In this document: positions 1 through 64,000 of the stretch, piece by piece
Layout: every line of letters starts with the position of its first letter
Numbering within the stretch: position 1 is the stretch's first letter
DNA from: a virus
Lineage: Duplodnaviria; Caudoviricetes
Direction: 5' to 3' (one strand)
Length of the DNA: 64,000 nucleotides
IMG/VR virus record: IMGVR_UViG_3300031994_000058
Coordinates: 1-64,000 of that record
Made by a program: the position numbers and the translations under genes
The notes under the pieces: model-generated
What the model was told of the DNA's origin: nothing
The model's database searches: none
Seen by the model: only the letters and a program-made list of their open reading frames with translations

Positions 1-18
1 GCACTTTCGAAACAAAAA

Positions 19-356
19 TAAGCGTGTAAGTATTGGACCATTTTGGATTTTTAAAAATGGTCCATTTTTAGCAAAACTGGTCCATTTTTGGCATTTTTAG
101 GCCATTTTACTTACACGCTTAATTAAGCGTGTAAGCATATTGGCCATTTTTGGCATTAAGCGTGTAAGTATTTTTTTAAAAATGGTCCAATACTTACACG
201 CTTAATTGCCTTTTACTTACACGCTTAAGCCCTTTTTTGCCATTTTACTTACACGCTTAAGCCCTTTTTTGCCATTTTACTTACACGCTTAAGCCCTTTT
301 TTGCCACCCTTGGACCGTTTTACTTACACGCTTAATCCTTTTACTTACACGCTTAA
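19..356. repeat. Cluster of 10 copies of the 14-15-mer TACTTACACGCTTAA in both orientations; putative replication-origin iterons
   Basis: Forward copies at 108, 191, 214, 246, 278, 321, 342; reverse copies at 19, 123, 156; three copies at 32-bp period (214/246/278); 110-135 is a perfect palindrome; non-coding and T-rich. Confidence 0.9.
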
Positions 357-601
357 CCGCTTTTTCCACGCCTCTTACACCCGCAAGAGTAGCATCGACC
401 ATACCGTAAATGGTCTTCTCGACGTATAATGCGCTCCCCACAGAACAAACATTGACAAACATAATAGCAATGATAGCCCTTTCTTTGAACCGGATTCGTT
501 GCTTTGTAAAGCACTTTTAACATCCCGATTTGCTGTCCCGTAAGGTCCTCGGTTGACCGTTTTCCCATGACCTCGCAACCTCCTACAATCATCATTTGCA
601 A
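353..601 (-). CDS. Small Cys-rich protein resembling the N-terminal Zn-binding module of phage AP2/HNH endonucleases
   Basis: DLTGQQIG..L.V...C.C..CG....L..G...SCGC pattern; no nuclease domain follows; likely start is MGKRS. Confidence 0.6.
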   Translation of the reverse strand: MQMMIVGGCEVMGKRSTEDLTGQQIGMLKVLYKATNPVQRKGYHCYYVCQCLFCGERIIRREDHLRYGRCYSCGCKRRGKSG

Positions 602-997
602 CGAAGAGTCACAATAGTATGTTCAAGTTTCTCAATCTTCTCGAGATATCTATGACACAACTTCTCGGTGGTATCACGCTGCATATCAGATGCATTTTTA
701 GCCCAAATAAAGTACACGAGAGCACCGGCCAAAGCCCCACAAACAACACATAAAATATAAAAGCCAACCTCAAAATTCATCGGTCATACACCTTTCTTTT
801 CATCGTTTTTCATCTTCTCAAGCCTTGAAAGTTCATCTGCAAACCAGGCTCGCTTGCCCTCATTATCCCAGTTTCGCATGCCAGTACCGTTCTCAATAAA
901 CATACCAGTTAAATACTCTCGCTTACAATATTCACTCCAAGCATCCTTGAGAGCCAGGATCTGTAAATCAATACTTTTCTCCCATTCGTAACTACCT

Positions 998-1306
998 TTA
1001 ACCATTGATATCGACCTCACTTTCTAATTGAATATGTTCTCCGCATTCCGGACAAGTCGTACTAATGCACTTAATATAATCCATCTCTTCATGCGAAAAA
1101 CGCTCATTTAAATATACATCATCGATCTTCTCAATACAAAATATGCAATGGCATTTCGGACAATGTACTATCCGGTTCTCAACCAGAGAAAAATATATAC
1201 CATGTTTTAAAATCTTCATAAAATACCTCCGAAAAATATAAAGAGGCCGTGCAACATTTGTCGCACAAGCCTCTTTAACATTATAAGCCGTTCTTATACT
1301 CCTCAC
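998..1306 (-). CDS. Zn-ribbon protein (likely start MKILKHG)
   Basis: CPKCHC...CPECG motifs; similar layout to 18700..18915. Confidence 0.6.
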   Translation of the reverse strand: MRSIRTAYNVKEACATNVARPLYIFRRYFMKILKHGIYFSLVENRIVHCPKCHCIFCIEKIDDVYLNERFSHEEMDYIKCISTTCPECGEHIQLESEVDING

Positions 1307-2103
1307 AAATGATCTGGTACCATTGGTCGAAAGTTTTAATCTCGAAGCCAGGAATATTGAGTTTCATTTTATCATACCCTACAATTCTGAGTGGTGCTAT
1401 AAGACATGTCGAATACACATAAGCGACACCAACAATACCAAACTGCCTCTCCCATGGACGTCGATTGTGTCCAATTGCATCCATTAGAATCGCCGGTATC
1501 ATAGCCACCAAGCATACGATCGTACATGGTATATACCACGCAACAAATAGGGCTTTAAACCCAAATTCACCGATCTTAAACATAACCTCAACAAAAGCAT
1601 TCATAAAATTATTCATAAGAACACCTCCTTATTAAGGTGCGTGTTTCATTTGCGAGAGAAAATATAAAAGAAAAAGCGAGAAGGTCACTCCTCGCCACGA
1701 TTCTCGTCAGCCTTTCTGAACTCTTCAAACCAAAACGCGTCGAGTTCGTCCATTGTTGTCTTAGCAAACTCGTCGCTTGGCTTGATTTTCAGATAATTCT
1801 GAGTTGTCTTATCAATCGTATCAGTAATCTTCTCGCTGCTTCTTATCTCTCTGAATCCTCTCATAATATTACCTCCTTTTATGACAAACGGATTCAATTC
1901 TTTCTATAAGAAGCCTTGAAAATGTTGTGAATCACTCCTTCATCTGAGAATATAATTCGTCGATTTCGTTCAAAAACATCTCTTTTTCTTCCGTAAGTAT
2001 AGCTAAGCGCCGCTCCCATTCTCCAATCTCAGTCTCGCAAGTGGAAATTTGCTTCGAATTTAGCTCCAATTTCCTTGAAATTTCGACAATTTTCTCAATA
2101 ATA

Positions 2104-2493
2104 TCATTTTTGCCCGATTCTTCCATAGAAATCTACCTCTTTTATCCCAATGTTTCCTATAATATCTCGTCGAATGTCCCTGTAAACTGCAAAAATGTGC
2201 TCCTGGAAGGCAAAAAAGTCATAAGATGTGCGATGTTCGTCTAAAAATCTTAGCAAATCCTCGACATCAGCCCATCTTTTATGTCCTTCTCGCCATCCTT
2301 TAACCTTTCCTCGAGAAATCCAAGTGTAAATCAGTGCTCGCCCAACGCCAAGAATCTCAGAAGCCTTCGGAACACTGATTCCACGGATAAAAATATCAAT
2401 GGAGGGGACAAGAAGCCACTCATCCCGTGACGAAACGTACCATTTTGTTTCAAATTCAATGTTATAATCATGATTTTGACTGAAATTTATCAT
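2104..2493 (-). CDS. Excisionase-like helix-turn-helix (HTH_17) DNA-binding protein
   Basis: ISVPKASEILGVGRALIYTWISRGKVKG...RWADVEDL pattern. Confidence 0.75.
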   Translation of the reverse strand: MINFSQNHDYNIEFETKWYVSSRDEWLLVPSIDIFIRGISVPKASEILGVGRALIYTWISRGKVKGWREGHKRWADVEDLLRFLDEHRTSYDFFAFQEHIFAVYRDIRRDIIGNIGIKEVDFYGRIGQK

Positions 2494-2712
2494 ATTTTTT
2501 ACTCCGTCTACATAAAATCACTTCGATTTGTGCAATATCAGGCGTCTTTTCAAGTCCCAATTCTCAGTTTCGAGTGCATCTTTCTCTTTGAAGACCTTCC
2601 AAAGCGTAATTTCATCCGAAATAAGCCAAATGACAAGCCCCAAAACCGCCAAACCAAGCATAATTTTCACAAACATACCGAATTTGCCTCCAATTTCTAC
2701 ACAAAATATCAA

Positions 2713-3291
2713 TTAATCGATGACGCCAAGCCGAATATTCTCGCTTAGCCACCACATAGCTTGTCTCCAAAGGTCCACGGATCGCATATCGGCATCATCA
2801 GGACGCCTATCTACCTGAAAAATGCCTCCCTCACCGTCAGAATCGTACTCTCTATACACAATTTGCTCCACTTTTTGCTCACAAAACAGCTCCCAATCAC
2901 GATTCCAGACCCCATCAGTCGCTCGACTAAGCCCAATATTGTCGATAAATATCCAAAACCAATCGAGATGACGGTCTCCATATCGCTCCTCCCACATCAC
3001 TTTATCGTCGATTTTAACAGCTAGAGCCATCAAAACCTCCAAAAAGCTCACTCCGTCGGTCCTTCCACACGATTTCACAACGCCAGAGTGGGTGTCAACG
3101 AACGTTTTTCTCAAATCAAGTCCCTCGACAACCCTTGAAGAGTCATCCGGACCGTTTTCCAACCCGACAAACCCGAGTGTAAAGAGCTTCCAGAGCAGTT
3201 TTCTATAATATAGGCCTCTAAACTCCGCCACAAGCCACTCGAAATATAATAAAACGTCATGATCAAAGCCATAATCCATATAATCTTCCAA
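2713..3291 (-). CDS. Conserved phage hypothetical protein
   Basis: 192-aa ORF with strong RBS; YFEWL...DGLDLR...SFLEVLMALA...WFW motif set typical of a core phage family; function unknown. Confidence 0.6.
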   Translation of the reverse strand: MEDYMDYGFDHDVLLYFEWLVAEFRGLYYRKLLWKLFTLGFVGLENGPDDSSRVVEGLDLRKTFVDTHSGVVKSCGRTDGVSFLEVLMALAVKIDDKVMWEERYGDRHLDWFWIFIDNIGLSRATDGVWNRDWELFCEQKVEQIVYREYDSDGEGGIFQVDRRPDDADMRSVDLWRQAMWWLSENIRLGVID

Positions 3292-3328
3292 TAAAATAAC
3301 CTCCTTAGAGTAGAAAAAAAATAAAGGA

Positions 3329-3346
3329 GGAGCCTGTTAAGACTCC
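3329..3346 (-). terminator. Intrinsic terminator family GGAGTC/GGGCTC-TTAA(A)CA-GGCTCC/GGGCCC + U tract (7 copies)
   Basis: Copies at about 3329, 5616, 14482, 15159, 28934, 40501, 41297; conserved loop; followed on the minus strand by T-rich runs. Confidence 0.8.
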
Positions 3347-3626
3347 TCATAGTACCTCGCCGCCATCTTGGAAACCCAAGACAGTGCCTCATCGAGGCTG
3401 TTGAATATCTTCTCTTTACCGCTCCAAACGTCTGGCTTTGTCTTCAAACGCCGGCAAATCTTAGCAATATATCCAATATCAACAGCCTTTTCAATTCCTG
3501 CCTTGAAATCATAAGCATCAAGATTCATAATAGTTTTCATAAAATCTCCTCCTTTAATATCCAGGGATACAAGCCATTTGCTTCATTCCCTTCTATTAAG
3601 AGGACTGAAAATAATGCGAATACACC

Positions 3627-3751
3627 CCTCCAGAAGCCCTCAGAATGCCCTGTATGACGCTTAGGAGGTACACCAGCAAACAACCCGCCCAACGTGCTGG
3701 AACGCCATACAGAGCCTTCTGAGAGCTCCTAGAGGCATTGTAGAAGCCCTC
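3627..3751 (-). ncRNA. Long-hairpin structured RNA (35-bp stem, inner hairpin, alternative 5' hairpin)
   Basis: 3735-3701 pairs with 3627-3661 at 34/35 positions including 6 G.U pairs that only work on the minus strand; inner stem CCAGCA/TGCTGG; no ORF in 3541-3761. Confidence 0.75.
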
Positions 3752-3761
3752 TCATTAGTAT

Positions 3762-4148
3762 TTAGTCATCAATCAGACCAGATTTCGTGTGTTCATTCAA
3801 ATCCATAATGGCCTGGGCTTCCTTGAGTCTCGGATCGACGCTCATCATAGACATCACAGCATCATGAATCGCATCACCGTCAACCTCCACAACAGGCCCT
3901 TCTTCAACGGGCTCCATAATCTCTCCAGTACCATCTGACTCCTTTTCAGCATTAAGGGTGTCATCGAACTCCACCGCCTCGATAAGCCAATACGCATCGC
4001 CGAACGCTTTCTTAGCGTCGAATTCGCCACAAACTTCATAAACTCGCTTCACGCCACTAATCGCTGACTTGAATTTGAAGTGGTTCTTAAGAAGGTAGTT
4101 CTCAAGTGCCATGATGCCCTGCTCGTGGTTCAAAATCGTAATAATCAT
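3762..4148 (-). CDS. Hypothetical protein
   Basis: 128-aa acidic ORF with RBS. Confidence 0.6.
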   Translation of the reverse strand: MIITILNHEQGIMALENYLLKNHFKFKSAISGVKRVYEVCGEFDAKKAFGDAYWLIEAVEFDDTLNAEKESDGTGEIMEPVEEGPVVEVDGDAIHDAVMSMMSVDPRLKEAQAIMDLNEHTKSGLIDD

Positions 4149-4166
4149 ATTATTCCTCCTAAAAGT

Positions 4167-4916
4167 TCATAAATTATCAAGTTCTTCGTCGTTTTCGCCG
4201 AATTCATAACGATGCCATACACCATCTCTCGGAGGGCCTGCCGTATGTCTGTGTTCATTCATACCGCTACCTATCGATTTAAACAGCATATACACCTCTT
4301 TCAAATCATCGTTTTGAATATAAAGGGGATCCGGTGCTTCTTCGACCAGGACATCCATCATACCTTTGCCAAGATAAACCCAAGCATCTGATTGCTCAGC
4401 GAAGAGTGTGCCATCAACGTTATATACGTCTCTAGTCTCGTCATCGAAATATAATTCATATCCTCGATAATCGAAGACTGATTCGCACATTTGATAATAC
4501 TCGTCTTCCGAAATATAATACGGATGGTCGACATATGGTCTGGTCTTGATGCCTCTAGCATCCTTATCCGCCTTTACTTCCCGTTCTTTCTCCTTTGCAT
4601 CACGATATCGAGTGAGTGTGATACCGGAATAAGTCGCTTCACTCTTATACTGTTCTCGATATGCATCGATATAAGCCTGACAAACGGCCTCGTCTTCTGG
4701 AGAAATATTATTCTTGTCCTTGCTCGTATCTTCGTCGACGTCCTTTTTCTCATCCTCGAAAAGATCCTCGCCTCGAATATACGCTGCTTTGATTTCCTCC
4801 ACCTCATCGTAGTATTTGTCCTCCCAGCGCTCTTTTTGAATTTTATACGCAGCGACACCACCGACAATTGCTCCGACAACAAGCCCTATCAAACCTTTAA
4901 TCGTCCCGCTATTCAT
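4167..4916 (-). CDS. Membrane-anchored acidic protein, paralog of 4934..5716
   Basis: N-terminal hydrophobic helix GLIGLVVGAIVGGVAAY; C-terminal YYISEDEYY...PLYIQNDDLKEVY domain. Confidence 0.7.
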   Translation of the reverse strand: MNSGTIKGLIGLVVGAIVGGVAAYKIQKERWEDKYYDEVEEIKAAYIRGEDLFEDEKKDVDEDTSKDKNNISPEDEAVCQAYIDAYREQYKSEATYSGITLTRYRDAKEKEREVKADKDARGIKTRPYVDHPYYISEDEYYQMCESVFDYRGYELYFDDETRDVYNVDGTLFAEQSDAWVYLGKGMMDVLVEEAPDPLYIQNDDLKEVYMLFKSIGSGMNEHRHTAGPPRDGVWHRYEFGENDEELDNL

Positions 4917-4933
4917 AAAATATAATACCTCCC

Positions 4934-5571
4934 TTACCCCTCGATATCGATAGAATAAAGCTCCTTTAGATCATCATTTCGAATATAAACAGGTTCCTTA
5001 GCCTTCTGAATTTCATTGTAAAGATCCCAACCAAAAGCTGTCTGAGGATCCACGAATGCATCACCATTCTCATGGAACAGCTCCTTATCGTCTGCCGAAA
5101 GAAACAGTTCATATGTCTTATATCCGACTGGAATGTTATCGGAATAATACTCGTCTTCCGAAATATAATAAGCGTTTACTTTCATACCTTTCTTATCCTC
5201 CTTCAAAGATTCTTCAGTATCGCTCCTATCGCTAGATGTATAGTCGCGAGTCAGAGCCGAATAGTTTGTCTTTCTTGTATCAACAGGTCTTTTGAGTTTG
5301 TCCTCCGAATTCGTGGTAGGCGTCGTGGGGGTTGTGGGAGGTTCTGAAATATCGTCCTTACTGCTCTCTCTCATTGCCTTCGACGCCTCGAGAACAGACT
5401 CCGGAATATCATTACTCTCTTCTACCTTTTTACCATCGAGAGATTTCTTGTAATCCTCAATCTCCTTCAGAAACTGCGCGGATAGCTTCTTATCCTGGTA
5501 AAGCCACACAGAGACGCCCGATATAGCAGCACCAACCACAAATCCAATTACGCCTTTGATATTGTCATTCA
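4934..5571 (-). CDS. Membrane-anchored acidic protein, paralog of 4167..4916 (start taken at MNDNIKG)
   Basis: GVIGFVVGAAISGVSVW helix; YYISEDEYY...PVYIRNDDLKELY domain; AAGGAGG RBS upstream of this ATG. Confidence 0.7.
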
Positions 5572-6975
5572 TCACTATTTCCTCCTTGTGATTTAAAATA
5601 TAAAAGAAAAAAGGAGGAGCCTTGTTAAGACTCCTTATCCTCGCTTTCTCTGATTTCGAACAACGCCGTAGTAAACCCCTTAGCATTCTCGAGCTGATCC
5701 TCGTCGAAGTATGCAAGTCCAGTTGTTCTCCATCGAAGGAACCCCTTCTTCTGAATTACCACCATGTACTTGTACTTCGGATCATTCTCAAGCTCCATGA
5801 GTTTAACTCTATGTCGCTCATTCTCACAGATTTTAATAATATTGTTCATAACAAACCCTCCTTTTCTATAAAGAGAGCTGCATGAATTGCGAAAAGAAAA
5901 AGGGAAGGGCCTCATGCCCCTCTCCTTTCTACAACCACTTGATAGCGATCATATGCAAGATTGTGCTGGATCCAGGTGTCATAATTTTTGTCATCGTACT
6001 TCTTGCAGCATTCCTCGAAATACTTATGCGCATCTTCTGCGTCTATAAAGTATTTCTGAATAATGCAATGCTTAAGCCCGAAAACTTTTTTCACCTTATT
6101 CATCCAATTCATTTCATTCTTAAACATAAAATCAACCTCCTTAAAGTTGTGTGTATTCTTTCTATTAAGGAGATTGAAAATGTTGCGAGGCTCTACAAAC
6201 ATCATTCTCCGGGCTTCTTAAGGCTTAGTCGGCCTTTATCGTGCAGCTCCCAGAGAAGATTCTCAAGAGCCTCACGACCTTTCTCATCTGTATAAATGTT
6301 GCGCTCACAAGCTTTGCAATATCTCTGCCCAACATTGATGAGTTTCCCGCAACCTTTACAGATGTTATACTCAAGTTCCATCATTTCCATAAGATTCCTC
6401 CTTATCATCGCCAAGCAAAATATAATATTTCGCCAAAGCAAATCCGCCCCAGCATCCGCCAAAAAGCAAAGTGAGGCCGGCGAATATTGCACAACACCAC
6501 AGCCATACGATTTTTTCGGCGTCTCCATCTATATACACAAGCTTACCATACAAAAAACTGATAAGCGTCAAAAATTCACCGCAACTAGTCAAGAAACCAG
6601 CCTTAAATATCAAGTTGTTAATTTTCTCTATAACCGTCATGTTGTCCTCCTATGAAAAAGAAAGGGAAGAGGCACAACGCCTCACTCCCATGGATCCTCA
6701 CCAAATATGCCGTAGAAGGTATATTCAATGATGTAAAACAAGATTGCCACGACTGCAATAAACAGCATAATGCCTGCTGTCATATCAAATGCGCTAGTCT
6801 CAGCCAATCGCCCCGCCAAAGCACAAGCGATGAATCCGATACTACCGATTTTGATTCCTGTATTTGCTGCTTTATGCAGTCGCTTCATTATTCCATACAT
6901 TGTTTTCATAATATCATCCTCCTAAATATAATTTTGGTTTTCACCTATAAAGGGAGATGATTATTATGCGAGGGT

Positions 6976-7393
6976 TTATGTCTCGTCCCCGCTCAGAATA
7001 TCAAGCTCCTTCTGAAGCTCTTCAAGAGACTTACCCCTGAGTGCGTCGTCCTCCTTCTGAGCCATGATGCTCATAATCTTCTGCATCTTCTGCTGCTTCT
7101 CGAGCCTTCTCGAATGTTTCCTTTTTGTCGTTGAAGATCTCCTTGACAATATCCATAGAAATCTTGAGACGCTGAGCCTCTTCCGAGTTTGTCTTGTCAG
7201 TGTCAATAAGGCTGTCGCAGTCATCGCCTACAATCTTGTAATAGGCGCTACCGAGAGTCTTGTAGATAATATCAAGATCCTCCATACGCAGCTTAAAGAG
7301 ATCCTCAACAGTAATGTTACCGCGGTAAGGAAATCTCAGAGCGTTCTGAGCAGCGTACTTGAAAACATCCATCTTTTCAGTCTTCTTAGTCAT
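6976..7393 (-). pseudogene. Frameshifted coiled-coil phage protein (partner gene next to RNA ligase)
   Basis: 7031..7393 gives LRFPYRGNITVEDL...; the expected C-terminus QKIMSIMAQKEDDALRGKSLEELQKELDIL is in another frame (6976..7224); switch at the GCAGAAGAT tandem repeat near 7075-7095. Confidence 0.7.
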
Positions 7394-7415
7394 AATTACT
7401 TTCCTCCATTAGTCT

Positions 7416-8054
7416 TTACTTCGCGAAATCGCACGCCTTAATCTTAACAACGAGACGGTTGCCGAGTCGATCAAACAAATCATTTTCTGGTTTAGCTACC
7501 ACACCTTCCATAGGAGCCTTGCCGATTGTACTCATTGGTCTAGCTTTGACATATTCAACCGCTTCTGGTAAAGTCATTATTCCAAGAATAGGTACTGTTT
7601 CCACGCCAAAGCAGGTAGCGATATCTTCCACTGAGTCGCGCTTAATCCATACATCGCCGACCATAACATCGAACATGATAAATGATACATCATCCGGCCG
7701 ATACAGTGAACCATTCTTCTGAATCTTTTTGCCGTATCCTTCGCCATATAATGTAACAGTACAGCTTCCAAATTTCTGTTCGAATAATTCCTCGGCCTCT
7801 AATGTACAAAATGTCGAGTTTAGATAGTTAACCAAGTCGGACGGAATCTGGGCGCGATCGGTTCTACCGGCAAGTTCTACTCTGTGACCATCCCAGTGAA
7901 TACGAATATTGGTACCATCGATCTTTTCTGTGATAATCCACGGAATATTCCTTAGCATTTCTACAGTCTCGTTACGATAATCGCCTTCAATGAGCTTTTT
8001 GGTACCGGTAACGTCGCGGTTAAAAATAGTTTCGATTTTATGATACTCTCTCAT
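7416..8054 (-). CDS. ATP-dependent RNA ligase family (Rnl2-like nucleotidyltransferase domain)
   Basis: Motif I EKIDGTN, motif III LYGE, IIIa FDV, IV EGVV, V KIK. Confidence 0.8.
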   Translation of the reverse strand: MREYHKIETIFNRDVTGTKKLIEGDYRNETVEMLRNIPWIITEKIDGTNIRIHWDGHRVELAGRTDRAQIPSDLVNYLNSTFCTLEAEELFEQKFGSCTVTLYGEGYGKKIQKNGSLYRPDDVSFIMFDVMVGDVWIKRDSVEDIATCFGVETVPILGIMTLPEAVEYVKARPMSTIGKAPMEGVVAKPENDLFDRLGNRLVVKIKACDFAK

Positions 8055-8076
8055 CGCTTTTCATTACCTCCATTAA

Positions 8077-10170
8077 TTAAAACTTGATTCTATATACCTT
8101 CGTATCGGTATCATTTGTAACCTTGACAACAAGTTCTGCCCGTCTATCAAGTGCAAAGCCCAGACCAGAAAGCTGATCATCGGTGCTTTCAACTCTCATT
8201 TGTCCACCCAGAGCTTCCATAACTTTACGATGGTTGTAAAGATCCGACACGAGGTATTCATTATACATACCACTGGGATTCTCATCGCTGATGCAATCTT
8301 TCAACATAAACATCAGATGCTTATGTCCGCAAGGATTTTCGCAAGCAGCCCAGTAGTTGGGAGAATAACAAACAGCCGATACCGGAACGAACTTATTAGT
8401 GGGTACATTCCAGATAGTGCGGGCGGATTCTCCATCTTCGGGAATGATATGCCTGATTGTAAATGCTCCATTAGCATAGAGGAATACATCTGCCACAACA
8501 ATCATCTCGTCTGTCTTCATCGGCTTGTTGTAGTCGTACTTGAAGATTCGCCCATCGTACTCAATCTCAGCTCTGAAACCTTTAAGTGCGGATCCAGAAT
8601 ACTGATGAACGCCGAATATATAATGACCAGGTTTCATACGAGTACGGTCTTCAAACGTGATGTTCTCAACAGCGATCTCACCATTAGGTCTGATAATATC
8701 CACGTCAAGTTGACCACCGTTCAGTGAGACTTTAGGCGCCCTGTAGGTTCTAAAGTAAATTTCCCGACCATTAGCCTCAACACAGTGAGCATCAAGGTCA
8801 CAATTATCATGACCGTTCTCATTCCACTGAATAGAGAATCTAAGGTCGCCGGTTACGCTACCGCCTGCTGCTTTTACTCTCGCCTTCATGTCACTGTCAG
8901 CAAGGTTGCCAGCGTATGCCCAGGAGAAGCTGTTCCCCCACTTAAACATAGACTTGGATTCACCGTTTACCGGAGCGATAAGCGACACAAGATTTCTTGC
9001 ATGCTTATTCTCAAAGTACGCTTCAATACTGCGAGCAGAGGGAAGAATGTCATTGACGAACTCCTCAGCAGATACTTCAGGGACATTGTCGAAGTTCTTT
9101 GCTTTACCGACAGGCTTTACCGAGGTCATGCCAGAGAGAATATCAAACACGTCCTTAGAATCCTTCATACGCTCTACAGAATCTCTGTCTGCAAACAGTA
9201 CATCATTCACCGAAATATCATCCAATTTAGCGAATCGTCTAGGCAGAGAATCCAAATAGCCAAGATCTGAAATGGTCTTCTTGGCCTCTTCCAGCATCTT
9301 CTTTGTAAAGATGGGTTTTGGACGGCGATAGTTCGTAGGTGCCGTAACAACTTCATAATGTCTCACAGCTTCCTCAACATCCATACCCTTAGACAGGTCA
9401 ACGAGAAGAGTACCGATGGCCGTATTGCGAATTCTGCATACATTAAACCCTGCCTTTACAGAGTTTTCCCAAGCGAATTTCTCAAGTGACTCATAGTGTT
9501 CAAAAGCCACAGTGTAGGCAATCTTATAATCTCTAAACGCCGTTACCATCTTGTAGTAAGTATCGCCTTGATACAGATTATTAGACTCACAAAGATCAAT
9601 AACCGTATCAATAGCGTCCATGTCGATTTCTCGAAGTGCTCGCTCAAACACCTCCATGCCTGTCTTATAGTCGTTGAGCTTGGCGTTTCTTGAGACAGAA
9701 TCCTTGATCACATATCTTTCAGGAAGTTCGAGATAGAAGTGATTAAACTCGTGTCTCTCGCCGTCATCATAAAGTGCAAAGTTATGATGCACTCCGATCT
9801 TAGCCTCCCTTGAAAGGAAGACATTCTCAATACCGTCGGTAGTAGCTCTCGACCGCACATATTCGGCCATGTTATACGCCATTCTGCCATAATCCGGATC
9901 AGGATACGCTTCGGGAATATCCCAAATAGTTTCAATCAGTCCATCCTTAATTGTCACAACATTACCGATTTGCTTGATAAAATGTCTGCAGCAAGAACAG
10001 TCGTATTCTCGTCTTACACGAAAGATTGGATTCTGCTCATCGGTGAAAGAATTAAGATACGTTTCCCACATCTCATCCTTGTCCACCAGTACTTCAAATA
10101 ACGGCGCTCCGTCAGACACCATTTTGTTAAAGTGCTCGATAATCTTATTTCTCATTTCTACAAAGGTCAT
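8077..10170 (-). CDS. Large conserved phage protein with DCSCC motif and a YfaP/TerD-like beta domain
   Basis: 697 aa; YDCSCCRHFIK; GTLLVDLS...APTNYRRP; DLRFSIQW...DLDAHC...GGQLDVD...AVENITF. Confidence 0.6.
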   Translation of the reverse strand: MTFVEMRNKIIEHFNKMVSDGAPLFEVLVDKDEMWETYLNSFTDEQNPIFRVRREYDCSCCRHFIKQIGNVVTIKDGLIETIWDIPEAYPDPDYGRMAYNMAEYVRSRATTDGIENVFLSREAKIGVHHNFALYDDGERHEFNHFYLELPERYVIKDSVSRNAKLNDYKTGMEVFERALREIDMDAIDTVIDLCESNNLYQGDTYYKMVTAFRDYKIAYTVAFEHYESLEKFAWENSVKAGFNVCRIRNTAIGTLLVDLSKGMDVEEAVRHYEVVTAPTNYRRPKPIFTKKMLEEAKKTISDLGYLDSLPRRFAKLDDISVNDVLFADRDSVERMKDSKDVFDILSGMTSVKPVGKAKNFDNVPEVSAEEFVNDILPSARSIEAYFENKHARNLVSLIAPVNGESKSMFKWGNSFSWAYAGNLADSDMKARVKAAGGSVTGDLRFSIQWNENGHDNCDLDAHCVEANGREIYFRTYRAPKVSLNGGQLDVDIIRPNGEIAVENITFEDRTRMKPGHYIFGVHQYSGSALKGFRAEIEYDGRIFKYDYNKPMKTDEMIVVADVFLYANGAFTIRHIIPEDGESARTIWNVPTNKFVPVSAVCYSPNYWAACENPCGHKHLMFMLKDCISDENPSGMYNEYLVSDLYNHRKVMEALGGQMRVESTDDQLSGLGFALDRRAELVVKVTNDTDTKVYRIKF

Positions 10171-10296
10171 GACATTTCCTCCTTTTAATTCAGTCCGTGT
10201 CCTTTTTAAAACCTAAAATATAAAGACAAACCGAAAAAGAGGCTCTATGTTCTGCGCGCATAGAATATAAAACCCCAAATCGGTTCGTCTTATTGT

Positions 10297-11433
10297 TTAC
10301 TTGTTCTGCATCGCCCAAGCCTCTTCGTCCATACGCTCGTAAACGCTATCGTGCTCAGCTCTACCAGCCTCCGCATCTGCGAGAGCCTTCTGAATCTTGC
10401 ACATCTGATTGAACCCAAGACCGTTGTTACGAGTGTCAACATTGTAAACCTTATCGTCAATAATACCATCAACATTGAAGTCAAGCACGATGATACGTTC
10501 CATGCGGTCTCTGTCGATGAAGTCCTTGAAACGAGGATCAGTATAAGTCAGATCGATACCAAAAGAAATCTTGCCATCGCCATTACCGTTCTTTCTCCAG
10601 CCGACATGATGACCGATTTCAGTCTCCTCATACCCGAGCATCTGATATACATCGTTCAGATATACATAACCGACGCGATCGAGCTTCTCATTAGCAAACT
10701 CCTCAAGTCTCTTCAAGTGATTGCGATTCCATACATTGCCACTGTCGGACTTCTCATAAATCGGATTCGTCTCGTCAAAGATTCTTGCATACGGGCTTCC
10801 AAGAGGATAGTCAATGACCTCCTTGGATTCTACGACAGTCTCCTCAAGACCCGTCTCCGGATTTACAACCTTCTTCTCAGTCACCTCAGTCTTAGTACCG
10901 TAAAGATACTTTGCGTCGGCTTCCTTGCCACCGTCAGCGATTACTCGGCTTCTGTAAACCTTGAATGCGGTATCAAGCGCAGAGTAAGCTGTGAGAAGGG
11001 CTGCATTTCTGTCTCTCAGAATCTTATGAGACCAGAGAATGAGTGCAAGACCTGTTACGAGGAATCCAACACCAGGAGCATACTCCTTCACAACAGTAGC
11101 ACCGGTCTTGAGTACACTCTTAGCAGTTCTCTTGTACACGATTGCCTTGTCCTTGGCCGCATCAGTCTTTGAATACTTGGTATTGTCCTTAAGCTCTACC
11201 TCATTCTCAAGACCTTCGTCGATTTCCTGCATATCAGCCTTTGCCTGATCTACAGTCTCCTCCAGCTCCTCCTTAAGTTCCTGCTTCTTCTCAGCAATCT
11301 TAAGAGTTGCCTTGCTGGTGAATACAACACCTGCGATCACAGACGCGCAACCGAGACCAACCAGGATCTCAGGTGCATGCTCGATGACGCCTCTCTTTAC
11401 GACGTCAAATGTGTCTTTCAAATTGAAACTCAT
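10297..11433 (-). CDS. DUF6353-like protein
   Basis: HAPEILVGLG...KATLK N-terminus; AALLTAYSALD; GYVYLNDVYQMLG...GW C-terminal domain. Confidence 0.7.
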   Translation of the reverse strand: MSFNLKDTFDVVKRGVIEHAPEILVGLGCASVIAGVVFTSKATLKIAEKKQELKEELEETVDQAKADMQEIDEGLENEVELKDNTKYSKTDAAKDKAIVYKRTAKSVLKTGATVVKEYAPGVGFLVTGLALILWSHKILRDRNAALLTAYSALDTAFKVYRSRVIADGGKEADAKYLYGTKTEVTEKKVVNPETGLEETVVESKEVIDYPLGSPYARIFDETNPIYEKSDSGNVWNRNHLKRLEEFANEKLDRVGYVYLNDVYQMLGYEETEIGHHVGWRKNGNGDGKISFGIDLTYTDPRFKDFIDRDRMERIIVLDFNVDGIIDDKVYNVDTRNNGLGFNQMCKIQKALADAEAGRAEHDSVYERMDEEAWAMQNK

Positions 11434-11527
11434 TATCGTTTCCTCCTTGTGATAAAAAATATAAAAATTGAAGAGAATGGTTTTTATTCATTCTCCATTA
11501 AGGGCATTGTTTATTTTGCGAGTCGAC

Positions 11528-12586
11528 TTACTTCATTCCCGGAATATAATCTACCGTTCTGCCCCAATCACCGTGAATGACTTCCACCATAATCGGTATA
11601 TTTTCGATGTCACAGTCAACTGAAACTACGATACTGTCTCCGTCCTGCTCGAGCCATCTAATATACCAGTCAGACATCATTCCTTTAAAGGTCAAGCTAT
11701 CCTTCACCGCCCTGTTAAGGAAGTTCTCAATATACTTCTTCGGAACTCTCATATCGACTTCACCTTTAATAAACTTCTCCCAGTTCGTCATCTTCGTTTC
11801 CTTCTTATTTTTCTCAAGTCTCTCAAGAGCAAGTTTAGCACCGGCATAAATGTCAAACACATCGTCATCGTGACAAACAGCAGTCCCAATGCCAACCTTC
11901 TTACCGTTAGAATATAAAGTAGCCGTAGTGGTCTTACCGTCATTGGTAATTACGATTTTGTCGTTTTTTGTTTCTTCTTCGAAAACAAGCTCAACCGTAG
12001 GAATAATATATGAAGATATACTGTCACAGAGAACTCCATTACGCACGGTACCACCAGCAATAATGAATACAGGGTAGCACCTAGTTTCTTCCAACAATCT
12101 TTTTCCAATATGGTCATCTTCAAGCAATGATGTTTTGCTATTTCCCCATACATATCCTTTCTCGTGAAGAAATCGAAGCGTTCTTGACGCATTCTTGTAT
12201 GTCCTTATTACTATGCGAAACTCTTTACGCCGAAATGCCTCCCAATCAAAATCCTTAGCCTTTACTCTCTTAATCTCTTTCATATTCTTATCCTCCTCAA
12301 AATTAATCACGACTTCATAACCCTTACATGAATATTCACGTAAGACACCGTTTTCCAGAACACCTCCGGCACGAATATAAATTGACTCTTGCTTTATGTC
12401 ATCGAGTAACTGATCTGTCGTAATACTGTCCTCAATTAGAGACTTCCCTGATATACCCCAATAGTACCCTTTCGCAGAAAGCGCCTGAAGGACCGCTAGT
12501 AAATTCTGAGATGAATCTGATACAATACAAAACTCACTTCGCCGAAACCCATCCCAGTCAAAGTCATTAATCTTTACGGTTTTCAT
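11528..12586 (-). CDS. Hypothetical protein with an internal tandem domain duplication
   Basis: DFDW..FRR.EF.IV...L..KGY.WG.S..SL.ED...GG...NGVL occurs twice, then KIVIT.DG.TT.A...A.C..DD.FD...GA.LAL.RL domain. Confidence 0.7.
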   Translation of the reverse strand: MKTVKINDFDWDGFRRSEFCIVSDSSQNLLAVLQALSAKGYYWGISGKSLIEDSITTDQLLDDIKQESIYIRAGGVLENGVLREYSCKGYEVVINFEEDKNMKEIKRVKAKDFDWEAFRRKEFRIVIRTYKNASRTLRFLHEKGYVWGNSKTSLLEDDHIGKRLLEETRCYPVFIIAGGTVRNGVLCDSISSYIIPTVELVFEEETKNDKIVITNDGKTTTATLYSNGKKVGIGTAVCHDDDVFDIYAGAKLALERLEKNKKETKMTNWEKFIKGEVDMRVPKKYIENFLNRAVKDSLTFKGMMSDWYIRWLEQDGDSIVVSVDCDIENIPIMVEVIHGDWGRTVDYIPGMK

Positions 12587-13170
12587 TTAAGTTTTCTCCT
12601 TTAAAAATCTTCGGTAATAACCTGACACTCATCAGTGTCAAACTCGCCACTAAGCAATAGCTTAAGTATGTCATGATGTGGCCCTATCTCCCGACTGGTA
12701 TTCGCGCACTTACCAAACGTGATCTCAAACATATCACCAATAGAAGGATGAATAAAGAGTCTAAACCCGTATTTATCAATCATACGGCTATTAGCAAATA
12801 TAATATTACGCGTGTGAATAATGACGTCGCCCTCACGATATTGGCCTTTGTTATTTAATACTCGGCATAAACCATAATAAGATTCAATAACGTCTCCGTC
12901 CAGACGACTCCATCGCGGCATATTTATGCCAAACCAAACATGAAGTTCCTTTTTCATAAATTGCCGTCCTCTCCCCAAAGCTTATCGATTATGTGATTTC
13001 TCACTACCTTGGCAGCTTCGGTCTTGGAAATGTACCAATTACAATTCTCGCATTTACACCATCCGAGGCCTTGTTTATTTATCTCGCAGCAGCACGTCGG
13101 AATGTGTGCCCCCATGTCTTGTGCTTCATTATAATAGAAGCAGTCTCGCTTATATACTTCCATGTGCTTA

Positions 13171-13611
13171 TCACCCTCCCAACATAGGGCACGGGCAGTC
13201 CCATTCATAATCAGCATACTTGATATCTTCATTTCGTCGGATCTCTCCGTTAATGATTTCAACAAGTTGCCCAAATTCCATCCCTCGCTCATATGCCTCT
13301 ACTTTCATATCGACTCTATATTCTTGACACACTGCCTGAAGCTCCTCAGCGTTTATATACCAAGCCGCTTCAAAATGTAAGAATAGCGTGTGTCCTTCAC
13401 AAAAGTCCATATACTCGTCGCATATAATAAAATGACGGCTAGTGTTTTTAATCCATCGCTCTCCTGTGCCGGAAGTACTAAACTCTAAACAGCCGTCGTC
13501 CTCTTCCACCACAAGTTTACTAGGAGTCCAATCAATCCCTTCTTCCATAAACTTGCGAACGTTCTCAAGCGTTCCTCGTACTTTTAATGTTCTCTCACAC
13601 CAGTTTGGCAT
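13171..13611 (-). CDS. DUF1281/YubB-like ferredoxin-fold protein
   Basis: MPNWCE..L.V.G start and F..AW motif. Confidence 0.55.
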   Translation of the reverse strand: MPNWCERTLKVRGTLENVRKFMEEGIDWTPSKLVVEEDDGCLEFSTSGTGERWIKNTSRHFIICDEYMDFCEGHTLFLHFEAAWYINAEELQAVCQEYRVDMKVEAYERGMEFGQLVEIINGEIRRNEDIKYADYEWDCPCPMLGG

Positions 13612-13628
13612 AACTATTTACCTCCTCA

Positions 13629-14462
13629 TTATTCTCTAGAGTCAATCCCAGTGATTTCTTCGAATACGTCCGCATCGAAGTTCGGTATTTCGCGCACAGC
13701 TTGTCGTTCGCCATCTGTGAAATTAGCCCACATTTGTCGGCAGGCTGTTTTGAAATCGTTTACTTTTGGATATACACCGGTTGAGCTATGTTCTGAAGGG
13801 ATCCAGACCGTATGTTGGAATCCAAAGCTAATAAGCTTCATTCCTTTAGTCATTAAAAAATCGCGTCTATCTATTTCTAATGGTTTATTAAAAGCCATAA
13901 CGGGTGATTCAACGGTGTTAAAAAACCCGATAGAATAGTCTGCCGTATTATAGCATCCGGTATTCCAGTTTCCAATATTATAGTTTCCAGTATTATAGTC
14001 TCCTGCATTACAGTATCCCGCATTCCAGTCTCCAATATTATAGTTTCCAGTATTATAGTTTCCAGTATTATAGTCTCCTGTGTTACGGATTCCAGCATTA
14101 TAGTTTCCAGCGTTATTATTTCCGGTATTCCCCAACCCTGTACAATTTTTCCCATCATTGACGAGATCGAGAACTTCATGCCACGGTATTTCTCGAATGA
14201 TATGGATCTTATTTGTCACTGATTTATCACCCGTGACTATTACGTTACCGATCGCCTCTATCTCTGCCACGTGATTAGAACTGTCAAACGGATAGTAATT
14301 AAAGCATGCTGACGGTTTTTGACAAAAATGAAATCCCGCTTCGCAAACAGCAATAGGTCCGTCGTGAGTGTAAGTCTGTCCAACTTCGTATTGAAATTCT
14401 CGGCATGTCCAGTCTGGGTTGAAAACCTTGTAACCTTTAACTCCCATAAAATGTACCTCCAT
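13629..14462 (-). CDS. Pentapeptide (N-T-G-x-x) repeat protein with N-terminal GYK...GFHFC domain
   Basis: GYKVFNPDWTCREFQYEVG...GFHFC; about 14 NTG/NAG/NIG repeats. Confidence 0.8.
   Translation of the reverse strand: MEVHFMGVKGYKVFNPDWTCREFQYEVGQTYTHDGPIAVCEAGFHFCQKPSACFNYYPFDSSNHVAEIEAIGNVIVTGDKSVTNKIHIIREIPWHEVLDLVNDGKNCTGLGNTGNNNAGNYNAGIRNTGDYNTGNYNTGNYNIGDWNAGYCNAGDYNTGNYNIGNWNTGCYNTADYSIGFFNTVESPVMAFNKPLEIDRRDFLMTKGMKLISFGFQHTVWIPSEHSSTGVYPKVNDFKTACRQMWANFTDGERQAVREIPNFDADVFEEITGIDSRE
13920..14147 (-). repeat. 15-bp coding tandem repeat (e.g. AATACTGGAAACTAT)
   Basis: Repeated plus-strand TATTATAGTTTCCAG/TATTATAGTCTCC units encoding the pentapeptide repeats. Confidence 0.85.
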
Positions 14463-16695
14463 TCAAAATATAAAAGAGAAAGGAGCCCGTTTAAGACTCC
14501 TCCTCATTTTCGCCGTAATATACGAAACCTTCCCAAAGTAGCTGCATCTCGTCCCAAGGTCCCTCAATGTGAAGAGTAGTCCCGTCTCTCGTGATATCAA
14601 TTTCGTCACCGCGTTTAAATAAATCGCAAGCCTGTCTTAAGGCGTCACGCACCGGTTCTACCTCTTCGAGATTTCTACAACTATATTTAAATCCAAACCG
14701 TTCCATAAAAACGCACCTCCAATAAAAATATAAACGTGTTATACGTCCCAACCAATCATAGGCATACAGCAAAGCTCCGCGTCAGAATATTCGCTATACT
14801 TGATCTCGCCGACAATTCTTAGTTTGAAATAGTCAGTTCTCATGTAATGGCTAAGATCCCCGGTTCTAAACAGATCGAGTACCTTATCTATATCCGGTAC
14901 GTTGTCAGTATCCCAGAATATCTTGAATCTAAATAGCTCATTATCGCTGATAACCTGCTGATATTTAACATCTTTAATAGAGCAGTTGACGTTATTCATG
15001 TTTAGATACAAAAGTACGTTCTTCAGATGTGTGATATTGTTCTCCCAGTTCTCAAACGACAAGATAGGCTCCTCATTGATAAGAACCTCTAAAGTCGCAT
15101 GTCCGATAGTATGAATTTTCATAACTCTTTACCTCCAATCAAAAATATAAAAAAGAAAGGAGCCTGTTTAAGACTCCTTATCCTTCTGCATATGATCAAT
15201 TTCTTGGACCATTTGCTCGATCTCAATCAACGCAAACGGGTCATCATATAACCTTTTGAACATCGTTTCCATAACATTTTTGCCAAACATAGCTATAAGC
15301 TCATTTCGTCCTTCTAGTTTCGATTCTAACGAGCGCTTGGCATCATTAATTACCTCGCGCATCATAAAATCGTATGCTTCCGGCTCGTCTCGCTTCAATT
15401 TTGCTATGTTATGTGCCACTATAGTAAGCTTGGTCATTTCCTCGTTCACCTTAATCTCATCCATAACAAAATACCTCCTTTGAAATTTGAACATATCGTT
15501 CTATAAAGAGACCTGTCTAGATTGCGAGAAATATCATATAGGATTAATAGTAGTAATATTTTCTTAGTAGAAGCTTGGTGTCCATACTCTCGGCTAGCTT
15601 TGATAGTCTTTTATACTCATCCCACAATTGGCAATATTCGATGAAACTATTATCATGGTAAGGATCACAATAATAGCCTACTCCTGGAATATACTTATAA
15701 TCCGGACGCTCTTTATCAAGTTCTTTTATACGAACCCATACGCCTAACATAGTCAATATGATATCGTCAAGCGTCATGTTTTCCTCACTCATTACTTTCC
15801 ACCTCCTTTAAATATAAATAGGCGACCTTTTTAGTTGGTAAATTTCGCCCTTGATGATCGGATTGTTCCTCGTATTGTATGCTGTAGTCCTCCACTAACT
15901 TTTGTTTGAATAGTCTATGTATCAATTCTGACATTACGTATGGAGGAACTTCTATCGTTGGTCTACCCATGATAAGTACCTTATATTTCATAGATGATGG
16001 TTGCCAAATATAAAGATCCGTTTCAGGAAAGTCTTCAGATCCATGATTTATGATTATTTCATTAGCCGTAGCAATCTCAATCTCATTCGCTGTCATCGTC
16101 CACCACCCCCACTATCTCGGCCAGCATCCACGATACAAAGTTTATCTGCCGTTCTGTCTTATTGATAGCCTGGCGATAACGATCCATAACTGAATCATAG
16201 TTTTCAGGCACTTTTGTTGACTCCCGATCTATTGATTCTAGGTTCTTAAGTGTTTCGACAGCCTCCTTGTAGTCATCGATAGCTTGGCGGAAAACGTCAA
16301 GAAGCGCTATGTATTTTTTTCTAGGATACTTAATTTTGAATCGCATTCCTTTAGGAAATGCAGATTGACAACATGCCGGTTGCGGATGTGGCGATAAATT
16401 TGGCTTGTCGGACCACCCGCCAATAGGTTCCCAAGCGCCGCCTTCATCGTTTAAGAGATGTCCTTCAGTCAGTCCCATTAGTATCCCTCCTTTAATCCAA
16501 GTACGAAAGACAGAACTCTTTGATAACACTTATTGCACAGACCCATGTCGATATCCTTCTGAATTCGCGTCTTATCTTCCGTCAATGAATATTCGCAATT
16601 ATTCAGCTGGACACTGTGAAATATAAAAGCGTCAAGTCCGATCATCTTATTTCCACAACCATCGCAGACATTTACCGGTATATTATTCTCGAATG

Positions 16696-17196
16696 TTATT
16701 TGCATTCCTTATCCTCCTTTACTTCTCCACACTTATGAAGCGGCAGATCGAATCTTACAGCCTTGATTCTGTCAATCGGAATATCCTCATCGATCCACCA
16801 TGCCTCGCCAAATTTGTTGTGATGGTCGGGAAGCTTATATGCTGGTCCTCCTTTAACCTCATAGATAACTGTACGACCTGTATGAATACACCAGGCCATA
16901 GCAGCCTGAAGAGTTGTGAATCCTCTAACCGGCTTTAAAATGGCTCCGGTCTCATGATATTTCTTAGCTTTCTTAGGTGTGGTACAGTGGTAAAGAACGA
17001 CTTTGTGAAGATGATCGTTCACACCGAAATATACTTTTAAGTAAGACGAGATCACATCCAAATCATACGAAGAATATCCGGTGTGATGTTCGCCATCCTC
17101 GTCATCGTATACAATTGAGTAGTACGGTTTAGTTTTACCGATCTCCCCAGCAGAAACGTCCCAGACCTCCAACCTTACAAACTTCTCTTTACTCAT
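16696..17196 (-). CDS. Two-domain hypothetical; C-terminal LYHCTT...G domain reminiscent of ADP-ribosyltransferase folds
   Basis: LYHCTTPKK...TGAI...VRGF.T...A...VIYEV pattern; assignment by motif only. Confidence 0.35.
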   Translation of the reverse strand: MSKEKFVRLEVWDVSAGEIGKTKPYYSIVYDDEDGEHHTGYSSYDLDVISSYLKVYFGVNDHLHKVVLYHCTTPKKAKKYHETGAILKPVRGFTTLQAAMAWCIHTGRTVIYEVKGGPAYKLPDHHNKFGEAWWIDEDIPIDRIKAVRFDLPLHKCGEVKEDKECK

Positions 17197-17786
17197 TTCT
17201 CTTCCTCCTTTACAGGTTCACCTTCGCCCATAGCGATTAACTGGCAGTTGTAGTGAATGCCTTTCATAATTTGTGATTTTCTATTCATGAGAACTCTAGT
17301 CATATCTGCTAGTAAGTCCTTACCGCCAGTAGACTGTAACTCAAAAATCTCAGTGATACTGTTCAAATCCGAATCAACCTTGAAATACTCGTCAATTTGC
17401 TCTTTCAGTATAGACAATACTGTGTCGTATCGGCCTTTTTTCGGAATATATGCGCTCATTCTTCTTCCTCCTCTTCATGCTCGTCCCACGTATGCTCATG
17501 ACTGCATTCAAAATATAAAGAGTTCGTCCTATTGTAGCTGTCCTCGATGTACTCCTCGAACATCTTCTTAGCGCAGCCGACACATACATCATACGTCTCT
17601 ACACTATCAATACTATCGTTGCCCCAGTCGTGATGACCGGTAACAATATTGTAATAGTGTATCATCTCTTTGAGTCCAGGCTTCGTATACCCATCTTTGG
17701 TATGAAACCACAGATGTCTCCCGCAGCGATCACATCTGCACTCTTCACTAATGACGGTGTCTTGATAAAGTATTTCCTTCTTAGTC

Positions 17787-18347
17787 TCAGTCTTTACCAT
17801 TACTAACAGCCTCCTTTAATTTATTAAACGCTTTCATAGTTTCTTCAAAATTCTGATCACGATACTCAGGAACCCACCGCTCAGAATCTGCCCAAAAAGA
17901 TAGACGTATTACAAGCCTCTGACATATCTCATATGATCCATATTGACTCATAATAAGCTTAGCCATATCAATCTGATCCTTACTAGGATTTACCAAATGC
18001 ATGCTGCCATAACGTTGATACTCATCTCTAATTCGATAATCATTCTCTATGATAAACTCAGGAATATCATTAAGGACGTCCAGAAGTATACCATAATCAC
18101 ACCCTCCGAACATAACGTATCCTTTAGTAAAGAAATCTTGTTCGTGTCCAGAACAAGAATACAAAGTATTAAACCCGGCGTCATTAAGTACCCGGATGCA
18201 ATCTGAGATCAAATTGTCAACCTCAATTTCATCTTCGCCTATCTTTACCACCGATTGCTTTCTTGTTGGATCGGCAGCCCGCTTCTCTAAGAGCTTCTTA
18301 TACCCTGCATCAAGCTCCTCCATTTTCTTCCTACGCTCCTCAATAGT
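17787..18347 (-). CDS. Hypothetical protein with LN..GF.T.YSCSGH motif
   Basis: Translated motif; start chosen at MTIEERRKK. Confidence 0.5.
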   Translation of the reverse strand, partial: TIEERRKKMEELDAGYKKLLEKRAADPTRKQSVVKIGEDEIEVDNLISDCIRVLNDAGFNTLYSCSGHEQDFFTKGYVMFGGCDYGILLDVLNDIPEFIIENDYRIRDEYQRYGSMHLVNPSKDQIDMAKLIMSQYGSYEICQRLVIRLSFWADSERWVPEYRDQNFEETMKAFNKLKEAVSNGKD

Positions 18348-19192
18348 CATGCTAATTACCCCCAATCTAAAATATAAAAGACTAAAGAGCCATGTATAAA
18401 ACATGACTCTTTAAAGTCCTCATTCGATGGTGATACTTATTACTTCTTGATTTTCACAGATAGCATTACAGCAGCGTTCGACGCCTTGTATTGTTCGCAC
18501 ATCATCTGCATATCGTTCAAGTACATTCCCATGACCATCACGAGTCTCTCTTTCTGTTAGATAGAGACCATCATGATTATTTGTGAATATAACCTTACGA
18601 ATATGACCGCTCGAATAATACAAAACGCTAACCTTTTCCGCTTCATAAAACCGTTTCATCATTCCCACAATATCAGCTCCTTTCTATAAGGAGAGCTGGC
18701 TAGTTTGCGAATAGCTGTTTATATGAACACTCAGGGCACTTGGTATATGCGCAGTGAGTCGTAGCTACGAATTCCTTATCAGCATAAATAGTGGCATCTT
18801 CATCTTCGTCTGTAAATATAAAATCGTAGGGCCCCGTTACTTCATACTCACATCCACAGGCACCACAAGTGACAGGGAAGATGCCAAAGTACTTTCCATT
18901 CTTTGTTACTTTCATTCGTCGATCACCTCAACACAATCGTACTGGCCAATACTACGGCACTCATATAAAAATTCGGTACCGACATTCGCCCTTTCGGTAT
19001 CGTCAATACAACATTCATATTTGTTTATTAGGTGATGTAAGCTAGCTACAAATCCAGACAAATTCCGAACTGATATCGGTTTGCGTACTTCTGGTTCAGC
19101 TGATAAGTACTCCTCACAGCTAGCATATTTTTTCATCGCAGCAAGTGCATCCTCATAAAGCTGAGTAATTCGTTCGTTCCTTGTGTCTTTCA

Positions 19193-19534
19193 TTATTCTC
19201 CCTCCAATATAGAAACATACCATGGACGATTGATTTCAAGCCAGGGTATAATTTCGTCCCATAAATATCGATTTGCACCTCCCCATTTCGGCAGTTTATG
19301 GGTTGGCATACCATTTTCTGTCCACTTGTATACGGCGCTTCGTGTCACGTATAAACGATCGGCAATTTCTTCGGCTGTTACGTAATCACCGGTTGCACGA
19401 TATTCTGCTAAAAAGTTTTTAAATGCAATTTGAAAATCTCGCATCTCATCATCGTTTTCTATATCTTTTAATGTATATTGTGTCCGGTAATCTGAAGTAG
19501 TATCGCTTTTGTATTTAAACATAATTTCAAGCAT
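19193..19534 (-). CDS. Helix-turn-helix (excisionase/AlpA-like) protein
   Basis: VTAEEIADRLYVTRSAVYKWTENGMP...RYLWDEI. Confidence 0.75.
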   Translation of the reverse strand: MLEIMFKYKSDTTSDYRTQYTLKDIENDDEMRDFQIAFKNFLAEYRATGDYVTAEEIADRLYVTRSAVYKWTENGMPTHKLPKWGGANRYLWDEIIPWLEINRPWYVSILEGE

Positions 19535-20101
19535 TACTTTTATTCTCCCTCCTATAGCAATTGAATTCGGAACTCAGTTCTCGTACCTTATCCATATCGA
19601 TAGCGAGTATTGGGTCAGGCTTAAGCACCTTTACTATTTCGTCGTTATTCGATGCTACACTAAGGTAGGCGGATAGCCTCGTGGCATTGTGCATAGGATC
19701 ATAGAATTCTTCGAAATGAATATAATTATTCTGCATACAGTAAATACCAAGCTGATGGGCTAACTGGATCTTTGTATCAGCCATGATTTCCTCCTCAGCG
19801 ATACGGTGTCGCATAAAGTCGGATAATGCAAGTTCCGCTGATACACCAATAGGTTTTGCACCTATCACGTGTAGCTCATGGATCGTATGTCCTTCCTTTA
19901 ATTTCTCATAGTCTTTTTTGAGGCTATTGTATTTTTCTGTCTGTTTGTGAAACGCGCTATCATGTATAGAGAGTTGATCGACGAGATCCTTAATTTTAAG
20001 TTTGGACTTAAAATATAAATATGTCATGAAGCTTATCACTATAGTGCAAACTGCCAAACCAGCTGACAGCCAATCAACGATCGTGTATCCTGTATCTTCC
20101 A

Positions 20102-20644
20102 TTATTCTTCCTCCTTTAAATCGGTTACGATAGCAGTATCAAGATCTTGCTTTTTCTTATCGCCGTCTTCGTCAATATAAATAATATATTGACCCCTTTC
20201 CTCGATTACATAAGTCCAATCAGTATGATGGTATCCGTCATCATCCGTGTATTTAATTCGATAGTTGTACTTGTTGTCAGAATACTTATACGCCAGGTCT
20301 AATACGCACCAAAGTAATAAAAAGAATAATACAAGAACCAGTACGATTACTATCACAACACTCAGCTCTTCATGATATAATGCGAAGTCTTCTATTTTAT
20401 CTAATATCGGCTCTGTGATTCTAACTAGCGGATCATCATATTCTTCATGATACAATTCCTCTTCACAATACGGACAAGTCCAATAAAATTTAGTGACGTG
20501 GTGGTTATCAGAATCGATATCGTTTTTATAATTTTGTATGTCCTCTTTGTCTAGTACGACTTTGCAGCCGCACTTGGAGCATTTGCATTTCCATCTCTTG
20601 GCTTATTCTAACTTCTTAGCATTTCCGTATTTTAAGATGATCAT
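20102..20644 (-). pseudogene. Zn-ribbon + transmembrane protein interrupted by in-frame TAA at codon 14
   Basis: ATG at 20644: MIILKYGNAKKLE*AKRWKCKCSKCGC...CPYCEEELYHEEY..., same frame as 20102..20455; TAA at 20603-20605. Confidence 0.65.
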
Positions 20645-22601
20645 TTCCGCCACTCCTTTAAAAATCTGTCATAATCAGGAAAATTGACCTTAAGTCCCTC
20701 GATGTCAATACCATAATCTTTTTGCATTGAATCTATGAGATCCATACACCGGCATTCCTTACCAAGAATATCACGCCGTGCCAGCACTCGACGGAATTCA
20801 TCATGAACCTTAATAATATCATCACGATTCAAGCCACATAGTTCCATGGCGTACAAAGTCATACACTCTCCTTGTGCAACATACACAGGAGCACATTCCT
20901 TTAACGCTTCGTATATGATAGATTCGTCACGGTCCCTTACTCGTTTAGCGATCGTTCGCATATGTCTTATCCGCCTCCTTTTCGAGCTCCTTAACTCGGT
21001 TTTCCAATGCATAAATATGATTCCAGATATTCGTCACGTCCATTTTTGATCGTTCAAAGCGTACGGTTGCGGAAACAACATCATCAATAATATGATAAAC
21101 TATATACCTCATGTCTGGGTCTAAACTATTAAGTCTAGCTTTCTCACGAGCGTCCATGTTTTCGTACCAGTTGTATTCTCCCGGAATTGCAATACTACTC
21201 ATTTTCCAGCCTCCTTAAAATATAAAAAAGAAGGGACACTGTAAAAGCATCCCTAACTTAAAATGTCAGATTGTCTTCATTCCGTCTGACCGCAATACAA
21301 TGACATCCTTTTCCTCTTCGATTTGCTGAACCCTAAAGTCTATCACCGCACTGTAACAGATGATAGATCGCTGAAGGTCTTCGATCTTCTCGTCATAGTA
21401 TTTCTTAAACAGATTTCGAAAAATACTACTTTGAGCCTTCTCGAGACGTTCTTTATAGCCATCTCTGATATTTACATACAGCATCAGTGTAGGGTCCCAA
21501 AACCACAGGACCTTCTTTTTGTCATTAGTCTTAGTCGTTTCAGTCATTTAGACCACCATCCTTTCTATTAAGACAGTGGTTTCATTTGCGAGAAAAATAT
21601 CAGTGTTCCGGCAAATATGGCAACGGCATAAACGCCAAGAACTTCTCAGGCCAGTCCCAACAGTAGATCGTGTTATTGACATGGTCATAATGCTCTGGAT
21701 CTAGTTTATATGGAGTGATCGACACAACTTCAATAGAACTACTTGGATCGATGTGCATCTTAATTTTCATGGGAGTTTCATAACCTTTGATCCACCCAAG
21801 ATAAAACCAATGATCTTCGAAGCCATATTCCTCTAAGAATTTAGTTGCGTCAAAGTTGTCGTGACCAGGACCGAAATCTTTGTCCTTATTGAATTTGAAA
21901 TGATTATAATCGAATATCGTCCATGCGGGTTTCTCAACATAAACGAGTTTTCCGCCATGCTCAATTTCTTCTCTTATTCCATTATACGCGGCGATTTCTT
22001 CGTTCATTTTTTTAAGATTCTCGTCACTTGGACTTAGCTGTAATAGACCTAGCCGGAATATCATTTGTAGCTCGTGATGGAGTGCCTCTTCAGCAACACC
22101 CGCTAATACTTCTTCGGCTGTTTTCATCAGAACATCCCCTCCGTATAGTCTTCTCGCACATCATATCCAAAGAACCAATTTTCGTGTTCAATTTCGTCTA
22201 CAGGAAAATCCGCTGGCACTCTCGTAACAAGTGTTGCGAAGTCCGTGTATCCTGCCTCGTTGTGATCCATATTGTAATGACCGCAAAGCTCTTCAATACG
22301 GTCAGTTGCAATATGGTTGTTCAGTGTTTCAATAAACATATATTCCATAACAATTACCTCCAAAATATAAAACTCAAGTCTCTACAGAAAATGGATACTT
22401 ACAGCCGTTCTCCTTAAACCCCATAATGATTCTGTTACGAAGTTTCTCAACTCGCATATACATCGCGTTGTTACGAAGCTCGGGAAGGGCCTTAGCAAGC
22501 CCCTCCATATGATCGCATCGAAGTTCTTTCATAAAGTCAAGCTGTCCGTCAAGAGTTTTGAGAATGTAACGGTACTCCCATTCAGATTTAATAATCATGT
22601 T

Positions 22602-23321
22602 TTACCTCCAATTATAAAAACAGTTAGGAATATCCATATATTTCTGCGCCTGCTTGTCTTCACGCATCATTTCCCAAATATCATCAAAAACAACAGGTAC
22701 GAGTTCATGCATCATAACGAGGAGTGGGCATGCTACTCTATTCATATCTGGATGCGCCGGTCCCGTAGTATTCGCTGCCCTAAGCTTGAAGAAGTGCCGC
22801 CACTCTCTGTAATTTCCGGTAACGACGATTTCTGTTTTCACGCAGTTCGGAAGTACTGCCCTACACTCTTGTGGAGTGTGTCCGCTGTCTCTCAAGTAAT
22901 AATAGGCGCTCGATGCACTGGTCAAGTATTCATCGAATACCTTCTGGTCATTGAATGTAGCATCATTATACCAAAACGGTCTGATAAACACGAGTCCACC
23001 TGCCTTACCGCCATCGTTATAATCCACGTATCTGGTACTCTCTTGTGCAAACGAGAAGTGTCTATGCCTCACGATTTCATGAGACACGCCTCGGTCCGTT
23101 ACAAAACGAACTGACAGAATGGAGTGTTCAAGCATTGCATCATGGCCTCTCTTGATAAGCCCCTTGACAAAACGCTTAGAAACCTCAGGATCGCCATCGG
23201 GATTTGCACTCTCACTTTTGTAACAAGTTCTTGCCGCTTCTTCAATGAGGGTATACTCGTTACCCTTGATCGGGGTAAGGATCTCTGTATGCGGGTCAAT
23301 AATCATATGTGCTTTAGCCAT
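22602..23321 (-). CDS. thyX: FAD-dependent thymidylate synthase ThyX
   Basis: RGVSHEIVRHRHFSFAQESTRY signature (RHR-X7-S-X-R); GH.AMLEH; NYREWRHFFKLR; start taken at MAKAH. Confidence 0.95.
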   Translation of the reverse strand: MAKAHMIIDPHTEILTPIKGNEYTLIEEAARTCYKSESANPDGDPEVSKRFVKGLIKRGHDAMLEHSILSVRFVTDRGVSHEIVRHRHFSFAQESTRYVDYNDGGKAGGLVFIRPFWYNDATFNDQKVFDEYLTSASSAYYYLRDSGHTPQECRAVLPNCVKTEIVVTGNYREWRHFFKLRAANTTGPAHPDMNRVACPLLVMMHELVPVVFDDIWEMMREDKQAQKYMDIPNCFYNWR

Positions 23322-23322
23322 T

Positions 23323-23670
23323 TTAGTTTTCCTCCTTGCATTCAACATTACGCCTGCCACAGTTAGGGCAATATCTTGTAAATTCCTTTAAATCTGCGCC
23401 GCAAGCACAGCACTCGAACATGTCTGGTTCGTCTACATGTTCAATAATGTGTGTGATTGCTTCAGACTTGACACCGGTCTCAAACTCGTGGAATACAGCA
23501 TCGCCGAGATTACGAAGATTAGTATATCGATGAAACAGATTCCGAAGCGCCTCAACATGATCGGTAGTTAGACTTTCGCTTGTAAGCTCGTTTTCATAGA
23601 GTATTTTATGAAGCTCTCCAGAAAATGTCTCCTCAATAGCCTGTTCATACAGTTCCTTGAAGTCTTTCAT
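23323..23670 (-). CDS. Zn-ribbon protein, tandem paralog of 23667..24203
   Basis: DFK.LYEQAIE.TFSG.LH..LY.NELT N-terminus and C..C....YCP.CGR.N C-terminus shared. Confidence 0.7.
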   Translation of the reverse strand: MKDFKELYEQAIEETFSGELHKILYENELTSESLTTDHVEALRNLFHRYTNLRNLGDAVFHEFETGVKSEAITHIIEHVDEPDMFECCACGADLKEFTRYCPNCGRRNVECKEEN

Positions 23671-24203
23671 TCTTTCTCCTCCTTGAAATTAATATTAAAT
23701 CTGCCGCAATGCGGACAGTATTCTGTGGATTCCAAAAGTTCAGAACAACATCTTGTACATATATAAGGCAAATTCGCGTTCGTGTCGTGAATTACATCCA
23801 TGATTCTTGTAAATGCCTTCTGGCCTTCGTCACCTTTCTCACTGTCGTTAGAAGCCACGCATTTATTAAGGTTAGGGGGTGCCATATTTTCATAATCTTG
23901 TTTGGCCATTATAGCTATCGCTTTAGCAATGATGTCCATTTGATGTTCAGCGTTAATCTGTTCGATCGTCATCTCACTATCTTTTTTGCTGGCATCCATA
24001 CGATCTCGCAGTCCGTCATCTACAAATTCAGTATCACCTAATTTGCGAAGATCCTTATATCGTTGGAACAAATTGCGAAAAGCCTCTCTATTCTCCTTGG
24101 AGAGAGGCTTTTCGGTAAGCTCATTGTCATAGAGCATTCTATGAAGTTTTCCCGAAAACGTTGCCTCAATTGCCTGTTCGTACAATGTCTTGAAGTCTTC
24201 CAT
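23667..24203 (-). CDS. Zn-ribbon protein, tandem paralog of 23323..23670 with a central insertion
   Basis: Same N- and C-terminal blocks; start taken at MEDFK. Confidence 0.7.
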   Translation of the reverse strand: MEDFKTLYEQAIEATFSGKLHRMLYDNELTEKPLSKENREAFRNLFQRYKDLRKLGDTEFVDDGLRDRMDASKKDSEMTIEQINAEHQMDIIAKAIAIMAKQDYENMAPPNLNKCVASNDSEKGDEGQKAFTRIMDVIHDTNANLPYICTRCCSELLESTEYCPHCGRFNINFKEEKE

Positions 24204-24216
24204 ACATCTTCCTCCT

Positions 24217-24594
24217 TTAACCGTGCTGAACAAAAAGTCCTGTTACAGCTTTCTTAGATTCCTCTGCCAGCGCTTTACGATCAGCATTAATCTCGTCTGC
24301 CGCCACTCCGATCCATTCACTAACGGCCTCTTCGTTTTCATTTGTTACGAAATCGACCATCGAAATATTTTTGCTATGACACTCGTCCCATTTCTCAATC
24401 ATTCGATCAAGGTACCAGCGTGCTTTCTCAAGGTCCTCCTTTCCATTTTTACGAGGCGCTCGAGACACGTATTTAATTACGTTCCCAAAGTTAAATATCA
24501 TCGCTTCGGGATAGTTTTTAGAGTATTCCTCGATATAGTCGATAACTTCTATCTTTCCCTGATAGTGATTTGGGTGGTTTACCTTCTCAGCCAT
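24217..24594 (-). CDS. DUF3310 family protein
   Basis: VNHPNHYQGKIEVID...GNVIKY..RA..KNG.EDL.KA.WYL. Confidence 0.85.
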   Translation of the reverse strand: MAEKVNHPNHYQGKIEVIDYIEEYSKNYPEAMIFNFGNVIKYVSRAPRKNGKEDLEKARWYLDRMIEKWDECHSKNISMVDFVTNENEEAVSEWIGVAADEINADRKALAEESKKAVTGLFVQHG

Positions 24595-25692
24595 TGTTTT
24601 CTTCCTCCTTTAAGTGTTTAATATAGCATTCAGGATGATAGTACATTTTATCAGTTGTGTACACATGTACAAGCTCACATCGCATGGTTTTCATTCTTTC
24701 TTCTCCTTACAAATCGGTGTTCCTGGTTCCGGTGGATTAGTTAACGCATTGACAACGCCAGGCGGATATACATACAAATCGTTTAAAGACGCGAGCGGTC
24801 CGCCAATATCACAGCAAGACGGCGGCAATGGGCTGCAATATGATGGTACTGGTACGCAATAGTCGAGCTCTCTATCTCCGATTTCTTTGCGCAAAATATC
24901 AATCTTTTTATGAAGTTCTTCGCATTCTAAAGCTTGCATTGCGTTGAACTTTGCGGCGATTCTTGCCCAATTTTCGTTAACCTCTTTCTGAATATCGTCA
25001 TTCTTCATCATCGTCTTCCTCTCCATAATCATAAACCGTATAGAAAAGATGGTCTTTAAAGTCAATCTTTCCGTGATCGAAAAGAGCCTCAGTGGTTTCT
25101 TCCATATACTGGTATACTTGAGAATCGTAGCAATGCGCAATAATAGTTCCGCATTTACACAAACCTACACCAGTAACTGTTCCGAACTCATTGTACAAAA
25201 CAAGCACATCGTCAACCTCGCTGATTCTATATGAACCGAAATTATCACATTGATACCGAATAAGCATTTTAAACCTCCTGCGTAGTAAGATCGTCGATTA
25301 GAATCTCAATGTCATCAATGAGAGATTCGGCATCATTGCAGAATTTCATCTCATCATCGCTTAGAGTGTATCCTCGCTCCTCGATGAATTCCTTTAATTG
25401 CGTAAGATGCTGGTATAGCCCAGAAATATCATCGATAAAGGCGGATTTTACAAGATTATTCTCAAAGACCATTACTCTTCCTCCTCTGAAAATTCAACGT
25501 CAGTTCCAAACATGGCTCTCATATGCGTCCAGGCGTTTTTATTAGTCATGCCAATATCATGGATGACATATAGTCGCTCCCATGAATTATTGTGGTTTTG
25601 TATATAATCGAAAGTCACGCCCATATTACGGAGTCTTGTTTCGACTCTTACGCAAAGTTGTCTTGTTGTAGTTTTAATTGTTCCAGTCATAA

Positions 25693-25971
25693 TTATTTCT
25701 CCTTCACATTTAATAAATCACCAAATATAAAATCCTCATGGTGAGAATCTCGTCGAATGAACTGGTCTAAACGTAACCAATATTTACGCCAAATCGATTG
25801 TTTCTTTTGCTTTTGCATCCAGTCTCGAAGCTCTACAACATCCATAACAAATGCCTTATATGGACCAGTGTTACTTGCTGGAAAATCATCGTATTTCCTA
25901 ATCCACATCCCAACAGTATATGGGCTAATGTCAAGAATACAAGAAACATCACGAATGTTATAGAGTCTCAT
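25693..25971 (-). CDS. Helix-turn-helix DNA-binding protein
   Basis: YNIRDVSCILDISPYTVGMWIRK..FP. Confidence 0.65.
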   Translation of the reverse strand: MRLYNIRDVSCILDISPYTVGMWIRKYDDFPASNTGPYKAFVMDVVELRDWMQKQKKQSIWRKYWLRLDQFIRRDSHHEDFIFGDLLNVKEK

Positions 25972-26306
25972 TCCTTTTTCGCCTTCTTTCTATACGACTT
26001 TGGCCCGTTAAGCCCAAGTTCGTTACGCTTCTTAAAAACATATTTGTGAAATTCGATTACGTCTGGCGTACCGCAATAGAATTTGTTCGCATAGAAAGAG
26101 ACTCTACGATATCTTGGCCCCCATTTGTCAGAATTAGAATTCTTATGCTGAACGAGTAACCAAATATAAACGTCTCCAAGATAGAATTTGAACACTTTAC
26201 TGTTTCCACATTGCGGCATTCCTTGAGTAACCCAGTGTCGAATAGCTCCAGGGCTAACGTTTACGATCTCAGCAAGTTCTTTCGTGTTAAAAATAAGCTT
26301 ATCCAT
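25968..26306 (-). CDS. Helix-turn-helix DNA-binding protein
   Basis: FNTKELAEIVNVSPGAIRHWVTQGMP...FYLGDV..W. Confidence 0.7.
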   Translation of the reverse strand: MDKLIFNTKELAEIVNVSPGAIRHWVTQGMPQCGNSKVFKFYLGDVYIWLLVQHKNSNSDKWGPRYRRVSFYANKFYCGTPDVIEFHKYVFKKRNELGLNGPKSYRKKAKKE

Positions 26307-29300
26307 TATACACCACCTCCATTATTGTATACATTGATCACAACTGGCTTAGAATTTCTTGAGACAAGACTAAATATAATTGCCGCGCACGAGAGAATGC
26401 AAGCGCCAATTAAAAGCTTTTGTCCATTTTCGCCAGTCGTTGCATTATCAACCTTCTTTTTTACTTCCTTCTTAACAGCCTTAGATGATTTCTTAGCAAC
26501 CTTCTGGCATACAGAATCGATGAGTTCATCAAACATACAAATTTCCTCCTTTTAGTCCATGTGAAAATCCGTGTCTTCAAACAAATACCACCCATAACAC
26601 CATGAGGGAAGATAATCAGTATCGAAATATAAATCATCACCCTCAATATACCACTCGATCATTCCGTTGTCACCAAATTCGTATATATAGCCTATCTCAT
26701 ATGTATCGAGTAGCGATGTAAATTCTCGAAAAGCGAGAAGACTATCATCCGTTTTGGCAAATATCAATTGGAGTACCTCCTTTTAGAATATTCGCTCTCG
26801 TCTTGCAAGTCCCGGCTCCATGCCGATACCGTTGCTAACGCCGATATGAAACGCCTCAAGTATAAAAGGTGGAATCTTTATAAAGCATAAATTATCGCAT
26901 AAAACATACCATTCGAGAACACCACCAATGTTCTTATACATATAAGGAGCATCTATGTATTCGAGCCAGTCAGACAATTTACGAATAACTTTTAACGAAT
27001 CTTCCGTCCTAAGAATCGTCATTTTTAATCCTTCCTTTCAACCTCCTCATTAAGAAGTCTTTCGAGACATTTATGACAATCACCCTCGCATTCGTTCGCA
27101 TATATACCAGTAATGATGTCCCGCATACAGGTTGTTCCATTAGTCGCGTTATCGCTAAGCATATACAAGATGTCAATCATCGCCATCTTGTTCAGCTTGT
27201 CTCTCCATTTCATCCTCGCATACCCCTTTCTTTTCTTTACTATAAGCGCAAATATCAATCCAGTTCGAATAATCCCAACAGTCGAAACACTCAAATACAT
27301 CACCAGGTCCGGCATGATAACAATTGCTACAATTTCGTTCCATATTCATTGCTCCATTCAGAAAATAAAAAATGAGGGCAGTTGTAAAACCACCCTCGAC
27401 AAACCCTTAATCCTTAGCGAACATCTCTTCGACATCTGCCATCATGGATACCGCAATGTCAGGCTCTTCAATGATCGCAACATCGAGTTCGTCGCCATTG
27501 TTAAACACATAAGCGCCGTTCCCGTTATCGAGATTCATCATCATAGCACCGGTAATTGCGTCCAATCTTTGACCAGATTCAGTTACTAAGTCATGGGGTT
27601 CTGTCGGTCCGGCATACGGCCCCCATTCATTGTTCTCCACGAAAAACTTTATCGTTCCCGGAGACTGCTTCTGAATCTTCTCGCCAAGTGCACGAGCATG
27701 GATCTCCATACCATTTGTCTCGCCTCGACTCTCGCCAACCTTATACGCGATTGCTCCAGTAGCAACACTACCAAGAACCGTAGTTCCGATAGCCGTCAAT
27801 ACCGGATGCTTCTGCGTCCAGTTGTAAGTCTTGACAATGGTATCCTCGACCTTGTCTCTTACTTTCTTCAGCTTTTCATTCATATTATGTACCTCCAAAA
27901 TATAAAATTTTTCAGGCATCTCTGCCTATTAAGAGCCCTGTCTCGTTTGCGATTCGAATAATGCATCAAACTGACGAATCTCGTAATGCGAGAACCAAAA
28001 CATCTTATTTTGTTTGTTCTTTTCCCATTGATTCTCGTCGTTTGTAAGACCCAAACCGAAGTAGCACTGATATTCCTGTTCTCTTAATTTTCCAACGGCC
28101 GTTCGTAAGTAGTATCTATATCGAGAAGGATCGTTTGACGATAAATATAAAAAGTCCATGCCTGGCAAGCTATCCATAACTACAAATGGTTTGTCTTCGG
28201 TGACTATACCATCATGAATATCAACCCGACGAACGAGGTTGCAGTTATGAATGAGCCACATTTGCGTTCTATAAAAACCAATCCACGATCCATACACATC
28301 TCCGTCACCAATCCATCCGTGAAAGTCATCGACCTCGATTGGTGCTCCGTTTTCATCATAAATATAATCCGGATGGTGCATAAGCGTCGCATCGGTTTCC
28401 GGGTCGATAAGCTTTCCGTTCCTTACGATAATAGCTCCATAAATATCAGACATGACAATCCGCCTCCTTTTTAGAATGGGCATGTATGCTCTTGACAATA
28501 TCCCTCATACGGTGGATCTAAACATGTTTCGGTTTCACCAAGCCTTTCATAACACGGAGTTCCATATATAACAGGATCGCCTTTTATATACGTATCGATA
28601 ACCGTCTTCTTCTGAACCGTTAAGAAGTTATACGCATCACGAGTCATTTCCTTCACTCGGCATCCAGGCATGAGCATGTCGAGCGCATCAAGTCTAAGAT
28701 GAACCTCGTCTATAATTGTCATGACCTCATCGACAATTTGCGGGTCGTCCATCCATCCGCATTCAATGATCGTCTCGTCCTCTGAGATATATTCGGACCC
28801 ATTTAGACAACATCCACAAGGTTGCTGTGCTCCAAGTAATTCGTTGTATTTGAACACACATGTTTTACAAGGATCTTGTCCGTCATAAACCGGTTCCATA
28901 AATATCACTCCTTTTTAATTGGTAAAAAGAAAAGGGCCCTGTTTAAGAGCCCAATTCCTTCTAAGTCATTTTAACCTCCATTTTACTTAGAGCGCATTGG
29001 TCGGGATGTACGCTGGATATAATGCCTCCTTGATCACGCCATTAAGCGCCAGTTCGAGACTATCGACCTCCGCGAGAAGATCTTCGTTAAAATCCTCGCC
29101 ATCTTCGAGAATCTTAGGAAGTCCCTCTGCAAGTTTCATTGCCTCTTTTACGTGGCTGCATACGCACTTCCAAGAAGTTGCATCCTTCACATCCATAATC
29201 TTAATAACCATATGTATACCTCCAAATATAAATTTTTGGCTTTCATGCCTATTAGGAGGGCTGTTTCGTTTGCGAGACTTACTTTCTTACTTGCGACTGA

Positions 29301-29502
29301 ATATAAGCGCTTTTAAGAAGATAGGAAACAAAAATGTTATGAAAGGCATTCGCAATATCGTCCGCAGATCGATGCTCCTTCATTCGAGTTTTTGTTTGCT
29401 CAAGCTCCTTGACGAATTCTTCATTCATCTGCTTCATGAGTTCACCATATGCATTCGTGATGCCGGCAGAAGCGACAGCGTTCGTGTAATCGTCCATAAA
29501 TA

Positions 29503-29946
29503 TCAATCCTCCCAATGCATAATAAGTCTATCAAGATACCATCGAGCTTTTTTCAGATCCTCAACGCCATTCTTATGCTTGGCTCTAAGAACATATTTTA
29601 CAATATTCCCAAAGCGAAATCCATTGGCGCCGTTGTATTCCTTTCCGAATTCGTCAATAATATCAATGACTTCGAATTTTCCAGAGTTGTAATGAGACGG
29701 ATGGTTTACATTATCCGACTCATTTTCTAGAGCTGGACGAATATCAATGAGATCGATAAGATTACGTCCTTCCATTTCGCCATCAAGAATGATACCATTA
29801 GTGTATATGTAGCCCTCTCTTGTACAGTTTCTGATGTAATTGATGACCGATTCATATATAACATCATAGCTGTCTTTGTCGTCGAACATTATTGTCGGTT
29901 CGAATGAGTTCTTTACAGGTCCTTCGAACTTGAATTTAACTTTCAT
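29503..29946 (-). CDS. DUF3310 family protein (C-terminal domain)
   Basis: VNHPSHYNSGKFEVIDII...GNIVKYVLRAKHKNGVEDLKKARWYL. Confidence 0.85.
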   Translation of the reverse strand: MKVKFKFEGPVKNSFEPTIMFDDKDSYDVIYESVINYIRNCTREGYIYTNGIILDGEMEGRNLIDLIDIRPALENESDNVNHPSHYNSGKFEVIDIIDEFGKEYNGANGFRFGNIVKYVLRAKHKNGVEDLKKARWYLDRLIMHWED

Positions 29947-30633
29947 TTATTCTACTCCTTTTACTTTCTGCTTTGCACGATACTTCCAGTTATATACCTG
30001 GCTTGTCGAAATTCCAAAATAATTAGCAACGGCATAAGACTTTTCGCTACCCCATTTGTCAAGCCAAAGAGCCGCCTCCTGAGTAGTTCTGAATAATGGA
30101 TCGCCTCTCTTGACCCCTCTACGAAGACGAGTTTCCAAATCCATAATGCATTTCTTTGCATCAACCATCGGTTTCTCCGATTCTGTTACTGTGGTTACTA
30201 CTGGTTCGCTTTCTACAACCGATTCTTTAGGCTTGACATACACAGTAGTATCGTCAACGAACAACGATCTCTGAATGAGACCGATAATTGTTTCTGTGTC
30301 ATTTTCTGTGAAAGAATATAAATACTTCGTGAATTCATTAGCGCCCTTGGTCGTGATCTGAGAGATTACCATTTTTGATTCTACATCGCTAAGCGGATTG
30401 TAGAAGCAAATATCAGTGTTTCTCGTATCAGAGGACGTAATATTCGTCGTAAGGGGAACACAAGAAATCATGCTTCCGTTTACACGAACAATAAAATAGG
30501 GCCTAGAACCATTGAGCGCCTTGTGATTCGCAGCACGAAGGGCGTCCGTCACTGCCTGTTCTTCGCCACAGAACCAAACCTGCCCCTTCTTAAATTTCTG
30601 AATATTAAATTCATACTTCTTGTACATACGCAA
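29947..30633 (-). CDS. PemK/MazF-fold protein fused to a C-terminal HTH-like domain
   Basis: KGQVWF...RPYFIV...CVPLTT...SKMVISQI pattern; C-terminal AVANYFGISTSQVYNWK. Confidence 0.6.
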   Translation of the reverse strand: MRMYKKYEFNIQKFKKGQVWFCGEEQAVTDALRAANHKALNGSRPYFIVRVNGSMISCVPLTTNITSSDTRNTDICFYNPLSDVESKMVISQITTKGANEFTKYLYSFTENDTETIIGLIQRSLFVDDTTVYVKPKESVVESEPVVTTVTESEKPMVDAKKCIMDLETRLRRGVKRGDPLFRTTQEAALWLDKWGSEKSYAVANYFGISTSQVYNWKYRAKQKVKGVE

Positions 30634-30851
30634 ATCCTCCTTTTATTTACCATTACGTACGTCTTTGAGATAACAATCCGTATGCCAGTAACAATCATGC
30701 CCTGACATAACGTAGTCGTCTTCGTTAATGTTTATTTCCTTGTGGCAGCTCATGCATTCTTTTTTATAATCGTTTTGTGTATCCATTCGTCCTAGTAGTC
30801 CGGCAGCAATGATACACAGCACAATGAATATAAAGAATGTTGACTGTTTTT

Positions 30852-31142
30852 TCATTTTGTTACTCCTCTTTGTTGTATACGGTTCATCTGTCTGTTCTGT
30901 TTTATGTTTACCCACGTTTGAATCGCTTTGTCAGACAAACCGTAAATATAAATGAGATTGGAGACTGCTATTAGCACATCCCCAATCTCTTCTTCCATAT
31001 GAGACCCATTCTCCGTCCCTCGAATCTGTTTCGAGATACATTGAATCAGTTCGCTGCATTCTTCTGTTGCGTTTGTTGCCGTATCAATTTCTCCAAAATA
31101 ATCGCAAGATGCCTTGATGAGTTCTTTGTTAATATCAATCAT
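30852..31142 (-). CDS. MazG-like nucleotide pyrophosphohydrolase
   Basis: ATEECSELIQCISK...EEEIGDVLI (EE..E...EE..D acidic motif). Confidence 0.8.
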   Translation of the reverse strand: MIDINKELIKASCDYFGEIDTATNATEECSELIQCISKQIRGTENGSHMEEEIGDVLIAVSNLIYIYGLSDKAIQTWVNIKQNRQMNRIQQRGVTK

Positions 31143-31653
31143 TATTCTGTTGTGTCTCCTTTTCAACTTTATACAGTCGATGCGGAAGAACGTCTGTAAT
31201 CTTCCATTCTCCAGATGCTGTCTTGTACGGAACGAAAAGCTCGGCATCTGTCCATCCGAACTCTCTCCATTCCTGTGGAATATCATTGCTTTCCGGATAT
31301 GGCAGATGCTCGGTGACAGATCGCTCAAGCATGAACTCAGCGAATGTAACATAGCCCTCATCCTTAATCGCCTGCACGATATCGCACATTGAGGTATACG
31401 CCGATGCCTGAGTCTCAAACGTCATCGGAACGAGGTTGAAGTCATAGTCAAGTTTAACATCCTCATCGACGTTCTCGACAGCGCCTTCTCCTTTGAACTT
31501 CGTCGTGCAAATATCAAGAGACTCTGCAACTCTGTCACAAACGCCCTTAACTGTTGCTTTGATTTGATCCTTTCTCTCGACGCCGAGATTTGCAACATAT
31601 CCTACAGCAGCACCAAGACCAAACAGAATAAGACTTTTTCTTGTGTTATTCAT
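31135..31653 (-). CDS. Membrane-anchored protein with DUF6353-like C-terminal domain
   Basis: LILFGLGAAVGY helix; GYVTFAEF...GWTD. Confidence 0.55.
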   Translation of the reverse strand: MNNTRKSLILFGLGAAVGYVANLGVERKDQIKATVKGVCDRVAESLDICTTKFKGEGAVENVDEDVKLDYDFNLVPMTFETQASAYTSMCDIVQAIKDEGYVTFAEFMLERSVTEHLPYPESNDIPQEWREFGWTDAELFVPYKTASGEWKITDVLPHRLYKVEKETQQNND

Positions 31654-32098
31654 AACATAATCCTCCTTTAATCAATGTTATTCATTTTACAGAAAGCAAA
31701 ACGCTCACTATATGAATGAAGATCGTGCAAATGCTCGTTCAACGTATTCTCAATGAGATCGAGCAGTTCATCTTTTTCGGGTGTCCTTTCCAAAATATGA
31801 AAATCAATGACTACCACGGAATACCCTTCGTTGAGTTTAAGCCAGTCTTTAACGTCATTGAGTGTTGTGTTGTTGGTAATCGACGCAGCGATGAGAAATT
31901 CGTCCTCGAGACCGCGCCGAATATCATCAATTGAACTCTCTGGCGTGAAACCTCTATACCCAAGATAATCGCCCACTGCAAAACCGAAATCTTCGAAAAG
32001 ACCGAGTTTAAGTCCTTTCGCAGTGTCCGGAACCAGGTCGATAATATTATGCTTTTCTACATACATCATAACAATTTCCTCCTTTGAAAATATAAAAC

Positions 32099-32221
32099 TT
32101 ACCAACAGAAATGTCCCACAAGTAAACCAATACCAAAAGGAACGCCGAAGAGAATGACATATGCGAGAATTCGTGCAATAATATCAGTAATACTAATTTC
32201 TGGAAGTTTATCAAATTTCAT
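32099..32221 (-). CDS. 40-aa membrane peptide (absent from ORF track)
   Basis: MKFDKLPEISITDIIARILAYVILFGVPFGIGLLVGHFCW; abuts upstream stop. Confidence 0.5.
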   Translation of the reverse strand: MKFDKLPEISITDIIARILAYVILFGVPFGIGLLVGHFCW

Positions 32222-32514
32222 ATCTTACGCTCCAATCTTCAGAACTTCGTAATCAAGCCCTTCTGTAAGGGGCTCGAGCATTGCTTTGAACTCGGCATCA
32301 GAATAACTCTTCAGCTCTTTCCAGTTGAACCAGCGCTTTGTAGGAATGGGCTCCCACATAACGCCATTTACACGTACATTCAGCGCATCCTTAAGAATCA
32401 TATCCATATTATTTACCTCCTCAGATTCGGTTCGATTTCTATCGGCTCTCTCGCTAAGAAGCTCGATAGTCCTGTTCACATTGTCATCGTTATAATCCTG
32501 ATAAGTCTTAAAAC

Positions 32515-32748
32515 TCATTCGTTTGCCTCCTCGAGCTATTCATTAAACTCTTTGCAGCAATCTGTGCAAAGCTCATATGTTTTCTTTCCGAAATATCCAT
32601 CGGTAAGGTTCCATGATCCTTGGGTAATGGTGTTAAGTCCCTTAACCTTTACATTGGATCCTTGTCGATTTACCTCATAGAGGTCGAAGAATTGTCCGCA
32701 TCGGTCACACTTCGCCGCTTGTGCCATTAGAATTCCTCCTTCGGACAT
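32515..32748 (-). pseudogene. CD.CG...LC..C Zn-finger protein with in-frame TAG six codons before a TGA that overlaps the next ATG
   Basis: ...LCTDCCKEFNE*LEEANE-TGA; TAG 32536-32538; TGA 32515-32517 forms an ATGA overlap with 32225..32518. Confidence 0.45.
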
Positions 32749-33093
32749 CTTTTAATAGTCTGATAAGAAGCGTACGGTTTATCATAGCTACCATAAGGAT
32801 AGCGCCGTCTTACAGTGTCTTTTCCGTAGATACTTTCCTCAACAATTCTCGAAATACAATCCTGAATGCCTCGACGAACCTCTTCAGGAATGCATTCTTG
32901 CTTATCGATCATCGGCAAAATATCACGAAGAAACGCCACGTCTGTTTCATCACCATCAGTGAGTTCAAGCACCGTTGCAAGATTACCGAGAATGTTTCTA
33001 ATGGCAGCGTTCAGACGGACATCATGATCATCGTTACGCTTCTCTGTATACTTAACAAAATTCTCCATCATATTAATATTCCTCCTTTAAATA

Positions 33094-33717
33094 TCAATAA
33101 ATGAGATTGATTGTCTTCGCGGTATTACGGCTGAACTTCGAGTATGTAATGCGAACCAACGCACCAGCATACAAAGAACACCATGTTCCACGATCAATGT
33201 TAAATTGACGAAGCTCTCCTGTCGCATCGTTCATAACTGTAACATAACATCTGCACTCTCGACGAGTAATTTTTTCGTTTTCTTTAAGTCCCACATCGAC
33301 AAAAGCAGGCATCGAGATTTCCTGATTTGGACCATAGGTATTTGAACGCTTCAAATTTCGCATAGGAACCCATTTCTTAATCTCGTAATAATACTTGGTT
33401 GCATAGACAGGCTTCTCTGCGTAGGCGGTAAAACCATGCTCGTCCTTGCCAGTAGGAACCTTCTCCATCTCCTTAAACGTCCATTCAGTGCTGATAACTC
33501 TCGCGCCAGACGGAGCAGTCCATCCCGATTCCTTAACCATCTTCAGTTCTGACACTGTGACATTAGTTTCCCATCCAAGATTACGAATCTCACCAGTGAT
33601 TTCGATCGGCTGAGAATCCTTGATGAGATAAGCGAGACCGCCTGCGAGAACTCCGCAGATAGCCGTAGCAACCTTGTGCTCCTTTACAAAGCTTACGATA
33701 TTACCAAATGTACTCAT
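33094..33717 (-). CDS. Membrane-anchored hypothetical protein
   Basis: N-terminal helix VATAICGVLAGGLAYLI; PVYATKYYYEI..W. Confidence 0.6.
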   Translation of the reverse strand: MSTFGNIVSFVKEHKVATAICGVLAGGLAYLIKDSQPIEITGEIRNLGWETNVTVSELKMVKESGWTAPSGARVISTEWTFKEMEKVPTGKDEHGFTAYAEKPVYATKYYYEIKKWVPMRNLKRSNTYGPNQEISMPAFVDVGLKENEKITRRECRCYVTVMNDATGELRQFNIDRGTWCSLYAGALVRITYSKFSRNTAKTINLIY

Positions 33718-33771
33718 AATAACTTCCTCCTTTTAGTCCGTGAGTGTTTCCTACAAAAAGAAAAAAGGAAA

Positions 33772-33875
33772 GGATGACCGAGCGGTCTTCAAAACCGCGT
33801 CTCCCGCCAGATTGACCAGCGGGCGTGTTACTCTTACCATACCATTTACGTCCCTGTCAATTCAGGAAGTCATCC
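33772..33875 (-). ncRNA. 104-nt multi-arm structured RNA with its own promoter motif and U-tract
   Basis: Closing stem GGATGAC/GTCATCC; arms TTCCTG/CAGGGA, CCCGCTGG/CTGGCGGG, GCGGT-TTTGAAG-ACCGC; begins 4 nt after promoter motif 33905; followed by T-rich run; no ORF with RBS. Confidence 0.7.
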
Positions 33876-33900
33876 ATTCCATTAAGGCGGCTGTTTATTT

Positions 33901-33965
33901 TGCGAGTCGTCACTCTCATAGAGAGGGGCGTGTGGTATCGTGTCTGAAATCAGACTTTTTGCGAG
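33901..33965. repeat. About 60-bp double-hairpin element, copy 1 of 4 (others 38272-38335, 40107-40170, deleted copy 42023-42053)
   Basis: GTCGTCACTCTCATAGAGAGGGGCGTGT(G/A)GTATCGTGTCTG(A/G)AATCAGACYTTTTGCGA near-identical; always directly upstream of a TCGCA promoter motif. Confidence 0.9.
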
Positions 33966-42064: not shown

Positions 42065-44569
42065 TTACGCCGTACCAGTCCAGTTGATTGTAAAGTTCGT
42101 AGCTCCCCATCCATTTGCATATCCTGAAATAGCGTTCTCTTTGCGATTGATGTTAAACGTTATACCATCGCAGCCCGCAAACGCGGAAGAGTTAATAGTC
42201 GTCATCGTATTCGGAAGATTAACAGTTACCAAACTTGTACAATTCAGAAATGCGTTGGCGTTAATAGTTCTTAGCACAGGATTAGATTCAGAAGAAGGCG
42301 TAAAGGTTGTCATATTACTGCATCCTTCAAAAGCGTTCGCGTTGATCGTTGTTACCTTAGGCGGTAATATAAAATTGACAAATCCGACACAACCTCTAAA
42401 GCAACCGGTGCCGATAGACGTCCATAATGGTGCCGTTATAGAGGTAAGACTTGCGCAACCGTCAAACATATAAGACGAACCACTCGTTTGTTTAGAAATA
42501 GTTGCCGATTGCAAGGCTGCGCAATTCTCAAACGTACTAGCGCCAATGGACGTCGGCATAGAAAGTGTTATCGATGTAAGACTAGTGCAACCGCTAAAGC
42601 ACTTCTCTCCAACAGTATAAGTTTTTGCGTTTTCAGTAAACGTCGTCAAACCGGTGCATCCAGCGAATGCTTGGATGCCTACTGCCGTTACCGCGGTTGG
42701 TAAAGTGAAAGACGTTAAAGAAACACAATCCTTGAACGCCGTTTTAGCGATAGTCTTTATAGTAGATTGAAGTTCGATTGACGTAAGCGCCGAGCATCCC
42801 TCAAAGCAAGACTCGCCAATAGTTGTGTATTTTTCACCAATGACTGTTGTAGATGGATTCTCAGTGTTAATCGTAACTGTTTGAAGACCGGTACAATGAT
42901 AAAATCCTAATTTTGGCATAGTTGTGCAATTTCGAGGAAGCATGATGCTAGTTAAACTGGTACAATTTTGGCACATTCCCTCGCCCAACGACGTCACTGT
43001 TTTAGCGATTGGTAAATCTTCAAGAGCCGTGCAACCAGAGAAAACATAATCACCTATAGTGGTTAGTTTAACTGTTTGTCCATCTGGAATAACATATTCG
43101 AACTTCTCCATGGCAGAGCATCCCTGAAAAACTGAATCGCCAATCGACGTGACTGTATAAGGAATACGTACCGCATCACCTTGAGATACTACAGCATCTA
43201 TATCGGGGTAGCTGATGTTTTTTAGTTTAGTGCAGTTCTTAAACGTTTCATTGAGAATAGAGGTTATTAATGATGAATAAGTAACGCTGGTGTTACTGTA
43301 ATCGACCATTGATACACTAGTCAAATTAATACATCCGTCAAATACACTAGCCTCCAATCGTTTGGTAGATCCAGTACCGCCAACGATTGTAATATGATCC
43401 AACGCCGTACACCCATAGAATGCGTGATCGCTTGGATATATTACCTTACCAGTTTCAAACGCAATGAGCGATTCACAATTATAGAAACCGGCCTGACCAA
43501 CGACAGTGGGATTTTCTGTAAGAGTTATATCAGTGAGTTTTGAACACCCGCTAAACATATATGCTGACACATTGCCAACAGGAACCGCATCCGTGTTAAA
43601 CTTAGGCATTTTAGCTTCGACCAAATTCTCACATCCCATAAACATTGAGTTGTAGTCAGTTGTTTTGGTACTTGCTAATTGTATATCGTTATTTGCAGGT
43701 TCAAGATTCGTTAAATCGACATACGTCAAAGATGTGCAATTTTTAAAAGACGTTGGATAAATGGATATAACGCCCTCAGGGATGACGAGTCGAGTAATTG
43801 CACAATTCTCAAAAGCGTTATTTCCGATCACATAGATAGACGATGTTATGATATTGCTGACATCGGTAAGGCCTGTACCTTTAAACATATTGTCAGAAAT
43901 GAACCACAAATTTTCCGGCATGTCGACCGTCGTTAATGATTCGCAACCCTCAAACATCGACTCATAGTGCTCCTGTGCATATTCGGCGGGCCACGTAGAG
44001 CTAGCTCCGGAGGTTCTCTCCTGATTTATCTCAGTGACTGTTTTAATGTTTACAGTAGTCGGCAGATCGATCTCAGTAATTGATTTGCAACCTTTGAAAC
44101 AGTGTTTTCCGAATGTAATTTTATTGTCCGGAATCTCGATCTCAAGAAGACTTTCACAATTTAAGAAGGCATCATCCTGGATTTCCATCGTGCCTTCAGG
44201 AATAACTACCGACTCGATAGAAGTAATGCCCTTGAACGCTTCACTGCCGATTACTGTACATTCGGTGGGAATAATCGCACTAATAGTGTTCGTGCTAAGT
44301 CTAAAAGTGGTTGGGTCACTAAGAAATATCGCACCGCTACTGCTTCCGCCTTCTTGTTGAGAAAGCTTGTAAAGAGCGTCGTGAATAGCCATGCGGATGT
44401 CTTTTCCATACGTACTTTCACGAATAGTAGTCAGCTCACCTTTAATTGCCGATCCAGGATACATAAGTTTTACCAGCTTCTCTAAAGCCGAATCAACGTT
44501 ATTTAGGACGTCTTCACCACCAGATTTAGACTTTATAGCCTCAAGCTGAGAACTAATATCAACTGCCAT
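42065..44569 (-). CDS. BspA-type leucine-rich repeat (LRR_5) protein, 834 aa, with tail-fibre-like N-terminal motif
   Basis: Many C..L..I.LP..V..IG..AF..C repeats; N-terminal IRESTYGKDIRMAIHDAL; C-terminal ...GWGA....I.W cap. Confidence 0.9.
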   Translation of the reverse strand: MAVDISSQLEAIKSKSGGEDVLNNVDSALEKLVKLMYPGSAIKGELTTIRESTYGKDIRMAIHDALYKLSQQEGGSSSGAIFLSDPTTFRLSTNTISAIIPTECTVIGSEAFKGITSIESVVIPEGTMEIQDDAFLNCESLLEIEIPDNKITFGKHCFKGCKSITEIDLPTTVNIKTVTEINQERTSGASSTWPAEYAQEHYESMFEGCESLTTVDMPENLWFISDNMFKGTGLTDVSNIITSSIYVIGNNAFENCAITRLVIPEGVISIYPTSFKNCTSLTYVDLTNLEPANNDIQLASTKTTDYNSMFMGCENLVEAKMPKFNTDAVPVGNVSAYMFSGCSKLTDITLTENPTVVGQAGFYNCESLIAFETGKVIYPSDHAFYGCTALDHITIVGGTGSTKRLEASVFDGCINLTSVSMVDYSNTSVTYSSLITSILNETFKNCTKLKNISYPDIDAVVSQGDAVRIPYTVTSIGDSVFQGCSAMEKFEYVIPDGQTVKLTTIGDYVFSGCTALEDLPIAKTVTSLGEGMCQNCTSLTSIMLPRNCTTMPKLGFYHCTGLQTVTINTENPSTTVIGEKYTTIGESCFEGCSALTSIELQSTIKTIAKTAFKDCVSLTSFTLPTAVTAVGIQAFAGCTGLTTFTENAKTYTVGEKCFSGCTSLTSITLSMPTSIGASTFENCAALQSATISKQTSGSSYMFDGCASLTSITAPLWTSIGTGCFRGCVGFVNFILPPKVTTINANAFEGCSNMTTFTPSSESNPVLRTINANAFLNCTSLVTVNLPNTMTTINSSAFAGCDGITFNINRKENAISGYANGWGATNFTINWTGTA

Positions 44570-44589
44570 TTTGATTCATCTCCTTCTTA

Positions 44590-45366
44590 TTATGGATCCC
44601 ACACGACGGTCGCAAATCTAGCGCCCCATGGAGCATAGGAAGAACCTACTACCTGGTCGGCAGACTTGTGAACTACAATCGTATTAATATTAGTACAATT
44701 ATAAAAAGCCTGCTGCTGTATTTCCAAAATAGACGATGGTATCTCTACAGTTCCGCGAATGTTAGAGCAGTTAGCAAAGCAACCGTCCATTAAAGTTTCA
44801 ATACCATCTTCAAACGCGAGCTCTCGAATCATGGAATATTGCAAGCATCCGCCATATATAGTTTTTATATTACCAGGAATGGGACCACCAATATCTTCGA
44901 TATTACCATAGTTCCAAGAAGACGCCGCGTATACACCGGGCTTTATAGCATTTATACTTCTAGGAAAATTTACTTTTTTAAGTAACGGACAACCACTCAT
45001 AAAGCTATTGCCCATATCGGTTATTGCATCACTAACATGACAGGCGAGTACGGTGCTAAATGAAGAATATAGGTTTGCAGTTAGAGCCACAGGTTCAATT
45101 TGTGATCCAAAATATAGCCCTAGTCTTTTGTACCAGGTCCATCTTCTGAGAGCGTTTGACACCTCTGAATGATCTGTAGATGCTAATAAAACCTCAGTAG
45201 GTTCTAACGATCCGTTTAATATCGTGATACTTATTTTAGTCTCATCTATTAACACTGGAGGGTCTACCGGAGTGAATCTTTGCCATAAAAGCTCATTATC
45301 TTTGTAGATCTTCTTTAATGGTATCTGTCCATAATAGATGGATGAGTTATATATCGTCATTATCAA
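44590..45366 (-). CDS. BspA-type LRR protein, 258 aa
   Basis: N-terminal IYYGQIPLKKIYKDNELLW motif; short LRR array; APWGARFATVVW cap. Confidence 0.8.
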   Translation of the reverse strand: MIMTIYNSSIYYGQIPLKKIYKDNELLWQRFTPVDPPVLIDETKISITILNGSLEPTEVLLASTDHSEVSNALRRWTWYKRLGLYFGSQIEPVALTANLYSSFSTVLACHVSDAITDMGNSFMSGCPLLKKVNFPRSINAIKPGVYAASSWNYGNIEDIGGPIPGNIKTIYGGCLQYSMIRELAFEDGIETLMDGCFANCSNIRGTVEIPSSILEIQQQAFYNCTNINTIVVHKSADQVVGSSYAPWGARFATVVWDP

Positions 45367-47102
45367 TTACCTCCAAGCCATCTAATCTCGCAATCTTCTG
45401 GCAAATATGCTGTATAGGCTTTCGGCGTCCACGGATTTCCATTAGAATCAACTATACTTCCTTCTGTGCGATTTATATTTATTCTTTTTAAAGCCCTACA
45501 ACCGGCGAACACTCTCGGATTGCTTGGATCATCAAAAATTTGTTCAACAGCATTACCTATAGTAACTGATTCTAGTGAACTACAACCATTAAAAGCCCCA
45601 CCGCCAATATATGTCGGGCCATTGGGTATACTGATCGTTTTTAAACTTCTGCAAGATTCGAAAGCCGCTGCTCCGATACTAGCTACGCTGCTAGGAATGG
45701 ATACCGATTCTAATGCAATACAATGTCCGCATACATAGTTGCTAATATCAGTGAGGTGTGGAGGAAAGGCCAGAGAAGTAAGTGATTGACAATTATAAAA
45801 CGCAAACGCCTCTATTGACGTTAGAGACTCCGGAAGAACCAAATTATCTAAAAGCGTACATCCCCAAAATGCATGATCTTTGATGGTTATTAGATTATCA
45901 GACAAGCTGATGGCAGTCATACTTTCACAAGACTCAAACGCTTTTGTTCCGATCGTTTGTACAGAGTTAGGTATGCTTATATAAGGCAATGATGTACACT
46001 CGGCGAACGCTCTCGCTCCTATATCTTTAAATGCTGGTTCATCCTGCAACACCACAGTTGTTAAGGCATAACAATTGTCGAAGCATGCTTCTGGTATTGA
46101 AATCTGATTACCGGGATGAAATACAACGGTTTTTAAATTAGAACACATCATGAACGATCCTATGCCCAAATATGATATACTCGCGAGCTCTATTCGCTCC
46201 AAGGAATAACAATCTCTGAATGTCTCGTTCCCTATATGGGTCACATTTGACAAGTCGATATCTTTAAGCGCCATGCAATATGCAAAAGCGTTATTGTTTA
46301 GATAATATGCATTGTTCAAATCGACAGTAGTTAATCCCTCACATCTATAAAAAGCATTGGACTCTACATCGGTTATTGAATCCGTAAATACAACATCATC
46401 AAGAAGCCTGTCATATTCGAACATATTATACGTTACTCGTGTCATCGATTCTCCGAATGTAACATTAGTCAGGTATTCGTTCCAGCTATATTCGTGTCCC
46501 CTAGTTGATGAGTGAATATATCGATTCGGTATTACCACTTCGCTAAGTTTTGTATTATGAAACGCGGATCTCTCTATGAATAATCCGATATCAGACTCCG
46601 TATACGTAACATATCGAAGTGTACTTCCAGTAAATGCATATTCGCGAATAGCTGTAATTGTACCAGGAACATGAAATGCAAGAATGTTTTTGCAGGTTTG
46701 AAATGTTCTATTAGGAACTTCGGTCACTCCACACTCTTCACCAATCCAAATTCGATACATAATGTTTGGATCATTCTCGTAATACTCATCGAGCTTGGCA
46801 CGGGCTTCGGCGAGCGTCTTACAATAGAAAACATCATCGGTATCCGCATCACCATCCAACATGATTACCGAAATCCAATAATCTTTCCACACCGGTTCTG
46901 TGGGATCATATATACAATATGCAACGTTTTGCTCCTTTACTTCTAAAGCATCATACTCCTCTTGCGTTACAAGTTTTTTCGTGGTTGCTCGAAGTCCATG
47001 GTTGTAAAGAATCCAAAGAGCATCTGAAATAGGTCCTCGAATATCTTTACCATACGTACCTTTGCGAATTTCCCGTCCTTGTCCCTCTATATATACTGCC
47101 AT
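45363..47102 (-). CDS. BspA-type LRR protein, 579 aa
   Basis: IRKGTYGKDIRGPISDAL; TQEEYDAL motif; about 14 LRR_5 repeats. Confidence 0.9.
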   Translation of the reverse strand: MAVYIEGQGREIRKGTYGKDIRGPISDALWILYNHGLRATTKKLVTQEEYDALEVKEQNVAYCIYDPTEPVWKDYWISVIMLDGDADTDDVFYCKTLAEARAKLDEYYENDPNIMYRIWIGEECGVTEVPNRTFQTCKNILAFHVPGTITAIREYAFTGSTLRYVTYTESDIGLFIERSAFHNTKLSEVVIPNRYIHSSTRGHEYSWNEYLTNVTFGESMTRVTYNMFEYDRLLDDVVFTDSITDVESNAFYRCEGLTTVDLNNAYYLNNNAFAYCMALKDIDLSNVTHIGNETFRDCYSLERIELASISYLGIGSFMMCSNLKTVVFHPGNQISIPEACFDNCYALTTVVLQDEPAFKDIGARAFAECTSLPYISIPNSVQTIGTKAFESCESMTAISLSDNLITIKDHAFWGCTLLDNLVLPESLTSIEAFAFYNCQSLTSLAFPPHLTDISNYVCGHCIALESVSIPSSVASIGAAAFESCRSLKTISIPNGPTYIGGGAFNGCSSLESVTIGNAVEQIFDDPSNPRVFAGCRALKRININRTEGSIVDSNGNPWTPKAYTAYLPEDCEIRWLGGN

Positions 47103-47121
47103 TTTGAATTTTCACCTCCGA

Positions 47122-47940
47122 TTATCTAAGCCACACAATCTCGGCATCTGGTGCTCCCCACGGTGCCAAATCGATAGAATCCGCTTCCTTATCGATAACA
47201 ATGACTTTAAGAGCATCACATCTCTGAAAAGCGTTTTGCCCGATGGCGGTTACTGAATTCGGGATCTCAATACGCTCAAGTCTATTGCAATGAACAAATG
47301 CTCCGCCGCCAATATAAAGCAAACCGTCGTTTAACCGTATTGACTCCAGTGTGGACAGCCCCTGAAAAGCACCATTATCGATGTAACGAAGTAGCGGATG
47401 ACATATGAATTCTTTTATCGCTACATCATCGTTGAATAAACCAAAGGAAATGGTGTCCTCCGTGATCCCATCGAATGCACGAATGTAATATTGAATGTTT
47501 GTCGGTACACCCTCGTCCTCACTATAGGCTTCTTTAAGATATCGACTGAGAGCTGCGAGATTCTGGAATTTATATGCATTTCCAGTCCGTACTCCGGTAT
47601 CATTATTGTACTCTATCGCCACGACGGAATCCGGTTCTACAATACCATACAAAGTATATGGATCTGGAGCAGGAAGCCCATCATAGGCCTCCTGTGTCTC
47701 CTCAATAATCTCCAGATTTGGATCCATGACAGACTCTGCCATCTTCAGGAGTGCATCATGGATCGCCATACGAAGCTTTCGACCTTCGGGAGAAGTGGCA
47801 ATTATAGACAGCTCCTCATGAATGTTTGCTTTGACGTACATTGTAGTGTTAAGAATCCTCATAGCTTCAATGATCGCTGCTGATACTGGTTCGCCAAGAG
47901 CCTGATTGTCAACAACGTCGAGCTCATCTACAAATGCCAT
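47122..47940 (-). CDS. BspA-type LRR protein, 272 aa
   Basis: GRKLRMAIHDALLKM; TQEAYDGL...LYGI; IEIPNSVTAIGQNAFQRC; APWGAPDAEIVW cap. Confidence 0.85.
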   Translation of the reverse strand: MAFVDELDVVDNQALGEPVSAAIIEAMRILNTTMYVKANIHEELSIIATSPEGRKLRMAIHDALLKMAESVMDPNLEIIEETQEAYDGLPAPDPYTLYGIVEPDSVVAIEYNNDTGVRTGNAYKFQNLAALSRYLKEAYSEDEGVPTNIQYYIRAFDGITEDTISFGLFNDDVAIKEFICHPLLRYIDNGAFQGLSTLESIRLNDGLLYIGGGAFVHCNRLERIEIPNSVTAIGQNAFQRCDALKVIVIDKEADSIDLAPWGAPDAEIVWLR

Positions 47941-47962
47941 TATATAGCCCCTCCCTAATAAA

Positions 47963-48226
47963 TTAAACAGTATGCTTAACTCTATCTGCTTCTTCGGCTC
48001 TTTTGCCGTCGTTCCATCGACTCATATCACCTACAAGATAGCCGGTGATGCGACGAATGCGCTCGAACGGAATATCCTTGAGCGTCCATTCAAGATCAAC
48101 GTACTCGCCGTCAACCTTGATAGTAACGCTCTCAAGTTCTCTCTTGCCGACCTTCTCCTTGACATAGTCGACGTAAATCTTCTTTTCATCAGGGTGAATA
48201 GCTTCACCAATAACTTTTACTTCCAT
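47963..48226 (-). CDS. Stand-alone C-terminal (glycyl-radical) domain of class III anaerobic ribonucleotide reductase NrdD
   Basis: FERIRRITGYLVG..RWN.GK.AE..DRVKH, the NrdD C-terminal motif, in an 87-aa protein. Confidence 0.75.
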   Translation of the reverse strand: MEVKVIGEAIHPDEKKIYVDYVKEKVGKRELESVTIKVDGEYVDLEWTLKDIPFERIRRITGYLVGDMSRWNDGKRAEEADRVKHTV

Positions 48227-48255
48227 TTTGAAGTCCTCCTTAGAATTTAGGTTGC

Positions 48256-48384
48256 TTATTTATATCCATAGAATTCCCATGGGGTTCCATCAAAAAATAC
48301 TGGATGGTATGGTGATGGCATTAGCGATATCAGTTTTGGCTGTAATGAGCCTGGAAAGGTTTTCTGCTATTGTGTGTTCAGGCA
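48256..48384 (-). pseudogene. Probable remnant of a tail-fibre/LRR gene (internal deletion plus two compensating frameshifts)
   Basis: AAGGAGG RBS + ATG; -1 frame reads NLSRLITAKTDIANAIT; 3' end reads FDGTPWEFYGYK. Confidence 0.5.
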
Positions 48385-48400
48385 TTTTTGTGACCTCCTT

Positions 48401-51400
48401 TTAAGACCATCCTGTACAAAGTCCCTTATCAAAATGTAGTGTACTCGTGGTGCCATCAGTGCCAGTAACAACTGTTATGTCTCCTCTAGCACCATATGCA
48501 CCACCCCATCCATCAGGGAAAACAGTACCTCCTAGCACTATAGGACCGTCGAGTATTATAGGACCGTTACCAGTCGCAACTATTCGAATACCGGTGGCGC
48601 CATCTTGATATACGTCACCCATGTAAATTCTTCCGGCTACTGTCCACGGATGCTGAGGGTCTGGTGGATCATTATACACGCTTCCTTCTATGATGCCATC
48701 ATTGATCATAATTTGACGCGTCTGGCCACCATAGTCTGCCGCTATACCCTGCTGCAATATACCTTTGTCCTTATTTATTTCGACCATATTACCATGATCT
48801 TCATCGGATCCCCAAGGCAGTTTTGTTGGACTCTTGATGATTATCTGACCATCGGGAACATTATCATCTGGAGAACCGCCAACTCCAAGTGTGAGCGTGC
48901 CACCCATGATGCGATCGGCATACATAGTGCCGGCGAGGATACTATTAGCTATAATCTGACCAGTAGAATTAACGAGATCAATAGTTGATGCGCTGCCCAA
49001 TCCATCACCATAGAATACAATGCCTTCATGATTTATGAGTAGACATCTTATATTTTTCATTGAAGGATCGGCTTTTATCTCATTCCATCGCGCACTTGGA
49101 TAACCACCAGTATACTCAGAATAATATCCGTCTGGATGATCTTGATCAGGCTCATGCCAAACCTTGAAGAAGCCTACACCGGTCGGTTGATCGACATCGT
49201 TTGTTACTGTAATAACGGCACCAGTACCAAAACCGTCAACGATTATTGCTTCGGCATTCTTCCTAGCTTCGCTTAAAATATAACTCTGGCTGGAACCTGC
49301 ATTAATCTTAGCGAGAAGTTCGCTGTTAGTGTTGTTATTAATGGATGTTAGTGTCTGTACCGTTTCAGAGCCGAGGTCAAACTGCATATTCTCAGGCTTA
49401 TTAAGCGGAATATCAAGAGCGCTAATCTCAAAGAATCTTGCTAAACCGTGCGGACGTGAGGATACATAGATGTAGGAGTTAACGTCAAGAGCATCGGTAT
49501 CAACGCCCAGAATACTCAAATCAAGCGCCTTTACAGACAGGGTCATCTTGTCGAACTGACCGGATGCAAGATACGTCTTAGCCTTATAGTAAAGCTCATC
49601 AGGATTCTCACACTCGTTAAACGTAATAACCTTCTCAATCCAACCGTATTCCTGAAGAGAAGAATTAGCCGGTTCATACATTGACGGAATGCTGGCCCCC
49701 TGCTCGAACATAAGCTCTGATACTGCACTGATGGCAGTTGCTTCATCTGCTACATCGTCGTGAGACGAATAGAACATGAATTTAACCTTGGATCTAATTT
49801 TCTTACCAGCATCGTCGCCTTCTTCATACTCGCCTCTATCTGGGATTGTAATTTTGGCTCCTGAATTGTCTGTCATTTTGATCCAATCAGTACAGTCAGC
49901 ATAAGTTTCGTCCTCGTTGTAGAAGAACACCTTAACGTTAATCACACGAGTATCGTCAGCGGAGGTTTTTGTGGTTCTGCCATGAATGAGATAATCGCCC
50001 GGCTCAAAGCCAATTACCTTACCATCGCGACTGAGCGTATAGAGAAAATCGGCGGTTCTGATTCGGCTCATATCGGTAACTTGATTCGGTTTACCAATGA
50101 GATCGCCAGACTCAAACAATCCGCCCTGCTCCATCGATGAGTTGAACAGGTTCTTAGACTCTGCTGTTACATACAAGCTACCGTGTTTCTCGCCTTTAGT
50201 AACGACAAGTTTAGTGACATAGCTCGACGGATCTGGAAATTCCGCAGTAGACGTAGCGTATTTGAGCATTACCTTTATCTTATATGTGGTGTTTCCATCT
50301 ACTGGAAGCGTAAATCGAGCTGGTAACGTAAGCCACTCAGTATTTCCCTTAAATAATCCTGCATAAGTATACCACAAAACTCTAGCCTGTAATATCTTAT
50401 CCTCAGTAGTAGCGACATTTACAGAGTACTGTCCGTTTTCGAAAAATGGATATGTACTACCATTTTGAATAAAATTAGCGGATCTGATAAAGCGCCTATC
50501 AACTTCGCCAGTTTCGCCTGGATTATCCTCGCCTTTCACGTTGAGTTTACCGTATTCGAATCCGGGCAAATCTCCTTCTCCAGGCACACCATCGGTCAGG
50601 TTTATCGTAGAAACAAGAGCGTCCTCAGCGGTGTAGTATTCATCGAGCTGGTCGGTTACCTGTGCCGATACATTTACTCGAAGTTGAATGTCGCCACCGA
50701 ATGAACCGACAGTCAGTACATAGTATTCGTCAGTTGTGCTCACTGGCACCTCGACAGCTTCTTCGACCATGTCAGAAAAGCCGAGAGGAACGGACGAGAA
50801 CTTGCCAGAGGTATACTGAAGCTCGGGATCCTTGGTCTGCCAAGTGTACATGCCCCAACCGGCATGCATACGTGAACTGATGTAAATCGTATTCTTGACT
50901 TCGTTAGTAGATGCTTTGATTTTTAGTACAGCAGTTGAGTAACCTTCCCATCCAGGTTCGCCCTCGTGTTCTCGATTGATGATGTCGCCGCCAGCCCGAA
51001 TTGTATCTTCGTCGTTAATGTATGTACCGAGGGTTTTTACCTGTTCAACACCCCAACCACGATCTGCGGAATACGCAGCATACGTGTCCAGATTAATTGC
51101 ATCGCCAATCTGAGTGGTATTTGCTCGAGTTTTTACTGCACCAAGAGGTACAATAACCGTAGCGAGTTCAGACATATCGAAGTTCGAAGTATAATCGAGA
51201 AGATTTTTACCGAATTCGACAGACTGAGTAGACGAGCTGATAACACCGGTAAAGAACTTAATGTAATTACCGTATACTCCGTCAATTGTTTTCTTCTCAA
51301 TCTTCATATGACAATTGTAGTCAGTACATACCTGATTGAGAACCTCGAGTGTCTGCTCAAATTGCGTTGCCCTGTACTCGATAACACCACCTTCAACTGC

Positions 51401-51808
51401 CTGGTATTCGAAATAGATTTTACGGTTATCGGGCACTTTTGAGTTGTGAATATCAATAACAGACTTGATAAACTGTTCCAAAGTCACATTACGGTATTCT
51501 CTCTGGGGCTGACAGGTATCGTTGAAGTAAGCAAGAGCGCCCTCACAATAGATATGACGGTTCTTAACAAAATCATAGCTATCTTCAACTATTCTGCCTT
51601 CCCAGATTTCTTTATCATTTCGCTTAACAGTAAGCGTCGATTTCATTCGTTTAAGTGTGTTATATCCAACATTGACAGGAGGCAGGACCGCGTCTAACGA
51701 TCCTGCTGCACTGTCTGTTATTTTGAGCACTGGGGAGTCCATCTTGTACTCAGGTGTTGGATATCGATCATTGTATATGCATACTCCATCAGCGTATATA
51801 CTATACAT
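48401..51808 (-). CDS. Tail-associated (Tal/hub-spike) protein with inserted beta domains
   Basis: Follows Dit; prophage tail-endopeptidase-like N-terminus (EGRI...CEG.LAYFND...FGKNLLDY...T.IVPLG); C-terminal IIANSILAGTMYADRIMGGTLTLG. Confidence 0.8.
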   Translation of the reverse strand: MYSIYADGVCIYNDRYPTPEYKMDSPVLKITDSAAGSLDAVLPPVNVGYNTLKRMKSTLTVKRNDKEIWEGRIVEDSYDFVKNRHIYCEGALAYFNDTCQPQREYRNVTLEQFIKSVIDIHNSKVPDNRKIYFEYQAVEGGVIEYRATQFEQTLEVLNQVCTDYNCHMKIEKKTIDGVYGNYIKFFTGVISSSTQSVEFGKNLLDYTSNFDMSELATVIVPLGAVKTRANTTQIGDAINLDTYAAYSADRGWGVEQVKTLGTYINDEDTIRAGGDIINREHEGEPGWEGYSTAVLKIKASTNEVKNTIYISSRMHAGWGMYTWQTKDPELQYTSGKFSSVPLGFSDMVEEAVEVPVSTTDEYYVLTVGSFGGDIQLRVNVSAQVTDQLDEYYTAEDALVSTINLTDGVPGEGDLPGFEYGKLNVKGEDNPGETGEVDRRFIRSANFIQNGSTYPFFENGQYSVNVATTEDKILQARVLWYTYAGLFKGNTEWLTLPARFTLPVDGNTTYKIKVMLKYATSTAEFPDPSSYVTKLVVTKGEKHGSLYVTAESKNLFNSSMEQGGLFESGDLIGKPNQVTDMSRIRTADFLYTLSRDGKVIGFEPGDYLIHGRTTKTSADDTRVINVKVFFYNEDETYADCTDWIKMTDNSGAKITIPDRGEYEEGDDAGKKIRSKVKFMFYSSHDDVADEATAISAVSELMFEQGASIPSMYEPANSSLQEYGWIEKVITFNECENPDELYYKAKTYLASGQFDKMTLSVKALDLSILGVDTDALDVNSYIYVSSRPHGLARFFEISALDIPLNKPENMQFDLGSETVQTLTSINNNTNSELLAKINAGSSQSYILSEARKNAEAIIVDGFGTGAVITVTNDVDQPTGVGFFKVWHEPDQDHPDGYYSEYTGGYPSARWNEIKADPSMKNIRCLLINHEGIVFYGDGLGSASTIDLVNSTGQIIANSILAGTMYADRIMGGTLTLGVGGSPDDNVPDGQIIIKSPTKLPWGSDEDHGNMVEINKDKGILQQGIAADYGGQTRQIMINDGIIEGSVYNDPPDPQHPWTVAGRIYMGDVYQDGATGIRIVATGNGPIILDGPIVLGGTVFPDGWGGAYGARGDITVVTGTDGTTSTLHFDKGLCTGWS

Positions 51809-51810
51809 GA

Positions 51811-52785
51811 TTAAATCCTCCCAGGTTTAAAGTTTACTGATACGTAACCATGGCCTCGGACTCGTATCTGGACGTTATTGATCCCTGTGAAATTACTAAT
51901 AATATAAGAAGGGATGGCTTTATTTATTTCTCCATTATAGACGTCCCATTCATGTTCTTCATGCCCGAGACCAAGTTCTTTATTTACATACTGAACATAC
52001 ATTTCTGTATTCGTATCGGGATGGATATGCAATGTGAGAGACACGGGCATACTACCAATGGCATCAGTTACGAAATTTCGTCTATAAAAATAACCATGAT
52101 ATGTTCCATCCTCTTCATGCTCTTCGCCAAGAAACGCCTCATTCGATGTGTCGATGACTTTATCCCAATCGCCAGCGCTGAGATCCAAATCGACATCAAC
52201 ACGATGATAATATGGATTCCATCCTCCATTCGCGCCAATTCTCTGTGCTATAATACCGCTTTGAAAGTTAAACGGATCCCAAAGCCAATTGCCAAGGATG
52301 TCATACAAACGATACTTATAAGGTTCGAGATTGTACTTGAGTGTCAACGTAGAGCGTGTCTTTCCAGTAACCCAAGACTGCACCTCCCATCGACCAACAT
52401 AATACCACTCTGGGTCTTCCTCATATACACAGAAAAGCTTCTTCCCATGAAGAGTTGCTAAAATGTCGCTGTATGCCTCTTGCCAGTTTCTAAAATCATT
52501 CAGAACGGCAAATTCTATAGATCCTGTGCGATTCCCATATGTTGGATAGCCAGTAAGAGCTTGTGAAAGATCTAAAACACCATTCATACCATCAATTGAC
52601 ACTTCTCTGGTGTTTATAGACGGAGGGGCAAAAGAGGGCCGGCTCGTAGGCACGACCCTCCAATGATCCCATGTGTTTCTGGCTCTGGTTAGATTATAAG
52701 ATTTACGTACAGCACTATCAGGATCCGGCTGATAAACACCCTTGTCGTTATAAATCGGATCTATAAACGTCATAGAATAGTACAT
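51811..52785 (-). CDS. Distal tail protein (Dit)
   Basis: Directly after tape measure; VSIDGMNGVLDLS...Y.NR.G...F...LHGK...EEDPEWYY.GR...Y..EPYKY; start taken at MYYSM. Confidence 0.8.
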   Translation of the reverse strand: MYYSMTFIDPIYNDKGVYQPDPDSAVRKSYNLTRARNTWDHWRVVPTSRPSFAPPSINTREVSIDGMNGVLDLSQALTGYPTYGNRTGSIEFAVLNDFRNWQEAYSDILATLHGKKLFCVYEEDPEWYYVGRWEVQSWVTGKTRSTLTLKYNLEPYKYRLYDILGNWLWDPFNFQSGIIAQRIGANGGWNPYYHRVDVDLDLSAGDWDKVIDTSNEAFLGEEHEEDGTYHGYFYRRNFVTDAIGSMPVSLTLHIHPDTNTEMYVQYVNKELGLGHEEHEWDVYNGEINKAIPSYIISNFTGINNVQIRVRGHGYVSVNFKPGRI

Positions 52786-52786
52786 A

Positions 52787-55700
52787 TTATCGGCCTCCCC
52801 TTCTCTGACGTTGTGCTCTCTGACCCAAAGCATTATCATACTGAGCAACAGTAGCCCCGACAAGTGCCCCGGAATCGAGATAAATGTTTGTATTCATCAT
52901 GTTGTCGTTGAGCGAACGAATATCAGTCCTGAGGTCGCTAATAGACTGAACTACATTCTTGTCGTTATACTTATCGTTGCGCTCATACTCGAATGCTGTA
53001 TTAACATACTGACTCGCACTAGCGGCCAGCTTCTTAGAAACTGTTGGTGTCTTAAACAAGGTGTCAACTTCATTTGCTGTCTGTCTCATGTTGGACATAT
53101 CAATGACTGGTCGGATCTGTGGCGTTATTTCAGAGAATTGCCCGAATGTAACCGCGTCGCTAATCTCATTGATGGACTGTTGCATAACCTTAAGTGGCAT
53201 GTCATTTTGAAGTCCGATAGCAAGTCCTTCCATTGCGAACTGACCTAAAGCAAAGAACAACTTAGACGGTGAATTAACCTTCCATTCGTTGTATGCCGTA
53301 TCAATAATGTTCGCCATTTCACTAACAAGCCAATCCTTTGTGACTCCAAACTCGACTTCCATACCTCTTTTAAGTTCGTGCACAAGCGTGAAACCTGCCT
53401 GATAGAACGGCTTCTTATAGGATTTTACTGCAGTAACAGTATTCTCCATATTTTTGTCAAGTTCTGCAGCATTGCCATTAGCAGCCTCAATAAGTTGCTG
53501 CATAGAATCGGAACAACCGTCGACATTGTCGGTAACGGCAGAAGTGGTATCGCCCCAAAGACCCTGAATATTACCAAGATGTGCATCGGTGGTAATGTCC
53601 ATATTACCAAGATCTATGCCGTATTCATTGGTCATGTTGTCCATTATGGTTTGCATGTCAGTACTAGAAATCTCGCCCATATCCACCATGTTTGAAAGAT
53701 CACCGACGACTTGGTCAATTGGCAGCTTATCAGCAATCACGTTCCAATCCACGGCACTAAGATCAATTTCTCCATCTGACCAACCAGTAACGTCCTTGAT
53801 TGTGTCTACGAGATCTAAATCCTTCAGCTTGCTGTTTTCCAGACCGACCTTGATCGATCCGGCTACATTATCACCAGCTACTTTCGCAAACTTCTCTGAT
53901 TGATCGGAAAGAGCCTTTGCAGCATCCTGTTGCTGCTTCTCGTAGTCGACTGGATCGATGCCAAGCATATCTCTAAGCTCATTTTTGGCTGCATCATCGA
54001 AATTGTTCTTTCGGAATTCTGTCCACCATTCTATGCCAACGGTATGATCCATCTTGGCATAATCTTTCCAACCATTTTTTATTTCCAGAGCATTTGCTTC
54101 TGCTTCTTCATCCGCAGTTTTAATCTTTTCCCATGCTGTTCGTTCCTCATCTAGCATTTTATCTGCAGCGGCTATAGCTCCTATATCACCAGCCGCTGCT
54201 GCAAGTCCCTTGCTAAAATATAGACCCAGCATCGTAGCATAATGCTCGGCACCATGCAAGATTTTCTCCCACATATGACTACCAAGAATCCACAATTCCC
54301 ATATATCTCCACCAAGGTCGACAAGCGAATTGTATATAAAAGTACCAATAGCGCCGAACAACCCAGCGAGAGCAGGCATGATTAGATTGCCAATCGACAT
54401 GAGAATGCGCACGATAACGTACCAAATATAATTGGTATTAGCGTCGATTGCATCCGCAAGCTTCTCAAGCAGATTTAGAACGAATATGAGAAGTGACTCT
54501 ACAAGCGTGCCAGTAATCTCTCCAAGATATGCAGAGACCATGACAACAATACTTTCGATAGTCTTAAGAACCTCAGGACTTGTCTGACTAAGAGCAGCAC
54601 AAATGCCAAGGACAATCGCCGCTACTGTCATCATTGTCTTTTTACCAATCGCCGGAAGACCGCCACTATCGTTCAGTGATTTGAATGCCGTCGCAATAAT
54701 AGCGATAACGCCAAAGATTGCAGCGCCTACAAGTACTACAAAGGCACCAAAGGCTAATGCGGCAATAAGAAGCGTTCCGCCATCGTCCTTGATTTTTTCA
54801 CAGAATTGATGAAGTGAATCACCAAGGGCCGGTAAACCATCGACAAGAGCCGGAATTGCCTTTCCGAGAACATCCAACGCAACACCGAAGACTAAGATAG
54901 CAACGGATACGCCAAATAGAATTCCAGCAATGCCAAGAAGTATATACCCGAGAGCTTGCAAAATTGCCCCTGCTTGAGGTGCAACATAGGCCAAAACGGC
55001 GGCTAGTCCACCCATGACAAGGATGAACATTCCAAAAACAGCAGCGTATCCTTGCAGATCCTCTACAGATACGGTTTTTGCCAACAATGCAAACGCCCCA
55101 GCAATAATCATCAACCCGCCACAAAGAGCAAGAATCGCAACAGACATGGCCTTAATATCACCAGTCTCGACTTCATTCAGTGCACCCAACCATGTCAACA
55201 TGCCCATAAATGCCGCCATAAGAGCAACAAGAGCTATAGCCATGGTCGCTGCAACAGCTACAAATTCACCAACAGTAGAGTTATTCTGCTTGAGAGTTTT
55301 GAGAACTCCGGAGAATACGGCTGCGACAATCGCCATAAATGCGCCAATCGACACAATAACTGACGACATAGCAAATACCTGACTGCCTTTTATCTTCTCC
55401 ATTGCTTTGAGACAAATAGCAATAGCAGCGCCAAAAGCAACAACCATCATTGCAATAGCACCGGCAATTTTTATAGATGCCAAAGGATCGTTATTAAATT
55501 GCTCAATAACTGCAAGGGCACTAATTACCGGAAGGAGATGATTAAGCGTCGTAGCGAATATGAGCATTACTGCTGCCATCGCTAACATTGGCTTTAGGAT
55601 GCCATTTTGATTTATAGAGGTCTTAGACGAAAGTAACGCAAGAAGCGATGCAATACCAGCTAAGACGACTAACAATCCGCCAATTACCGTGATTATACCT

Positions 55701-58700
55701 TGCATCATTCGGCCATCGACGTCATCCTTCGTAAGAGCAGCCACAACAATTATAGCGGGAATTAAGAGGTCAACAGCCAATGCTAAACTGGTTATAACAA
55801 CCGACATTGCTAAAAGTGCTTCAATTGCCTTTGAGAGTTTCTTTGCGTTAGTATGTGTTGCCATATACTCTGTGAGATACATAATACCAGCCATTATACC
55901 GCCAAGTATAATAACGATAGTAGACACAGCTGTAAATGCGTCCAACAGTTTAGTTCGAGGAATCTTGGCCAATTTAGTCATAGCATTCACTATGATTTCT
56001 ATCGCACCGCCAATAGCCAGAATAGCAACTGCAAGCGATGTAAACACTCCGCTCGGCCCCTCAGACTTTGTCGCAAAACCAAGGAATTTGGTTATGGATT
56101 TAGAATCAAGCTTCTTTGCCGCTTCAGCGAATGTGTATACTAAAACGCCAAGAAGACCCATGAGAATAACAACGATACCAACAGCTATAACAAGTCTTTG
56201 CATTCCCTCTGTTGTACTAAGGTCAATGTCCTTAATCATCGTGTTAACCTGACTTAACGCACTAGCAATAGCCAAAGCAAACCCGGCGATTGCCAAAATC
56301 ATGGCAGCGACACCAAGAGTTCCGGCATCAATGTTCGCGGTATTATTAGATAACAGCGTTAATGTTTTATTACCGGAGTTGCTAATTTTTGTACGATTGA
56401 TGGATGTTAGGCTGGTGTTCATCTTTGACACAATCTTAGCAAAGATGGCAAAGAATGTGCCAAGAATTACCATTGCTGCTATACCCTGTGACAATTCATT
56501 TTCTGGAAGTTTACCAAGGAGAATTACAGCACCAGCAACAGCGACCAATGCATATACATAAGACTCAATAACCTGTGCCTGAGTAATCTGTTGTAAAGAG
56601 GTCTTTGCCTGCGCGACGGTACCTTTTACGTTTGCCACTACGTCATTGAAATTCGAGAAGATGTCAGCAATACTAAGCGGAACCTTAGCAAGCTTATCAA
56701 GCGCGTCACTGAGATTCTTCGTGCCTTTGCGGAATTCAACCAAACCCCAAATGATAGCGAACAAAGACGTGATAGTCTTAAGCTTCTCCCAGTCAATCTC
56801 AGTATTCTTAAAGAAATTGGTGACAGCTTCACCAATACCAGTCAATACATTTCCAAAGAATTTCGCACTACCACGAGTAACTTCCTCAGAATCAGTATTA
56901 CCAAGAACGCCAGAAAGGCTAGTGCTCATCTGTGAGAAAATGTCTTTATTACCAGAACGAGTATCGCCACTGCCATTTTGAATTTTATCAATAAATGCAT
57001 CAACCCAAGAGATGACGTTAGCGATTCCTGTTACAAGATTGTTAAACCCGGTAGCGAGAAGTTCAACAACGCCAAGAAGAACGTTAAGCCAACTGAATGA
57101 ACCTTCACCCTTCTTTCCCTCATTGACAAGAGAACTCATGGCTCTGTCCGGAGCCTTGGCGTTGTCTTTACCAAACAGATTTGAGATTGCTGTCGATAAG
57201 TTGCTAAGAACTGTGCTAACATTCTGAAAAACCTTTGAGTTTGTGATGTAATCTTTGACAGTATTAGCAAGGTTTACAACCCAAGTGACTGCTTTAGAAA
57301 TTACACCAATTACTACTTTGCCGACATCAATAATTCCGCCGATAATTTCTTTGGCTTTCTCAAACGCTTGCGTCAAACCATAAATAAATGCTTCAACAGC
57401 AATGTCGTCATCTGCGAACGAAGTGAGAACATCTCCGATAGCCGCTAGAATGTCCAAGAACGTCGGAAGAACATTTTTTGTAGCAACTTTTAACGTTTTA
57501 CCAAACAGTTTCGATACGAGCTTTGTGACAATTCTCAGCATTGCCGCAATACCAGAAAAGATTCTAGTAATACGATCGTTCTCGTTTAGCGCTTGTCGAA
57601 CGCTATTAATGCCATCAATAAGCCCAGAAAGCGCATTTCTCACAATGTCTAAAATATCAATGTCACCAAATACATTATGAAAAGCGTCACTCCCTGCCTT
57701 TCCGAAATCTCGGATTACACCTGTGAAAGTATTAAACAGCGTGACAAGCTGAGAAACAATCGCACGGACCTTGAGCAGTCCTCCATTCGCTACCGTATCC
57801 GTAATTGTTCGAGCTACATTTGCGATAGGGTCAAGAATCCAATGCACAATGTTTTTGAGCCCCGAATTTTTCTTCATGGACTGCCCAAACTGATCAATTG
57901 CCGAACGAATCATTTCTACCAGAGACCAGAATCCGAGAAAAATATCATAGATCGTATGGTAAACAGAATCGTCAAAGAACACTTCACGAATGGCATCTGC
58001 AACTCCACCAAGAACTTTACCAAGTTTAGAAGACATACGAACAATGCCGCTTTCTTCTTCCTCTACTTCTTCGAGCCCTTCACTTACGGATTCACCAACG
58101 GTATAGCCATCCTTGACCATCTGCTCATGGACCTCATCGAGCGATTTCTTTGAGCCATATGCAATCTGATTGACATGCTTTTGTACATACTTTGGGTCTA
58201 ATCCAAGCGCCTCAAGCGCACGTACACGAGCCTCGCCATTACCAAAACTACCCTTAGTCCAAATATCAGACACGGCCTGAAAAGCTTTCTCGACATACTC
58301 GCTGGCTTCCTGAGCGGCTTCACTAACTTCGTCGATTGTCTCTTCAACAGCGCCAAATGCATCCTTTACAGAGTAAATGGCATCGTAAAGACCACTGTTC
58401 GTAAAAGCGTTGGTAAACGCCTCATGATAGGATGAGAATGCATCACCAACTGCCTTAACAATTCTAAGGAAATTATACCAAATATCAGCAAGCTTTCCAA
58501 GAATACCATTAGTTGCACTGGCTTCCAAGCGATCTGTAAAGTTATGGAATGGATTAAGAATCTCTTGGATTTTTGTACTATTCATCTCGCCGAATACATC
58601 CGTCCAGCCTTGTTTTATAGCTTCAGTAAAGGCGGCAACAGTGTCCATAATCTGGTAAAGGCTTTTACGGAATCTATCGAATCCTTTAGGAGACCAATCA

Positions 58701-59965
58701 TCAAGGGCACTATTCAGATTATCAATCGGCGCTGAAAACACATCCCAAAGGGTATTTGCAAGATCTGTCCAAAGTTCCTTAGCCTGCTCATAGTTGCCGA
58801 TAAAATGCTCGAATGCGGTCATGAAACCTGTAGACACGGCATCCTTTACAGAATCAATAGCATCCGACAGTGTTCGCGCTTCCTGTGAGGCCTTGAACGC
58901 TTTAAGTCCGAGATCATCTTCACTAACACCAAGAGCCTTAATTGCATCAGAAGTATACTCGATTTCATCATGCGCTTGCATGAATTCGTAAAGTTCTTCT
59001 GTCGTTCCGCCAAAACGCTTAAGGGCTCTAGTCATGACATTAGTCGTTAACCACTTGGCCTTTGTCATGGCGTTCTCGAAATTTTCAATTGTTACGATGC
59101 TGTCATCGTCGAACGATCCAAAAGCTCCGTATACGCCTTCGGCGCCTTTTTCAAGTACCCCTTCCGCCACAGCAGCGTCGATCAGGGCCTCCTTGAATTG
59201 TACCGTGTCCATGTGAGCAGTTTTGATCCAACTCCATCGCTGTCTATCCATGTAGCCTTGTGCGATTGCTCCAGAGAAACCCTCCATGGCGTGCGAAGCA
59301 TCCTGAACAGAAGAACCAGCAAGACCTGCAGCATTACCGATACCAATCATGGCCGTGATAGCATCGTCGAGTGCGATACCAGCATTGGTAAACTTACCAA
59401 TATTGTTTGTCATATCGGTGTAGGCATACGACGTTTCGTCAGTATACCAGTTTAGTTTCTTAAGCTTCTCAGTAACCTCATCAGCGCTCATCCCGGTCGC
59501 TGACATAATCGATGCGACGGATCTTGTCTTTTCGCCAAACTTTTCCCAACCAGCAGACAACTGATCGATAGTAAGAGATTTAGCGAGGCGTTCGCCAGCA
59601 TCAAGGGCCTGTTCACCAAGCCGTCTGAGCGCTCCGACAGATATTTCTTCGAGCTTGCTGAAAGACTGAGAAACGGCTTCTGCATTTGCTCCGAGTTCCT
59701 TTAAATTTCTTACAGGATGAAGTGCGACATCGCCGAGCTTTTTATAGACATTGTAGAATTTCTCGACACCTGTAACGGCCCCGGAAACAGTAGATGTAAC
59801 TTTTTTCAAGCTATTTGCGATGGTCTCAAAACCAGACTTTACTCCACTGAAATCCAGACTTTTCTTCAGTTTGTCAACAGTCTTCAGTGACTGAGCGGCA
59901 TTCTTTTCAAAGTCTTTGTTATTAAATTGTAAATTTACGATCTGATTGTCAATTGTTGTACTCAT
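52787..59965 (-). CDS. Tape measure protein
   Basis: 2392 aa; N-terminal tape_meas-type segment (L.WYTDETSY...MT.NIGKF..AG); long helical/hydrophobic repeats; upstream of Dit. Confidence 0.95.
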   Translation of the reverse strand: MSTTIDNQIVNLQFNNKDFEKNAAQSLKTVDKLKKSLDFSGVKSGFETIANSLKKVTSTVSGAVTGVEKFYNVYKKLGDVALHPVRNLKELGANAEAVSQSFSKLEEISVGALRRLGEQALDAGERLAKSLTIDQLSAGWEKFGEKTRSVASIMSATGMSADEVTEKLKKLNWYTDETSYAYTDMTNNIGKFTNAGIALDDAITAMIGIGNAAGLAGSSVQDASHAMEGFSGAIAQGYMDRQRWSWIKTAHMDTVQFKEALIDAAVAEGVLEKGAEGVYGAFGSFDDDSIVTIENFENAMTKAKWLTTNVMTRALKRFGGTTEELYEFMQAHDEIEYTSDAIKALGVSEDDLGLKAFKASQEARTLSDAIDSVKDAVSTGFMTAFEHFIGNYEQAKELWTDLANTLWDVFSAPIDNLNSALDDWSPKGFDRFRKSLYQIMDTVAAFTEAIKQGWTDVFGEMNSTKIQEILNPFHNFTDRLEASATNGILGKLADIWYNFLRIVKAVGDAFSSYHEAFTNAFTNSGLYDAIYSVKDAFGAVEETIDEVSEAAQEASEYVEKAFQAVSDIWTKGSFGNGEARVRALEALGLDPKYVQKHVNQIAYGSKKSLDEVHEQMVKDGYTVGESVSEGLEEVEEEESGIVRMSSKLGKVLGGVADAIREVFFDDSVYHTIYDIFLGFWSLVEMIRSAIDQFGQSMKKNSGLKNIVHWILDPIANVARTITDTVANGGLLKVRAIVSQLVTLFNTFTGVIRDFGKAGSDAFHNVFGDIDILDIVRNALSGLIDGINSVRQALNENDRITRIFSGIAAMLRIVTKLVSKLFGKTLKVATKNVLPTFLDILAAIGDVLTSFADDDIAVEAFIYGLTQAFEKAKEIIGGIIDVGKVVIGVISKAVTWVVNLANTVKDYITNSKVFQNVSTVLSNLSTAISNLFGKDNAKAPDRAMSSLVNEGKKGEGSFSWLNVLLGVVELLATGFNNLVTGIANVISWVDAFIDKIQNGSGDTRSGNKDIFSQMSTSLSGVLGNTDSEEVTRGSAKFFGNVLTGIGEAVTNFFKNTEIDWEKLKTITSLFAIIWGLVEFRKGTKNLSDALDKLAKVPLSIADIFSNFNDVVANVKGTVAQAKTSLQQITQAQVIESYVYALVAVAGAVILLGKLPENELSQGIAAMVILGTFFAIFAKIVSKMNTSLTSINRTKISNSGNKTLTLLSNNTANIDAGTLGVAAMILAIAGFALAIASALSQVNTMIKDIDLSTTEGMQRLVIAVGIVVILMGLLGVLVYTFAEAAKKLDSKSITKFLGFATKSEGPSGVFTSLAVAILAIGGAIEIIVNAMTKLAKIPRTKLLDAFTAVSTIVIILGGIMAGIMYLTEYMATHTNAKKLSKAIEALLAMSVVITSLALAVDLLIPAIIVVAALTKDDVDGRMMQGIITVIGGLLVVLAGIASLLALLSSKTSINQNGILKPMLAMAAVMLIFATTLNHLLPVISALAVIEQFNNDPLASIKIAGAIAMMVVAFGAAIAICLKAMEKIKGSQVFAMSSVIVSIGAFMAIVAAVFSGVLKTLKQNNSTVGEFVAVAATMAIALVALMAAFMGMLTWLGALNEVETGDIKAMSVAILALCGGLMIIAGAFALLAKTVSVEDLQGYAAVFGMFILVMGGLAAVLAYVAPQAGAILQALGYILLGIAGILFGVSVAILVFGVALDVLGKAIPALVDGLPALGDSLHQFCEKIKDDGGTLLIAALAFGAFVVLVGAAIFGVIAIIATAFKSLNDSGGLPAIGKKTMMTVAAIVLGICAALSQTSPEVLKTIESIVVMVSAYLGEITGTLVESLLIFVLNLLEKLADAIDANTNYIWYVIVRILMSIGNLIMPALAGLFGAIGTFIYNSLVDLGGDIWELWILGSHMWEKILHGAEHYATMLGLYFSKGLAAAAGDIGAIAAADKMLDEERTAWEKIKTADEEAEANALEIKNGWKDYAKMDHTVGIEWWTEFRKNNFDDAAKNELRDMLGIDPVDYEKQQQDAAKALSDQSEKFAKVAGDNVAGSIKVGLENSKLKDLDLVDTIKDVTGWSDGEIDLSAVDWNVIADKLPIDQVVGDLSNMVDMGEISSTDMQTIMDNMTNEYGIDLGNMDITTDAHLGNIQGLWGDTTSAVTDNVDGCSDSMQQLIEAANGNAAELDKNMENTVTAVKSYKKPFYQAGFTLVHELKRGMEVEFGVTKDWLVSEMANIIDTAYNEWKVNSPSKLFFALGQFAMEGLAIGLQNDMPLKVMQQSINEISDAVTFGQFSEITPQIRPVIDMSNMRQTANEVDTLFKTPTVSKKLAASASQYVNTAFEYERNDKYNDKNVVQSISDLRTDIRSLNDNMMNTNIYLDSGALVGATVAQYDNALGQRAQRQRRGGR

Positions 59966-60366
59966 CTATCAGTCACCTCCAACCATACATCTTTCTTGAA
60001 CTTACTTACATAAGGCTCAATTGTAGGAGTTACAAAATCATTAGGAGGAATCCAGTATCCATTTGCTGTGGCATGACCATTTACAATCAACAGAACAATC
60101 GGCGTTAATCTATCAGAGTTGTAGTAATAACCCTCTACATGATTTGAGTTTGTCCATGTAATTGTCGTTGAATTCCTTGTGGTTTCGATTTCATAACCCC
60201 AAGATTCTGAAGTTTTTCCCGTATCCTTAGGCGTCGCTTCCTTTAAAGCTTCAGTCACTTCCTTTGCAAAACTGTCGAGCTTCCGATACCACTTCTTACT
60301 AGTTGCTTGTCGTAAAAGGCTTTCTGTATGCTTGAAGTTTCCTTCACTATTTATTCTAATGCCCAT
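59962..60366 (-). CDS. HK97 gp10-like tail/neck completion protein
   Basis: L..ATPKDTGKT..SW.YEI...GH.T.NG...P.NDF..P; start taken at MGIRI. Confidence 0.7.
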   Translation of the reverse strand: MGIRINSEGNFKHTESLLRQATSKKWYRKLDSFAKEVTEALKEATPKDTGKTSESWGYEIETTRNSTTITWTNSNHVEGYYYNSDRLTPIVLLIVNGHATANGYWIPPNDFVTPTIEPYVSKFKKDVWLEVTDR

Positions 60367-60412
60367 AAAAGAAGCGCCGCCCTTTCGTAAAAATTTATAG
60401 AAGTTGTAGAAT

Positions 60413-60967
60413 TTACGTGCGTGGTTTTCGTCTAGCCTTATTGACCATATGGTTCTGTCTAAGAACATCCTGCTTAGACATTTTCTTAGACGGTTGGCTT
60501 TTAATGCTAGCAACCTTTAAAAGCGTCATGAGTCTATTAAAATGCCAATACTGAGTCTCAAAAGGAATTTGTGCAGCCGCCATCCAATAATACACTAACT
60601 CACTTGTAACGATTTCGTTATTGCTAGGGGTTTTGCCCTGTTTTAATAATTTATCATTAAACCAAGTTGCTGTCATGGAATCGTTCATGTATTCGGCAAT
60701 CTCGTTTTGTTGGGCCTTGGTTAAAGCTTGTAAAACGAGTGGATTAACATTGTCATCCAGAATCATACATCGAATGTAATCAAGCATTTGTTCTTGGGTT
60801 TTCTTGTGTCGTTTATCATCTGCGAGAAACGCAATCTTCCATTTTGATTCCCACTTAGCTATTGCATATAGACTATGCTCTAAATGGAGAGTCTGCGGTT
60901 CTATAGTCACAAACTCTCCATTAGCTTCATCGTAAAATTCTACAGCGTTAACCTGCAGTTCGAGCAT
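60413..60967 (-). CDS. Tail assembly chaperone-associated protein
   Basis: LHLEHSLYAIAKWESKW...TSELVYYWM....IPFE...WHFNRLMTL; position before TMP. Confidence 0.7.
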   Translation of the reverse strand: MLELQVNAVEFYDEANGEFVTIEPQTLHLEHSLYAIAKWESKWKIAFLADDKRHKKTQEQMLDYIRCMILDDNVNPLVLQALTKAQQNEIAEYMNDSMTATWFNDKLLKQGKTPSNNEIVTSELVYYWMAAAQIPFETQYWHFNRLMTLLKVASIKSQPSKKMSKQDVLRQNHMVNKARRKPRT

Positions 60968-61401
60968 TACTTATGCTGGAGCGCAGGATGATTTGCATTC
61001 TGATTGCCCGATGCCTGAGCCTTCTCTCGTACATCGGGAGGAAGGATGCCATTTACAAAGTTTGCAGCCTCTTTGTCATCACTTACGAGCTGCATATAGA
61101 GAACGCTGTACGCCTCTGTCTCGATAAATTCGTCGGCAAGTCGATGTCCGTCAGGTGCCTTCTTGATGAATCGCTTACCGTCAGCAGACTTCTCACCATA
61201 AGCGAGCATGATAAGCTCCTTAAAGAGCTTTGCCAGAGTAGGTACATCTTTAGCCGCAACGATCTTGGTGATGTACTCACCAAAACCGCCAGCCTGGGAC
61301 ATCTGAAGCTCTGCAAGCTCTGCCTGTGTCAGATTGAAGTAGAAATCTTCCTTCATCTCGACGCCATCAAAATTCGTGTACTCGATTGTCTTCTTAAGCA
61401 T
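60967..61401 (-). CDS. Tail assembly chaperone
   Basis: MLKKTIEYTNFDG...FYFNLT.AEL...AYGEKS.DGKRF.K...F..TEAY..L. Confidence 0.75.
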   Translation of the reverse strand: MLKKTIEYTNFDGVEMKEDFYFNLTQAELAELQMSQAGGFGEYITKIVAAKDVPTLAKLFKELIMLAYGEKSADGKRFIKKAPDGHRLADEFIETEAYSVLYMQLVSDDKEAANFVNGILPPDVREKAQASGNQNANHPALQHK

Positions 61402-61445
61402 AATAATTACCTCCGCTTGTTTCTTGTGGTTTTTCTATTTATCCA

Positions 61446-62345
61446 TTATACGCGCTTGACGTATTTGGAACTGAGATTAATCCAGCCTACGCCGGAAATA
61501 AGCTTGCCCCAACCATTCTTCTCCTCGATGATGGAGTAAATCTCATTCTTATGAACGATTGCGGTACGTTTATAGGATGCTCCCGGTCCAGAACGAACGT
61601 TCAGTGCATAGCAAATTACTTTTACATTGAACTTCTTCACGTTAGTCGGGGTTGTGGGTTTTGTGGGTGTTATAGTTGGCGCCGGGGTTGGAGTAGGAGT
61701 CGGCTGTGTCGCAGGTGCGTCGGTCTTCGCAAAGCCATTCTTACCGGAAGCCTTGATGATCGACGGAAAGTCTTGATAACATTCATCGAGATCCACCTTA
61801 CCGTTGATGCCTTTAATAGACCCTTTATCACTCTTCTGCCAGATAGCATACGGATCCGGATAGTTGGTTTTACTTACACCGTAATGTGCAACCCACATCG
61901 TATACTTCTGTCTCGTAGTGGTGGAAATGTTATCTACCAGAGGATAACGAGAACCGTAGATACCTGCGAAATATCCAGCAGCCTCGAGTTCGGAACAGAA
62001 TGCCTCAACGATCTCGGTAACGGCGGTTTTAGAAAGGGCAAGCTGCTTTTCATACTCAACATCCATGTAAATCGGATACTCAAACTGTTTACCAGAGAGA
62101 GCCTTGATACAAGCCTTTGCCTCCGATCTCGCTGCAGCAGGAGTGAGAGCCTTGGAATACCAGTAAGCACCACAAGGAATGCCATGTGCCTTACATTCTC
62201 GGTAATTTCGCTCATACTTGACATCTGTTGCAGTACCAATACCGGCGCGCATGATAATGAACTGTGCCTTAGGATCGGTCTTTACCTTGCTGAAATCTGG
62301 GTCACCCTGCCATTTTGAAATGTCAATGCCATAAACGGTAGCCAT
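61446..62345 (-). CDS. Endolysin: GH25 muramidase + P/T linker + SH3b cell-wall-binding domain
   Basis: GIDISKWQG; YMDVE; VDLDE; ALNVRSGPG...GWGKL.SG.GWI.L. Confidence 0.92.
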   Translation of the reverse strand: MATVYGIDISKWQGDPDFSKVKTDPKAQFIIMRAGIGTATDVKYERNYRECKAHGIPCGAYWYSKALTPAAARSEAKACIKALSGKQFEYPIYMDVEYEKQLALSKTAVTEIVEAFCSELEAAGYFAGIYGSRYPLVDNISTTTRQKYTMWVAHYGVSKTNYPDPYAIWQKSDKGSIKGINGKVDLDECYQDFPSIIKASGKNGFAKTDAPATQPTPTPTPAPTITPTKPTTPTNVKKFNVKVICYALNVRSGPGASYKRTAIVHKNEIYSIIEEKNGWGKLISGVGWINLSSKYVKRV

Positions 62346-62698
62346 TAGTCGTTACCTCCTCCCATGAGATACATAAGAATAAAAAGCCAAAGCACGTCCC
62401 GCGAAGAATCAGACTTAAACACATTGGGAATGTTTGTCTCCTCGATTCGGTTTTCAAAGCTGGGGAGATTGTACTTGATGTCGAACGTTGTTGCTCGTGC
62501 GATGAGAACGGACAGATACTTGCCCATTGTGTCGTACTGTTCCTGAAGCAAAGAATACTCGGGTGAATCCTCACCGATTTTCTTCATATGCTTCTCGAGA
62601 CCATACATACGAAGATCACACTGTTCGATCTCTGCGACGAGCCGCTCCTTCCAGTCGTCTGACATCATTCCGTCAATGGTGTCTCTTAAAGTCTTCAT
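62345..62698 (-). CDS. Small helical phage protein (crAss001_48-like)
   Basis: DWKERLVAEIEQ...LL.EQ...M..YL.VL..RA pattern. Confidence 0.55.
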   Translation of the reverse strand: MKTLRDTIDGMMSDDWKERLVAEIEQCDLRMYGLEKHMKKIGEDSPEYSLLQEQYDTMGKYLSVLIARATTFDIKYNLPSFENRIEETNIPNVFKSDSSRDVLWLFILMYLMGGGND

Positions 62699-63746
62699 AT
62701 GAAATTCCTCCTTTTATTATAGCTTTTAAAAGCCTTATAAATTTTAGTTTTAGATATCGATTTTTGAGTTCTCTTGTGGTGGTGATAGTTAATAATGACA
62801 ATCGTGAAAGCATTCCGGACGCCATCTTAGAGGTCAGAACTAAGTTATTACGGATCCTGGAATGAAGAGATCTGTACTTTCTTTTAAGACGTAATAGAAC
62901 CGGTTTTCGAAGCATAAATCTGGTCCCTTGATACCGGTAACCAAGAGCCGATACGGGACGAGATGATACTTTGTACACTTGCCAGTTAGGTTTTAACCGT
63001 AAACAAATGCCGTTTAAGTAATCGGATATGGCCCGAACTACTTTATGGAGCATTCTCTTATTAGAATGAAAAAGTGTTAAATTGTCCATATAACGAAGAT
63101 AATGCGGTACATGAAGAACCTCACGAATGTAATGATCGAGAGGTTGAAGAAGGACATTCGCGAACCATTGACTATGGAATGCGCCTATCATTACACCATC
63201 CTGTATTGATATTTTTATCAATTTCATCACTCGCTCATCATTTATAAGACTTCGAAATCGACTTTCTATAATTGATGGTAAAATGGACTCATAAAAATGA
63301 TGAATGTCGAGTTCTGCACAATATTTGGTATGCTTTGGATCATTTTTCAGCCATTTACGAATACCAGTTTGTCCGCGTTTTAGACCTCGACCTTTAATCG
63401 AACCGCAGCACCAATAGTCCATTCCTCGCATCATTACGGGCATCAAAGCCTGTACAAGCATATGGTGGATGTACTGGTCGGGCCATAATTTAGGCTCTGT
63501 TATAGTTCGAATCTTCTTGGCGTTGTGGTCATATCGCCTAGTGACTTTTGGTCTACTTGGCTTAAATCCCTTTATTACGATGTTTCGTAACTCTCTAACA
63601 CGCTCTTCTAATGTAGCTTCTATCCATATCACGGTTCGATTAAGACCCTTACGTGTGCGCCTGTGGGATTTGTTTACGTCTCTAATCGCTTGTTTAATGT
63701 TGTCATCGCTAATTAATATGGGAAAGAGATTCTTTACTCTCTTCAT
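62673..63746 (-). CDS. DGR-type reverse transcriptase
   Basis: 357 aa; LDIHHFYESI; GVMIGAFHSQWFAN (DGR-like motif 4); YLRYMDNL; LGY; no maturase/endonuclease domain; TR directly upstream. Confidence 0.9.
   Translation of the reverse strand: MKRVKNLFPILISDDNIKQAIRDVNKSHRRTRKGLNRTVIWIEATLEERVRELRNIVIKGFKPSRPKVTRRYDHNAKKIRTITEPKLWPDQYIHHMLVQALMPVMMRGMDYWCCGSIKGRGLKRGQTGIRKWLKNDPKHTKYCAELDIHHFYESILPSIIESRFRSLINDERVMKLIKISIQDGVMIGAFHSQWFANVLLQPLDHYIREVLHVPHYLRYMDNLTLFHSNKRMLHKVVRAISDYLNGICLRLKPNWQVYKVSSRPVSALGYRYQGTRFMLRKPVLLRLKRKYRSLHSRIRNNLVLTSKMASGMLSRLSLLTITTTRELKNRYLKLKFIRLLKAIIKGGISYEDFKRHH

Positions 63747-64000: not shown

Follow-up and report, generated by a model that had tools for sequence, protein, structure and literature searches.

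We asked what a long, almost perfect inverted repeat between two phage genes does, and whether it acts as RNA or as DNA. The window, that is the whole stretch of DNA that was analysed, covers the opening 64 kb of a virus record in IMG/VR that is 86,687 bp long and rated complete by CheckV. Sheep and cattle gut DNA runs contain this uncultured phage or close relatives. Its closest protein matches are found in Clostridioides and Bacillus phages (~45-48% identity), and a blastn search of the INPHARED phages gave no nucleotide match. The gene content includes an RNA ligase and phrog_1735.

According to the ORF list, all genes around the repeat lie on the minus strand. In the direction of reading they are a 128-aa gene (4148..3762, stop codon TAA at 3764-3762), a 67-aa gene (3540..3337, Shine-Dalgarno (SD) sequence at 3553-3548, with a classic terminator at 3348..3327) and a 192-aa gene (3291..2713, phrog_4678). 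The repeat is contained in the 221-nt spacer between the first two. The 128-aa protein belongs to no Pfam or PHROG family; it has nine homologues with 72-89% identity, all from gut or rumen metagenomes, and a profile search found no more distant ones. Since, in addition, the Atlas search returned no more than a weak resemblance of ferredoxin-like type and the AF2 model, with a pLDDT of 40, cannot be used, no RNA-binding partner can be proposed.

An earlier note on this DNA had described the repeat as a G.U-rich RNA hairpin, and the pairing that it gave for the two arms is correct: on the minus strand, the 5' arm (3735..3701) forms standard pairs with the 3' arm (3661..3627) at 34 of 35 positions, and six of these pairs are G.U. 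The single mismatch, G.A at 3716/3646, divides this lower stem into 19 bp and 15 bp. The helix is longer than that note gave. A basal extension pairs 3742-3739 with 3624-3621, and a 6-bp upper stem (CCAGCA / UGCUGG) pairs 3700-3695 with 3678-3673, closing a 16-nt G/U-rich apical loop (3694-3679; stem and loop together 3700..3673). The whole helix including the basal extension is a 122-nt element (3742..3621). On the 3' side there is an 11-nt loop, UGUACCUCCUA (3672..3662), which is unpaired in every fold and has the core CCUCCU at 3668-3663. Potential long-range closing stems between the segment after the stop codon and the downstream start region were considered as well and set aside, being AU/GU-rich and not robust.

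The 221-nt spacer folds with -95.1 kcal/mol on the minus strand (z -6.1, none of 200 shuffles as good) and with -65.8 kcal/mol on the plus strand. No other 140-nt window on either strand of the 64 kb folds as stably as the hairpin; the remaining very stable ones fall in a cluster of repeats near the left end or within small ORFs. A covariance model of the hairpin (R1, 3752-3619) scores 165 bits on the minus strand versus 50 on the plus strand. Both this model and BLAST find a single copy in the 86.7-kb genome.

We wanted to know whether the strand preference can be taken as a sign of selection on RNA, as the earlier note had argued. On the plus strand the same arms form only 28 of 35 pairs and no G.U pair. 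All wobbles are G.U in the sense strand and none is A.C, which a palindrome maintained in double-stranded DNA would give with a probability of about 0.5^6 = 0.016; moreover, in relatives G-C or A-U takes the place of G.U, and U-A that of one C-G in the upper stem. This supports selection on the sense-strand RNA, and we conclude that the hairpin is a real, conserved and strand-specific RNA structure.

The same observations bear on the idea that the element works as DNA, either as a single-strand hairpin in replication or recombination, or as a joint of cassette exchange that is kept by recombination and not by an RNA function. A 67-aa gene cassette has been gained or lost at a junction just downstream, a G.T wobble is tolerated in DNA too, and hairpin-plus-promoter joints mediate shuffling in T4-type phages (PMC2839356). 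Like those stem-loops (PeSLs), the hairpin adjoins a phage promoter at a place where relatives differ by one cassette; PeSLs, however, are short, multi-copy terminators, whereas the hairpin is 122 nt long and lacks a U-run (PMC2839356). A shuffling cassette of the PeSL type was rejected, as such cassettes come in many copies and this hairpin in one. Given this single copy, the 6:0 asymmetry of G.T over A.C, which argues against a double-strand palindrome, the coincidence of the favoured strand with the transcribed one, and the lack of adjacent replication or recombinase genes, we hold a DNA-level element to be very improbable.

Next, we looked for the hairpin in other genomes. Thirteen further copies were obtained: from contigs that encode homologues of the 128-aa protein, from one JGI hit (L020, added by a pattern scan of JGI metagenomes) and from two contigs reached via the 192-aa protein. 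In every locus that extends far enough upstream, the hairpin follows the 128-aa gene. Exact-pattern scans of IMG/VR gave chance 17-mers or nothing, and two patterns had no match in the GTDB genomes. Searches for related loci with the 128-aa and 67-aa proteins found nothing, and the search with the 192-aa protein returned only phages with 31% identity, which do not have the hairpin.

The block 3780-3621 is 95-100% identical to the window in these relatives, compared with 85-93% in flanking DNA and 65-80% in the middle part of the 128-aa gene. An initial alignment of 11 sequences has 4 differences among some 820 stem cells (~0.5%), versus ~10% in flanking DNA; the variation of the apical loop is close to background. 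In a model-guided alignment of all 14 sequences, 99.0% of the cells are paired and 36 of 45 pairs are invariant. Four pairs vary on one side in a compatible manner (G.U to G-C twice, U.G to U-A twice, G-C to G.U and U-A to U.G once each), and there is one two-sided compensatory change, the C-G to U-A in the upper stem of L022. The covariation that one would look for in a functional RNA is thus present as compatible changes and one compensatory change; it is not significant alone (48 of 500 shuffles reach the score), because the clade is too shallow.

L022 is the most divergent copy, about 85% identical within the element, and it is informative in several respects. The G.A mismatch is closed as U-A, the upper stem has two additional pairs, and the apical loop differs. 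In the side loop (the 11-nt loop and base 3661) it has UCUCCUCCUAC where the window has UGUACCUCCUAA, and all four changes lie outside CCUCCUA. The chance that four random changes in 12 positions all miss this 7-nt core is 5/495, or about 0.01.

Could the conservation be that of a coding sequence, or could the palindrome be a product of chance? There are open frames through the hairpin, namely a 25-codon ORF from the AUG at 3739 and a 58-codon open frame in L022. On the other hand, L022 has lost the start codon, L005 and L007 have lost the stop, each of the five apical-loop substitutions is non-synonymous in the long open frame, and the conservation has no 3-nt periodicity. Against chance stand the z values of -6 to -8 relative to shuffles across the hairpin folds. 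Either origin appears extremely unlikely.

How the hairpin may be transcribed can be read from its surroundings. It lies on the sense strand between co-oriented genes, 26 nt past the stop codon of the 128-aa gene. One base 3' of the helix end at 3621 begins a promoter-like motif, TCGCA-N16-TAATAG (3619..3593, minus strand), which would serve the 67-aa gene; the general form TCGCA-N16-TWAT, which here occupies 3619..3595, is found 32 times in the window against an expectation of 6.5, and 27 of these matches are on the minus strand. A motif scan found neither a phage-type nor a sigma-70-type promoter between 3762 and 3742. We therefore infer that the hairpin is transcribed as the tail of a three-gene unit from a promoter near 5892. 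Among 24 RNA runs, one sheep-gut metatranscriptome contained the phage, with contigs covering 3356-3514 and from 5554 on and none on the hairpin; contigs cannot show transcript ends.

The earlier note had proposed a trans-acting regulator. As a small-RNA gene standing by itself we had to reject the hairpin: it has neither a promoter nor a terminator of its own and sits in the mRNA as a 3' UTR or intercistronic spacer. A scan for terminators found none after 3621, where UUCGCAUUAU follows the stem, and none of the relatives has a U-tract adjoining the stem. The other cassettes of this phage carry short GC stems with U-runs upstream of their promoters, and this hairpin is the sole long one.

The relatives add an argument against a terminator. 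The window and seven relatives have the 67-aa cassette, which consists of the -10 box, leader, gene and terminator (3348-3327); four other relatives (L005, L006, L020 and L022) lack it. In these four the -10 part of the promoter is absent, and the 192-aa gene, with AAGGAGG and a UUG start, follows about 28 nt past the hairpin without a promoter motif. It must therefore be transcribed through the hairpin, which makes a strong terminator unlikely.

These data also allow us to judge whether the hairpin terminates, pauses or attenuates transcription of the upstream unit, with the upstream arm copy described below as an anti-terminator. Its position directly before a promoter is where other cassettes carry terminators, and mutually exclusive folds do exist. 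An intrinsic (Rho-independent) terminator was rejected, as this calls for a GC-rich stem followed by a U-tract and no relative has a U-tract by the stem. Furthermore, the next gene depends on read-through in four relatives, and the would-be anti-terminator fold is weaker than the long hairpin by about 50 kcal/mol. We consider this role quite improbable.

Several minor observations concern the promoter and the cassette. The cassette junction, about 12 nt past the helix, is a site of gene cassette gain and loss. Copies of TCGCA-N16-TWAT on the minus strand span 1631-42027, and many have a CU-rich stretch just before the -10 box. An element of about 60 nt (TCGCAAAAGGTCTGATTYCAGACACGATAC...GAGAGTGACG) recurs directly upstream of three promoter copies on the minus strand (~33905-33970, 38276-38340 and 40111-40175), giving tandem TCGCA boxes. 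An Rfam match to SAM-III at 3538-3615 (18 bits versus a threshold of 45) spans the promoter and is probably spurious.

Folds of read-through RNA predict a pairing between the SD region of the 67-aa gene, UAUUAAAGGAGGAG, and the sequence GUCCUCUUAAUAG of the promoter spacer and -10 region (3546-3606, minus strand). Transcripts that initiate at the promoter would lack this masking arm. In the T4 genes e, soc and I-TevI the SD sequence is likewise masked in read-through transcripts, and the likeness is that the 67-aa SD is predicted to be masked only in RNA that comes from upstream.

A second hairpin, mutually exclusive with the first, had also been described. Folds of the nascent transcript do contain it: 3751-3741 pairs with 3731-3721 over 11 bp (-15.1 kcal/mol). 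It rests on an exact 10-nt direct repeat (D7, 3751..3742 = 3641..3632); its 5' arm, GAGGGCUUCUA at 3751..3741, is an upstream copy of part of the 3' arm. This arm and the competing hairpin are conserved among the relatives. Within the arm, GGGCUUCU is kept in 14 of 14 sequences, L022 included, and the homology between L022 and the window starts exactly at GGGCUUCU, the bases 5' of it being unrelated.

According to folds of the growing transcript, the 11-bp hairpin would form first and be displaced when about the last 15 nt of the 3' arm emerge; the full element reaches -69 kcal/mol after the 3' arm is complete. A switch had been among the suggestions; these folds do not predict one at equilibrium, the alternative fold being some 50 kcal/mol weaker than the long hairpin. 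In the models it is instead a transient or post-cleavage state, and upstream RNA without the 3' arm would adopt the 11-bp fold.

What, then, does the hairpin do? The explanation that we favour, although we would put it at slightly less than an even chance, is that it is an RNase III-type processing and 3'-end-stabilising element that acts in cis in an early mRNA. The three-gene unit whose last member is the 128-aa gene would carry the element at its 3' end. The host's RNase III, which is specific for double strands, would cut the 34-bp near-perfect duplex and separate the upstream from the downstream message. The upstream product, we infer, would then refold by means of the conserved copy GAGGGCUUCUA into the 11-bp hairpin, which would cap its 3' end against exonucleases. 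The excised top would be a stem-loop of 60-75 nt that displays CCUCCU, and this loop may pair with a Shine-Dalgarno sequence, either before cutting or once released.

Several lines of evidence favour the processing element. An ideal RNase III substrate has about 22 bp, or two helical turns, and cutting is modulated by mismatches and internal loops (PMC3867540); the RNase III of Bacillus cuts paired positions of intramolecular duplexes and leaves 2-nt overhangs (PMC11780869). With 34 of 35 positions paired, plus the basal extension and the upper stem, the duplex exceeds this length, and it is for this reason that RNase III is suggested. With the 3' arm removed, the conserved upstream arm copy would form a hairpin of -15 kcal/mol. 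The place 26 nt past a stop codon, with no promoter in between, and the sense-strand-specific pairing, with 99% of cells paired and stems that diverge so much less than their flanks, argue in the same direction, and the missing U-tract together with the read-through in four relatives indicates that this is not a terminator by design. RNase III is assumed to be supplied by the host; a Pfam search of the phage genome detected no RNase III, nor a Sigma70_r2 domain or a T7-type RNA polymerase.

We then compared the hairpin with known systems. In T7 (R0.3-R1.3) and SP82, intercistronic hairpins of the early mRNA are RNase III sites, and those of SP82 are cut by Bacillus RNase III. The hairpin of lambda sib is complete only in read-through RNA, and its cleavage by RNase III controls the fate of the upstream message. 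With the same reserve as for the processing element itself, just short of an even chance, we suggest that our hairpin works most like these T7-type sites and lambda sib. As in T7 and SP82, the hairpin stands in the sense strand between early genes and has a long duplex broken by an asymmetric internal loop, and the expected outcome would be the same, namely separated messages and a protective 3' hairpin on the upstream one.

There are also clear differences. The duplex has 34 bp as compared to roughly 10+10 bp in T7 and SP82, there is one such hairpin per genome and not one per gene boundary, and there is no sequence similarity to those sites. In addition, the proposed 3' cap would form by refolding with a duplicated arm, and the internal loop carries a conserved anti-SD motif; cleavage is here only proposed. 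With sib it shares the position downstream of a gene and a form that is complete in read-through RNA; sib, however, overlaps a terminator, resulting in two transcript classes, whereas no terminator is evident here.

At the level of sequence, no catalogued family was found. In Rfam 15, an E-value search of 3000-4400 gave only generic long-hairpin miRNA models at the site (15-23 bits versus thresholds of 64-100), gathering mode gave nothing at the hairpin region in a search of the whole window, and a tRNA/tmRNA scan found nothing at the site. An RT-associated RNA such as a retron msr-msd was rejected as well, as the only reverse transcriptase (62934-63479), which has its own RT-18 RNA (63758-63838), lies 59 kb away. 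The hairpin thus represents an uncatalogued sequence family, most likely one of a known functional kind.

A plain processing site leaves the invariance of CCUCCUA unexplained, and we therefore asked what the anti-SD loop may do. The earlier note had pointed out that the loop is complementary to AGGAGG as the usual ribosome-binding site (RBS), and this site is indeed common: there are 77 sense-strand copies in the first 42 kb, where 15 would be expected. The same strand has five copies of CCUCCU, in two promoter spacers, two terminator stems and the hairpin loop, and a single copy of ACCUCCU, that in the hairpin loop. One copy of ACCUCCU is about what base composition predicts, and the case for a function of the loop thus rests on its conservation and not on its presence.

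CCUCCUA is invariant in all 14 sequences. Of the anti-SD motif as it had been proposed, the CCUCCU core stands, even in the divergent L022, and the leading A of ACCUCCU does not, since L022 has not kept it; base 3661, which adjoins the loop, varies between A, C and U. As the changes in L022 spare the core and its homology begins at GGGCUUCU, both features that the earlier note had stressed are under constraint. To judge from these sequences, this applies to the anti-SD core and the competing upstream arm, and not to the leading A. The loop may exert its effect in cis or after release as part of a fragment.

A first possibility is translational control in cis. In read-through transcripts, the CCUCCU of the loop would pair with the AGGAGG of the following cistron, and translation of this cistron would then depend on cleavage of the hairpin, melting by ribosomes or the alternative fold. 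The invariant core speaks for it, and so does the arrangement in the four relatives, where the SD of the 192-aa gene (AAGGAGGU, with the UUG start) lies about 28 nt past the hairpin and forms 7 bp with ACCUCCU. In addition, the 128-aa stop is 10 nt before the alternative arm, and terminating ribosomes could bias the fold. The complementarity is nevertheless confined to the generic SD, with 6 bp for the 67-aa gene and 7 bp for the 192-aa gene and none beyond it, and the variable base 3661 shows no covariation with any RBS checked. Furthermore, the window type has a promoter between the hairpin and the gene and an SD that a local stem already masks in read-through RNA, and pairing of an internal loop requires a pseudoknot, which is outside the scoring used here. 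Overall, we regard such control as unlikely.

A second possibility is a small RNA or decoy in trans, with the hairpin or its excised top binding SD regions of host or phage, or mimicking the 16S 3' end. Firmicute small RNAs such as RNAIII of S. aureus target SD regions via C-rich loops; RNAIII and RsaE/RoxS are independent genes with a promoter and a terminator, have extended complementarity to their targets, and RNase III is often involved. These precedents and the conserved C-rich loop on a very stable stem, unpaired and able to pair with G-rich SD regions, speak for the idea, and by inspection the upper stem-loop, 3-4 nt and ACCUCCU resemble 16S helix 45 and its tail. Unlike those small RNAs, the phage element is part of an mRNA and lacks both a promoter and a terminator of its own, and its conserved complementarity is limited to the generic SD. 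A seed of 6-7 nt matches at least 77 phage RBSs and most host ones, so that its specificity would be nil. The best extended matches of the loop in the window (9 bp at 27899-27888 and 8 bp at 4162-4151) are no more than chance predicts, and there is no Rfam SSU or small-RNA match; an action in trans thus seems improbable to us.

A variant would make the hairpin the precursor of an abundant phage small RNA that copies the 16S 3' end, with a helix-45-like stem-loop and ACCUCCU, and serves as an SD sponge or, in the manner of a decoy, diverts a host factor or defence nuclease specific for the anti-SD tail of the ribosome. We consider this highly unlikely. Pairing of the loop with the RBS of the 128-aa gene itself (UUAGGAGG, 4162-4155, 8 bp) was also rejected, the match being at chance level and showing no covariation with base 3661.

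To our knowledge, there is hardly any work on post-transcriptional control in phages of gut Firmicutes. Here, the hairpin offers a single, very stable, clade-conserved RNA element that is amenable to synthesis, with two unusual conserved features: a duplicated arm permitting post-cleavage refolding, and an invariant anti-SD loop. Processing and refolding, if true, would amount to a new route from an RNase III site to a protective 3' end. A loop acting on ribosome-binding sites would provide the phage with a means of tuning translation, and a hairpin that copies the 16S tail would be a phage-encoded mimic of the mRNA-binding site of the ribosome. Should neither processing nor an action on ribosome-binding sites hold, the element is an uncatalogued structured RNA motif suitable for Rfam.

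Finally, some observations were made elsewhere in the window. Very long hairpins are also predicted on the minus strand at 39678-39508, 37509-37231 and 40041-39760 (-57 to -76 kcal/mol); these hairpins, at 39.6, 37.4 and 40.0 kb, lie inside small ORFs and are not of the same kind as the hairpin described here. One of these ORFs encodes a hydrophobic 56-aa peptide. A tRNA-like gene at 34941-35014 (minus strand) scores 50.9 bits with the Rfam tRNA model; ARAGORN leaves its type undetermined and gives it a four-base anticodon (gaaa).

Positions 16-292, at the record's left end, contain a cluster of direct and inverted TTAAGCGTGTAAGTA-like 22-30-mers; candidate roles are those of an origin, an operator array and a terminal repeat region. 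The reverse transcriptase ORF mentioned above (RVT_1, 35.7 bits) is found among structural genes, with the RT-18 RNA (59 bits in Rfam) just upstream, and this locus (62934-63838, minus strand) may be a diversity-generating or other retroelement.

Follow-up and report, generated by a model that had tools for sequence, protein, structure and literature searches.

The window, as the whole stretch of DNA analysed is called here, is the first 64 kb of an IMG/VR phage record of 86,687 bp that is estimated to be complete; the source is an uncultured gut-type phage. Its GC content is 42% and the GC skew is negative along the whole window. The minus strand carries the examined ORFs and 19 of 20 promoter motifs, and ribosome binding sites (RBSs) are strong and of the AAGGAGG type. 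A 250-bp gap separating two minus-strand ORFs (33968-34201 and 33094-33717) contains a gene for a tRNA-like RNA, of which this genome has one copy. The locus is organised as follows (window positions).

33875..33772, minus strand: tRNA-like RNA gene
33879..33905, minus strand: promoter TCGCA-N16-TAATGG, the final GG being the opening bases of the closing helix
33876..33880, minus strand: 5' leader GGAAU, pairing with the trailer UUUCC; this extension is paired and covaries across all lineages
33869..33875, minus strand: closing-stem 5' strand GGAUGAC, acceptor-like; an eighth pair, U.G, is formed at 33868/33779
33853..33866, minus strand: extra 5' hairpin CCUG-AAUUGA-CAGG, without tRNA counterpart
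33843..33852, minus strand: linker GACGUAAAUG, holding an invariant AU (columns 59-60 of alignment A7) whose U is the equivalent of tRNA U8 in the register of the real-tRNA alignment
33825..33842, minus strand: D-arm-like hairpin with an AUG bulge and the 7-nt loop AAGAGUA (pairs 34-51, 35-50, 39-49 and 40-48 in element numbering)
33803..33823, minus strand: long hairpin CCCGCUGG-UCAAU-CUGGCGGG, read as a former anticodon arm with a non-decoding loop
33799..33802, minus strand: variable-loop equivalent AGAC, consensus A-R-R-C (A7 columns 112-115)
33782..33798, minus strand: T arm GCGGU-UUUGAAG-ACCGC, invariant in 5 lineages and altered on both sides in L049
33772..33781, minus strand: linker UCG and closing-stem 3' strand GUCAUCC, placed by fold and covariation
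33755..33771, minus strand: trailer UUUCC and U tract U6-C-U5 (33766-33755), an intrinsic-terminator-like layout
33715..33730, minus strand: GGAGG RBS and ATG of the next gene (ORF 33094-33717, a predicted protein of 207 aa)

As a single sequence, 33875..33772 (minus strand) folds at -39.3 kcal/mol (z -3.15) into a closing stem of 7-8 bp, the hairpin CCUG-AAUUGA-CAGG, an 8-bp hairpin and the arm GCGGU-UUUGAAG-ACCGC. When 5 nt were added per side, GGAAU paired with UUUCC with one U.U mismatch, the z-score became -4.13 and none of 200 shuffles was as stable. The window and L021, but not all lineages, show a break in the helix at 7 bp from the junction, so that no claim is made about an acceptor/discriminator boundary.

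Copies of the element were found in about seven phage lineages. Close relatives were retrieved via the downstream protein and distant ones via contigs encoding homologs of a nearby DUF6353 protein, which is 25-58% identical among the phages carrying a copy. In one close relative the element differs by 8 substitutions, 6 in the middle part and 2 forming a compensatory pair in the long hairpin. A covariance model built solely from L021, L022 and L027 detected the copy of the window with 55.6 bits (E about 3e-11) and new lineages as well. Model R2 matches L028/L039/L048, L040/L041, L050 and L049; L048, L050 and L049 were gained with a second model. Among relatives there is hardly any variation in the loops and the T arm, and the flanks are unalignable. 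No DNA match to the element was found in GenBank phages, the nearest protein relatives there being just 31% identical, and scans of IMG/VR, JGI metagenomes and GTDB genomes gave no new member, their matches being either the relative found before or chance ones that the model rejected. In the near-identical phage L018 an identical element is followed by an extra 63-aa gene ahead of the 207-aa gene, with leader and RBS duplicated, and in L019 (1-320) there is no RNA at this site and the upstream gene is different. This insertion and this absence indicate that the element is a module independent of its neighbours, and its lack in a relative as close as L019 that it is dispensable or mobile. The inserted gene of L018 (1675-1866) is probably HTH-like, judged by eye.

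Standard pairs fill 94.9% of the pair cells over nine distinct sequences, compared to 36-46% with partners slid, and both sides have changed in 24 of 34 pairs compared to 7-10 in the slid controls; none of 500 shuffles matches the observed values, and these counts are biased toward the model's structure because the alignment was fitted to it. Covariation is strong in an alignment of seven sequences as well. An independent check comes from single-sequence MFE folds, which give the same architecture in 7 of 8 copies with z from -2.4 to -8.0. Changes on both sides are spread over the helices: 9 of 13 pairs in the closing helix, where the leader-trailer extension covaries in A7 columns 2-5 with 145-148; 3 of 4 pairs in the extra hairpin, in which 100% of cells pair and which L050 lacks and L049 has in enlarged form; and 6 of 7 pairs in the long hairpin. 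In the D arm, G39-C49 is replaced by A-U in L002; the consensus of its loop in relatives is the 7-nt AANRGUA, and the window copy bears a 3-nt bulge. The T-loop reads UUCGAAG, a canonical T-loop, in L028, L040 and L050 and UUGGAAG in L049.

Covariation extends to a tertiary contact. Position 4 of the D-loop and position 3 of the T-loop are A-U in five sequences, G-C in three and C-G in one, a pattern equalled by 1 of 500 shuffles; in the window the pair is formed by D-loop A44 (33832) and T-loop U85 (33791). Such a covarying D-loop:T-loop pair, like G19-C56 of tRNA, argues for a tRNA-like elbow and an L-shaped fold. Position 2 of the extra-hairpin loop was considered as the elbow partner and also changes with the T-loop, but this hairpin is missing in L050, and D-loop position 4 is preferred because it shows three Watson-Crick pair types. 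The strand was settled by G.U pairs: read on the opposite strand, the 20 that the gene strand has would all be mismatches, so that the functional strand is the minus strand. Combined, these results confirm that the fold is that of a real, conserved RNA gene on the minus strand.

The earlier note had described at 33772-33875 a multi-arm small RNA with three hairpins, a large purine-rich loop, a U tract and a last arm resembling a T arm. The fold is as described and its architecture is shared by relatives; the U6-C-U5 tract does follow the closing helix, and the T-arm character of the last arm is borne out by its invariant or compensated stem and by the covarying pair with the D-loop. The three hairpins also stand, but the purine-rich loop is not unstructured, being the D-arm-like hairpin. 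Covariation in a model built from relatives, proposed there as a check, turned out to be strong. No RNA family had been recognised, and none was found in Rfam for the element on either strand, at gathering thresholds or at E<=10, nor for the L028 copy at E<=10.

The promoter motif that had been read before the RNA is real and specific, TCGCA-N16-TWATRG occurring 20 times in the window compared to 0.15 expected, with 19 of the 20 copies on the minus strand. The longer consensus is TCGCAAA..ACA..TWATAG, and its copies lie at 1904-42027 (minus strand), only in the region of small genes. The copy at 33905-33879 stops 3 nt 5' of the stem of the RNA and is alone in having a long leader (146 nt); the remaining copies reach an RBS within 0-46 nt, and 17 of the 20 promoters are without any tRNA-like element. 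Every homolog in other phages is preceded by the same TCGCA-type promoter. Given that some RBSs start 1-2 nt past the motif and that the extension of the helix covaries, the motif's end is the probable start of transcription, and initiation at the final G of the promoter, as in T7-type promoters, seems likely. No gene for a T7-like RNA polymerase was detected in this genome, in a search for which no control genome was matched for that family, and none for sigma70 region 4, a CCA-adding enzyme or TROVE. A small sigma70_r4 protein is encoded by the relatives L028 and L039. Between the upstream stop codon and the promoter of the RNA lies a double-hairpin element of ~60 bp (33901-33960, minus strand), the first hairpin of which is GUCUG-AUUU-CAGAC; it is missing at the same place in L002.

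Comparison with tRNAs accounts for most of the arms. Model R2 matches real tRNA-like genes of related phages (26.6 and 22.8 bits) with D arm, anticodon arm, variable loop and T arm in register, the long hairpin being aligned to the anticodon arm and the extra 5' hairpin finding no partner. The Rfam tRNA model places the L028 copy in the same register, with 16 bits against a threshold of 29. Judged from these alignments, the RNA is a tRNA derivative that has kept a D arm, a degenerate anticodon arm, a variable loop and a T arm, and into which the first hairpin was inserted. A type II tRNA, in which the long hairpin would be the variable arm, was considered and dropped because the real tRNAs and the Rfam model both place the long hairpin opposite the anticodon arm and the middle one opposite the D arm.

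Several features set the RNA apart from functional tRNAs. The D arm is tied to the T-loop arm by a tertiary pair, as in a functional tRNA, but an anticodon loop of 7 nt that bears U33 and a conserved anticodon is lacking: the former anticodon loop has 3, 4, 5, 6 or 9 nt among relatives and is unconserved, without the conserved U33, and the RNA therefore cannot decode. The geometry of the junction also differs. Between the T stem and the 3' strand of the closing stem there are 3 nt, where in tRNA a 7-bp acceptor stem is stacked directly on the T stem, and 8-25 nt plus a hairpin separate its 5' strand from the D arm, compared to a 2-nt connector in tRNA; with linkers departing in this way, recognition by RNase P or RNase Z is not assured. 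CCA is not encoded and the trailer is U-rich. With default settings ARAGORN did not call the element as a tRNA, and with relaxed settings it gave a poor, mis-registered call on it among 36 mostly spurious calls.

Non-coding RNAs with tRNA-like parts are already known, among them tRNA-derived Y RNAs, t-elements and the tRNA-like domain of tmRNA. With tRNA itself (RF00005) the RNA shares an acceptor-like helix closing a multi-arm junction, equivalents of U8, A14 and A21, a D arm whose loop has 7 nt, a variable loop of 4 nt, a T arm of 5 bp capped by the T-loop UUYGAAG, and the covarying Watson-Crick D-loop:T-loop pair resembling G19-C56. Unlike tRNA, it has an extra hairpin and a linker of 8-9 nt between the acceptor strand and U8, a T stem lying 3 nt off the acceptor strand, and an acceptor helix of 12-13 bp obtained through leader-trailer pairing. 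RNA C and D of T4 and the small RNAs of T5 are stable phage RNAs of ~100-140 nt with tRNA-like features, and they sit within clusters of working tRNA genes of phages of Gram-negative hosts. The present RNA resembles them, by description, in being phage-encoded, of similar size and tRNA-like.

Plant-mitochondrial t-elements are non-canonical tRNA-like structures with a conserved T arm, and the one at cox1 is cut by RNase Z and persists as RNA (PMC1920247). The phage element likewise is a non-canonical, non-decoding cloverleaf with a conserved T arm, located beside an mRNA in its 5' leader. Unlike t-elements, which belong to another biological system, it has an adjacent promoter of its own, a terminator-like U tract and, in some phages, a separate promoter thereafter, and its cleavage is a prediction. 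YrlA is a non-coding RNA of ~100 nt, found also in phages, in which a helix of the 5' and 3' ends is combined with a tRNA-like domain of D and T arms; in M. smegmatis it is cut by RNase P and receives CCA, and its gene adjoins the Ro60/Rsr gene, Rsr binding the motif GNCGAAN0-1G near the YrlA 5' end (PMC4201824). The present RNA has about the same length (100 nt), an end helix and a tRNA-like D/T domain. It differs in that the sequence of its terminal helix varies freely and in that no Rfam Y RNA family matches; no TROVE gene (PF05731) was detected in the 86.7-kb record, estimated complete, in a search that detected the positive controls, and the motif GNCGAAN0-1G is absent from the 5' strands of every copy. 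An assignment to YrlA-type Y RNAs is ruled out by the lack of a TROVE gene and of the Rsr motif together with the unconserved sequence of the terminal helix. A family combining this five-arm anatomy with promoter-to-terminator packaging is absent from Rfam 15, and no description of one was found in the literature searched.

The layout of the locus bears on whether the RNA is an independent unit. A stable helix (12-13 bp) followed by a tract of 5-8 U, as in intrinsic terminators, is present in 9 of 9 distinct copies; a simple terminator scanner is silent here because the "loop" of this hairpin is a multi-arm body of 90 nt. The 207-aa gene is not separated from the RNA by any promoter motif, and the same holds in most relatives; as the next gene lacks a promoter of its own, the RNA is also its 5' leader, and a purely cis-acting role would explain this arrangement. 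In L028/L039 and L049, however, a second promoter lies downstream of the U tract, so that in these phages the RNA is a stand-alone unit. The proteins encoded downstream in the window, L021 and L022 have no detectable similarity, and the element is thus not a gene-specific leader. The description of the RNA as stand-alone in the earlier note therefore holds by DNA layout in L028/L039 and L049, but not in the window, where the next gene needs read-through. The layout, in which a promoter is followed by a helix of the first and last bases and by a U tract, predicts a short discrete transcript plus some read-through.

Two further tRNA-like elements lie in neighbouring cassettes. The gene at 34943-35013 (minus strand; flanks 34923-35021) scores 50.9 bits with the Rfam tRNA model and has an anticodon loop of 6 nt, UGAAAC. 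Its acceptor helix reaches ~14 bp through leader-trailer pairing, with a U tract after it and a TCGCA-N16-TAGTAG promoter before it. Its homologs have 6-nt loops (UAAAAC, UUAAAC, UGAAAU) or 4-nt loops (GCGA, a tetraloop, in L027 and UUAU in L045), and with such loops this second tRNA-like family is probably non-decoding as well. The other element is an acceptor/T-arm minihelix at 35946-36003 (minus strand), with a stem of ~13 bp and the arm GUGGG-UUCAAAU-CCCAC (z -4.9). It lies between the same promoter variant (TCGCA-N16-TAGTAG) and a U tract. In L021, L023, L028 and L045 its position, upstream of the DUF6353 gene, is taken by a full tRNA-like gene, and the minihelix looks like a deletion derivative. 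The occurrence of a crippled tRNA and a minihelix in neighbouring cassettes supports selection on shape and not on decoding.

The explanation that we favour, tentatively and at somewhat less than even odds, is that the RNA is a non-decoding tRNA mimic, recognised by host tRNA enzymes and acting in trans on a tRNA-binding factor. Transcription of the minus strand would begin at the RNA's own phage promoter, the first five transcribed bases would pair with the bases preceding the U tract, and the product would be a discrete RNA of ~115-125 nt, with some read-through into the next gene. Its body would keep the parts of the L shape, namely the equivalents of U8, A14 and A21, the D arm, the 4-nt variable loop, the T arm and the elbow pair, the anticodon loop having presumably decayed and a hairpin having been inserted past the acceptor strand. 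RNase P, RNase Z, the CCA-adding enzyme and T-loop modifiers of the host, which read the tRNA body and not the anticodon, would recognise such an RNA and would probably process it by trimming. Its effect would come from the stable product, by which some tRNA-binding factor would be occupied or diverted. Readers of the tRNA body use the very parts that are conserved, namely an acceptor-like helix, T arm and elbow.

A cis-acting role like that of plant-mitochondrial t-elements ranks close behind the trans-acting mimic and is nearly as likely, at perhaps one chance in three. The RNA would then be purely a module for punctuation or attenuation, its tRNA shape directing a host RNase P/RNase Z cut that fixes the 5' end of the downstream mRNA and its helix and U tract terminating a share of the transcripts, and the released RNA would be without a job. 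This would account for the constant position of the RNA between promoter and gene, for the U tract that always follows, and for the missing promoter before the next gene in the window and most relatives. It would also suit the neighbouring cassettes, where the same position is held by a crippled tRNA and by a bare acceptor/T-arm minihelix. An acceptor/T-arm minihelix is the minimal substrate of RNase P/RNase Z-type enzymes. There is a precedent in the t-element upstream of cox1, which directs RNase Z to form the mRNA 5' end (PMC1920247). Such a role fits less well with the 17 of 20 window promoters that do without such an element and with the new promoter of L028/L039 and L049, which makes the downstream gene independent of processing. 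Moreover, a minihelix would suffice for cutting, whereas the D arm, the anticodon stem, the tertiary pair and the extra hairpin have all been kept.

A more specific proposal, which we regard as doubtful, is that the RNA, together with the neighbouring crippled tRNA and minihelix, is a counter-defence decoy or a competitive occupier of RNase P/RNase Z. As a decoy, an early-expressed tRNA body without anticodon would soak up factors that attack or sense tRNAs via the acceptor end or the elbow, candidates being toxins that modify tRNA 3' ends or nucleases that recognise the tRNA body. This would be an anti-defence principle based on RNA only, unlike that of nuclease-resistant decoding tRNAs.

The remaining explanations are much weaker. 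The degenerate anticodon loop of variable length, the lack of the RNA in L019 and a score under tRNA detection thresholds would all suit a decaying, functionless tRNA pseudogene. This is very improbable in view of compensatory changes in 24 of 34 pairs and the tertiary covariation, maintained across phages whose DUF6353 proteins are 25-58% identical, and of near-invariant loops and T arm beside flanks that cannot be aligned. We give equally little credence to a riboswitch or protein-binding leader controlling the 207-aa gene: the RNA does have a 5' UTR position, a closing helix abutting the U tract and a purine-rich junction, but the downstream genes of the window, L021 and L022 lack detectable similarity, a gene is inserted in between in L018, a promoter intervenes in some lineages, and no anti-terminator (alternative) fold is evident. 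Least credible of all, and rejected by the G.U test and the variable "anticodon", is a functional plus strand that would be left over from a tRNA(UCA) or suppressor gene: the T-arm 17-mer, when reverse-complemented, is exactly GCGGU-CUUCAAA-ACCGC, the anticodon arm of many phage tRNA(UCA) genes, and 7 of 13 other IMG/VR matches to it are opposite-strand anticodon arms of tRNA(UCA), but all 20 G.U pairs turn into A.C mismatches, the loop is UUCGAAG in L028, L040 and L050 and UUGGAAG in L049 so that the supposed anticodon is unconserved, the minus strand is where the promoter, the U tract and all genes lie, and Rfam gives no tRNA match on either strand. Since T-loops resemble reversed anticodon loops, and given the G.U test and the variable loop base, the likeness of the 17-mer is judged a coincidence.

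Phage tRNA genes are usually seen as decoders that supply codons or replace tRNAs cut by host nucleases (PMC10264068). The family described here has given up decoding, yet its tRNA core is maintained by purifying selection, a covarying tertiary pair included. Two further anticodon-crippled tRNA-like elements behind the same type of promoter suggest that the tRNA shape itself may be used in early expression or host takeover. As a compact RNA of ~105 nt with natural variants in which single arms are missing or enlarged, it could be used to test mimicry of the tRNA body in bacteria, and the family would close a gap in Rfam.

Other RNA-related features were noted in these phages. An RNA ligase gene (PF09414, 69 bits) lies at 7440-7943 (minus strand), 26 kb from the RNA, and L022 and L027 encode an RNA ligase that lies ~2 kb downstream of the tRNA-like RNA in each; such a ligase may be linked to RNA repair or to the tRNA-like elements. 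In the region 62673-63838 (minus strand), an RT-18 RNA (RF03021, 59.1 bits; 63758-63838) lies directly 5' of a gene for a 357-aa reverse transcriptase (PF00078). Large BspA-type LRR_5 proteins are encoded at 42065-44569 and 45363-47102 and could be diversity-generating targets.
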